From: Octopus vulgaris | Lineage: Eukaryota | Length of the DNA: 64,000 bases | Direction of reading: 5' to 3' | Assembly: GCA_951406725.2 (NCBI GenBank) | Contig: OX597825.1 | Location: 86,986,001-87,050,000, forward strand | Shown: positions 1 through 64,000 of the stretch, piece after piece | How the letters are laid out: each line of letters starts with the position of its first letter | Position numbering within the stretch: position 1 is the stretch's first letter | Notes under the pieces: generated by a model | Database searches by the model: none | The model's input: only the letters and a program-made list of their open reading frames with translations | What the model was told of the DNA's origin: nothing | Made by a program: the position numbers and the translations under genes

Positions 1-666
1 TACAAAGTCAAATACGCATAGACAAACATCACCGACAACTACACTCGTACATAGAGACAAACGACCACACAAAGATTCAAACCTACGCACACACATGAAC
101 ACGCGCATAAGTACCAGTGTACGCACACACACACACATACACACGTATATTATCGATTCTTTTTCGAACAGGAACATAATAAATGTTAGTAAAGGAAGCT
201 ATATTATTGTTGATGGAACAGACCGCTCAATGTTATTGGTGTATTCTGTAGCAAGTACGGTGCCGTAGCAAAAGCACACAGACTCCATTGAGACATTCGT
301 TCATAAACAAAACCACTTCTTTTATGTTTTCGCCGGCTCCAATCATTGAACGGCGGCCATGCTGTGCCTTCATATTTAAAAGGGAGATTCATCGATTGTA
401 TTGATATCAGCGGTGAAGGCGAAGTCAATATTGTCGTCAATGGACATCACTTGGAGAGAACTAAATACCGCGAAGTGGTTTCGTTCCACGCACACCCCAT
501 TTCGATGCAAACAGCGTGTAATCGCGTGTATGCCTCCGCACACATGAGAGAAATTCGAAGTTTGATAGGTGCAACGCTCGAAACTCACTGCACTAGAGTC
601 ACTTACATGACTTTACAACCGAATAATATATAATATATAATATAATCCATGCACATATATATATGA

Positions 667-716
<50 letters not shown>

Positions 717-718
717 GC

Positions 719-777
<59 letters not shown>

Positions 778-787
778 CATACATACA

Positions 788-835
<48 letters not shown>

Positions 836-884
836 TATGTAACCACATTTTCTTCCTCCTTCTTCTTTCTATTGGACTTTCCTC

Positions 885-923
885 TGTCTCTGAAGAAGAG
901 CGTCTGCTCGAAAAGTTAAGCCA
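885..923 (+). ncRNA. Degenerate minimal type I hammerhead-like motif in a Penelope-like terminal fragment (~840-1020) inside (TA)n
   Basis: CTGAAGA (890-896), an extra A, stem II GAGC-gtct-GCTC, then GAAA (910-913). Stem III (AAAGTT instead of AACGTT) and stem I (GTCT/AGCC) carry mismatches. Confidence 0.45.
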
Positions 924-1119
924 TCTTTCTTTCCTTCCATGAGAGTCTGCTAATACTTTACATGTTCCACGTCCTCGCAATGTTGTTTTTTTTTTTTTGT
1001 ATTCCTTCTTCTTTTTTGGGGTATATATATATATATATATATAGTGAGAATTTACTATATAGGCCGGTGTGCAAACAACATACACATGCATTAGTTTAAT
1101 GCTCGGGAAGTGAGAAAGT

Positions 1120-1155
1120 CTTTTACGTTTCGTGCCTATGCTCTTCGACAGGAAC
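1120..1155 (-). ncRNA. Degenerate hammerhead-like motif (Penelope-type terminal fragment)
   Basis: Minus strand reads CTGTCGA-A-GAGC atag GCAC-GAAA-CGTA-AAAG. The core is a variant and stem II has a mismatch. Confidence 0.3.
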
Positions 1156-1356
1156 ACAGAAGCAAACAGGGAGAGAAAATAGAAAATGTTTAATGGGGAG
1201 CGATCTATCATGATACATATATATATAAATATATATTATTGTATCTTGAGGGAATCATCCTCTTTTAGTGCCTTATTACTGAACACACTCACCGGTTCGA
1301 TTTCCACTAGTTTACTTATTTCTTTTTTCTAAATTTTTTGGACGTTTTGCAAACGA

Positions 1357-1393
1357 CTATTGAAGAGGTTGCAAGACGCAACGAAAATTTTAG
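1357..1393 (+). ncRNA. Minimal hammerhead-like motif (U3 core variant)
   Basis: CTA-TTGAAGA-G-GTTGC aagac GCAAC-GAAA-ATTT-TAG. Stem II is a perfect 5 bp, stem III is palindromic AAATTT, and stem I is CTA/TAG. It is preceded by a decayed inverted copy of the same end at ~1322-1350. Confidence 0.45.
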
Positions 1394-1448
1394 AAAAAAA
1401 ATTTCAACACACGAATTCACATAAAGAATCTTGAAAACCAAATACAAA

Positions 1449-1582
<134 letters not shown>

Positions 1583-1593
1583 ATATATATATG

Positions 1594-1634
<41 letters not shown>

Positions 1635-1759
1635 ACACATTTAAGTTTATAGAAAAATCTGATATATAATAACTGATAATAACTTCATTTATCAAAAAAC
1701 GCTATGAGGATAAAAATAAACCTTTTTTTCAAAAATGTTATTCAATAAAGCCAACCTCA

Positions 1760-2430
1760 GCTTCAAGATCTGTCTCTATATGAAATCTAAATCCTCTACA
1801 TGCTCATATCACGTGTCCTGGTTAATTTTGGATATTACTCCGACTATGGTAGCATTTAAAGAATCTTTGGTGTTATGGCCGTGTTGATTGACCTCTCTCT
1901 CAACAACGCTCCACATGTAATAGTCCAATGGATTGAGATCTGGGGAATTAGGAGGCTGAAATGTTAAGGGTTATGTGATCATGAACATTTTCAGCCATCC
2001 ATTCCTGTATTACTGGAGCCATGTGTGATAGTGCAGAATCTTACTGAAACACATATTGTCTTCTATTGCACACACTGTCTATTCAGGGCTTAACAATTGT
2101 TTCCAGGATCTAAATGTAGGCGTCAGAATTAACTCTAAGGCCTTGTGGAAAGACGTAAGGAGGCATCACATGTCCTTCATTGCTGACAACCCCTAAAACC
2201 ATGACAGTTACAGAAAATTTTGTATGCATAACATTTGGAACTTCAGAAGGTTCTTCTCATAACCATCTGCCATTTCTTCTGTTAACTTTGATCTTTGTCG
2301 AAGTTTTTCTCGTTTGAGAAAAACCAAATCAAATCTGCTGTATTTTTCAGTTTGTTTAAGAACCTTTTAGATCTCATGTAGTGATTTTCTGCTTTTTCTG
2401 AAAAATTGACATTTCCTCTTCATATAAGAC
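1760..2430 (-). pseudogene. Decayed Tc1/mariner-superfamily transposase (maT/DD37D-like)
   Basis: Minus-strand translation gives FFSNEKNF (cf. FFSDEK), YVFQ*DSALSH (cf. QQDSAPSH) and PPNSPDLNPLDYYMWSVVEREVN. It contains stops and frameshifts. Confidence 0.8.
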
Positions 2431-2474
2431 TTATATATATATGTATACACATCTTTACATCCATATGTGTGTGT

Positions 2475-2690
2475 TTTTCTGTCTGTGGTTGTTCTCCGAC
2501 CGCTTGACATCTGGTATTGGTCTGTTTACTTCCCCGTAACTTAGCGGTTCGGGAAAAGGATCTGGTAGAATAAATACCAGGCTGAAAAGATGAAGTACTA
2601 AAGTCGATTCATTCCAGTAAAAAATGTTCAAGGCGGTGCCCCAGAATGGGCGCAGTCTAGTGACTGAAGCAGTAAAAGAAAAATAAAAGA
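2475..2690 (+). mobile_element. SINE family B, 3' half
   Basis: Matches the 3' part of the 17552-17977 copy (CCCCGTAACTTAGCGGTTCGG ... AAGGCGGTGCCCCAGAATGG ... GACTGAA). Confidence 0.75.
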
Positions 2691-3526
2691 AGAGACAGAT
2701 AGAGGCTGAGTGAAGATTGGTAAGTGATCCTTCAATTCAATGATTGTAATACAAACATATATAAAAATAAAAACACGCTGGCACACACACGCACACACAC
2801 GCACACACACACGCGCGCGCACACACACACACATACACACACACACACACACACACTCAAATTTGGAGCTCAAGTGACTTGAATCATGACACCGAGTTCC
2901 ACTTTGCAGAAGGGAAGTAGCGTGACAATGTATAAGTAAAAAAATGACAGATACACCCAAAATATGATTAAATGAACGAAACTAAAACTGTTGGATTAAT
3001 ATGCGTCACATCTTCATCTATCCAAGTGTTATACAGAGAACATAAACACACAAAAACGTCTCGTTTCCATGTTTCGAGTATCATATGTGTAAAACACACG
3101 AAAGAAAAAGTGATTTTTACATATGCAGTCTCAGTGTCGAGGAAGACTGAATAATTAGCAACACTGGTAACAATTCATGATAGCTTCCACTTCCAAGAAA
3201 CAGGCTGTACTTAATTGAGTACATAAGCATTCACTAACCCATGCAGTTACACATATATAATACTTACACGCACACGTATGTAGGTGAAAGAGAACGAGAG
3301 CCTTTGTGTGTATGTGAATGTATGTGTGTATATCAGAGAGAGAGAGGGATATAGAGAGAGGGAGAGACGGAGGGGAGAAAACGAAAGAGGGAGAGAGCGA
3401 GCAAGCGAGATAGATAGATAGATAGAGAGAGAGGGTTAAAAAGAAAGAGACGGGGAGAGAAAGCGAGGTATTTATATATATATATATATAATATATAATA
3501 TATATATACATGTATATGTATATGTA

Positions 3527-3575
<49 letters not shown>

Positions 3576-3746
3576 GCACACTTGCATATGTATGTTTACA
3601 ATCTTGTAGAAATATTCAGCTACACAAAGAATCCTTCACATACTCACATATATGCATACATACATACATAGATACATATATACAAACAAAAATACACACA
3701 TATATATATATATATTTGCATAATTCATATCAACCATCCTTCCATA

Positions 3747-3802
<56 letters not shown>

Positions 3803-4129
3803 GTACATATACGTTCGTGTGTACGATTACACGCATTTTGTGTATTTTTGTCCGAGTGGTTTTTCGTGTATAAATAATTTAAAGGAACATTGTGAATGTA
3901 AAGCTACATGGGAGATGATGGTGGGGAGGATAGAGGATGGAGCAGAATAACAGTGGAAGGCGGCGGGGGTGGGGGTTATGGGAGGGGGTCGGCGAGGTTA
4001 TAAGTGCTGGAATGTTTGTGAAGAAGATAGCAGAAGGGAAGTGTTGTGTCTGGCAACGAACGCCCGGTATTTTGTCTGTGCATACATACATACATACACA
4101 CATACATACATACATACATATATAAATAA

Positions 4130-4202
<73 letters not shown>

Positions 4203-4203
4203 C

Positions 4204-4268
<65 letters not shown>

Positions 4269-4724
4269 TAAGCATACATTATATATCTCTCGCTCTCTGT
4301 ATATATATATATATATATATGCGCACATACCAGTAGGTATATATATTATGTGCGCACGTCTGTGTGTACTTGTGTGTATGTGTATGTACGCATTTGCGGT
4401 GCATCTATCATATTCTATCGACAAAGAACTAAATTGTCAATTCCCCTCCCCCTCTTCCTCCTCGTCTACTGCCCTCTCCTCCCCCTCCCCCCGCCCTTCC
4501 CCCGTCTGTTTCATCGAAAACCTGCTTCTGTAAGGCTACGATGTAATTTCTGATCAGTCGTTCTTTGTCACAAGATTCTATGATGTCATTAACCTGGACC
4601 CAGAAGCCAACAATGCCTTCCGTTGTTTCAGAAAACATATTTCATTCTTGCCGCCATCACCACCTCATGTCTTTGCCCTTCATTACAATGATTGTCTTAT
4701 ATAATCTGGAACCGATTCTTCTTC

Positions 4725-4891
<167 letters not shown>

Positions 4892-4986
4892 TAGTTTTAT
4901 TTTTTATAGCGTGCTTTCACTTCACTACCGAGCGCAGCTCTGTGTGCCTTAGGTATGTGCTGTGATTTGTTGTGATGCTCTGATGG

Positions 4987-5266
4987 TTATTGTATGGAAA
5001 GTGTTCTGCGTAGGATGTGTGCAGTGCCTAGTAGTGCAATTTTCTGTATGTTATATGTGTTTGTAAGTCCTGGTGTTTTTGTTATGTATTTGTCTGAATA
5101 TTTTTTTATCATGCCTAATGCACCTACTATGATAGGAATTGTTTCTGTTTTCAGGTTCCACATTCTAGTTACCTCTATTTCCAGGTCTTTGTATTTTGAG
5201 AGTTTCTCCATTTCTTTTAGAGACACGTTGTCATCTGCCGGTATTGATACATCAATTAGAAAGCAT
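4987..5266 (-). CDS. C-terminal RLE endonuclease segment of the same ORF, after a 1-bp frameshift
   Basis: CFLIDVSIPADDNVSLKEMEKLSKYKDL...IPIIVGALG...ILRRTL* continues the PD-(D/E)xK domain. The shift is at the T7 run 5266-5272. Confidence 0.85.
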
Positions 5267-7214
5267 TTTTTTCTTCATGATCTCTGACAACTATATCTGG
5301 TCTGTTGGCCTTAATTTCTCTATCTGTGTGTATCGGCATATCCCACAGTATGGTTGCTTTCTCGTTTTCTGTTACCTTTTCTGGTGTGTGCCTATACCAT
5401 CTTTTTTCTGTTGTTATTCCATAATGTTGGCATAGCTTCCAATGTATGTAGGTTCCAACTCTGTCATGTCTGTGAATATATTCCTTCTTAGCCAGGACTG
5501 GGCAGCTAGAGATAATATGATTTATTGTTTCTTGTCCATCTCCACATATTCTGCAGTTACTTGTAATATTTCTTTTCATTAAATGTTTTTGGTAATTTCT
5601 GGTGGGGAGGCTTTGGTCTTGTGCTGCAATTAAAAATCCCTCTGTCTCTGCTTTGAGTCCTGAGCTTCTCAACCATTGCTGGGATTTTTCTTTGTCTATT
5701 TCTTTTGCGTTTAGTTTAGTGCAGTATTTACCATGAAGGGGCTTTTCTTGCCATCGTTTTATCATGGCTCGTTGCTGTTCTATTTTTAGTTTGGATTTCA
5801 TTTGTTTTATAGCTTTTGTTGTTTCTTCATCATCTTCTTCTTCTTCTTTGTGTTTATTAGGTGGTATGATTTCTTGTTTGTATTTGTCAGCTTCCTTAAA
5901 TACTGAGAACAGTTTTTTGTTTTGCTCGTGTTTTGCCGCTATTTGTATCAGATTTCCTTCCTTCTGAAGTAGATATTTTTGCAGTCCTATGGTGGTTATT
6001 TTATAGTAGTTTTCCAGCTGTATAAGGCCTCTACCACCTTCTATACGTTGTATATATAGTCTTTCTATGTCAGATTTTGGGTGATGCATCCTAGATCCTG
6101 TCAGTATTTTTCTTGTTTTCCTATCTATTTTGGACAGTTCATTTCGTGTCCAGTTAAGGATATTGTAGCTGTAACTTATAACTGGGACAGCTAAAGTGTT
6201 GATACCTATTATCTTGTTTTTAGCATTGAGCTCTGTTTTTAGTATTGATCTAACTTGTCTATAATATTCTTTTTTTATTTTCTCTTTCATTTGTGTGTGT
6301 TGTGTCTTATCTAGTTCATGGATTCCTAAGTATTTGTAAGTTTGGCTTTGGTCTAATTCTTTTATTTCATTGGTTTTATCTAGTGTGATGTTGTTACTCT
6401 TAACTAGTTTTCCTCTTTTCATGGTTACTTTGGCGCATTTTTCTAATCCAAATTTCATATCTATTTCTTTGGTAAATCCATGAACTGTCTTTAATAGTGT
6501 TTCCAGCTGTTTGTCATTTGCAGCGTATAGTTTTAGGTCATCCATATATAAAAGGTGGCTGATCGTTTTGCCGTAACATTTATATCCGCATCCAGTTCTA
6601 TTTAGCATATCAGATAGAGGTGACAGTGCCAAGCAGAAAAGGAGTGGAGAGAGCGTGTCTCCCTGGAATATTCCTCTTCTAATGGGGATGTCTTTGGTTT
6701 TCATGAGTCCCTCTTTTGTTTGGAGGTGTAGGACTGTTTGCCATTTATTCATAGAGTGCTCTATGAATTTTATGATTGTTGGTGCTACTTTGCTAATGGC
6801 TAGTGTTTCGAGGATCCATGTGTGGGGGATGCTATCAAACGCCTTTTTGTAGTCAATCCAGGCCATACTGAGGCCTTTCTTCTTTCTGTGGCTGTCTTCA
6901 GTTATGGCTTTATTAATCATTAGTTGATCTTTACAGCCATATGAGCCTTTGCGGCATCCTTTCTGCTCTTCTGGGAACAGTTTGTTTTCGTCCAGGTGCT
7001 TGTTTAGCCTTTGTGATATCACTGCAGTAAATGCCTTGAACATAGTAGGGAGGCAGGTTATTGGTCTGTAGTTTTCTGGTTTTTCTGTTTCATTTGATTT
7101 GGGAATTAAGATGGTTTTCCCCTTCGTGAGCCATTCAGGCATTGTCTCTGGCTCTGCTAGTATGCTGTTAAAGTTTTCAGCCAGCTTTTTGTGCATTCCT
7201 GTTAAATATTTCAA
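5256..7214 (-). CDS. Retrotransposon polyprotein, main open segment: reverse transcriptase, CCHC zinc knuckle, start of RLE endonuclease
   Basis: Motifs YRPITCL, WIDYKKAFDSIPH, GIFQGDTLSPLLF, HLLYMDDLKLY, YKYLG, GGRGL, CRICGDGQETINHIISSC, RHD and NRPDIVV. The frame extends upstream (WKAPGHDKIPNFW) to a TGA at ~7305. Confidence 0.92.
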   Translation of the reverse strand: MKYLTGMHKKLAENFNSILAEPETMPEWLTKGKTILIPKSNETEKPENYRPITCLPTMFKAFTAVISQRLNKHLDENKLFPEEQKGCRKGSYGCKDQLMINKAITEDSHRKKKGLSMAWIDYKKAFDSIPHTWILETLAISKVAPTIIKFIEHSMNKWQTVLHLQTKEGLMKTKDIPIRRGIFQGDTLSPLLFCLALSPLSDMLNRTGCGYKCYGKTISHLLYMDDLKLYAANDKQLETLLKTVHGFTKEIDMKFGLEKCAKVTMKRGKLVKSNNITLDKTNEIKELDQSQTYKYLGIHELDKTQHTQMKEKIKKEYYRQVRSILKTELNAKNKIIGINTLAVPVISYSYNILNWTRNELSKIDRKTRKILTGSRMHHPKSDIERLYIQRIEGGRGLIQLENYYKITTIGLQKYLLQKEGNLIQIAAKHEQNKKLFSVFKEADKYKQEIIPPNKHKEEEEDDEETTKAIKQMKSKLKIEQQRAMIKRWQEKPLHGKYCTKLNAKEIDKEKSQQWLRSSGLKAETEGFLIAAQDQSLPTRNYQKHLMKRNITSNCRICGDGQETINHIISSCPVLAKKEYIHRHDRVGTYIHWKLCQHYGITTEKRWYRHTPEKVTENEKATILWDMPIHTDREIKANRPDIVVRDHEEKNAF

Positions 7215-7525
7215 CCAGAAGTTGGGGATCTTGTCATGCCCAGGTGCCTTCCAGTTGCTTAGTCTTTGCAGTGCCTGGGTGACCTCTTCAGTTGTTATGG
7301 GGGTTCAAAGTTGTTCAGATGCCGAGTTTGTTATTGTGATACTCCTTTTTTTTGGTGGTTCGTTCGCCGACCATATTTCTCCCAGAATTCTTCCAATTCT
7401 TCTGCCGTTGGTGCTGCAGTAACTTCTATTTTATTTTTGCCCAGTTCTTGGTAGAACTTTTGCCCAGTTCTTGGTAGAACTTTTTGGGGTCGGAGTTGAA
7501 CTTTTTGTTCTGTTTTGTTTTGTTC

Positions 7526-7529
<4 letters not shown>

Positions 7530-7601
<72 letters not shown>

Positions 7602-7640
7602 CATCATTATTATTATTATCATTATTATTATTATCATTAA

Positions 7641-7671
<31 letters not shown>

Positions 7672-7759
7672 ATTATTATTATTATTATCATCATTATTAT
7701 TATTATCATTATTATTATTATCATTATTATTATTATCATTATTATTATTATTATTATTA

Positions 7760-7794
<35 letters not shown>

Positions 7795-7828
7795 ATTATT
7801 ATTATAATAATTATTATTATTATTATCA

Positions 7829-7866
<38 letters not shown>

Positions 7867-7946
7867 ATTATTATTATAATTATTATTATAATTATTATCA
7901 TCATTATTATTATTATCATTATTATTATTATCATTATTATTATTAC

Positions 7947-8012
<66 letters not shown>
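7530..8012. repeat. Long (ATT)n array with ATC/ATA interruptions at the 5' junction of the Dong-like element
   Basis: Direct inspection of the sequence. Confidence 0.95.
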
Positions 8013-8161
8013 CATGATTCATCGGTTGTCATATTTATATAGCGAGCTTTCCCCAAACTTCTGAGCGCCGCCGTATGGGTCTCGGCTACAAACACTGCTT
8101 TGTTTCGTTTCCTGCTTCCTCTTGTGTTGTGAGTTGTCTATACAATATGTAGAAACTTGTA

Positions 8162-8271
8162 AGGCTGAGAGCGCTGGATGGATCGTTAGCCCGTCGGGTA
8201 GAATGCTTTGCGGCATTTCGCCCGTCTTTACGTTATGAGTTCAAACTGTCCCGAGGTCGACTTTTGCCTTT
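8162..8271 (+). mobile_element. SINE family A, 5' part, abutting the truncated Penelope fragment
   Basis: GATCGTTAGC...GAGTTCAAA...GAGGTCGACTTTTGCCTTT, as in the 23502-23735 copy. Confidence 0.7.
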
Positions 8272-9045
8272 GTATAACCTACCACAGCTGCATGGGATGG
8301 AATGCACGCAGTCTTTGGTCATACTCTCTTCTATTCTCGAAGGAGATATTTGCGAAGTATTGTATTACTCTTGAATACTGTCCTGATGTCATATGGGCCG
8401 CATATCTTTTGTATCTTTTCGGAGAGCTTTTTCCCATAGGGTAGACAGGCCGTGGTCAGTTTATGGCTTTCATCCTCTCTTTTCTACATAATTGGAGTGG
8501 ATAGTATGTTTTTGGGGATTGTTGTTGCTTAATAGATTGTTACTTAGCTTGATCATTTCTTCGTGGTGTGTTTCAGGATCACTGCTTATATTCTTTGCAC
8601 GATGTTTTAGGCACTGAGCAATCCCTCTCTTTACACTGTACGGATGGCGAGAATTGAAGTTGTGGTATCGTCCAGTGAAGTTTGGCTTGCAGTATACGGA
8701 TGTCCTGGATCCATACTTGGTGCGTGTTATTAATACGTCCAGGAATGCTAGCTGATTGTCTTTTTCCTTTTCCATTGTGAACTGTATGGATGGCTTTATT
8801 GAGTTCACATGATCTAACAGCACTTGGACATCTTCCTGGTGGGGCCAGAGGATAATGGTGTCATCAACATATCGCAGCCTTAGTGTTGCTTTTAGTGGTG
8901 TTGATCCTAAAACCAAATTCTCAAAGTATTCCATGTATATATTGGTTATTATCAATGATAATGGCAAACCTATAGCTAAACCCTCTTCCTGTCGATATAT
9001 ATCAATATCCATTCTGAAGTAGGTAGTTTCTACACAGAAGATCAA
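8272..9045 (-). mobile_element. Penelope-like element fragment (RT C-terminal half, linker, start of GIY-YIG nuclease), pseudogenised
   Basis: ORF 8470-9117 has YRQEEGLAIGLPLS, RYVDD, IQFTMEKE, LAFLDV, VYCKP and HPYSVKRG. Downstream in shifted frames are LPY, SEKIQKICGPYDIRTVFKSN and DCVHSIPCSCGRLY. Confidence 0.88.
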
Positions 9046-9358
9046 CAAACAAGATGAAGAGAAATATCCGTCAAATGTAAATAATGTAAATAACGTAATG
9101 TTATACAAATCCGACAATCCTGTTTAGCCGTACAAGATGTTTGTATATATTATAGATGCATTAAACTGCTTATATATTCATGGAGACATGATGGCTAATG
9201 TTTGATTAGTGGTGGCCTCAGAAGACATAAAACTATGATAATGCATTTTCCGTCTGCAGAGAATAAAAATCTGTGGTGTGCCTTAAATTTGACATTGAAG
9301 CTAAACCCATATTTTCATTGCAAAAAATAGAAACAGAATATGATATACGTTAAAAATA

Positions 9359-9410
<52 letters not shown>

Positions 9411-9451
9411 AATGAAATACAGAAGATGGAATATACGAGAATTTATTATTA

Positions 9452-9557
9452 ATCACGACAATTGTTTCGACACATCTAGCATCGATTCCTCATGGATGGG
9501 ACACTCAACAACTGGTTCAAGAGCATCCGGTGGTGTAGATGTATCTCGTCGAGTGAT
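9452..9557 (-). ncRNA. Type I hammerhead ribozyme-like fold with 77-nt stem II domain (core variant UCGACGA)
   Basis: ATCAC-TCGACGA-GATACATCTA...TAGATGTGTC-GAAA-CAATT-GTC-GTGAT. Stem I is 5/5, the stem II base is 10 bp, stem III is the palindrome ACAATTGT, and the triplet is GUC. Confidence 0.7.
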
Positions 9558-9726
9558 AAATAAATGCAACTCGTTAAAATAACAGTTCCGCAATATAACT
9601 TCTCGTTTTGTAGAAAGAAAAGCCGCCAGACGGAGGAAACATCTTTATTTATATAGAAAATCAAAAATAAAATCACAAATGGCAAAAAGAGAAACGAACT
9701 CGCAATCCAGCGAGAAAAGTATGTGA

Positions 9727-9771
<45 letters not shown>

Positions 9772-11279
9772 TTTACATGTGTGTGTGAGTGTGCTTTTAC
9801 ATGTGTGTGTGTGCGTGTGTGTATGTATACACACATACATTTATAACGGGCTTCTGCAGGCTTCCCGTCTACGAAATACCACTCGTAAAAGTTGCCTACT
9901 CGACCTGCGTGCGAAACGAACTTATTAACCGGCGATTTAGCGGCATAACATCTACCGACTGTGCCTCATCAAACAACTACGACTTTAAGTTACTGCAATA
10001 CTCGATCGCAAGGAACAGAGCATCCACGGTGAGAATGTTAGCAGAGAGATATTTGTTGTTTCCTAAAGCATCTTTGCATCTATTACGCTCCTGTATTATC
10101 TACTTACAGCGATGTGAAGCGATTACAGCGATTTACATATCTTGTATATGAACACTGAATAGTTCTGATGACGAGATATGAACTTGTAGCCCTTGGGCAA
10201 GTTGTTCGATATCCTATCACCTCATCTTCTAACTCTAATCTCATTATATCTTTTCATGACGATGTAAAACTTAATTAACAATGAATTTTTCTTTTTATAT
10301 ATGGCTATAATATAATTACATTTTAATTTTTAATTAGAAATCAATATCTTGATTTATTGTTATACTATAATTGAATTTTTTAAAAGAATTTTAATTAAAA
10401 ATAAATATTTTCTTTTCAGCTGAAAACCATGTTCTGCAAGAAGAGTTTCTGTATTCCATTGAAATACACTTCAAAACGGAATTCATGTTGATTTTTCGAT
10501 TCCTTTGAAATGAATGTGCAATCAGCACCAGTAGAATTCGAACTAAGAGCTGTGTCGTATGTATAAATATTTGTTTTTCAAATGCTATCTCTTGCTGATA
10601 TGGAGGTTTTTTCTGGGGTGAATGGCCTGGCAATTCTTTCTTCAGACAATAGGGTCCACGGCGCCATACTTTACTATTATGCTGAAAATTAAAACCAAAT
10701 AATTTCTTTAACTTCCAGAGTGTTTTTTTTAACATATCTCAATAAAAAATGTGGTTTGAATGTAATTGTCGAATTGATTACCAAAAAGCCAGCCTAATTA
10801 AATTTTACTCACAGTTTTAACGTTGATTTCTGGGAAACTGCATGCATATTTATAACTCGGTCCATTCATGCTATTTGCAGGAATATGTGTCGGTAGCATT
10901 GACTGGGGAAGAGGAGAGGGTGGTTGTGACGGGGTCGCTTCAGCATTCTTCTGTACCACATTTTGTTGAAAACGACTGTGGAATAAGAAAAGTGTTTGAT
11001 GGCGAAATGGATGATGTCAGAGCTACTGCATCAACGTCACCTACCACCATCATTCAGACAAACACAGTCAAATATTTATGTTACGTTCGTAGTTTACACT
11101 TTCACCGCAAGATTGATCATTTTTTAACCAGAATATTTTCAGGAAAAAAATAATAGAATTGTTTTAGGCTGTCTACTTTTTCCATTTATTTGGCTTCAAA
11201 CATTTACGTCTCCCAGAGAATTTTACGTGAAATGCAAAATGACTTCAGCTTATTTCAAATACTTTTTTGAATCAGTTGC

Positions 11280-11480
11280 TACTGTTGTTTAGCCCAAGGT
11301 CGACTCTGGTCGAACGGATTCATGATCAAAGATGTTTCAGCCATAATCATGCAATATTTAGAAAGAGTATCTGAGATTACATTACTCAATGTGTTCATCT
11401 ATTGTTAAGATAGATGAATAATGCAATTTGAGGAAGATGTAGTTGCTATTTTTAGCAGGTCGGGTAGCCACGTAGACTTT
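11280..11480 (+). repeat. Decayed interspersed repeat (family D) ending in a (G)CTGCTATTTCTAGCAGG-type motif
   Basis: Related ends occur at ~47875-47960 (-) and ~63940-63985 (+). Confidence 0.45.
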
Positions 11481-13338
11481 TCCTCAATTGTCTGATTTGC
11501 GGCAGTTGTCAAATTGGTTCAAGAGAGTTCCGCCGGTTTCAATGAGAATGCCCTTCACCATTGAGAGTTCAATACCACTTTCAGCCGATAGCCTATCCAA
11601 TATATATATTAAAGGTCTCAAAATTGCCGAAGTGTCCCCAGAGGTAAATCGAGGTAAGTATTCTATATTTTCATCAAATGTTTTATGTTAGATTTTCTTC
11701 GTATCTTTGTTTAATTCACATAAAACCATAGCCCTGATTACCTGTTGAATCGTTGTGCACTCTCAGTGATTAACTTCCTCGCTTAGAATAACTAAAATTG
11801 CACTGCTGAGGTTCACGTGCGATTCTCTACTATGCATATAAACGCACGCGCGTGCACACATACACACACGTAAATCATATGTGTGTGTATGTGTATCTAT
11901 AGATACATGTATACATATACACATACATATAATCTACGCACGCACACACACGTACACACAGAAACACACTCATGTATGTGTATGCATACAATCGTAATAT
12001 GCGCAGTGTTTATAATATTTTTTGTAATATGATGAGCTAAATTCGGATGCTACCTTGGCATCCAGGGAACGAGTTTGTTTCAGAGCAACGCTAAATCTCT
12101 TTAATGCTCACAATCTAATCAAACAAAAATCCGTTTTACTGGGACATGTTTTATGAAATTCCATACAGAAATAAATCTATGCTTCATATTATCACTGCTT
12201 TTCTTCCCTTTTCTATTCTGTTGTCTTTCATCTAATATTTTCAGAAACATTTTTCTGCTTCTCTGCATATGCTGTTGTTTATATAATTATTTGTTACCTA
12301 TAAACTGCTTATTTAAAACAAAGCGCAAAAAAACGCACAAAAACCCCTGCTTTTCGTAGATATTTTATTAAACATACAACAGACAATTATTATTTTGGAG
12401 TCGGCATGAAATTCATTGATTTCAAATGCTCTGCATAAAAGACTGATTCCATTCAAAAGCAAACACTTTTGACAATCACAATATATTTTGCTTTGAAGTT
12501 GAATTAATGTTGTAAACTTTCCCCTAAAGCAAGATAAGTCACCCCCCCCCACTTACAATAATTTCTTTGTTTCTGCCTGTCTGTCTTTCTCTGTAAACCC
12601 CTCTCTCTCTCACTCTTCTCTCTCTCTCTTTCTCTGTCTCTCTGTCTGTCTGTCTTTGTCTTTGTCTCTCTCTCTCTCTCTCCCTCTATTTCTCTTTCTC
12701 TTTATGCCGGTGTATACTATCGCAGCCAGTCACCTCCCCCCCGCATCTAGTCAGGAAATTGTTTTCTGCATGAAACCTCATGCAGAGTTAAATTTAGAAA
12801 TGGTTTGAAGCAAATGTCCTCCACTGTTTCGTTTATTTTTGCATTTAATCTAATATTTTAAAGAAAACATTTCATTTGATTTCTGTGTTGCACAAAAGGT
12901 AACGTAGTGTGTTGATGGTGTCTGCGTGCGTGATATCCGACATGTTAATATTAACAATTTCCACTCGGAGATCTGTAAAAATAAGTTAATTTACTCAGAT
13001 TCTGTTGCCAACATATTTTTATTGATTTAGCAAACCTGTTTGAGGCAAAGAAATGGCAGATTAAATGCCTTACTTCAAATCTAGCTTTACGTTTTGTGTT
13101 CAAATATAGACTATGTATTACGGTATTAAGTAGACTTTTATTACATTACAGGTATGGCTGTGAAGTTAAGAAGTACCCGAACCAACCATGTGGGGCCTTG
13201 TTCGATCCCAATCGAGAGCATCAAGGCAAGTGTTTTCTGTTAGAGACTCGAGTTAAGAAGTGTCTTATGTAATAAGCTTATTTGTGAGTGAAAGTCTATG
13301 TCCGCGAACGTATATGTATGTGCGTGTATATTTATATA

Positions 13339-13398
13339 TGATTGATTGATTGATTCTAGTTTCAGCTCATGAGCTGTGGCCATGCTGGGGCACCGCCA
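13339..13398 (-). mobile_element. ~56-bp retroposed 3'-tail fragment with (ATCA)n tail
   Basis: Reverse complement of 16865-16920, with one mismatch in the hairpin loop. Confidence 0.8.
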
Positions 13399-13563
13399 TT
13401 TTATATATATATATATATATATATATTCTCATCCAAAATGGAGACAAGTACCAATATTTCCATGTGGTATGCTTAAACAATTGTGAAACTTTTTTTTACA
13501 TGAAATCATTGGTTGACTTGTTAACTCACAAATAAAGTCTATATATATAACCAAATGAATAAT

Positions 13564-13777
13564 CTTTTCTATTCTAAGCACAAGGCCCGAAATATTGAGG
13601 GAGGGGGTCAGTCGATTAGATCGACTCCAGTACGCAACTGGTACTCAATTTATCGACCCCGAAAGGATGAAAGGCAAAGCTGACCACGGCGGAATTTGAA
13701 CTCAGAACGTAAAGACAGGCGAACTACCACTAAGAATTTCGCCCGGCGTGCTAACGATTCTGCCAGCTCGCCGCCTT
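13564..13777 (-). mobile_element. SINE family A (tRNA-derived), full length with target-site duplication
   Basis: GGCGGCGAGCTGGCAGAATCGTTAGC head, GAGTTCAAATTCC B-box-like motif and CCTTTCATCCTTTCGGGGTCGATAAA core. TSD is TATAAC(C/T)AAATGAATAAT at 13546-13563 and 13778-13795. Confidence 0.88.
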
Positions 13778-14909
13778 TATAACTAAATGAATAATAACAG
13801 ACAATGGATAAATATCAGGTCATTACAACAATGTAAGGAGCAGACGATTATGCATCGTCTGTTATTATTCATTCGATTATAACACACCAAGGGAACTGAC
13901 GACATGTCGGTCGCCGTCGTGTATACCAATAAAGTACAATGAACGTAAGGTGAGCTTTGGACCAGCGCCTAGGCACTAAATGCTCATTGGGTTGCTGTTC
14001 TCTGTCTACACAACCCGAATATCCTACTTGATGTTTATCAACCAAAGATGCTGACCCCAGATTTATTCAACCCTACCTCCTGGTACTTATCTTTTAAAGC
14101 ACCCGATTGCATCTGATTCCTTTTTGTTACTATTATATGTATATATACACACACACACACACACATGTATTGCTATATATGCTATCTAACAAATACACTG
14201 GAAGGAGATTGGATTATAATAATCTATGTGGAGCTCTAATCTTAACAGTAGCAGTCATACATTTCTTCGAATGAACACACAGCTTCTACCATATATATAT
14301 ATATATACACGTATAAATATGTGTGTATATGGATGTATATATATTTGTATGGTTTTTTTGTGTATGTATGTGTTTGTGTGTGTGTGTGCGTGGTGGGATT
14401 TAAAGCACTCTATTATATCCGTTAAGAACAAATCGTGGATTAGAGCCAAGTTTATTCTCTACAAACCCTGATATTGTTCATAGTAATATGACAGAGATCG
14501 CTTGGAGGATAAATAAATACATTTAATCTTTCTCGTCACTGTAGGATTTTGGCCAAGTAATACGTTGCCTTCAATCTGAACAGGTTTTAGAAAGGTGAAT
14601 ATTGGAATTGGCTCCGTGTTTTACCTATAGACCGCTCGCTGTGATGCATTAAATTCATATTTTTAGTTTAGGTTGCAAACTAGGAATTACAGATGTTGTT
14701 AGAATGGTTTCTGATATTATTAGAAGATCTGAGTAAGCGAGGAAGGAGAAGAACAAAGAGAAGAACCCAAGTATATGACAGGTATATTTATTCTGTTGAG
14801 GGTGAAGGACGATAAAACATGAACGGGGAGATTTTAAACGGGAATAAATGGGGCGCAATTAGGTATAATACAACGTTCATCTGATTGCTAATGAAGATGA
14901 CGTACATGG

Positions 14910-14947
<38 letters not shown>

Positions 14948-15054
14948 CTAACAAAAGACAAATAGCAGCACCACCATTAACATTATTTCCACAGCAACAG
15001 TAGCACCAGCGTCAGCAACAATAGCAACAAAGGTAATTCATTACAGAGATAGAT

Positions 15055-15185
15055 ATTTTGGAGGTGGAGCTGGAAGTGGAACAGTCCATTAGGCCGACTC
15101 CAGTACTTGATTGTTGTTTTATGTTATCGACCTCGGAAGAATGAAAATCAAATCCAGCCTCGGTGGGATTTGAACTCAGAACGGA
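15055..15185 (-). mobile_element. SINE family A, decayed fragment
   Basis: TTATCGACCTCGGAAGAATGAAA...GGATTTGAACTCAGAACG. Confidence 0.6.
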
Positions 15186-15841
15186 AAAAACGACATATTT
15201 TATAAATACGCCAAATACGGATCAAAGAAGAGAATAGCATCAACATAAATACTTTACTATTTCAGCAATCAAGGGTAAAGCTTTGCCTCATTTCCTATCC
15301 GAGAAAATGAGAATTACCCGCACAGCATCACACAAAGTGATAGCGAAATCTTCCTCAAATGGAGTTTCTCCTATGCTTTCATATTTAGAGAAAATGTGAC
15401 GAGCAGGACGCCATTTATTAACTGATCAGAAATGGCGTCGAGAAGAGCAACAAAAAGACCTCATCTCATGTAACTTTCATAAAAACGTGAAACGCAAACA
15501 TATTACTATTTACAAATCGCCGAGACTGACTCAATGCTGCCTTACTCTCATGGCATAATTACTCCTAATTAGTTTCTTTGATGTTCAATACATTAACTAT
15601 GTTAATACCAACTTAACTATTAGTTTTCATGCAGATGGCACTTCCTCAGCAATTAATCTCAGTGATAAGTTTTTTTAAAACTAATTAATGTATACTTTTC
15701 CTCCATTGGATCCCTGCTTTAATTAGGTTTTTGATCCTCGAGTTTTATGTAATTGTATTCATATATTTGCATTTAGCTAGTTTGATTAAACGTTTCATGA
15801 GATACAACAATATATCACAGAAAATTTCAATATTTATCACA

Positions 15842-15922
<81 letters not shown>

Positions 15923-16118
15923 AATCTTGATACGTTTATCTCATTTTCTCAAGTGACGTGAAACGGATTCAACAGATATTATCAGACATCGTTTTTTATT
16001 TTATCAGTTTTAGGAATCAGTTTTCGTTTCTTAATGGAGACAGTGGAGAACGAAGAGAGAAAACAAATAAATAAATAACGCATTAATCATCGAAGGAAAA
16101 CAAGAAGTGCAGTGGTAC

Positions 16119-16174
<56 letters not shown>

Positions 16175-16519
16175 GCACACACATGCACACATGCATACAA
16201 AAACATACACGCATGCACACACATACAAAGATATGTATGGAGTGCAAACCACATTTAGTGGTGCCAATTTCCTTCCAAGCCGAGTCTGTCGGTTCAATTC
16301 TCGGTTTCACTTGAAAAATAAAGAAAAAGTTTCACTTAGAAATGGAAGTGCAATATCCAGGATTCTTTATATCGAAGAGTGGTAGGGAGAGGTGAAGAGG
16401 GGGTTTGCCTTATATTAATGTCCTGGACCTAATACAAACAGCAAAGTATATTTCACCAAAACACACAACAACCAGGTGTTCGTTTTAAGCTGGGAATGAA
16501 ATCTTCTATCCTGAACCAA

Positions 16520-16682
16520 AAAGTATACGATTTACTTCTCATCCGTGTCAGCCTTCCAAAATTTACCTACAAGAATTTCTGTTCAACCAAGACCCTTGTA
16601 GAAGACCCAGGCAGGTGCCGTGCAGTGTGCTTGAATCGAAATTACTTGGTTGTTAAGCAAACTTCTCAGCTACACAGTCACG
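16520..16682 (-). mobile_element. SINE family B, decayed 5' half
   Basis: Similar to the reverse complement of 17552-17715. Confidence 0.5.
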
Positions 16683-16829
16683 ATCGATCCTCATCGTGGT
16701 TAAAGCAAGTACTACATGTGATTGGCTACGTCTGTCAAGTGGCCGGGCATTATTGCTCTGCATTCTCTTGACTTTCGTCTCAGCATCATCTTATATGGAA
16801 ATTAGGACGACATTGCTACTACAATCACC

Positions 16830-16864
<35 letters not shown>

Positions 16865-16868
<4 letters not shown>

Positions 16869-16920
16869 GGTGCCCCAGCATGGCCACAGCTCGTGAGCTG
16901 AAACTAGAATCAATCAATCA
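16865..16920 (+). mobile_element. ~56-bp retroposed 3'-tail fragment with (ATCA)n tail inside (TA)n
   Basis: TGGCGGTGCCCCAGCATGGCCA-CAGCTC gt GAGCTG-AAACTAGAATCAATCAATCA. Confidence 0.8.
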
Positions 16921-16936
16921 TATATATATGACCTAC

Positions 16937-16987
<51 letters not shown>

Positions 16988-17551
16988 CATACACACACAC
17001 ATATATGCACATACGTGCATATACACTCATGCACACATATATGCTGTAAATACTATACACATTAGAAGAGAAACACCGAAAGAAAAGAATTTGAACATAA
17101 AGCATTAAGTTAACACTTTAATAAAAGTGGAAAGTGAATTAACATTTTGGGCGTTAGTCCTCCATCAGTAGAAAAGAAGAGAAAAGTTTAGGAGAAGTTA
17201 GAAACATAAGTATTCACTGAAAAAAAAACATGCGATGGGTTAGAAACTAGGCAGGATTCTGTTTTATGAGGTTATTTTAGAAGGAAATTAGAAGTGGGCG
17301 TGTAGACGCAAGGGTAAGCGTACATGTGTCTGTAAGTGGGCATGAGGGAAGAGTGAGCTGTGTGTGTGTGTGCGCTGGTATCGTGTGCGTACAGAAAGGT
17401 GTGCTAGTGCAGAAGGATTGTGTCGTTGGTTAGTAGGGATGCGAGGCGTTAATGTGTTCATGAGGGCTATGTGTTTGTATGTATGAGTGTCTGTGTGCGT
17501 GCGTAAAGTGTGTTACATACATATATATGCATGTATATCTATATATCTATA

Positions 17552-17977
17552 GGCGTAGGAGTGGCTGTGTGGTAAGTAGCTTGCTAACCAACTACATGGT
17601 TCCGGGTTCACTCCCACAGCGTGGCATCTTGGACAAGTGTCTTCTGCTATAGCCCCGGGCCGACCAATGCCTTGTAAGTGGATTTGGTAGACGGAAACTG
17701 AAAGAAGCCTGTCGTATATATGTATATGTATATTTGTATGTGTGTGTATATGTTTGTGTGTCTGTGTTTGTCCCCTAGCATTGCTTGACAACCGATGCTG
17801 GTGTGTTTACGTCCCCGTCACATAGCAGTTCGGCAAAAAAACCGATAGAATAAGTACTGGGTTTACAAAGAATAAGTACTGGGTTTACAAAGAATAAGTC
17901 CCGGGGTCGATTTGCTCGACTAAAGGCGGTGCTCCAGCATGGCCGCAGTCAAATGACTGAAACATGTAAAAGAGTAA
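17552..17977 (+). mobile_element. SINE family B (tRNA-derived), full length, with internal (TA/TG)n tract
   Basis: TGGCTGTGTGGTAAG A-box-like and GGGTTCACTCCC B-box-like motifs, a 3' hairpin CAGTC-aaat-GACTG, and an internal 22-bp duplication AGAATAAGTACTGGGTTTACAA. Nearly identical to 58567-59018 (-). Confidence 0.9.
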
Positions 17978-18228
17978 TATATATATATATATATATAATT
18001 TACCTTTGTTTAACGGTTATTTTCATAGCATTTTTTGATGGCCCGATAACCGAAGCGATGCCGGTGCAGGCTTCCGTCCCGACATCAGAAACTCGAAGTT
18101 TTATCATGGCTACAGAATAATTGTTACATATTATATTTACAGATACATTCCTCTATTTACATATATCCAGGTCTTTTTCATTCTTTTGTTGTCTTCCCAT
18201 TACGATCACTATTTATATATATATATAT

Positions 18229-18929
18229 ACTAGCTTAAGGTGACCCACTCGACGCGCGGGTGAGGTTATGGTTGATACTTTCTGTGTCTTATCGCCCCAT
18301 TCTCCCTCTTTGTTTCTCTCTCCTATCTTGCTTTCTCACTCTCTTCCTTTCTCTCGGCCTCTCCCTCGCTTTCTCTTACTCTTTCTCTTTCTCTGCCATT
18401 TATAAAAAATTAGATTTCCGCGTTTAAATTACAAAACCGACTCCACTATACCATGTTGAAAATTTGATTGAAGGCAAAAGGTGTCCGATGTAGACCCCCA
18501 AGTGTCCCCCAAAATCAATAAAATTCCAGTTTTCACACCAAAGCAACTACTGTAGCGCCCCAAAACGTCTCTCAATCAATTTCTCACCTGAAGTTACCCC
18601 CTCATGTAAATTTTAAGCCCCTTCCAGCCCCATTTAGATCCCTTTTTACATAAAAATCCAATTTGTATCAACGTTCGCCTTCTTCATTTTATAGAACAGA
18701 CAGATATACCGGGCCTTGCTCGGGATTAAAATCGTTTATTGTTGTTTTACTTGTTTCGGCATTATAACCCGATTTCATTCGGTTCTACGCGGGCCACATT
18801 TTAAAAGATGAGGAATTTCGGCCTTTCAATTGAGCAGACTCAAAGTTGCCATGCAATCTCGCTAGCACTTTTAAAATAGATGTGCATAGTTTCAGCCGAA
18901 TCCGCTCACATATGCACACATTTTATATG

Positions 18930-18930
<1 letters not shown>
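18229..18930 (+). mobile_element. Two adjacent putative Helentron/HINE (DINE-1-like) non-autonomous elements
   Basis: Starts are ACTAGC...GACCC...CGCGGG (18229) and ATACCGGGCCTTGCTCGGG (18705). Each ends in a TTTTATA...GA/TA tract, and the first has an internal CT-rich repeat. Assignment is by resemblance only. Confidence 0.4.
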
Positions 18931-18961
<31 letters not shown>

Positions 18962-19010
18962 TACATACGCATTAAATATGTACATATATACGCATTATAT
19001 ATACATGTCT

Positions 19011-19046
<36 letters not shown>

Positions 19047-19072
19047 CTACACAAATATATACAAATATATAC

Positions 19073-19129
<57 letters not shown>

Positions 19130-19651
19130 TATATACATATTTATATACACACATATGTATATAATTTAACACAATATATCTGATTACGGATATCTGTTTT
19201 TATTGTGCGATGGAGGTGGGCGATAATAATTCACTGTTCTAAAAGACGGGGATATTTAAACTGTTGCTACTGTCACGCTTTCTGTCTATAGATGGACACA
19301 GAAGTAGAGTGAGACAAGTGGTGGAGGAAAGACTGACAGACAGACGGTGAAACTGTCAAACGTCGTTATAGAGAGAAACTGATGGGACGGGAGGAAAGAG
19401 AGAGAGAGAGACGGAGGAAGACAGGCAGATAAGAGAAAGGGAGCAACGACAAACATTTGTCAAAGTGTGGGTTTTTTGCCCTAGTAACCACAGCTTTTGA
19501 GATAGGGATTTCTAACCTAGCCCACTCACATCCTCGCCTCCTTTTAATGTCCCTGTAAATTTTGGAGCGACTCCGACGGGATCTAGTGCCCTTTAACCCG
19601 TTCCAATGCCAAAACCAGACAAACAAGCAAACTTTTCGCATTTCAGATATA

Positions 19652-19735
<84 letters not shown>

Positions 19736-20202
19736 GAAAGATAGATAGATATATAGACAGATAGAAAGATGGATGCATATTAGTATAGATATAGTCTTCC
19801 GGAATATGGGTTACATGTTATAATGACATTTTTATGGAAAGAAATCCAAGAAGCTGTAGTACTTTTGCTATTATTGAATCGATTCGCCAAAATCGATTGC
19901 TCAGCACTTGAACTCCATAGAATGTAGCACCAATCCTTGGTGCTGTTGATGCTAAGTCATAAAATATTCATTTGTTATGTCTTTGATTAGTTTATATCTT
20001 GGAGGAGTCAAATTTGGAAAATATGATATTCTTATTTTCTTTGATGTTTTTAAATGTATAGAGGAACCGGGATTTGAAACCGAGCCCCAAATCGGACTGG
20101 TTAGGGATGTTACTCTTACAAAACAGTTGGCTGTTCGTTTTCGTTCTCTGCAGAATTAATTTTGTACAATGTGAGAAGGTCAGACATTTAGATCCGTAGG
20201 TG

Positions 20203-20370
20203 GAGTCAGGATATGGCTGTTTGGTAGGAAGCTTACGTCCCAACGACATGGCTCCTGGTTCAGTCCCTCTGTGTGGAACCTTGGGCAAGTGTCTTCTACT
20301 ATAGCATTGGGCCAACAAAAGCATTGTGAGTGGATTTTGTAGACGGAGACTGAAAGAAGCCCGTTGTATA
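20203..20370 (+). mobile_element. SINE family B, 5' half
   Basis: GGTTCAGTCCC...CTTGGGCAAGTGTCTTCTACTATAGC...GACGGAGACTGAAAGAAGCCCG. Confidence 0.8.
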
Positions 20371-20532
20371 TATATATATGTAGTTGTGGTATTTGTGTCG
20401 GTGTTATATAGACAGCTATAGGATCTAGTGACGTTCCAGCTATGCCCATAACTTATTTTCTTCTTGAATAGTCTACTTCGAACAATCTTCTTAATAGAAT
20501 CAGAAGAGTTCTGAAATATGTTTTTTGCGACA

Positions 20533-20592
<60 letters not shown>

Positions 20593-20605
20593 GTTGTTGT
20601 TGTTG

Positions 20606-20673
<68 letters not shown>

Positions 20674-20680
20674 GTTGTTG

Positions 20681-20740
<60 letters not shown>
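20533..20740. repeat. (ATT)n/(GTT)n compound microsatellite
   Basis: Direct inspection of the sequence. Confidence 0.95.
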
Positions 20741-20741
<1 letters not shown>

Positions 20742-21452
20742 GTTCTGCCACTCTATCCCAGCAGTTTATCCTCTTAATGTTTGATAAAGTTATGACTGTT
20801 GATAAAATAAATATTAAACCAGTTTAAAATTCGATTTACCCTCCTCATTTCCTCAACATTAAGGCCCACATTCTACAGTCAGCGGTTACAATGTTGAAGA
20901 GATTGCAATGAATTCCTGCAGGAATGGTAAAGACAACATGCTGTTGAAATGAGCTAAATAAAGCAACCTGCCTGCCAAACTTCTCCTGACTCGTCAACTG
21001 AAATCAATATTCGAGTGGAGGAAATGGATTGTCAAAATCGTGTTTCCAAATGAACAAAATTTCAAACTTAAGATTTTTCTTTATTTAAATCACAAAAAAT
21101 ATATTTTTCTATTTCTTCTTGTTTAAAGTCCAATTATTTTTCGGGCGATTTCTGTTTTCACTTGAAGGTGATATTTATTTCCAAACAAACAATACAATTT
21201 TCTGCCTCAATATCAACGTCTTGTTTTGCTTCTTCAAATTACCACCATATGTCTTTTTTTATATTTTTAAATATCTTATTTTTGTATTCATTTCATTACT
21301 TATTTTTATACATTTAAATATTTATTGTTTTTTTATATATTTATATATTTTATTCTTCCATCGAAACATTCATTAGTTCCTCTATTTACCTCTTTCACAT
21401 CTCTTCCGCACTCCTTCACTTTTATTTTCCTTTAATTCGTAGATTTCCTTTC

Positions 21453-21509
<57 letters not shown>

Positions 21510-22822
21510 ACACACACAGACGCCCGTGCGCACAACGTCATTAACTCATCCTTCCACTGCAATCAGGGTATTGATCTCTCAACAAAATCACTAGTTCAAA
21601 AATCTATTAGATTCATATAGTTTTAGTTTTATTTCTCACTAATTCTCAATTTTCTCTTCAACCTCGTCAACAAAAATAGTAACAAACGCAGCAGCAGCAG
21701 CAGCAGCAGTGGAAAGGCAAACATGTCATAAGATAAAAAGAAAAAAGCATGATTTTAATCTTCAGCGTCTAAAACATTCCATCGGAAGAAGACAGACATT
21801 GATGCCAGTAAACTGGTAGCGAGGTGGATACGAGTGACATCTTGGTTACTTTTAAATGCAATTTTGCACAGAAAGCTCTACTTTGTTGATTTATATGTTA
21901 ATTTAATAAGCGTGCGTTGATATCCTACCTGTTTTCGTAGTCACTCAATCAAATATATTAATCAATTTTATATTCTTGAAGACGCCTCCATCACCTTGTC
22001 TCTGTCTGTCTCTCTCTGTACCTCTTTCCCTCTCTAATTCCCCCTCTCTCTTTCTATCTCTCCCCTCCCTCTTCTCTGTCGTTGTTTCCTTCCTTCCTTT
22101 CCTTCTATCTCTCTAACTTTCATTGTCCCCACACAGCCCCCCCCCCCTTCTGTTCTATCTTTCAATTACTAAATCACTCGATAACTAAATCTGTCGTATT
22201 GGATATATTTTTTTCTTTGCCAAGTGATAAGTGATTCCCTGGAAATGTAATAAATTAAGAAAGACAGTTTAACCAATAAAGATCAGAAAAATACTTTGAT
22301 TTGTAAATTAAAAGAGCTACAATCGATATGGTGTAGTGATATGGCCAGCAGGATAACACTTTAAACTAGTTGTTCCTCAGACGTGAGTTCAAATAACTTA
22401 TAGGAAATCTGAAGTGTTTATTTCCAGATTGCCTTAGGATTTCCTCGACAAAGTCACTTTTGATTGTGAGTCATCATAAAGATGAAATGACTTATCTTTC
22501 ATCCGTATTCATCAAACGAGCCAGAGGGATTCGCTAGCTCTGTCTAATGGGGTGCTTCATAAACGGCTGAAGAAATTTTGATATGATAAATATGAATGTG
22601 TCAATCCAATGTTGGTCAGGTTTTAGGAATGGAAAATAGACACGAGAGACACATTTACAATTTCCTTAACTGGAAAAAAAATAAAGCATCATCATCGTTT
22701 AACGTCCGCCTTCCATGTTTTCATGGGTGGGTTGTGTTTCATTCGTTGTTATAGTAGGCTTTTCTTAATCAAATAAACGATCATCATCATCATCATGATC
22801 ATCATCATCATGATCATCATCA

Positions 22823-22885
<63 letters not shown>

Positions 22886-23229
22886 TAATACTCACAGCTT
22901 ATTTTGCTGGCTATGATGGAAAGAGACGATAGAATTTGTATTAGGCTCAAAAAAGTACCGGGACCAATTGGTTCGACTAAAAAACCCCCATGCCCGAGCA
23001 TGAGCGCTCTCTAATGACTGAAGCAGATAAAAGATAAAGGATTCCTACGTGTCCCTCACTCATTGGACGATGGTCAATATTATTTTAGAATCATTGAGTG
23101 ACGAATTGGTATCACAACAGAGCACCACACGTCTAAATTCTAAACATCTTTCGATATCAGTATTATTATTTGGTCGACACACCTTATACCTAATATAGAA
23201 TTGTTATAAAAAAGGGCTCCTCGCGAGCC

Positions 23230-23425
23230 ATAGGCTCATAAAGATGGTTTCCCGGAGTCTGTGGTGTTTTTATTCCACCTCCCCGGGCCAGGAGTTCGGC
23301 CAGCTGAGTCGACTGGAACAACGTGAAACGAAGATTTTGCTCAAGAAAACAAAGCACTACCCAGTCTAGGAATCGAATCTATAATCTTACACATCATGAG
23401 TGTAACACTCTAACCGTGGGGCTAC
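23230..23425 (-). mobile_element. SINE family C, decayed
   Basis: CCAGCTGAGTCGACTGGAACAACGTGAAA...TTGCTCAAGAAAACAA...GGAATCGAA, as in 56152-56444. Confidence 0.6.
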
Positions 23426-23501
23426 GAAGTAATTAACCCGAATAATATCTTTTCTAATTTGAATTGGGATTAAGTCAATACTCAATATTTAAAAGACCGA
23501 A

Positions 23502-23735
23502 AGGCGGTGAGTTGGCAGAATCGTTAGCACGCCGGGCGAAATGCTTATCAGTATTTCGTTTGCCGTTACGTTCAGAGTTCAAATTTCGCTGAGGTTGACT
23601 TTGCCTTTCACCCTTTCGGGGTCGATAAATTAAGTACCAGTTACGCACTGGGGTCTATATAATCGACTTAATCCGTTTGTCTGTCCTTGTTTGTCCCCTC
23701 TGTGTTTAGCCCCTTGTGGGTAGTAAAGAAATAGC
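23502..23735 (+). mobile_element. SINE family A, full length with target-site duplication
   Basis: GGCGGTGAGTTGGCAGAATCGTTAGC head and AGCCCCTTGTGGGTAGTAAAGAAATAG tail. TSD is TATTTAAAAGA(C/T)CGAAAG at 23486-23503 and 23736-23753. Confidence 0.9.
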
Positions 23736-24357
23736 TATTTAAAAGATCGAAAGAGTATTAAGTCTATTTTCAACACTGTATTTGCCTTTTACATTGAAAT
23801 GACACTAACTTGAATTTTATCCACACAAAAATTTCATAGAATTAGAATTTTGAGTTTAAAGTAAAGAAACTGAGATATATTGATGCGTTCTAACATTGGC
23901 AGAAAGCCAGTGTCGTGTTGTGGGAATTATTTGCAATCAATAGAGTAAACTCAAGTAGATGAGTGATAATTTATCTCCCCTTGGAATCATAACAACACAA
24001 AGTTGGTAACGGCAAGTGAGGGACGTGTTTGGGGAAGGACTATATTTTATGGTGTAAAACGTGGGATTTTATTTGGTTTAAGCTTGGGCGGAGAAAAAGG
24101 AAGAAGTTGATAATTGCAAGATTTGAAATTAGAAAGCAGCAGAGTAAAAGTATGTAGATTGCTAAACATTTTATCTGGTTTTCTAACTTTTCTGCCAGTT
24201 TGCTAATGATGAAGATGATGATGAGGATAATGATGACGGTGGTGGTGGTGGTGGTGATGGTAACAAAATAAACAACGAACAAATTTGAAAAACAGCAACA
24301 GCTAGAACAAGGATGGGGACGAAACTCTCGGAGTTTGAATCACTTTAAACCAATTCA

Positions 24358-24580
24358 CGTGCGGCAAGAAGCTTGCTTCCCAGCAACGTGGTTCCGGGTT
24401 CAGTTTCATTGCGTGTTACCTTCTAATGAAGCTTCAGGCCAACCAAAGCCTTGTAAGTGGATTTGAAAAACAGAAACCGAAAGAAACCCGTCTTCGTCTA
24501 AAAAGCCCTTTATGGTGGTGCTCCAGCATAGCCGCGGTCAAACGACTGAAACAAGCAAAAGAATAAGAGAATAAGAGAAT
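24358..24580 (+). mobile_element. SINE family B with internal deletion
   Basis: The head (GGTTCCGGGTTCAG) is joined directly to the tail (GGTGGTGCTCCAGCATAGCCGCGGTCAAACGACTGAAAC). Confidence 0.7.
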
Positions 24581-24912
24581 ATTTTTGAATTAATAATTGG
24601 TAGAAACAACAGAGCAACTGAAGGGACAAGGGTTTCGTTCGTTAGGACCTATCATCCGCCAGGTCATCCCATAAGTGCTGTCCGATTTTACCTTTTTTAA
24701 AATTGAATCAATTTAGAATGTCTAACGGAATTAAAAATTATTTTTATGCATTTAAACTAATTAAATATTATTTTACAGAATAATAGAATTAATATTTCTT
24801 TGAATGTCAGTCGTAAAAAACGGTGTATTTTTTAAAACTTCGATTCACAATAGTTTGAGTTGCCATCTGGCTGCTGTTTCTAGATATTTTGTTGGTGGTT
24901 AATCAAGTGCTC

Positions 24913-24971
24913 GCTCATTGGCTAATGAAGGAGCTCTCTCATTGGCTAATGAAGGAGCTCTCTCATTGGCT
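24913..24971. repeat. 24-bp tandem repeat (~2.4 copies) containing ATTGG/CCAAT
   Basis: CTCATTGGCTAATGAAGGAGCTCT is repeated. Confidence 0.85.
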
Positions 24972-25883
24972 TAAAGATTAGCTCTCTGTTATCGGTTAAT
25001 AAAATGGCTCCACTGTGCCGTTGTCTGTGGAGGCGAATGCGGTTGTCAAGTAATATCTCTTACGTATGTGATTCAAAAGATGGTGAACGAAGCTGCGAGG
25101 CTTTCATTTATCTGACAACAAACAACATCAAAATTCATGCAGATAAGACTTTTATTCTCCATTATGTAAGTATAATTACATTCAACTAAATGAATGCAAT
25201 AAACTGGCTTTGAATTTAAAAGAAGGTAAAATAATTACGAACATATTGTATGTGTAATTTATAACTTGAAAAGTCAGGGAAATGCATTGAATAGCAATAG
25301 GTTAAGACAATGGCTGGCAACTTGAAGATTCACCGAAAACAAAAGTTTGATCATTCTAGTAGTATCGATATAATTCATTGAACATTTTCTATATGATAAC
25401 TCGTGATCAAAATACATTTTATATTGTATGTATATTGTTCTGAGATTGTTTTATATTTGTTGTATGTCTATGATCTACAACAATGTGTCTAGGTGGAAGT
25501 CATACAATGATAACACGGCATACGATGAATGCCAATAATAAGTTCGACCGAATAACAATATAATAATGATTGTGTGTATAGATTATTATTGGAGACTTCA
25601 TCCGTATAAGTAATAGAAAGTTGGAATCGGAGATGTTTCTCAGACAAAAGCTACAGAATCTAAGAACATTAACGCAAAGATTTAACTTGAAATCGAAAAA
25701 CTTTTGACAGATTTTTAGAATAAGAGAATTTATTCCCCACCACCACCACCACATTACTCCGCACTGATCATGATGATGATGATGATGATGATAATAAATA
25801 ATGATTTCTCACCGTCATTACCTATCGATTTTCCCCATACCATAATTTATAACAATAACGATTTCTCTGATTAGTACAGGTTG

Positions 25884-25948
<65 letters not shown>

Positions 25949-25977
25949 TAAAAATAATCATAATCATAATAACAATA

Positions 25978-26009
<32 letters not shown>

Positions 26010-26021
26010 GATAATAATAAT

Positions 26022-26102
26022 AATCACAGCACATACCCAAGGCACACAGAGCTGCGCTCGGTAGTGAAGTGAAAGCACGCTATAAAAATAAAAATAAAAC
26101 TA

Positions 26103-26105
<3 letters not shown>
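26022..26105 (+). mobile_element. Extreme 3' end (~84 bp) of the same Dong-like element inside a (TAA)n array
   Basis: Reverse complement of 4889-4966 (CACAGCACATACC...GGCACACAGAGCTGCGCTCGGTAGTGAAGTGAAAGCACGCTATAAAAA...ACTACTG), followed by (AAT)n. Confidence 0.92.
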
Positions 26106-26181
<76 letters not shown>

Positions 26182-26439
26182 TATCACAATTACAGTACTG
26201 ATATTCTGTTTTTGCAAAATAACAATATTGATTACTCGAATTGGAACAGAGAGACCGAGGGGAAGAGTCTCTTCTTTGATTATTCCCACCCAGGGAATTT
26301 GAACGTAGACAAGCATCACTGAAAGGTTGAACGGCAAAAACGAAAGTCTCCTAATTCAAAGCTTTAAGACATTTCGTATGCAACTCCACCATATCTGGGA
26401 CGCCAATATCTTAATTATTCCAAACGTCTTTCATTGAAG

Positions 26440-26780
26440 CACAAAAGCAGCAGTTTTGAGGTCGTCAAGAGGTTAATCGGTACCGTTGACCACAGTACTT
26501 CACTGGTACTTTATTTTATCAAGCCCCACTAAAAGATGAAAGGAACGTTGATCACGTCAGGATTTGAACTCAGAACGTACTGGATTTCAATTCTGGCAGA
26601 AGGCCAGCAATTTCAGGGATGAAATGGGAACTAAGTCGATTACATCGACCCCAGTGCTTAGCTGGTACTTTGCTTATCCACTCCGAAAGGAGGAAAGGCA
26701 AAACAAACCCCATCAGCATTTGAAATAAGAAGGTAAAGTCGGACGAGATGCCTCCAAGCTTTTTGTCCGGTGTGGATAAC
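26440..26780 (-). mobile_element. Two tandem decayed SINE family A copies
   Basis: CTGGTACTT...GATGAAAGG...ATTTGAACTCAGAACG occurs twice. Confidence 0.6.
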
Positions 26781-26881
26781 CATTTTGTTTGTTATTATCT
26801 CCTGCAGTAAGGGATATGGATTATTACATGTATATGTGCTTCATATAACACATACAGAAATACATACGTACGTACACAAAC

Positions 26882-26975
26882 AAAAATACCCTGTTGTTGA
26901 TGTTGAAATTCCAATGAAGGAGTCTTGGATCTAGGTTAGAAACCGGCTCTTTCTCTCTTGGCCCGAAATATTAAA
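26882..26975 (+). repeat. ~95-bp dispersed repeat adjoining (TACA)n; inverted copy at 63135-63229
   Basis: AAAAATACCCTGTTGTT...GAAATTCCAATGAAGGAG(T/C)CTTGGATCTAGGTTAGAAACCGG(C/T)TCT is present in both. Confidence 0.85.
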
Positions 26976-27192
26976 ATATTGTCCTCGTAAATTAGTCGTT
27001 CAGCAATAGAAACAATTAAATGAAGTACCTATGAAAACCTATCATTGCAGTGCTCCAGCATGGCCGCTGTTCAGTGACAAGTAGAAGATAAAAGATATAT
27101 ACAGAATATATGTAAATATTATGGGTGATATAATCTATATAAAAAACATATAACACATGTACTTACACACACATACACACACGCACAATAAT

Positions 27193-27227
<35 letters not shown>

Positions 27228-27256
27228 CGAGAATGAAGCAACAAGAATGGATAGGT

Positions 27257-27347
27257 TTTTAGTACAATCGTTTCATACAAGGACAGGTTTTATTAAAAGT
27301 TGCAAAAATTACAGCATATAAACGTGTCCCGTACTCATCAGCTAAAA
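27257..27347 (-). ncRNA. Type I hammerhead ribozyme with 60-nt stem II domain, canonical core
   Basis: TTTTAG-CTGATGA-GTACGGGACA...TGTCCTTGTAT-GAAA-CGATT-GTA-CTAAAA. Stem I is 6/6, the stem II base is ~10 bp, stem III is near-palindromic ACGATTGT, and the triplet is GUA. Confidence 0.8.
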
Positions 27348-27531
27348 TACATGTGAGTTCTCTAGACATCCTAGTGGTTGAGGCTATACTCATGAAGTAA
27401 TGTAGATAATTAAGTAACATATTAGGTACCATATTCAAGTAAATTCATTTAAATTAACTTGAATCTTTATTGCTTTTTGTATATATATATATATATATAT
27501 CAAAATAAGCAACAGAGATATCCAGAGGTAA

Positions 27532-27618
27532 TGCAGTACGATCGTTTCATACAAATCCATTTAATTGAACAATGCAATCATTACATCAATTTAAAATGCA
27601 GAGCAATCCTCAGCTGCA
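27532..27618 (-). ncRNA. Type I hammerhead ribozyme with 58-nt stem II domain
   Basis: TGCAG-CTGAGGA-[TTGC...TTTAAATTGA TGTAAT g ATTGCA..TCAATTAAA...GTAT]-GAAA-CGATC-GTA-CTGCA. Stem I is 5/5, stem III is the perfect palindrome ACGATCGT, and the first stem II pair is U-U. Confidence 0.75.
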
Positions 27619-28631
27619 CAGAGACATAGAATTTAATTAGATTAGAACAGATGGACACATTAGTATAATTACACCTAAAATCTCCAAGAAGTTAAGGAGA
27701 CAGAAAAGAACATGCTGTCTCAACTCCAGCATAGAAGTTATCACGAAGATATACATTGTTACAGACTCTGCCTGATTTTTTTTTGTTTTTATGAGTGCAG
27801 TTTTAATTTATAGACTAGTTTATCAAATCCTTGTATATCTAAGGTTGAGAGATGGAGGGAAGTATCTGTTAGGGGTAGGGCTGAGGGAGCAGACAGACAT
27901 CATTGTTGGTATAGTCAAGATTTATTAGAAGCAATATCATCAGGTTTGATAAAGGAATACTAAAAACAAGATGTTAGCTGACAATTAAGGGGGTCGCCCA
28001 CTAGCAGACCACTGATAATGAAGCAGGGGAAGTCTTATGATGTGGTACTATAGTAAAATATTTTATACAATGTTGCTATATTGTATACAGTTAAAGTTTA
28101 GGGTTATTTAGAGGATTATTAAGAAGAATATTCTAACAAAAGGATAGAAATTTATGAATACTTATGAGTATATACCAAGCTTCTATCACAATAGAGAGAC
28201 GAAAAGAAATTATCCAGAAATAGTTTAATATTTATACATATTGTACACTTAAATACTAACTCATCAGATGGTATCTGTGAATATTGATTAATTGGTATAA
28301 ACTGGTATTTATAAAGGAGTATTGAGGTACAGGAACATGCAAATTATATATTAATGAAATTATAATCTAAGCAGTTCCTTATAAGTAGTGAATATACAAG
28401 TATAGTTTTATATAAGCTAAGTATGAATTTATAGAGATACAAAAATTAGATTAATTTTATAAATAAATATATATATATATACATACATATATATATATGT
28501 ATATATGTATATAATATATATATATGTATATATGTATATAATATATATATATATATGTATATATGTATGTTTTTAATAGGTCAATATATTTATTAATTTG
28601 CACAAGAAAAAGACAGTGAATTCGAAGTTAT

Positions 28632-28698
28632 TAGCATCATAAGAGAGCCTGGTATTGTTTAGTACAGTTAGTAAGCTGAAACTCCGAGAGTTATGTTG
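28632..28698 (+). ncRNA. Decayed hammerhead-like motif
   Basis: TAGCAT-CATAAGA (mutated core)-GAGC...AGCT-GAAA-CTCCGAGA-GTT-ATGTTG. Confidence 0.35.
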
Positions 28699-28725
28699 TT
28701 CCACTCTATCCTAAAATTTAATATA

Positions 28726-28795
<70 letters not shown>

Positions 28796-28797
28796 TA

Positions 28798-29021
28798 TTC
28801 TTTTATTTGCTTCAATCATTTGACTGTGACCTTACTGGGACATCACCTTTTTAGTCGAACAAATCGACTTGTAAGCCTAGTACTTATTTGTAAGCCTATT
28901 ACTTATTTCCCCGACTCTTTTTGCCGAACCGCTAAGTTACGGGGACGTACACACACCAACATTGGTTGTCAGGCGGTAGTGGCGTGACAAACACAGACAC
29001 ACAAATACATACATGCATACG

Positions 29022-29056
<35 letters not shown>

Positions 29057-29200
29057 GAAAGGCTTCTTTCAGTTTCCGTTCACCAAATCCACACACAAGG
29101 CTTTAGTCGGCCTGAGGTTATAGTAGAAGACGCCTGCCCAAAGTGCCGCACAGTGGGACTGAACCTGGAACCATATGGTTAGGAAACAAGCTTCTTGCCT
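28798..29200 (-). mobile_element. SINE family B, near full length
   Basis: Reverse complement of the 17552-17977 family, with an internal CA/TA tract. Confidence 0.85.
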
Positions 29201-29202
29201 CC

Positions 29203-29277
<75 letters not shown>

Positions 29278-29342
29278 CCTCTATCTATCTGTCTGTCTGA
29301 CTGTCTGTTCGTCTCTCCCTGTCTATATCCCTCTCTCTCTCC

Positions 29343-29374
<32 letters not shown>

Positions 29375-29736
29375 TTAGACACACATACTTGCACATATAT
29401 ATGTAGTTATGTATTTATGCATGTTGGAATGCATATATATATACACGCACAGAGACACACACAAATATATATACACATTCACAATTTTTTTATAAATACA
29501 TTCACATACACATATGTAGATGTATATATGCGTGAGTGTATATACACAAACACACACAGATACGCATACATCCACGTATATATAATTACACATGTATATA
29601 TATATACATACATGTATATATATACATATATATAAATATATATATAATTATATATATATACATATATATATAAATATATATAAATATAAAAATATACATA
29701 TATAATATAAATATATATAATATAATATATATATAT

Positions 29737-29858
<122 letters not shown>

Positions 29859-30487
29859 ATACATATGTCTGCGTATGTGTTCATGCGATGGAATTAATTT
29901 GTTTATATATTTATGATACCTCCATTTTATTTACGAGACGAAGTAGATTCATAAAGGGGAACAACAATAAATTTTCTTTTTGCAACAAACATGGACAGGA
30001 AGATAAAAAAATAATAAGCTAGAATAAAATAATAATATCAATAAAACAATCCTAAATAACAGGAATAAAAATGATGTAAAGAAATTTATGTAAAAATAAA
30101 AAAAAGTTACACGAAGTAAAATGTCTGATTTATGGAAAATGAAAGAACAATTGACGAGTTCTGTGTGCGTCGGAATATTTGACCAAAAGAGGAAAGAGAA
30201 ATATAAAACGAGATAGGAAATGGTGGCCAAGAGAGATAAGGTAAATTGTAGACGGCAGAAGAGAATCTGTTTTCGGGGGGGGAGGAGGAGGAAAGAATAT
30301 AATTTGAAATGACTTCTCGTTGAAATATTGAATAAAAGGGCTTTGATGGAAGGAGTAAAGAGAAAAGATAATAATAATAATTATATGGAAATTTGTATTT
30401 TTTTAATAAATTTATTATAGTTACTTTTTTCATAAACAAGGAAGCTTTTTAAATGGTCTCACGTATATGAATGCGAGAGTATATGCA

Positions 30488-30543
<56 letters not shown>

Positions 30544-30738
30544 TACATACATACATATATATAAATATATATATGGTTATATATAAATAGATACAATAAT
30601 ATATATTTATTATATATATATTATATATATGTATATATATGTATATATATATATATATATATGCATGTATGTATATATCTACATATCTATACACAAACGC
30701 GCACACATATTAATTTATATATATGTGAGTGTATGTAT

Positions 30739-30770
<32 letters not shown>

Positions 30771-31297
30771 CACATGCAGATATATATATATATATATATA
30801 TATTTACACATATATATGTACATATGTATGTATATATGCATATATGAGTGTGTGTGTGTGTGTGTGTGTGTTATGTGTGTGCGGGTGCGTGTGAATGTGT
30901 GTATGTGTGTGTGTATTTAAGATTACCTGACAGTGCGCAGTTATCATAAATACCAACTGCTCGGACTAAAAGCGGGCATGCATACATACATGTATAAAAA
31001 CTTGTATAAATACATACATACATACACACATACATATATACGTATGTGCATACACATACATATATACAAAAACATCGCCGTTCATGCACTGACACACATT
31101 GGACTATCTTTAAGAAAATATATGTAAGAGGTTATTGTTGCGAATCGTTTCCCTGCAAATAACCTTCAGACACGTCATGTATACATGAAAGAAAGTTAAA
31201 AAGGCGAGTAACACGAAAGAAAACATCAACATACAAACTTATACACAGACATACAAATATATTCACACACACTTTCAAATATACACATATATGTGCG

Positions 31298-31349
<52 letters not shown>

Positions 31350-31351
31350 GG

Positions 31352-31402
<51 letters not shown>

Positions 31403-31590
31403 GCATGTATGTATGCATATAGATGTATGTATGTAGAAGAGAATTGCAGCTCCGATCGCAAGATCTGCCGGCTGCAAAACAGATATTGACAAATGCACTT
31501 CGACGTGTGTGGTGCCAAATTCTTTTTAAACTAGCAATTCAAAATCCTACTTAACAGCGTGCACTTATCTCATTTCCTGCCCGAATGCGC

Positions 31591-31625
<35 letters not shown>

Positions 31626-31659
31626 TGTATATATATATAATATATATAATAATATATAC

Positions 31660-31742
<83 letters not shown>

Positions 31743-32071
31743 GTACATACAGACATACATGCATGCATACATACATATATACATATGTACAATGTACGCA
31801 TGTGTATTTGTGTGTATGTGTCTGAAGTATTTTCACGAAGTTCGGCAACGTTTTTCACCAGTTTCTTTCACTTAGTTCTTTCATTTATAAATTATCAGCA
31901 TAACAAGGATTTAGCTGTGGATATGACGCAAAATGCCTTCTTCACGGCTAAAAACATGTTTCTTATTATTGTCCGACAGGTATTCATAGAAGCTATTGTA
32001 GGATTTCGGTCCAGGTCCTCAATTCGTTGACATGTTGTTTTGTCTGTTCCCCCAGTCTTTAAGCAAAACAC

Positions 32072-32260
<189 letters not shown>

Positions 32261-32359
32261 AAACCAAAACAAAGCGAAAAAGTGTTTTGATGTGCTTCCT
32301 TGCTTTGTTTTCGCTTTCGAATGATTGCCACCCAACTGAGCAGGTGGGGCAGGTCTATA

Positions 32360-32530
32360 TTCTCCCCTGATCGGAAGCTTATTATTCCATCCTAGGGTGA
32401 CCCATTTACAGCCGAGGGGACTGCAGCAACGTGAAATGAAGTGTTTCACAGAAGAACACATCGCATCGCCTGGCTGGGGCTTGAAACCGTGATTTCGCGA
32501 TCGTGGATGTCTCACCCTAACCAATATACC
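32360..32530 (-). mobile_element. SINE family C, decayed
   Basis: CAGCCGAGGGGACTGCAGCAACGTGAAATGAAGTGTTT...GAACACATCGCATCGCC. Confidence 0.6.
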
Positions 32531-32913
32531 ACTGTCATTCACCTGCGTTTAGATTTGAGCCTTAGGAATGAAATTTTGCTGACTAACAGGAAGGAAATCT
32601 TTGGATTGAACGATAAAACGATAGAACGGGTTGGTCGTCCAGCTTAATTCTTTCAAATGGTCGTTAGACGGCGTTACTATAGCCCAGTCTGTTGCAAGTG
32701 TTACTTTCATCTGAAGTAACTCTGTCAGACATAACTCATGACTGCATCCCTTACCCCACTTCCTCTCCTCTCCATCTTGGAAAAAATGGCAAATTTATTT
32801 CATTTCCATTAAGTCTTCAATTGTAACACACACACGCACACACAAACACACATACACACACAAACACACACACACACACAAACAAAAACACACACACACA
32901 AACACACACACAC

Positions 32914-32960
<47 letters not shown>

Positions 32961-33072
32961 CTGTATATATATATATGACATATATAATATATATATGATA
33001 TAATATATATATACATACATCTATCTGTCTATCAATATCTATATCTATATATATATGCATATATGTATATAT

Positions 33073-33107
<35 letters not shown>

Positions 33108-33460
33108 CATATATATATTCGTGTATTATTTGTATGTCTATAGATGCATATTTTCACTGTCAAACACATTCAAATGCCTTTTTTAATAAAGCAAGCAACG
33201 CTTATTTATGGATGTTTATATGATGTGAAGCAGATCTGATATAGTGGAGTAATGAAATGGTTGGTCACGACTGGAATATCTGTGGCCATTGGTTTTCTGA
33301 GTCAAGGCTTGTGGTTCCAACTGCATTAACATAAATATAATTATGTTTGTGTGTGCTTAAACGTTCCGATATAGACAGCACATGTAAAGGAGAGGGAACA
33401 TCTAAAACACTTGATGGAAATTAAATAAAATTGGCATTTTTCATTATTTATAGAAGAGAT

Positions 33461-33600
33461 TCCGAGTTCAAATTCCGCCGAGGTCGACTTTGCTTATATC
33501 CTTTCGGGGTCGATAGATTAAGTAACAGTGAAACACTAGGGTCGATGTAATCGACTAGTCCCCTCCCCCAAAATTTCAAGGCCTTGTACCTTCAGTACAA
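33461..33600 (+). mobile_element. SINE family A, 5'-truncated
   Basis: GAGTTCAAATTCCGCCGAGGTCGACTTTGC...CCTTTCGGGGTCGATAG. Confidence 0.8.
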
Positions 33601-34211
33601 AAAACTATTTACGGAAGAAATGGCTACACCGTCGGCGGTTGGAGGAGCTCCGAGATGGAGTGGAAGAGAGGTGAGGGAGGGATGCAATAGACCGATATAC
33701 ACCAGTTGGAGGGTGACCAAGTAGTTCTGCCGTACGATTCTTCCTCACCAAGATTTTACTCCTAATGGTGGAAGTTAGAGGACCCCCCCCACTCAAAGTA
33801 TAAAATAGCATCGAATCCGGACACAACTGACAGAAATCGGAACTTCATAGCGGTCGACGCATCAAAATCGCAACGGAACTGTCAGGAATATTTACATATC
33901 ATACTTTTTATATTTTAATCACAGCATATTTGTTTGAAAAATGAGTTGAGCGTGTTAAATGAATGTTGGTGTTTGTTAGGTGTAATAAGACATTTTATAC
34001 ATGCAAGAATGGAAATCAAATCAACAGACATATACGATGCTCATACTCGAACATTTGAGACTTTTTCATAGAAGTCGAGATGTGCTGCCATAACGACAAA
34101 AATATGACAATTACCTGGTGTACCTGTGGTTCGACTATGTATATCGAGGAATATATATATAGGAAGCTGTGTAACTACATCTTCAGGCAGACGAAGGCAC
34201 CTCCCCACACA

Positions 34212-34750
34212 AAGTAATCTCTCTCCATATCGCGGTTCACTTATCGCGGTTTATTATTTAAGCTTGCGTCGTTTGCTCCATGGTGTTGTTTTGCATTTAT
34301 GATAAAATGAATTACGGAGATGTACTTGCATTGCAAGTGACCAGATCTGAGATCGTGTGCTGGAACGAAAGCAATTGTAGTGTGGAAGGCGTTTACAAGC
34401 CATTTAAAAACGGTTTTTGTGTGTGTTTTAAATAAAATAAATATATACAAGCAAAAATGCTATTTCTAAAAATCTCTCTAATAAATCAACACAGTATTTG
34501 CACCAACAAGTAATATTCGTCGCCACTTTAACATGGCTGTCCATTCGAGCGGACTCTATTGCGATTTTGTAGCCCCAAGAGTACATCTCCTCTACTGGTT
34601 AAAGAGGCATAGTCGCATCCCATAAAATTGCAATCAAATTATAAAAATAAAAAAAAAATATACAGTACAATACTGTTTCTACTTCGCGGATTTTCACCTG
34701 TCGCGTGGGGTTTTGGAACGTAACGCCCGCGATCGTCGAAGAATTACTGT
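34212..34750. mobile_element. Tigger/pogo-like non-autonomous DNA transposon (MITE)
   Basis: Degenerate TIRs AAGTAATCTCTCTCCATATCGCGG and CCGCGATCGTCGAAGAATTACTG. Subterminal TTCGCGGATTTTCACCTGTCGCG is typical of Tigger ends. Confidence 0.65.
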
Positions 34751-35177
34751 CTAAAGTTAAAAAGAAGGGCCATGGCAGTCCATTTTGTGCTGCACTGGTT
34801 TTCGTAACACCATTTACTGACTACACGTGAAATTACGTGTATTTGAAATGCGTCAAACATTTTCAGGACTCCGAAATGCACAACTTACAAATCGATTGAG
34901 TTTGATACTTTGCTATATCATCTATAGCTATTTGTGCAGGGAAAGAAAGTGAGAAGAGAAAGAATAAGAGAGCGAGAGAGAGAGAGGGAGAGGGAGTGAG
35001 AAGGAGAGATAGCGGGAGGGACAGAAAGAAAGAGAGAGAGAGAAAGAGGGAGAGGGAGAAAAGAAAAAGAACTTTTTCCTTCGTGTTCGTGGCTGTGATC
35101 CTTACTTATTGGCCTCATCTAGATGAAAGGCAAACATGACCTTGCCGAGATTTGAATTGGGAAGATGCAAGAAATAC

Positions 35178-35370
35178 CTATTTCTTTACTACCCACAAGG
35201 GGCTAAACACAGAGGGGACAAACAAGGACAGACAAGCGGATTAAGTCGATTAGATCAACCCCAGTGCGTAACTCGTACTTAATTTATCGACCCCGAAAGG
35301 CTGAAAGGCAAAGTCGACCTCGGCGGAATTTGAACTTAGAACGTAGCGGCAGAGGAAATACCACTAAGCC
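35178..35370 (-). mobile_element. SINE family A, missing the 5' head
   Basis: Reverse complement of 23545-23735. Confidence 0.85.
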
Positions 35371-35596
35371 ACTTGACTATTTTAAAACAACAAGCAACAA
35401 ATATGATGCAGTTTGTTTTGATTCTCTCTCTTTGCCTCTCCCTCTCCCTCTGTCTGTCTGTCTGTTTCTCTGTCTCACACACACACTCAAGTCTCACAAA
35501 ATTTTAATCAATTATTTTTGTTGTCACTATATTAATAAAATAACAGCGAACCATATTTCTTCAACTCTTAGAAATTATTTCATCTACTTTTATAGC

Positions 35597-35668
<72 letters not shown>

Positions 35669-35877
35669 TATCATCCTCTATTTTATTTCGCAAGGTTGTA
35701 ACCTCGCTTCGAATCTCAACGACTTTTACTTTTCTTTTATACATTTTTATTAAACTGTTTTCATTTTATATTCTTTCCCTTCAGTTTTCTTGGGACAATC
35801 TTTCTACGTGTGTTTCATTATCCTTTTTTATTGCTCTTGCTTCCAATTATTATTTATAAATTTATGTCTGTACGTGC

Positions 35878-35910
<33 letters not shown>

Positions 35911-36204
35911 CATACATGCATGCAAAATTTCTCTATATGTATGTATGACGATGTGTTTTCCAGTCGTTTTTCAATGACCATGACAACACACAGACAGAGA
36001 CACGTTCACGTATATGTATATACATACATACATACATACATACATACATACATACATACATACATACATACATACATACATACATACATACACACATATA
36101 TATATTTATATATAACTAATGTAGGATAAAATTTTTTTTCTCGGAAAAAAACTTTTATCAATGGTCAGCATATCAAAAAATGTTATAAGTTATATATATA
36201 TACA

Positions 36205-36514
36205 TGTGAAAGCGCATGGTTGATGGTTAGAGCGTAGAGCTTACGATCGTGAGGCTGTGAATTCGATTCCTGGACCGGGCTGTGCGTTGTGTTCTTGAGC
36301 ATGACACTTTATTTCACATTGGTCCAGTCTACTCAGCTGTAGAAAAGAGTTGCGACATCACCATGCCAAGCTGTATCAGCCTTCGTCTTTCCTTTGTATA
36401 TCATCAGTGGCGTGGAGAGGGGAGGCCGGTATGCATGGGCGACTGCTGGTCTTCCACAAGCAACTTTGCCTGGACTTGTGCCTCGGAGGGGCAGTTTCTA
36501 GGTGCAATCCCATA
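36205..36514 (+). mobile_element. SINE family C (tRNA-derived head), tail variant 1
   Basis: TGTGAAAGCGCATGG...TGGTTAG...GAATTCGATTCC...GTTGTGTTCTTGAGCATGACACTTTATTTCAC. Confidence 0.8.
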
Positions 36515-36795
36515 AAATAACGACTTTATCAAGTGGCCAGCATGGAAACAATAACCTTCAAAGGTAATAATTATTAAAATTATAAATTAGGGAATCTGCG
36601 AGATACCACCATGCTGAAAATAGCAGCCATGATCTGACTCTAAAACCACCTTAATTTTCCATATAGCAACACGGAGAGAAAACAAAGAGACCAGATGAAA
36701 CTAGTAAAAATTACCGGATAATTCCAGATCCCGGATTTCTGACTTTGTATTTAAGAATGCTTTGCCTCGTCAGTAGAATACACACAGAAGAGAAA
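36514..36795 (-). mobile_element. Hammerhead-bearing non-autonomous module (copy 1; copy 2 at 56665-56912)
   Basis: Clear ~250-bp similarity between the two loci. Confidence 0.8.
36721..36779 (-). ncRNA. Type I hammerhead-like fold with AUC triplet
   Basis: ATTCTA-CTGACGA-GGC...GTCA-GAAA-TCCGGG-ATC-TGGAAT. Stem I is 6 bp with one G-U, and stem II (27 nt) is weakly paired. Confidence 0.6.
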
Positions 36796-37021
36796 CATAA
36801 ATACATATATATATAAATACAACATACGAATACTTACACATAGGAACGTATACATACATCTATATGCATGTATGCACCACGGCCAGTTCAAAATATCCGC
36901 CGTTTAATTCCACGTGAGATATGGTTAAAATATCACCGCAGTAAATGCAGTGACGAAATAAATTTAATTTTATAAATCGTTACTTTATTTTAAATTAAAG
37001 ATCTTATCCCTATTTATATAA

Positions 37022-37076
<55 letters not shown>

Positions 37077-39712
37077 TATTATAATTTGCTTGAAGCATTG
37101 TTTTGTGTAAATGATATGTATAAAAACTTTCAGAAATGTAGGTGAGAAATTAGGGAAAATACGTATGTAATGTGAGGTTAATAAATAAAAGTATATCATA
37201 CATAGATTGTGCAATGCTTCTATAATATTTCGAGAACGATTCCCCTTGCCAAATATAAGAAACAAAATAATCCAAGAGATCGAAGAAAAGAGTTGTTATC
37301 GGTACATTATTACAAACACATTGCTTGCGATTTTTCTGTACGTTTCCTGCGTGGAGCAAACCATTTTTTTTTTACTAAGTGTGATTTGTTTGTCGTTGGT
37401 AGTAATTCATATTAACCAAGATTAAGTGGTGTTTTAAGTCTGAATAACAACACATGTGTAACACTTTGTTTATGCAGTTTTTTTTGTTGTGTCTGATTAC
37501 ATTCTTTTTTCTTTTTAATTTAACAAGAAAAAATCTTGGACAAAAAGAAAGAAAATCTATGGAAACTCATATATAAATACCGGAGAAAGGGTGACGAAGT
37601 CAACACATTTCGAAATAGAAATATTTTCTTAATTCGGTCTGGTATTATTTTTAGTGAAGTGTTTTTAAATTTTCTTCAAAATACTTGTTGAATTAAATTC
37701 AATAGAAATTATTGCGAAAAAAAAAATATTGATTTATTTCAGACACAGAAGGCTTTATTTTTGTTGCAGAAACAAAGTTGAACCGTCTGTCAGCTCGCTC
37801 TTAATACTTACAGCACTCAAAAACATGTGACAGCAATGAATAGCTTTAAATATCAATTGTGAATATTTCTAACCCTTGTATCAACCACACCATCGCCAGC
37901 ACCACTAAGACCACCGTATTCATAACAACGTATAGATTAGCTTGTTTACAGTAAATGCATCGAATGACACACACACACACACGCACACACACACACACAC
38001 CACACACATACACACACACACCACATACACACACATACAAAACACATACACACAAACATTCATACACAGATGCTGTTCTTTTGTCTTCAGAGACAAGATT
38101 TATCGTGTCCAGGTAAAATACTGTATGTTTATTTATAGTAACAAAAGTCTCCATTCTTGAGTTGAAGATCTTCTTTCCTTGCTTAAATTTCCTCGAGGTT
38201 CTTCGTATGTCAGCCGGTCTGTCTTTAATGCCAGTCTCATTATTAGGCCTGTTACCCAATTCATTTTCTTCCAAACCGCACCTCCATTTCGCCATCAGAT
38301 CACTTTCAAATAAATTTTCTCCAATCATTTACTAAATATAACCAGGTAAAAACTGTTTTTATTGCATTCAACATTTTTAGTTATCGATGATCTGAACTCT
38401 GGGAAATTCTTTAAAATTAATTGGAATTTCACAATGCTTCTTTCGTCAATGAAAACTAAAATTTTCGATTCGGTTTCTGTAGACGCGCTACTGGATACTG
38501 GGGACATTAATTCAGACTTAGTATTATTCACGTTGCGATTCAAATGGAAACCACATGGAATTTTTTATGCTTCATCTCATCAGGAATATCGGAACTCATT
38601 AAAAGGAGACGCAACGTATCTTAAGGCAATTACTTCTCACTGTAGTCAGCTCCCACTACCTTGCCTTACATAGCATCGTTAAATGACTATGGCTCTCAAA
38701 AGTGAAAGTATGTCGGCCATGGACCTCACAAAGTGTCTTTATTACAGGATATAAGCCTGATCACGTGGCTGGTTGTCCAGCAAACCATCCAATCAATGAT
38801 CTGCAATTTTACTCACCCTTTCTGTCATTTAATAAAAAGTAAGAAAGGAAAAAACAACATAAAAATATTGGATATGGGTTACATTTATCGAATCATCTCC
38901 ATTTTTATGCTGGTTTTCTATGAATGAAGGAATCAAGTCTTGTCACGAATATTATTAGAAGTATAACTGTATTCCAATTGAACGAACGTACTGAGAATTA
39001 AGCCCGAGTAGAGGAAATAGACTCGTCACAACTGTGACTTTTTATCTCTGCTCAAGAAATAAGTAGAAATATCTTTAAGATAATGAGGGATAAATTAGTT
39101 GTATTAAGAAGTAACGTCTGCCGCCTCTTGATGAGATAAATTTCTTCTTAATTGTATTAGTTTTAAAAAAAAAAAAATCCCAGATAGTTTAATTATTATT
39201 TCTCAAAGATAGGCAGTGTTAAAGCAAACAGTGTTGTGGGGTTAAAATCTCAGAGAGACTACCTTTGACATTTATCTTTTCGGGTCGCTATGATAAAATA
39301 CCAGTAAAATACTGGGTATGTTTCCATCGACTGTAATATTGTGTCAAATTCAAAAGTCCTCTGCCAAAATTCTTTGTAGTTACTACCCCACCCCAACGCA
39401 GTTAATAATCAAAGTAAATAATATCTTATTTGGCTGTTAAGTGTCAATGTTTTAAATAGAATCAATAATCAATAACATAAGATCGATAATGTACTCGAGA
39501 AAACCGAACGAAATAATAAATATTTTATACATATATTGGATATATTTTTCTGATGTGGTGAACGTCATAGAAAAAGACTTAAACCACATCTGTCAGTGAT
39601 ATTTTATGGACGACATGTTTGACTGAAGCAGCGACAGATAAATAGTTCGTTTACAGAAACAGTAATAAGTGCTGAAGCGAAGTGAGCCATCACCATTCGA
39701 TTCAGGAGTTCG

Positions 39713-39971
39713 ATATATATATTTCGGATTAGCTTCTAACAAACGCACATATCGTTTATATATATTTGGGATTAGCTTCTAACAAACGCACATATCGTTT
39801 ATATATATTTCGGATTAGCTTCTAATAAACGCACATATCGTTTATATATATTTCGGATTAGCTTCTAACAAACGCACATATCGTTTATATATATTTCGGA
39901 TTAGCTTCTAACAAACGCACATATCGTTTATATATATTTCGGATTAGCTTCTAACAAACGCACATATTGTT
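39713..39971. repeat. Minisatellite, 6 copies of a 43-bp unit
   Basis: Unit TATATATATTTCGGATTAGCTTCTAACAAACGCACATATCGTT, with ATTTCGG/ATTTGGG at 39721, 39764, 39807, 39850, 39893 and 39936. Confidence 0.95.
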
Positions 39972-40689
39972 TTAAAATACCACTTCCATCATTCTCACTC
40001 ACATCAGTCTCATGTCTGTTTCATCCACGTCATTCTCACTCCCTTGAGTTTCACTCACATCGGCAGGTTTCCTGAACAATTCTTAAAAAATATCTTTTAT
40101 CCTATTTTGAATATAACTTAAAAAGAAATCATTTGAAACTAGTCTTGGATTCATAAATTGTTTCATCATTGTTCTTTTCTAGCGCAACCAGTTTCTATCA
40201 CATCTTTTGCATTCTCACTCGTCGGCACCATAAATGGTAAACGATACATCTCAAAAGAGAGTCAATTCTATAGAAGTGACCAATTTATTGTTGATTCGTT
40301 TTCTACCTTTCTAAGAACATTTGTAGAGAAACCTTGTCCGCCGGCCAATGTTCTCATGGAGTTGGATAATGGCTGTGAAGATTCCAACAACAGCAAGAGA
40401 ACTGCCATTTGAAGAGAAATGACGACGGTTAGAAACATTAAAAATTTTTCCCGATACCTTTGTAAAGAAAGAAGAATTTTATTGAGACATCTTTTTTTGC
40501 TAATTACTAGAAAGGGAGGGCAAAAGTAAAAATAATTAATATTGCTTGGGTGGTGGTGGCGGACATTAGTTGGCTTCAACACATTACTTAGACCAGGTCA
40601 TCATTCTGTCTACAGAACATTCCCCCTTATTCCCCTAATGTCACAGAAATTACAGATGTGGTCAATGGATTGAGGAAAATACGAGGTTT

Positions 40690-40696
40690 ACTACTT

Positions 40697-40768
<72 letters not shown>
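40690..40768. repeat. (TAC)n microsatellite
   Basis: Direct inspection of the sequence. Confidence 0.95.
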
Positions 40769-42461
40769 GGTTTATTATTGTGCGTAATTTAATATTTAGT
40801 TTGTTTTTACGTTTAGGCCTTCGTTTTGCAAGATTCTTGATGTGAAATCATGCGTTGAAAAATGGAAGTCTGGACTAGAGGAGATGCTGAAGCGTTCACA
40901 GTATGTACGACGAAAGAACTTTCACAGATAAATAAAAAAAATAAAGCTAAAGTGAAGATCAAGTAAATAGTGCGTGTGTTTAGAGAGTAAAAGATGACCG
41001 TCCCAAAGCATAACAATATTAATAGTAACTCTTGTCAGTAAATCCGAAAGAAAACTAATTCTCGTGGTTTAAGGAAATAGTTTATCCGTCGGACTCCCGC
41101 GAGGCTTTAAAATTAAAACATGCGATGAAAATAACAATAAAGGTATCGTGTACCTTAAAAATTAAGAGATTGGCTGCTGCGGCCGGAGAAATGTTGGAAA
41201 CCTTTACTTTGGTAAATAATTTTATTTCATCCAAATCGATGTGAGATTTTAAACAATGTTGATTTTTATATTCAAAACCAATTGACCTATGACTAAGAGA
41301 TTTGTCTCCTAAAAGGACCAAGTCTACCTAGATGCAAATAGTACGCTAGAGTACCCCAGGGTACCACAGGGTACCACGATTTTAATATTTTACGTCTCAG
41401 GATTAGTGTTTAACCGATGTATTTGACACAATGACTCAGATTTAAAGAAGAGAATAAAACTAGCATCATTTAACCAATTAGCTGCCTAAACGAAATTAAT
41501 TTATTAGAGAAGGAATCGGAAAAATGTTCAGCTGCTTTCTTCTCGAACTTTCCTTTTGCTCTACATTCAGCCCTTTCTAGAACAATCTTTAATGAATGAC
41601 GCTGATTACATCATTCTTCTCATGTTCTGTTCGAATCAATTTAAAAGGGTCGCTGACTTGAAATCAATAGCATTACAAAACTCTTAATGTCTCTTTTACA
41701 AAGGGAAACAGTGTTTAATAAAACTTTTCTTAATAATTTACAGATCATTGTCCGTTACTTACTCCATACTTGTATAACCAGCTGGAATACATCTCTTGTG
41801 AACAGCAATTTAGTATTTGGCGTAGTTAATATCGACGTGCTTCGGTACGAAATAATTTCAATACTATAAAAATTCACCAATCAGACGTGATATTATAGAG
41901 AGGCTTATATAAATGACATTTCTAGTAAGATAAATATTTCTATTATAATGAGATATTCACTTATTGAATTAATCGTTAGAAAATTAATCATCAAATAGAT
42001 TGCCAATGATTATTATTCAACGATTTCCAGCTGCACATCTTCAATTCAGCCGAGGACAACATCACCAAAACAGTAGATTGTTTCTAGAATATTACTTTCC
42101 ATACAACAATCACTTCTGTGCTAAGTGTGGGAAAATCGTGAAATATAATTCTTTCTTATCACCTTTTCTACCGAATATGTCTGAAGCTGTTAGAAGGAGA
42201 TTAATTGACAAAATTCATGTTGTTTGTCTTATTTGAGAGGAAAATAGATTATTTGTTGTTCCAAACTTACTTCTGAAACAGAAAGAATATCTACCTAGCT
42301 ACATTTCTCTTTCTATCCGTGTATGTATGTATGTATGCATGTATGTATGTATGTATGTATGTATGTATGTATGTATGTATGTATGTATGTATGTATGTAT
42401 GTATGTATGTATGTATGTATGTATGTATGTATGTATATATATATATATATATATACATATG

Positions 42462-42502
<41 letters not shown>

Positions 42503-42555
42503 ATATGTATTTATATATATGTATGTATGTTTATATATATATATATGTATGTTTA

Positions 42556-42586
<31 letters not shown>

Positions 42587-42872
42587 TTATATGTATGTAT
42601 GTATGTTTATATGAATGTATGTACATAGACAAAATTAGCAATATTGCAGAAGCAAATTAATAACATTTGTACGAGGAGGTAAGCGGCCTCAGAAGTCACA
42701 ACTTTGACATAAAGATTAAAAATATAAAGATGTCGAGACAAATCTAATTAAATATAAAAAGAAACAAAACGAAAGCAATGGCTGTCGATGGAAGATATCG
42801 GAAATAAACAAAGCCAATGATTATATTAAATATCTGAAGGAAAATGGCGAATGTTACAGAGATTGATTTCAT

Positions 42873-43076
42873 ATTTCTTTATTGACCACAAGGGGCTAAA
42901 CATAAAGTGGAAAAACAAGGACAAAAGGATTAAGTCGATTATATCGAGTCAGTGCGTAACTGGTACTTAATTTATCTACCCCGAAAGGATGAAAGGCAAA
43001 GTCGACCTCGGCGGAATTTGAACTCAGAACGTAGCGGCAGATGAAATACCGGTAAGCATTTCGTCAGGTGTGCCAG
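42873..43076 (-). mobile_element. SINE family A
   Basis: Reverse complement of the 23502-23735 family. Confidence 0.85.
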
Positions 43077-43560
43077 TTGATTTCTGGCAGGAGAAATATT
43101 TTGTCAATGTGTTTTTTTTCTGTATTAATTTCAAAAAGGATTTAATTTAATCTACGTGACAAATGAGAGGATTCATGACCGAGTGAGTAGGAGGCGGTCA
43201 ACTCGCAAACGATGTACGACAAGAGTTAGCCTCCATTATCATCACACTCTTCTCTCTCCACGTATACGTTCATGTATGAGTGTGTGTGCATGTGTGTGTT
43301 TGTGTCTGTGTCTGTGCGTGTGTGAATGTATGTATATATGTATGTGTCCCATCTTTGGAAACAAGTTACTGTTAACCCGCATTCTTTAGAAGTACATTAG
43401 GTTATACCCATGCATGTGACGTTTAACTATCACATACACAAGCGACCCTAACTCTAAAAGAGAAACAGCAAGACGGAAACAACTGACCCCTCCAAGCAAC
43501 AGCTGGGTGAATGATGAATTGAAGGGTTAGGGTTAGGGTAAAGCAAGATGCATGCATACA

Positions 43561-43786
43561 TACGAGGGTTGGGGTGCAGAAATGTTCCTGGATTTTGGGG
43601 TGTCGCAAAAGGCCTGGCTGGAGGAGGCCCAAACCTCTGAGGTCTTTTAGAGGGCTTAGAAAAACCGCTGCAATGTGTGTGGGAATCTCAGAGGGGAACA
43701 TATTGAATAGAATCGTAATTAACTGATTCTCCTGTATTTTTTTTTTTTTACCTAAAGCCAGGAAATTATCAGCACGTACTTGCATA
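43561..43786 (+). mobile_element. Internally deleted mariner-like element
   Basis: TIRs TACGAGGG..GGTGCAGAAATGTTCCTGGATTT and AAAGCCAGGAAATTATCAGCACG..TTGCATA. The residual transposase C-terminus CNVCGNLRGEHIE* resembles W.KC...G.Y.E. Confidence 0.7.
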
Positions 43787-43961
43787 TGTATGTATATAGA
43801 GACATGAGTAAAACATATCTGTCATTCACAAAAAAGCCGAAGATGTGTGACAAGCAATCAGCTGAGGCGAAGGGGATTCAATAGAAATGTAGCATGAAGG
43901 GATCCGCAATGAAGGGAACGCATTTAAAAGTGTTGATCTTTTCAAACTGTTAATATCCGTT

Positions 43962-44021
<60 letters not shown>

Positions 44022-46352
44022 AGAATGTCTTAGTCTAAGTAAGATAGCCATTCCATTAAATGTGGCACCATGACTACTATAATGGTAGTTTGAGTGGGGC
44101 TAAAAGTAGGTGAAATTCGCTGCCCACTTTCATACCATTTCTTGTCCTTTAGCGGTTTTTGGTATGTTGAGAGCACTCAAACAATTTATGTTACGAAGGA
44201 GGTGAATGTGGCCCTAGTTTCTACATAGCCTTTAGGCCTTTCGCAAATACTTTGCAAGTTGATAGCTGCAAGAAAATATTAGCAAAGAGATCATTCCAAG
44301 AAGGACTCAGAGAAGTGACTGGAGACGAACCTGGTGTGGTTGCGGTGGAAGGAAAATGGATAATGAGGATTGGGAAAGAAGTAAGCCGGGAATGTCGGGA
44401 TGAGGAGGAGGAGGAGGGGGTAATAAGAAAGTTTAAGACGGGGAGAACGGATAGAACCTTCGGTAAGACGATAGCTAGGGTTGTACTTCTAAAGAATGGG
44501 GGTTTACGCTAACTTGCTTCCAAAGATCGGACACACATACATATAATACATACATTCACACACAGACTCAGACACACACACATGCACACACATGAACGTA
44601 TACGTGGAGAGAGAAGAGTGTGGTGATAAAAAAGAAGCTAACTCTTTGCGAGTAACCGATGGAACCTTATAGGATCAAATGGTTTTGTCGATTTGAAGAG
44701 ATGGCGTGTAAACAATGTGTCTGGTAGAATTCCTTCATATTTATTCAAAGAAATAAAGTTTGAAAAAATTTACTTGGTGGGAGTAGTGAGCAAATTCGAG
44801 GGCCAGTGTGGAGACTTATTCCACAGGATTATTCTTGCAGAATTATAATGGTCGGGAACTGGAATCTAGGACGATTCCATAAAGTTAGTAGAGATTGTTT
44901 TGGCCGGAGTGTGTTTGTTTAAACTGGGTTGCATGAACTCAAAGGATTTGGGGGAATGAGACTTTTGGTTGTGCCTCTAAGAGGATGGTCATGGTCAGCT
45001 GCCTTTGGTGTGTCAGAGTTAAAAGCCATTGGCAAATAGGGAGACTCTGACTGATTGACTGACTTGAAATTCCGTAGGGACGGGATTTGGGAAACGTGAA
45101 TGACTGATAAAAATGTGGGTGGTAATAATTGTTATAGAGAGTTGCTGATTCTACACCGGCAATGGGTCAATTCGATCTCTTGCTCTGTGGTCTCATTGCT
45201 CTTTCTTATATGTGGGTGCTACAGTTTGCCATAGTTAACTGGTGGAAGCATTTTCGTTGTGAAGGTCTGTCTCCATACTATATGAGCGCTGTCCCGTCAG
45301 TAATTTCCCCACGTGACAACAACAGCATTTAAGACAATCCCATATCCTCCGCCCTCCACTTTGTGATTGGTGACTCAGAAATCGTATCATTTCGAAAAGC
45401 CCACCCGTGGTCTGGCTATTGAAAACCACTTGGTCTACATACAGGTTTCTGAGAAGCGACAGCCCATAAGTTATATTTTCACGCCACTCCACCCTTGACA
45501 AAGCCAAAATATTTCAGATCAAACTGCGTTTTAGAAGCCAATTAATTTATTTCTTCCTGTGACAAACATCACATCTGAGAAATAAATAGGAATATTGCAA
45601 TATGTTACAGTATTTTCCTTTTTTATAGTTGTATGTCATTCTATGTAAGACAGAAGAACTTGTTTACTTCAGTTCCTCATTAAAACAGCTGCAGCAGCAA
45701 TGATAACAAACATAGGAGCAAAAACCCAAACCTGTAATTAAAGTTTATTGACTGAGCGATATCGTTGAAGCCGCCAATGCGGTGTCTGCCACCAGTTTGC
45801 AATTTGCATGTTTCTGGATAAGAACCATCTTCCATAGATGCACATAGTGTGCAGGGGCGTGTGTGAGCGTATCATGTTTCAGCATTTGAGAAACACCGAA
45901 GCATTTTAAAAGAGATCCTTTCCTAAAAGGTTCCTTTGCACCGATTCCTAAATACTCCCTCGTAGCCCTCCCCATCAAAAATACACAGAACCAGTAATTG
46001 ACTCACTGGAACAGGTAACTGATGACAGCCTTCTTTACTAATTGCTATAGAAAATAAACTGAATACTAAATACATACACACGGTACCAATACATTTAACA
46101 GAGGATTCACCTGATCGATTCTGAAAGAAGCGTTTAATAAGGAGGGTGTCAAGTGTTGATGATGAAAGTTAATGAATCGGAGAAACGGTAAAGAAGCAGG
46201 GACCGTCATGCCAAAGGACTTCTACAAAGAAATGGTTATTTTATTAGAATCAATACAACGAACACAACACGGCCCGAAGCATCAGTGTAGCGATAGAGCG
46301 GTCGATTAGCAAAGGAAACAGGTCTCTTCCTTTGTCTTTTCCTTCTCTCTCA

Positions 46353-46470
<118 letters not shown>

Positions 46471-47167
46471 GTATATATGTATATAAACCTATTGTTGGTT
46501 GTTTGAATTTAAATGACGTTGCGATGAACATAGAAGAAACCATTTGGGTGTACAAAGGAGTTATTAGAGGCAAACCTATTGATTGCGTTATATATTTATG
46601 AGTGAAATTGCAAGTTTGTGTGGAACAAAAGCGAATGCTGCGATATATTTGTCATTGCAAGTTTGTATAGAGAAGACGCAGGTTTGGTGACCACAATTTC
46701 TCTGCTATATTCTTTGGAGATTCCATGATCGAATTCATTGTTGTCGGCTGCGGTTAACCGTATATCTGCGGTATCGATTTTAGATTTCGCGGGGCTAAAC
46801 GTAAAATCGATAAGACAGAGTCTTCATAAATTCTCATGGACATCAACAATTCTAGCAGACGTTCATGTGGCTGGAATTTCTCCACTGTATCGATCAATTC
46901 CAGTCTTTCGATTGATCGGTGTGAAATCAGAAGGATTTAAAAGTATTTTCTGCTAAATGCATTTTCTACACACCTCTTCTTTGTTGTCCGTTGGTCCTGA
47001 TTAAAGTCAAGAGCGAATAATTGTGGTGGAAATAACACACACACATACACACATGTCGCCTTTTTTGTATCACCTAAGCGTCTGGATGTTTTGCGTTCTT
47101 GTCCCATTTTTGTATTTTTTATATATAAAATATAGTGGCGTACTTATATTTTGGTCTCTTATATGCA

Positions 47168-47203
<36 letters not shown>

Positions 47204-47438
47204 TATAGTATAGGACTAGCTTATTCATGTGACGTATATATTTGTTGTATGATGCATATATGTTATACATTGTACATATGTACGAGAGCGACGGATGCTG
47301 AGAATAAACAGGTTTTTCAAATCCATTTTGAGCGAATCGAAGGAACATAATTGTTTAATATCATCTGATAATAATACGGTGACATGTTAGCTGGACAGAT
47401 TCAGGGAGCCTGATTATAAGTTGTCTGTAATATTGTGC

Positions 47439-47478
<40 letters not shown>

Positions 47479-48084
47479 GAGATGAGGCTTAAAGCCTTCT
47501 ATATTGATCCGATTATTAATCCCCAGAGGCGAAGCAACACAGTTTCTAATTGCAGGTTAGACATTAACCAGAAATTCAAATGATGTGACGTCATGAAGTC
47601 ATGTGTTCATTACAGAGGAACGCTAACTTTGACGATTTGAAGAAAAATCAAAGAGACAGGACATAAATAATCCATGAGAGGATTTACATTGTTACAACAA
47701 GCTATGGAAACACAAGTTAATTATACTAATTATCTTTACTAATTATATTAGAAATCTATGTTTGATTATGCTGTTTGTTTACAGCTAGTTAGGATAATCA
47801 GAAAGACTGAGATGTCTCGCAAGTTGATGCAGAACAACACCAGAGATGGAATATTAGCCGCATCCAACGAAGGAGACTATATGTAGCCACATGACTATTA
47901 GAAATAGCAGTCAAAAATTTCCTCAGATCACACTTAACCGTTTAACTGGAACGACATATTGGATAGTATAGTTCTAGTGGTATAAACATGCCTCGTGGTT
48001 ACAAATAGAATGTATAATGCTAAGTGTATAATATACTGTCACATGTGTATAATACACGGGTTTACATAAGGCTAAACATCATCT

Positions 48085-48428
48085 CCACCACCACCACCAC
48101 CACCACCACCACCACCACCACCACCACCACCACCACCACCACCACCACCACCACCACCACCACCACCACCACCACCACCACCACCACCACCACCACCACC
48201 ACCACCACCACCACCACCACCACCACCACCACCACCACCACCACCACCACCACCACTACCACCACCACAACCACCACCACCACCACCACCACTACCACCA
48301 CAACCACCACCACCACCACCACCACCACCACCACCACCACCACCACCACCACCACCACCACCACAACCACCACCACCACCACCACCACCACCACCACCAC
48401 CACCACCACCAACCACCACCACCACCAC
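48085..48428. repeat. (CCA)n microsatellite, ~114 units
   Basis: Direct inspection of the sequence. Confidence 0.95.
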
Positions 48429-50399
48429 TTCCAATAATAGCAACAACAACACATATCATGAGTTGATCTTTAGTCATTATAGTAACAACGTCGACTCTCG
48501 TAATCTGTTAATCTCTCGAGAATCTCACTTGGTTGATATTCACAATTTAGGGCCTCGCTTGAAACCATTTCCTTTCATTTGCATCGGTAAATTCTTCGAA
48601 GAAAGAATTAATGTCAACTCTCTCAATTTTAACTGAAAACATCGAACAATGCCTGACTAGTCAAAAGGAATTGGTATTTTCTGACAAATAGAATAGGCAG
48701 ATATTAAATATGTAAAACTAATATTTAGTATAGATCTGTTCGCTTTTGATGAAAGTGTACCATCGCATTTAGCTGAAGACATTTTAATGTTGAAGGAATA
48801 TTCATGAGTGTTGGTATTAGCGGTTGAACAGCGGAAATGGTGGTTATCGCGGAAATACGATGGTTTATTTGCATTTTGATTCAGAACGGTGTTTTGAAAT
48901 TCTATGATATATGTTGGCATTCTAAATTGTATTATAGAATATGGACGGATAACTTTACACCATTCTGAAAGTCATATTTGATGCAAATCACCATAAAGCG
49001 ATGGTGAGATACTGCAAAGCTGTGTCTATGATGAAGGCTGGATTCCCAACTGAGATATTTCCTTTCAACTCTTTCTATCGGCGATTTCGGGCCGTATTAA
49101 GCAAGTTGTACAATGATGGGATTTATCAGACCGACTTTCTCTCCATATAATAAATGGAGAAATATTCAAATTTAAATTTTACACCTGTAGAAAATGTCAG
49201 CAGTGTTCGATTATTGAGCAACGGACGAAGATATGAAGTTATAAATGTTCAAAGCAACAAGAATGCATTAAAATAATTTACTTCTCTGCTTTCTGAAATC
49301 GAATTATTTCTTCTATCTCAGGCTATCCTTGCTATTCAATAAACACAATAATAAAATCAATAATCGAAGTAGTAAGAATATTAATCGAATCTTATTAAAT
49401 AAATTATAATTGTACACAAATTGCAATCGTTTTCAATGAAAATGCTATTTAGAAATGGTGTCCGTAATATTTTTGTTTAACGAGAAGAAAATAAAGATCA
49501 TGAATAAAGCAGTTCTGTAGCTTTAATTAAGAAATAATTTCAATTATACAGGAATTATTTTAAAGACAGTTATTTCATACACATACACACACGTGTGGGA
49601 GTGAAGGAGTGTTGATTAAAAAGAGCCGAAGTAAGATAGTGAATTAAGTGAGAGTGGAATTGGGAAGTGGTGGGGTGTTTAAGGAGTGTTTTATAAAGGG
49701 CTTGTGAAAGTACCCTCCTGCTGGTTCCATTTGGATAGCTGACATTTGGTGAAAAATATAATGATCAGATGTTTTCAAATTTTCAAATTCTTTTCGTATG
49801 GCTGAACCAACAGACTAAATTTTATAAAGAGAAGCTTTAGTAATTTTAATGTTAAAGTTGAGTTTAGGTGTGTGTCTGGTGAGGGGGTGAGGGTTGTTAA
49901 TGAGGCATAAAATACATGTCTTTTGATAAAAAAGGGATGATAGCAGAGAGAAAAAAATAAGGATAGTTTTGGAATCCTGTCCCCACCCCAGAATAACCAA
50001 ATCTCTTATAAGTTAACAAAGAATCTTTAAAAAAATCTCCACACCAAAGTTAACAAAGAACTTATTAGATCTACACACTAAACTGTATAATTATGTTATA
50101 TTATTAGAAAATTAAATTGATTAGAACTACCAGTGAAGTCATTCTTTTCCTTTTTCAAATATGCCAAACTCAAACAAGGATTTCACATGTTTTACAAAAT
50201 TCAAAATCTGTTACTGAATCCTTGAAATCGGAGACAATATTACAGGAAATCTCAGAAAAACTTTCTATAATAATAAATACGATTCTCTTACCAATGCCGT
50301 ACATGAAATGGAACGATTAAGCTATAGGGAAACGCTTGATTCGTTAATTGCAGCCCGCCGGAAACAAAAACAATTCTTTTCCTCTGAAACAGCAACACA

Positions 50400-51500
50400 C
50401 GATCAGAATGCCGTCGTCCATAAGAATGGAATGCGTTCAAAGAATGGAATCTGGAACTAAATCTGGAAAAAGAAGCTTTCAAGAAAAGAAATCAAATGAA
50501 AAATAGTTGGGACCAATTACTAAGTCAAAGAAAACCGGCATACTGGAACGACTTGAGGATTGAAAACCTTGCAGACACAAACGAGATATGGCGAAGTGAA
50601 GAAGAAGTCATCCTCCCGAAAAAATTCCGTATTAAAAAGATAACATCGGAACCAAATTAAAAAAAAAACAAAATAAAATTATATCTAGTTCAGACTGAAA
50701 TCACCCTTCTCCGTCTTAGAGTGCCAAAATTCAAAGAATAATTTGAAAAGTGTGGCAGAACCATTCAAGAAGAAATAGACAAAAGGAGCAACGACGACGT
50801 GCGCGAAAAACTCTTTGACTTCTGGAAGATCGATACAACCAGAAAGGAATTAAAATCAAAAGAAAATCTTTGAGTCAAGAACACAATGGCTACAAGAATA
50901 TGAAAAGAACTATGGGAAACACCCGGATAACAAACCCATAACAAGAAGTCCGCAAACTTGTGAAAATTCCAAAACACAAGAAATGAAGAATTCTCACGCA
51001 ATAAACAAACTTCAACTAAAGATCGGAGAATCCCAAGCACACAGACTAAATACCAAACACCAGAACCAGATATACCTACCGTCAAAACCCCAGAACAATT
51101 ACCATAGACAAAATCAAAGATGTTTGAAGAACGACGGAACAACTGAAGAAGCAAACCTCCATATATCAACCACCAGACAAAATTCTACCGTTCAGAAAAT
51201 TATCAACATGAAATGCTAGCTAACAGAATATTTCAGCACAATAGAAACACTCCTATCCCAAATGCTATTTCTCTTTTAGGACAAGGTGCCTCCTATTAAA
51301 TGAAGAAAAAAACACAACTTTTCAAGTGACACTTGATGAAGAAAACCCACGAGCGTCAAAAATAACATATTGGCGAAGAAGACGAAATCAAACTTAGAAA
51401 ATTGACTGAAGTTCACACCCGCCCCGAAAGCAGATCAAACCGATCTTATAAGAAAATACAGAATATTTTGTCGAAGATTACGTCGAGGAGAATTCTTTCA
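50400..51500 (+). pseudogene. Decayed protein-coding relic, probably a transposable-element ORF (unidentified)
   Basis: A-rich coding-like composition. Broken frames give LLSQRKPAYWNDLRIENLADTNEIWRSEEEVILPKKFRIKKI, QTEITLLRLRVPKFKE and EEIDKRSNDDVREKLFDFWKIDTTRKELKSKE. No splice structure is evident. Confidence 0.5.
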
Positions 51501-51799
51501 GGGTGTAGAATATGAGGACGAATCACTAGTGAAAAACAAAAAGAACTTCGAGCCCCGCTAAATAGAGACAGACACCTGAAGAATATAAAACCTGCCTTCG
51601 ATGATCAGCACAGTCAAATATTACAGAGACAGTAAGGGGCGGCCAGAATATGTATGTTAATTCACCGTTGTTACTAATAAGGCGGTAAATACTCGAGTAG
51701 ATAGGGGTCTTGTCCACAATTAGCAGCGCCTTCAACTCGGTAGTAAGTTCGAGACAGAGTTTCCTGATAGCGATAAACCGCAGGAATGTAATTCAAGAA

Positions 51800-52200
51800 A
51801 AACCAGTAAAAATGTGCATGATAAACGACGATCTCTGAAATGGTAGATAATGCACTTTCAAAATTCTCGGATGTTTTGACTCCTTTATTTGCGCCAGCTT
51901 TCAAGGGTACAAACCATCTGAATTCATGGGACACCAGAAAACGTTCCTAAATTGACGATGGCTTGTAGAATTCCTGAGTTTTCTTCTGGAGACGACTTTA
52001 AGAATTTAGTCTTGGATTTTTATGAGATATGAATTATTTCATATCTCAAGGTTAGAATTTAATCCGAATTTGTTGATGCACTTTGCTGTAGAACATCTCC
52101 TCCAGCAGGGAATTCTTTCAAATGTCATAGAAATTTTAACTCAATATTTACGTCAGTTCGTCTTCGTAGTTTTGTCCCGCGAGTCGCTCTATTTTTAGCT
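51800..52200 (-). pseudogene. Possible very decayed mariner transposase N-terminal half
   Basis: Minus strand gives GGDVLQQS (cf. YGEDAL) and RWFVPLK..NK (cf. WVPHEL...NK). The match is weak. Confidence 0.3.
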
Positions 52201-52497
52201 CCAAGTCGCACTTGTTTATGGCTGCTGAATGTTCTGCGTGTGTCTATGGAACCGAGTACTTTATAAACTCAAATCTATACACAGTTACCTGCGATACATC
52301 TGAACCGATCTGTAAAAATACTTTTCCAAGATATACTTCCAGTTATTATTAATTCTTCTAACGTTCATAATTTGATATTCATTTTCGTTTCATGCTTCTT
52401 TTTGAGATTCATTATCGGATGCTGATAAAAGAAGAGATCCATGATGTACTTTTGCGGCATAACAATAACTCTTCCTTTCTCTCTTCCTTTCTTTCAT

Positions 52498-52528
<31 letters not shown>

Positions 52529-52545
52529 GTCTTTCTGTCTTTCTG

Positions 52546-52576
<31 letters not shown>

Positions 52577-52678
52577 CTCTATCTCTCTCTCTCACTCTCT
52601 CTCTGTATACACACACACACACACACACACACACTTATAAACAAGGGCAAAAGAAAAAGAATCGAAAAAAGAGAGAGC

Positions 52679-52731
<53 letters not shown>

Positions 52732-52990
52732 GTTTGCTCTCATGTGTTTATTTCCTCCCTGTTTGTGGTTACCGTGGTCTTTTCCGTAGGCTTTTCTTTC
52801 CACGGATAAAGCTAGTCTTGCATTTTACATAAAAAAATTATTTTGTGATATACGATCCCTTTTGATCGTCTTTTTTTTTAACCGACCCTTTTGTTCGAAA
52901 TTTTCCTTTTATTCCCCCTTTTTCTTTTTCATTTTCTAAAAGAAAAGCTCTACATTTGTATTTGTCACCTCTGTGTGGCCAATGAAAAAG

Positions 52991-53107
<117 letters not shown>

Positions 53108-53126
53108 AACACTCATATCTGTATGC

Positions 53127-53181
<55 letters not shown>

Positions 53182-53726
53182 AATGTACGAGTACTGCCAT
53201 ATCTGAAATGGTGGGAACCTGTGTCCCCGCAGGCAGCAACCAGCCCCCCTATAGCTTTTGGCGTCTTTCATAATAACGTTCCCCGTTTGTAAGGTATCTT
53301 TGGTCAAATGAAGTCCGTAAAGGCCACAAGATCATGGCTTGTGATTTCAGTCGCCAATCATCGATGAATGATCGACAAACGTCTGTAACAGCAGTGTGCT
53401 TTTCAATCATATTAACAAGAAAAAAGAAAAAGAAAAAAAGTCGCATATCCACGAACACAGAATCAGCCATCGATTGTTCACTAATGCGTTTATGGTGTAT
53501 ACACCCATTTACACCTACCTAACCTTTATACGTGCATATGGAGGAGTAATAAAAATTTCGCCAGACTTCAACGCGTGTTTAGATCTCAATGCACAAACAT
53601 TAGACATCGAAAGTGCAACTTACCTTCCCTCGAATATATGTCTTTCGACAGAACACTTGTATATTAGAAAGTTTAGCTCCATCCCTTATTATACGGAGGC
53701 ATACCTGATGCTGCTGTTGCTGCTGT

Positions 53727-53761
<35 letters not shown>

Positions 53762-53898
53762 CATGTAGGACGATTGCTTTCGGGAAATAAGAGACGCTAT
53801 TTATGATATTCTATAATTCTTACATATTCTTCTTCTTCTTCTTCTTCTTCTTCTTCTTCTTCTTCTTCTTCTTCTTCTTCTTCTTCTTCTTCTTCTTC

Positions 53899-53946
<48 letters not shown>

Positions 53947-54152
53947 GTTATTATTATTATTATTATTATTATTGTTTTTGTTGTTGTTATCTATTTTCAT
54001 AATTATTTTCTGATATTACCACCATTATTCATTATCGTTGATATATTTTTTTATTATTGTCTTTATTTTATCATAATTATTTAATATTTCTATTATCATT
54101 ATTATTATTATTATTATTATTAATGTTGTTATTATTATTATTATTATTATTG

Positions 54153-54232
<80 letters not shown>

Positions 54233-54619
54233 GTTATTATTATCATTATTATTATTATTAATGTTTTTTGACAGCGTCCAAATAAAAGAAAGACAGGAGA
54301 CATTCATTTGATTAAGAGCTTACGGTTATCTTCATCATTTCCTTATTTCCTCTTCCTTTTCCTTTGCAACGCACGAGTTCCATTCGAATCTTCTAGGTCT
54401 TCTCTCGTCACATTCACCCTTTATCCTTATTCCTTCCAATTCAACACCATTTATACAAGTGGTTTCATTTCCGTTCCAATACTTTTACATTCCACAGACT
54501 CTTTCCTCTCCCTGCCACCTCCTGCAACTACACCCCCCCCCCCCCGCTGCTGCTGATCCGCCTCTTCGTCGTCAACGTCGCGTCCTCCTCAAACACCACC
54601 AAAAACCAAAACTTTCCAT

Positions 54620-55385
54620 GATTCTTCTCTATTTTCTCCAGAACTTTCTTGTTTTTCTTCCTTTTCATCATCTCTATTTACTTTTTATTTTGCTTCTTCT
54701 TCTTATCCTCCTCCTCCTTCTCCCCTTCTTCTTCTTCTTCTTCTTCTTCTTCTTCTTCTCCACTTCGTTTTCTTTTTTCCTCCTTTTCCACCTCCTCATG
54801 CTCCTCCTCTTCCTCCTCCTCCTCCTCCTCCTCCTCCTCTTCCGCTTCCTACTCCCCTTTTCTTCTTCTTCTTTTTTATCCTCCTCCTCCTTTTCCTTCT
54901 CCTCCTCTTCCTTCTCCCCTCCTTCTTCTTGTTTTTATCCTCCACCTCCTCCTCTTCCTTATCCCCTTCTTCTTCTTCTTATCCTCCTCCTCCTCCTCCT
55001 TCTCCCCTTCTCCCCTTCTCCTTCTTCTTCTTTTATCCTCCTCCTCCTCCTCCTCCTCTTTCTTCTCTCCTTTTTGTTTTTAACCTCCTTCTCCTCCTCC
55101 TCCTCCTTCTTCTTCTTCTTCTTCTTCTCCTTCTTCTCCTTCTTCTTCTTCTTCTTCTTCTTCTTTTTCTTCTTCTTCTTCTTCTTCTTCTCATTCTCCC
55201 CTTCTTCTTTTTCTTCTTCTTCTTCTTCTCATTCTCCCCTTCTTCTTTTTCTTCTTCTTCTTCTTCTTCTTCTTCTTCTCATTCCCCCCTTCTTCTTCTT
55301 CTTCTTCTTCTTCTCCTTTTTCTTCTTCTTCTTCTTCTTCTCCTTCTTCTTCTTCCCCTTCTCCTTCTTGTCCTTCTTCTTCTTG
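54620..55385. repeat. ~760-bp polypyrimidine (TTC/TCC)n low-complexity tract
   Basis: Almost exclusively C and T on the + strand. Confidence 0.95.
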
Positions 55386-55555
55386 CATCCAATGTCTTCG
55401 ATTACGACTGTTCCACTATTGATTTCATTATTAATTTATTCCGGACATTCTAACTTTGGCCGCTATTTTGGCAGCAGATCCAAAGGATTCCTGTTATTCT
55501 TGCAGCCAACCATGGGATTCTCCTCATTGCTATTCATGAGTTTCGCTTCCATGTT

Positions 55556-55590
<35 letters not shown>

Positions 55591-55912
55591 ACACAGATAC
55601 GCACACACACTCACACACGTATATCATTAGCACAAATATCGATATTAAACACATAACGCACCAGGGAGAAAATATGAAGTTAGTGACACAAACACACACA
55701 CATACATACATACACACATACATATATACATACATATAGACATACATGCATATCTACGCACATACATACACGATCTTTAGAAATCACATAGAACATGCGC
55801 AACCGTATACGTAGACTAACATATTAAAAATGAGAAACAACGTGAACAACCCAAGTTGATATGAACGTACGTATAGATTTATTCATATAAATACACATAT
55901 TTACATATCTAT

Positions 55913-55949
<37 letters not shown>

Positions 55950-56106
55950 CACGTGAAAGATTGACAACGATTTCGAAGTTTCGCGGTTGATTATGATTAA
56001 CCAGGTTGTGAATTTTCATATACACAGGTCTGTCTTGTAAGTAGATTATAGCTGTGCCTTGTTACTGTGTTCTAAAAAGTATGTATATATACATATGAAT
56101 ATATGC

Positions 56107-56151
<45 letters not shown>

Positions 56152-56153
<2 letters not shown>

Positions 56154-56444
56154 GTCATCGTGGCACTCCGTCGTTTACGACGACGGGGTTCCAGTGAAAT
56201 TAACGGGTAAGTGGTTGGGCACTCCACAGACTCGTATACCCTTAACGCAGTCCTCGGGGAGATTCAGTGTGACACAGGGTGGCCATTTGAAATACAAGTA
56301 CTACTCATTTTTGGTATCTGAGTGGATTGGAGCAACGTGAAATAAAGAGTCTTCCTCAAGGACACAACGCGTCGCCGGGAATTGAACTCACGATGTTATG
56401 ATCATGAGTCGAATGCCCTGACCACTAAGCCATGCGCCTTCACA
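56152..56444 (-). mobile_element. SINE family C, tail variant 2
   Basis: Minus-strand head TGTGAAGGCGCATGGCTTAGTGGTCAGGG...GAGTTCAATTCCCGGCGACGCGTTGTGTCCTTGAG. The tail differs from the 36205 copy. Confidence 0.85.
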
Positions 56445-56664
56445 CGATATATGTATATATTCATTAAATACGTATGTATATATGCTGGCCGAAACTTCGA
56501 AGATTATGTTGACGACATTGTTGTATAAGAAGAATAAATATGTACTCTACAAAATTATGGAGTAACCAATCAGATTAACGTAAAATTAACACACACACAT
56601 GCATATATATATTTTTTATCTACTTTCAGCTATATGAAAATAAGGATAAGATCGTTAATCTAAA

Positions 56665-56912
56665 AATAAAATAACGATTTTATCAAGTGGTCAGCATGGA
56701 GAAAATAACCTTCAAATGTAATAATTATTAAAATTATAAATTAGGGTATCTACAAGGTACCACCATGCTGAAAATAGCAGCCATGATCTGACTCTAAAAT
56801 CACCTTAATTGTCCATATATTAACACGGATAGAAACAAGATGAAACTAGGAAAAAATTACTGGATAATTCTAGGAATGCTTTGCCTCGTCAGTAGAATAC
56901 ACAGAAGAGAAT
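56665..56912 (-). mobile_element. Hammerhead-bearing module, copy 2 (GAAA/stem III deleted)
   Basis: Aligns to 36514-36795 but lacks about 27 nt spanning ATCCCGGATTTCTGAC. Confidence 0.8.
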
Positions 56913-57091
56913 TATATATATATAATGAAAGCAAAACAAAATGGTGATATTTTAAAATCATTCAATACTTAAGTTTCAGGTGAAGGCAATACATGTATAA
57001 AATAGGAAATGCATTTATTATGTTAATGTGCGTCAGGTAAAGTGTTTCGAAAGTTCTTGTACTGTGCAACACCTCTTAGCGCTACACGATA

Positions 57092-57126
<35 letters not shown>

Positions 57127-57473
57127 ATATAGTAAAATAGTAAAAGAGAGTTAGAGTATATATAGTTATATATGTATATATATATATATATATAAACACA
57201 TATATACATGTATATATATATATATATATGAATATATATATATATATATATAAATATATATATATATATTACATTTTATAAAGGGCTTAGTAAAATAAAT
57301 TACTTTGCCACATACTGAACTCATTAGAAATAGCAGCCCCCCCCAATTTTTTTTTTTTTTTTCTTTAGCCATTTCTAATACTTAAAGAAAATTTCTCTCA
57401 GATAGTGTTTACTCAAAATAACCCACGAAGGTATGGGGGTAAAAACATTAAAAAATCACAAGTGCAAAGATTA

Positions 57474-57535
57474 TTTGAGAACGTACGTTTCTAGATCAGC
57501 CAAATACAATTCGACATTTCTTTCGTCAGCTCAAA
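57474..57535 (-). ncRNA. Type I hammerhead ribozyme with 31-nt stem II domain
   Basis: TTTGAG-CTGACGA-A AGA aat GTCGAAT tgt ATTTGGC tga TCT A-GAAA-CGTAC-GTT-CTCAAA. Stem I is 6/6, stem III is the palindrome ACGTACGT, the triplet is GUU, and the first stem II pair is A-A. Confidence 0.75.
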
Positions 57536-57747
57536 ATTTCTTAATTCGGATTTGTAAACACTGAAAGTAGGAGCATACCCTTTTGGCGACTTTTCACCTC
57601 CGAAGATCCTTTCAAACTAACAGTGCCAACAAATTCAAAATATGCAAGCGAAGAATTTCTGCCCTCCCCTTCCACCAACGTGGGCTAAACTAGCAAACAC
57701 CATGTTTTATCGGTGAAAACCGAAGCATTAAACAGAGAGAAATGAAT

Positions 57748-57938
57748 TATAATTTCAACAATTGAGAGTAAAATTAATTAAATATTAATCAATTTCACCA
57801 AATATTCAGTATGTAAAGGGACCATTTAAGGCGAATTCAAATTATTTTGAATTCGCCTTAAATGTCCCTTTACATACTGAATACTTGGTGAAATTGATTA
57901 ATAATTAATTAATTTTACCCTCAATTGTTGAAATTATA
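57748..57938. repeat. 191-bp near-perfect palindrome (arms ~94 bp, 4-nt spacer)
   Basis: TATAATTTCAACAATTGAG...TAAGGCGAATTCAAA-ttat-TTTGAATTCGCCTTA...CTCAATTGTTGAAATTATA, with about 3 substitutions and a 1-nt indel. Confidence 0.95.
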
Positions 57939-57990
<52 letters not shown>

Positions 57991-58289
57991 ATATATATGT
58001 ATGTATATATATATATGTATTATAACTAACTTATAATTTTAAAATATGAATATGTTGTCTATTGACTACTTATACATGCTGGGCCACTGTTGGTGATATT
58101 TATAACGAATATTCGCCACCCTATATATATTTATCTTATGAATATGTTCTTAGCATTCTCGAAGATTCAGCTCAGCATTGTATTTATTGCCGACTGTAAA
58201 TGCGCCTGCGCGCGGAATTTTGAAAAATTCTAACATATAATGACGGGACATGTGTTCTTGTCTCTGAATTATAAGTTACTTATTGAGGC

Positions 58290-58398
58290 CGGTTACTGAC
58301 GAGAATTCGCCTGGCGGATAATATTGTTTTGCTAAATTACCTTTTAAAGGATGGCAAATAATCTTATTTGTAAAGACATTCGAAACCATGGTATACCG
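58290..58398 (+). ncRNA. Type I hammerhead ribozyme with 79-nt stem II domain
   Basis: CGGTTA-CTGACGA-GAAT...ATTC-GAAA-CCATG-GTA-TACCG. G10.1-C11.1 is intact, stem III is the palindrome ACCATGGT, the triplet is GUA, and stem I has a 1-nt bulge. Confidence 0.72.
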
Positions 58399-58566
58399 CT
58401 AATGAAATTAACAAAGTTTTTATTTTCATTTACTTCGAAAATTGCTATTAAATCGTGGTTTTGGCCGTGTTGGCTGCTATTTCTAAAATGTAAAAATTAC
58501 CTGTTAAAGGGTAGTATTCTTTTGTGTTTAAATGTATATTATATATATGTATAATATATATATATA

Positions 58567-58776
58567 TACTCTTTTACTCTTTTACTTGTTTCAGTCATTT
58601 GACTGCGGCCATGCTGGAGCACCGCCTTTAATCGAGCAACTCGACCCCAGGACTTATTCTTTTGTAAGCCCAGTACTTATTTTATCGGTCTCTTTTTGCC
58701 GAACCGCTAAGTAACGGGGACATAAGCACACCAGCATCGGTTGTCAAGCAATGCTAGGGGGACAAACACAGACACA

Positions 58777-58860
<84 letters not shown>

Positions 58861-59018
58861 GGCAGGCTTCTTTCAGTTTCCGTCTACTAAATCCACTCAC
58901 AAGGCATTGGTCGGCCCGGGGCTATAGCAGAAGACACTTGCCCAAGATGCCACGCAGTGGGACTGAACCCGGAACCATGTGGTTGGTTAGCAAGCTACTT
59001 ACCACACAGCCACTCCTG
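58567..59018 (-). mobile_element. SINE family B, full length, young
   Basis: Near-identical reverse complement of 17552-17977, with an expanded internal (CA)n(TA)n. Confidence 0.9.
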
Positions 59019-59063
<45 letters not shown>

Positions 59064-59340
59064 TCCACTTTATCATTTTCTTGTTATGTATATGTGTGTG
59101 AAAATGTATCTGTGGATATGTGTGTATGTGTGTGCGCGTGTGTGTGCTTGCATGTGAGCGTGTGTGTATTTCGCATGCCTAAATCGAATCGTTATATTCT
59201 ACAAATGCAACTAGCTTTGGTATTTAGAAAAAAGTCCAACTGCTTTTTCGTACTTGCTCGGTAAAAGGGAAACAGGGAGAGAGAGAAAGAAAGAGAAGGA
59301 GGGAAAGAGAATAAGAGAGTGAGAGAGAGTGAATGAGTGA

Positions 59341-59371
<31 letters not shown>

Positions 59372-59563
59372 GAGGAGATAAAGAGGTTCAGAATGATAGA
59401 ATTAATGGTTAAAACGACCTTCAGTGTTTCCATTTAAGATTTTCTTCATCTCTATCGTTAATTTATGAGCTTGTTAAATGTAGAACCGCCGCGAGCCATA
59501 CGCTCTAATCTTCATTATTTATCTGGATCTTTATTATTATTATCATTATTATTATTATTTTAC

Positions 59564-59612
<49 letters not shown>

Positions 59613-59635
59613 TTTATTATCATTATTATTATTAC

Positions 59636-59722
<87 letters not shown>

Positions 59723-59934
59723 ATATCTTTTTTTCATTATTATTATCATTATTATTATTATGTAAGACATGATTACGTTTCATTCTTCCGCTTTATCAGC
59801 AACAAGATTTATTATAAAATCTAAAGAAACGAATGTTCAAGATGCTCATCATCTAAGGATGATTGGTTGTTTACAAGAAATCTGTGTCTTTAGGAATTCA
59901 CGCACTAACAACCAAGTATAACATCTATGTACTC

Positions 59935-59978
<44 letters not shown>

Positions 59979-60962
59979 CACACACACACACACAAATATA
60001 CATATATTTAGGTAAGCATGCACGAACAAAGTCTTTAATGGACACAGATATGCATACATAAAATCTAACGTGCATATATATAGAGGCTCCACCTTCTCTT
60101 GCTCTCTTTCTCTCTCTCTTACACATACACACACACACACATACACACACACACACATACACACACACACATACACACACACACATACACACACACACAT
60201 ACACACACACACACATACACACACACACACATACACACACACACACATACACACACATACACATACACAGAAAAGATAACTGAAAAGGAGCTTAAAGAGT
60301 GAAGGTGAAGAAGATTAGGCGTTTTGAAGAACATGAAGAGAAAGACTACGAAACGGTCTGCGTTGCTTTAGGAGGTGGTGAAAAGGCGAAATTATAGACG
60401 AATGAAGAGCAAAAGGAATTTATCAAGACGAAAGAAGTGAAACATGGTGCAGTTGAAGAATTGCGATAAAAATAAAAGGAAAGAGAAAGAGCAAGAGAGA
60501 GAGAGAGAGAGAGGGGGAGAGAGGGAGAGAGAGAGAGAGAGAGAGAGAAATTGATAAATCAAAGGAAGAAACGAGAAGAAAAGATTAGCGAATTTTTTTG
60601 GAAACCGAAAAGAATGGAGATGTGTAGACGGCTGAAAAGAGATTTCTGTTAAGTCTTCTATTCCATCAAATATCATTGAAATGAGAAAGTGGGAAACGAT
60701 GTAAAGGAAAAAAGAAAAAAAAAACTTGATATCAGTGGCGCAGAGTAATCGAGGTTGTAAACCATTGAACATTGTATTTTCATACAAAAATCATTAACGG
60801 AGGACAGAAATATAAGTAAATGAAATATGGTAATACTATGTGTTTATTAATAATTGATTAAAAGATGAGCTGATCTCTAATTTATCGTTTAAATGAAGAA
60901 GGTCAGTAAATGGCTTGTGCCATTAGCCATTAGGAATGGCGACGATGCATATGTGTGGTTGT

Positions 60963-61150
60963 ATCTTTTCAATTACGTGATTCAGTCGTTAGCGTGTGGC
61001 CATACTGGGGCACCGCATTGAAGAGGTTTTAGCCCAAGGAATCGACCCCAGGACTTATTTGTCTAAGGGTGGTACTTCTTTCATCACCAAGTTATAGAAT
61101 CGTAAACACTCCAGCACTGGTTGTCGAACAGTGGTGGGGAACAAACACTT
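60963..61150 (-). mobile_element. SINE family B, 3' half
   Basis: GTGGCCATACTGGGGCACCGC...TCGACCCCAGGACTTATT...GGTTGTC. Confidence 0.7.
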
Positions 61151-61599
61151 ACGTACGTATGAATGTATGTATGTATGTATATGTACATGTGTATGTGCAT
61201 GTGTATATATGTATGTGTGTATAAATGTATTTATGTATATGTATATACGTGTGTAAGTGTAAAGAAACAGAGACAAGCGGAGACTTCCTGTTCAGAGGTA
61301 ATTGTATAAAACTTTCACTAAAAATTTCTGTTCACCATTCCATTACAAATTCAATCCGAACTGGTGACAATGATTGAGATCAGACATTCCAGAAATGACT
61401 TCACCAAGAAATCGATGAATCGATATTAGTTCATCACAAGGTAAATCAGATAAACCTTTCACCATATCGTCTGGTAATTTAAAAAAAACCGTATTACTTC
61501 TATGAGAAGAGTTACTTTACATTTAGTATATCGTAAAAACTTCACCACAGTTCAGAGCTTCCATTACTTATGGCGTCTGATAGGTTTTAATATGGGGTG

Positions 61600-61930
61600 G
61601 ATGGGGGAGGGGGAAAACCATTGGTGTTGACCCCAATACTTGACTGTTACTTAATTTATTGATCCTTAGCTTATGAAAGTGAAGTCCGCCACGGTGATAT
61701 TTTAAACATAATGGCAGTGAGCTGGCAGAGTGGTTAGCACTCCGGCCAAAATGATAAGCTGTATTCCCACCCCTGTTCTTATGTTCTGAGTTCAAATTCT
61801 GCCGTGATTGACTTTGCCTCAGAACCTTTCGGGTTTGATAGAATAAGTAGCAGCTGAACACTGGCGTCCATGTAATCGATTTAGCAACCCGCCTGATACT
61901 GCTGGCTTTGTGCTAAAAATTGAAATCAAT
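61600..61930. mobile_element. Two back-to-back decayed SINE family A copies (- at ~61600-61700, + at 61712-61930)
   Basis: GGCAGTGAGCTGGCAGAGTGGTTAGCAC...TTCTGAGTTCAAATTCTGCC...CCTTTCGGGTTTGATAG. Confidence 0.7.
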
Positions 61931-62118
61931 ATTTTGAACATAAACTCAGGTAAACCAAATACAAATAACTATTTGACCCCCGTCACTCGCTCCATTCTAC
62001 CAGTTCACTGCCTCGTATGGTAAATATTTAAAAAAGTAATTTTCATAATTTATTACAGTTCCTATATAGCAAAAAGACCACACAAAAAGCAATCTGGTCA
62101 TTGTAACCACCAGTAGTC

Positions 62119-62240
62119 AAGGCGCGTGGCCTCATGGTTAGAGTGTTGGAATTACGATAATAATAGCGTCAGCTCAATTCTTGACCGAGACGGTCTTTCG
62201 TATTCTTAAGCAAAGCACATAATTTCACTTATTTCAGTCT
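62119..62240 (+). mobile_element. SINE family C head, decayed
   Basis: AAGGCGCGTGGCCTCATGGTTAGAGTGTTGG...TTCTTAAGCAAAGCAC. Confidence 0.55.
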
Positions 62241-62825
62241 CAATAGGAGGGAGAATATACACTTCCATGCAAATTCTGTGGAATTATACCAGCTAATTCA
62301 CACCAAATTCATTTGTACAATTTGTTTCTAATCTAGGTGCAACGCCTGCGATTCGAGGGGCACCGGTTACTTGAAACTATCAACTTTAGTACTAGGCTAC
62401 AGCTATATTTTATTGACTCTAAAAGCATGAGAGGCAAGGCTCAACTCAGTGAGATTTGAGATCAGAAGGTATAAAAATAAAAAATTAAAAGAAAGAGCGG
62501 AGAGCAATCGCCTTGCCCCGCTTTATCCATCCCGCCCATTCACTGTTTTATTCAGAGACATCATATAAAATATATGTATCGATTAGTATTCGGTAAGCCG
62601 AATCTGTTTTTAAATATAGAATCGGGTGACAGTGCAATTTGAATGTAATCTATAACCAAAACTAAATTATATCATTGGAACAGTTTACGCTCTTCTCTGC
62701 TTTAGAAATTATAATGTTTAAATGAATACACATTTATAAATGTGTGTGTGTGCGTGTCTATATATATATATATGTATGTATACACACGTATATATATATA
62801 TATATATAGATAGATATATACACGC

Positions 62826-62890
<65 letters not shown>

Positions 62891-62983
62891 TACACATACA
62901 CACACCTCACGTATGTATTCGCTCATACATGCTTGGGTAAATATGCAGGTATATTCGTATATGTGTAGATATATACGCCTGTG

Positions 62984-63017
<34 letters not shown>

Positions 63018-63134
63018 TGTATGTATGTATGTGTGCATGTATGTATTTATGTGTGCATGTATGTATGTGTGTTTATGTGTGTATATACATATATATATAC
63101 ATGTGTGTGTGTATGTATGTCATCATTCAGTTTT

Positions 63135-63229
63135 ATTTCAAGATTTACCAACAGAGAGAGAGAACCGGTTTCTAACCTAGATCCAAGGCTCCTTCATTGG
63201 AATTTCAACATTAACAACAGGGTATTTTT
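63135..63229 (-). repeat. ~95-bp dispersed repeat in (TATG)n, inverted copy of 26882-26975
   Basis: Direct sequence match to 26882-26975. Confidence 0.85.
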
Positions 63230-63290
63230 GCATGTATATATGTATTTATATATGCTTGTACGTATGTATGTATGCATGTATGTATGTATA

Positions 63291-63410
<120 letters not shown>

Positions 63411-63424
63411 TACGTACGTATGGA

Positions 63425-63483
<59 letters not shown>

Positions 63484-64000
63484 TACGTACGTATGGATGC
63501 ATATGTGCATATAAATTGAAGTCGTGGGGAAAGGCAATGCAGGAAAAGGGCATGTAATTTTATTTAATTCAATCTAAATTTAGTTACCAAATGGTAAAAA
63601 AAGTAGTAGCGAGAGTATATCAGCGAATTCGGGAATTAGCCACAAGCCGTTTATTTTGTATTTAAGTTTATGTTAAAATATTTAATGTACAGTGGGTAAT
63701 AACAATCTAATTTGAAATATTTGTAGAAGGAAAAGAAAACATTGGCTGAATAACTATTATTTTTATTATTTTAATAAAAGCGGAATTCTGTCTGTCCGTC
63801 CGTCTGGAACCCCTGTATCTCAGTCTACATTTGTTCTACACAGACATATTATACCTTTTTGGAATCACGATGATCCCTGGAATCAAAATCTGCCCTTCAT
63901 TTGGTTCTTGAACATCCAGCATTAGGTCTTGATCTTAAAATATTTGGATTGCTATTTCTAGCAGGTAAAGCGACCACCAGAGGTTCCAGTGCTTTAGTGT

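What the first reader, a model, noticed from the sequence alone, without database searches (positions are those of the whole stretch)
27226..27620. Tandem pair of related hammerheads with compensatory stem I changes
Seen: two modules in the same orientation ~275 bp apart, separated by (TA)n. Both begin AAGCAACA..., and both share AGTAC(A/G)ATCGTTTCATACAA on the + strand. Their stem I differs completely but pairs in both (UUUUAG/CUAAAA versus UGCAG/CUGCA), and both stem II inserts are 58-60 nt foldbacks with different sequence. Inference: this is direct covariation evidence of selection for the fold. A read-through minus-strand transcript would place two ribozymes with compatible palindromic stem III (ACGAUCGU/ACGAUUGU) in cis. 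That is the geometry needed for dimeric cleavage and could release a ~275-nt unit able to circularise.
Basis: partly seen in the sequence, partly recalled or inferred. Interest (0 to 1): 0.75.

Follow-up and report, generated by a model that had tools for sequence, protein, structure and literature searches.

The report
Two Penelope retrotransposon ends, chance neighbours
The two hammerhead-shaped motifs are real, but they are end-pieces of two different, common Penelope-type jumping genes that sit side by side only once in this genome, likely because both insert into TA repeats, and their different stems are predicted to stop them cutting as a pair.

Summary
Both type I hammerhead motifs are there (minus strand, predicted cuts 274 nt apart). 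They are not one unit. Module 1 (27226-27480) is a tiny 5'-inverted insertion of a young Penelope-like element (PLE) family, F1: 814 exact core matches, intact 953-aa RT/GIY-YIG ORF with Hydra-clade motifs. Module 2 is the end of an older, decaying copy (27502-28457) of a sister family, F2 (1,415 matches; RT 65% identical). The junction occurs once in 2.8 Gb. The 274-nt 'unit' is a four-piece chimera that includes an antisense piece. Stem I covariation is real, but it lies between families (16 stem types tested), not in this locus; F2 copies decay at the neutral rate. In a double hammerhead stem I must pair across partners (inferred from geometry), and the cross-stems are only 2-3 bp, so a cis dimer is predicted to gain about 1 kcal/mol, against 11-15 for same-family dimers. 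PLE hammerheads and an octopus Hydra family are published, and this scan found such PLE ends on other DNA of this genome. What remains of interest: ~120-nt tails, 57-60-nt stem II, and a testable 'stem I family code'.

The parts
27195..27225 (.). (TA)n run at the left end of the F1 insertion; likely target repeat
   Evidence: 40 of 40 free F1 ends listed abut TA runs (read by eye)
27226..27421 (-). Inverted piece of the F1 pseudo-LTR (196 nt), ending at F1 end A, about 35-41 nt past the predicted cut
   Evidence: 100% identical to the pLTR of full-length copy L061 and to the matching part of L003-L030
27257..27347 (-). HHR1, type I hammerhead: stem I UUUUAG/CUAAAA, core 27341-27335, 60-nt stem II, palindrome ACGAUUGU, predicted cut after 27263
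   Evidence: 814 exact matches to its core pattern
27422..27480 (+). Last 59 nt of the ~120-nt F1 tail, in the orientation opposite to HHR1; ends at F1 end B. In the full element this sequence lies downstream of the hammerhead and upstream of the ORF start
   Evidence: contigs of 3 of 4 runs join 27226 to 27422 on opposite strands, the native order
27481..27501 (.). (TA)10 between the F1 tail end and the F2 end; likely the other half of the target repeat
   Evidence: junction found once in the genome
27502..28457 (-). 5'-truncated copy of family F2 (3' UTR and pLTR, no ORF), tail-less end at 27502
   Evidence: 89-92% identity of 27502-27780 to the 39 other main matches listed; 83-88% further right; L127 links this pLTR to an RT-EN ORF
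27531..27619 (-). HHR2, type I hammerhead: stem I GUGCAG/CUGCAU, core 27613-27607, 58-nt stem II with private changes at 27551 and 27555, palindrome ACGAUCGU, predicted cut after 27537
   Evidence: this variant 24 matches, family form 1,415; nearly all laid contig depth shows the family letters
28458..28568 (.). (TA)n run at the right end of the F2 copy
   Evidence: other copies run on beyond this point

Best explanation
The two hammerhead motifs belong to the terminal repeats of two different Penelope-like retrotransposon families, and they likely became neighbours because a young F1 fragment inserted into the TA repeat beside an older F2 fragment. Shown: F1 full-length unit = pLTR with HHR, ~120-nt tail, ORF (RT, C-terminal GIY-YIG), long 3' UTR, pLTR; 4,866 nt from hammerhead to hammerhead. 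Shown: F1 insertions have two fixed ends, A (about 35-41 nt past the cut) and B (about 155 nt), and inverted pairs carry one of each. Inferred: the endonuclease cuts both strands of (TA)n, each DNA end primes reverse transcription at one of two internal RNA sites, and the two cDNAs are joined head to head. Here the B-primed cDNA stopped after 59 nt and the A-primed one after 196 nt. Inferred: each hammerhead works in its own family's RNA, probably slowly and as a same-family dimer through the palindromic stem III, to cut pLTR-to-pLTR transcripts. Selection acts on transposing lineages, which gives covariation between families, while inserted copies decay. The pair at this locus likely has no joint function.
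For: Independent occurrence: among the 60 loci, only the two that are the window itself hold both modules; 814 F1 and 1,415 F2 pattern matches; junction 1 match each in two patterns. Autonomous parents: L065 has an open 980-codon frame, 953 aa from Met, with RWK 37, DKT 124, QFDI 259, PMGS 322, YRDD 355, CxCx5C 814, VIY 833/YIG 848, CxxC 911, CxH 941; L061 has 933-bp direct pLTRs and an inverted copy; L127 shows the same plan for F2, RT 65% identical to F1. Ends: 42 F1 hammerhead copies listed, 15 end at A, 25 at or near B, 2 run into the ORF; 13 of 13 loci with two free ends have one A and one B. 36 of 38 neighbouring pairs within 6 kb among the first 100 listed F1 matches are inverted. Age: F1 piece 100% identical to dispersed copies, F2 copy 89-92%. 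Density: 13,796 long-stem-II hammerhead patterns against 40 in the reversed control, so about 10 same-strand pairs within 300 bp are expected under uniform placement. Cross stem I 3 bp and 2 bp; double-hammerhead gain -0.9 kcal/mol against -10.6 (HHR1 pair) and -14.8 (HHR2 pair).
Against: For this exact pair and order (F2 just upstream of F1) uniform placement expects only 0.06, so the explanation needs (TA)n targeting or a preference for existing PLE ends. The empty site was not seen, so the order of insertion is inferred from divergence. The ORF has no Pfam match and no PDB sequence match; its identity rests on motifs compared with PMC8557442, with no tree. In the cis RNA the constrained double-monomer and heterodimer folds are equal (-68.4, -67.6 kcal/mol) and both lie about 18 above the unconstrained minimum (-86.2), so the model says that neither is favoured, not that cutting is impossible. 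All loci were ranked with a query holding the tail, so A+A pairs would be under-sampled.
Confidence: 0.9

Rival explanations
1. Accidental but active unit: a read-through RNA, started in the F2 pLTR or upstream, is cut at both hammerheads (each as a slow monomer or with a same-family RNA in trans), and the 274-nt piece is closed by a host RtcB-type ligase. It would be a by-product circle, not a mobile element.
For: Both cores are intact and on one strand. pLTRs hold promoters that transcribe downstream PLEs (PMC6765202 passage). RtcB circularises retrozyme monomers far better than the ribozyme does (PMC7229834 passages). The two palindromes can pair (-7.9 kcal/mol).
Against: PLE hammerheads cut poorly in vitro, and a single S. 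mansoni motif did not cut detectably (PMC4209133). The ligated junction would rebuild a hammerhead with a 3-bp stem I, so it would not renew itself. HHR2 has weakened stem II (-8.8 against -12.1 kcal/mol in L036). No second genomic copy of the unit.
Confidence: 0.07
2. One reading: a selected tandem pair that cleaves as a cis heterodimer and releases a retrozyme-like circle.
For: Same strand, 274 nt spacing within the 170-400 nt range of animal retrozymes (PMC7229834 abstract passage); compatible palindromes.
Against: The unit is a chimera of F2 end, (TA)10, antisense F1 tail and F1 pLTR. It is unique in the genome. Tandem Repeats Finder finds no repeat of the unit. Cross stems I are 2-3 bp. 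F2 copies show no constraint on the core.
Confidence: 0.02
3. Assembly artefact joining two repeats through TA runs.
For: Both joins lie in TA runs, and no contig or 33 bridges them (the tool skips these repeats).
Against: Module 1 has the normal anatomy of an F1 insertion with correct A and B ends; L002 shows the same mini-inversion with a different internal join.
Confidence: 0.01

Closest known systems
Hydra-clade Penelope-like elements (Craig et al. 2021, PMC8557442; includes Hydra-1_Obim of Octopus bimaculoides, File S1/S2)
   Same: RWK and DKT motifs, CxCx5C linker, C-terminal GIY-YIG without CCHH, CxxC and CxH near the C end, type I hammerhead in the pLTR, (TA)n insertion, tandem and inverted copies. 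F2's U before and after stem II (CUGANGAU...UGAA) matches listed Hydra motifs such as Penelope-1_HM.
   Different: Unit 4,866 nt against generally under 3 kb; Asn-rich stretch between RT and EN (30% N in residues 481-810); stem II 57-60 nt against short stems and loops in the 26 Hydra rows of File S2 seen; tail ~120 nt against 30-40 bp. The listed Hydra-1_oBim hammerhead differs in sequence from both HHR1 and HHR2, so these look like other families.
Poseidon_Ac of the green anole (Frangieh et al. 2024, PMC11167929)
   Same: Two internal start sites of reverse transcription downstream of the hammerhead explain a tail found at one end only; AT-rich target cut on both strands.
   Different: There the starts lie inside the ORF and are not homologous to the target. 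Here both ends lie upstream of the ORF, about 120 nt apart, and the RNA just beyond each end is TA-like (UUAUA, AAUAUAU), which would allow short pairing with the nicked (TA)n (inference).
Metazoan non-LTR retrozymes (Cervera and de la Pena 2020, PMC7229834; Li et al. 2026, 10.64898/2026.07.22.740005)
   Same: Type I hammerheads a few hundred bases apart on one strand; pLTR-related sequence.
   Different: Retrozymes are repeats of one unit with the same ribozyme at both ends. Here the two ribozymes come from two families and the unit is single.
PLE hammerheads that need dimers (Cervera and de la Pena 2014, PMC4209133)
   Same: Short palindromic helix III; many families per genome with compensatory changes; single motifs from truncated copies; pairs 100-700 bp apart on opposite strands.
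   Different: Much longer helix II here; the paper's parts that I read do not treat dimers between different families.

Membership tests
Type I hammerhead ribozyme | Core CUGANGA, GAAA, UH with helices I-III closing in stem I | tested here: met
   6-bp stem I in both; position 10.1-11.1 is G-U in HHR1 and U/U in HHR2
Type I hammerhead ribozyme | Match to an Rfam hammerhead model | tested here: inconclusive
   no hammerhead family listed (150 of 217 rows shown; 16 of 16 rows); long stem II probably defeats the models
Type I hammerhead ribozyme | Self-cleavage | not testable with these tools
   needs an in vitro assay
EN+ Penelope-like element | Single ORF with PLE-type RT and GIY-YIG endonuclease | tested here: met
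   953-aa ORF in L065, by motifs; no Pfam or PDB hit
EN+ Penelope-like element | Pseudo-LTRs holding the hammerhead; tandem and inverted, 5'-truncated insertions; tail at one end | tested here: met
   L061 933-bp direct repeats plus inverted copy; ends A and B; F2 in L127
Hydra clade | RWK motif, DKG changed to DKT | tested here: met
   RWK 37, DKT 124 in F1; ADKTGN also in F2
Hydra clade | C-terminal EN without CCHH; CxCx5C linker; CxxC and CxH beside the conserved E and N | tested here: met
   CKCRIKSKC 814; one Cys between VIY and YIG; CQLC 911; CVH 941
Hydra clade | Insertion into (TA)n | tested here: met
   40 of 40 free F1 ends; 21 of 30 sampled motifs have (TA)4 close downstream
Hydra clade | Grouping with published Hydra RTs in a tree | not tested
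   published proteins were not available as stored sequences; no tree built
Non-LTR retrozyme | At least two consecutive copies of one unit, each with a complete hammerhead (definition in Li et al. 2026) | tested here: not met
   the two modules align only over about 56 nt at 75%; no tandem array
Non-LTR retrozyme | Unit spread as a family of copies | tested here: not met
   junction found once
Non-LTR retrozyme | Abundant linear and circular monomer RNA | not testable with these tools
   only contigs of runs of guessed kind were available

The most novel reading that the evidence does not exclude
Stem I is a family code. The palindromic stem III of these PLE hammerheads can pair across families, but a double hammerhead swaps the stem I strands, so only RNAs of the same family can cut each other. 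The fast, compensated turnover of stem I among at least 16 types in a genome with about 13,800 such motifs would then keep co-resident retroelement families from cleaving one another, and this locus is a ready-made natural test of it.
Probability: 0.3. Interest if true: 0.5.

Novelty: new member of a known kind. Interest (0 to 1): 0.22.

Why it matters
As a tandem ribozyme unit the finding is ordinary: two PLE ends in one microsatellite. It does lead to a very young, probably still active Hydra-clade PLE with intact ORFs, two sharply fixed insertion ends about 120 nt apart and an unusually long stem II. That is a clean system for two open questions named in PMC8557442 and PMC11167929: how PLEs make inverted insertions with a tail, and what their hammerheads do. 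The family-code idea would be a simple form of self-recognition among ribozymes and needs only a four-way mixing assay.

Tried and rejected
Rfam, whole window and local: only microsatellite-driven miRNA matches. Pfam and PDB sequence search of the F1 ORF: nothing. ESM Atlas: not available. Sequencing runs: no RNA holder listed; runs of guessed kind only. Four DNA-like and four RNA-guessed runs were laid: all are contigs, TA runs are skipped, so neither the empty site nor read-through could be tested; no joint between 27263 and 27537 was listed (one search showed 15 of 21 joints, one search showed its one), which says nothing about expression or circles. A host gene: none recognised among 66 frames of 110 aa or more; small exons would be missed. 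My first F2 pattern used this copy's own variant and gave 24 matches; the family form gave 1,415. Domestication of HHR2: rejected, 6 private differences in the ~140 columns compared, 2 of them in stem II. Lunse et al. 2016/2017 on dimeric PLE hammerheads is not held, so prior work on cross-family dimers may be missed. One search for hammerhead + heterodimer + retrotransposon + stem I found 0 papers; one for Penelope-like + tail + twin priming found 2 papers on other elements, seen as listings only. Supplements of the bioRxiv preprint are closed and could list related elements; only 1 of 59 parts of the PMC8557442 supplement was read, plus one term search.

Full report
1. Observation. On the minus strand two type I hammerhead motifs are present as described. 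HHR2 has its core at 27613-27607, a 58-nt stem II, palindrome ACGAUCGU and a predicted cut after 27537. HHR1 has its core at 27341-27335, a 60-nt stem II, ACGAUUGU and a predicted cut after 27263. Each has a 6-bp stem I. A strict scan finds 4 such motifs in the window and none in 60 of 60 Markov sequences of the same length. Rfam lists no hammerhead here. The genome is 2.8 Gb in 227 contigs and rich in simple repeats; earlier notes of this scan call it an octopus, which I did not test.

2. Each module is a common repeat. The search with module 1 gave 1,251 candidates; of the 40 scored, most match 27226-27421 at 100% on other chromosomes, with 27422-27480 matching separately and in the opposite orientation about 60 bases away. 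The search with module 2 gave 2,684 candidates; the 39 other main matches listed are 89-92% identical. Of the 60 loci fetched, only the two that are the window itself hold both modules. Exact patterns count 814 matches for the HHR1 core and 1,415 for the family form of HHR2, with 0 in the reversed controls. Two patterns for the junction each match once, at this place.

3. Module 1 belongs to a young autonomous PLE, F1. L065 has an open frame of 980 codons, 953 aa from the first Met, and one search lists many more copies at 95-100% with long open frames. The motifs are RWK, DKT, QFDI, PMGS, YRDD, CKCRIKSKC, VIY...YIG with a single Cys between, CQLC and CVH. These are the marks of the Hydra clade in PMC8557442 (passages). 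L061 shows an inverted copy, a 933-bp pLTR, the ORF, a long 3' UTR and a second pLTR; its hammerheads are 4,866 nt apart. In the native order the hammerhead is followed by about 155 nt and then, about 55 nt later, by the start codon. Against this copy the window's module is 196 nt of pLTR on the minus strand joined to the last 59 nt of the tail on the plus strand. Contigs of 3 of 4 public runs join 27226 to 27422 on opposite strands, which is the native order. So module 1 is a minimal inverted insertion, and HHR1 lies in its inverted part.

4. Insertion ends. Of 42 F1 hammerhead copies listed in L001-L030, 15 stop 35-41 nt past the cut (end A), 25 stop at or near end B (about 155 nt) and 2 run into the ORF. 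All 40 free ends abut TA runs, and 13 of 13 loci with two free ends have one A and one B (the query held the tail, so A+A pairs would be under-sampled). Among the first 100 of 814 places listed, 36 of 38 neighbours within 6 kb are inverted. F2 has the same two classes of end: 18 of 30 short, 12 of 30 with tails of about 85-120 nt (by eye). PMC8557442 describes inverted copies and a 30-40-bp tail at one end. PMC11167929 (parts 1-2 of 4) ties the tail to two internal start sites of reverse transcription. I infer the same here, with one target strand priming at each site.

5. Module 2 is the end of an older family, F2. The copy runs from 27502 to about 28457, has TA runs on both sides and no ORF. 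L127 links this pLTR to a broken RT-EN frame, 65% identical to F1 over 426 residues, with an inverted pLTR in front and a tailed pLTR behind. The window copy differs from its family at 6 columns of the hammerhead region, two of them in stem II (27551, 27555), which lifts the stem from -12.1 (L036) to -8.8 kcal/mol; laid contigs carry the family letters there. In 29 copies (L033 dropped as a duplicate of L032) the core differs at 7 of 348 sites and the unconstrained columns at 76 of 3,335 (p = 1.0); 7 copies have a core lesion and 7 have stem I changes, none of them compensated. These are the best BLAST matches and the test has little power, but it shows no constraint on inserted copies.

6. 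Covariation. A pattern that leaves stem I free matches 13,796 places, against 40 for the control. In the first 30 on contig C1, 19 have a cognate stem I of 4 bp or more. Among 16 representatives with different 5' arms, 8 of 16 cognate stems reach 4 bp (mean 3.9) against 17 of 240 cross pairs (mean 1.1); 0 of 20,000 permutations reach the observed sum; position 1.1 is G-C 9, C-G 4, U-A 3. Relatedness was not corrected for. So the fold is kept across families, as PMC4209133 (parts 1-2 of 4) reported for PLE hammerheads in general.

7. The dimer. A double hammerhead forms by merging the two stems III (PMC6466107 and PMC6155905 passages). From the geometry I infer that each active site then takes its cleavage triplet and 3' stem I arm from the partner; no passage I read says so outright. 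The palindromes of HHR1 and HHR2 pair well (-7.9 kcal/mol), but the cross stems I give 3 bp and 2 bp. The dimer fold gains -10.6 (HHR1 pair), -14.8 (HHR2 pair) and only -0.9 kcal/mol for the mixed pair. In the real cis RNA both constrained folds lie about 18 kcal/mol above the minimum. These are nearest-neighbour estimates without tertiary contacts or protein; the PAc hammerhead needed its protein to cut.

8. Why they are adjacent. Uniform placement already expects about 10 same-strand pairs within 300 bp and 1.2 for F1 with any motif, though only 0.06 for this pair in this order. Both families end in TA runs, so each insertion leaves targets at its own ends, and PMC6765202 (passage) says PLEs tend to insert next to existing copies. 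The identical F1 piece likely split the TA run beside the older F2 end. The empty site could not be checked.

9. Comparison and novelty. PLE hammerheads, their dimer requirement, Hydra-clade elements in (TA)n and an octopus Hydra family are published; PMC13282606 (passages) counts 31 recently active Penelope-like families in O. vulgaris. Earlier notes of this scan describe the same kind of truncated, head-to-head PLE ends on other DNA of this genome; none matches this sequence. The locus fails the retrozyme definition in Li et al. 2026 (part 1 of 5) and PMC7229834 (passages). F1 and F2 look like unlisted Hydra families, with a longer unit, tail and stem II than those published. Verdict: observation confirmed, tandem-unit reading not supported, new members of a known kind, interest 0.22.

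Noticed in passing
window 57529-57480 (-): Third type I hammerhead (CUGACGA, 31-nt stem II, palindrome ACGUACGU, stem I UUUGAG/CUCAAA) inside a TA-flanked insert with a 192-bp inverted repeat at about 57748-57938; related to a stretch in L013.
   Followed up: partly
window 36773 (-): Fourth hammerhead-like motif (CUGACGA, palindrome AUCCGGGAU); its surroundings are 79% like window 56666-56924 and 89% like an inverted pair in L116.
   Followed up: partly
L061:3446-3610; window 27226 and 27480: The RNA just beyond both F1 ends is TA-like (UUAUA after end A, AAUAUAU after end B), and the tail is about 120 nt, three to four times the published 30-40 bp.
   Followed up: partly
L065:2707-5565: F1 protein has a long Asn-rich stretch (30% N in residues 481-810) between RT and endonuclease; open frames of related copies range from about 840 to 1,200 codons.
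   Followed up: no
window 27237-27244 and 27508-27515: UUGUUGCUU about 20 nt past the cut is shared by F1, F2 and several other subfamilies whose stem I differs; it lies just before end A and may be a protein-binding or priming signal.
   Followed up: no
L062:3992-4963: A second GIY-YIG-like frame (37% to the F1 endonuclease) of another family lies about 450 bases from the end of an F1 inverted pair, another case of PLE pieces side by side.
   Followed up: no
window 5256-7304 (-): 682-codon open frame of a non-LTR retrotransposon RT with C-terminal CCHC and RPD motifs (R4/Dong-like by recall).
   Followed up: no
window 8470-9123 (-): 217-codon RT fragment (GLPLS, RYVDD) that resembles another PLE clade by recall.
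   Followed up: no
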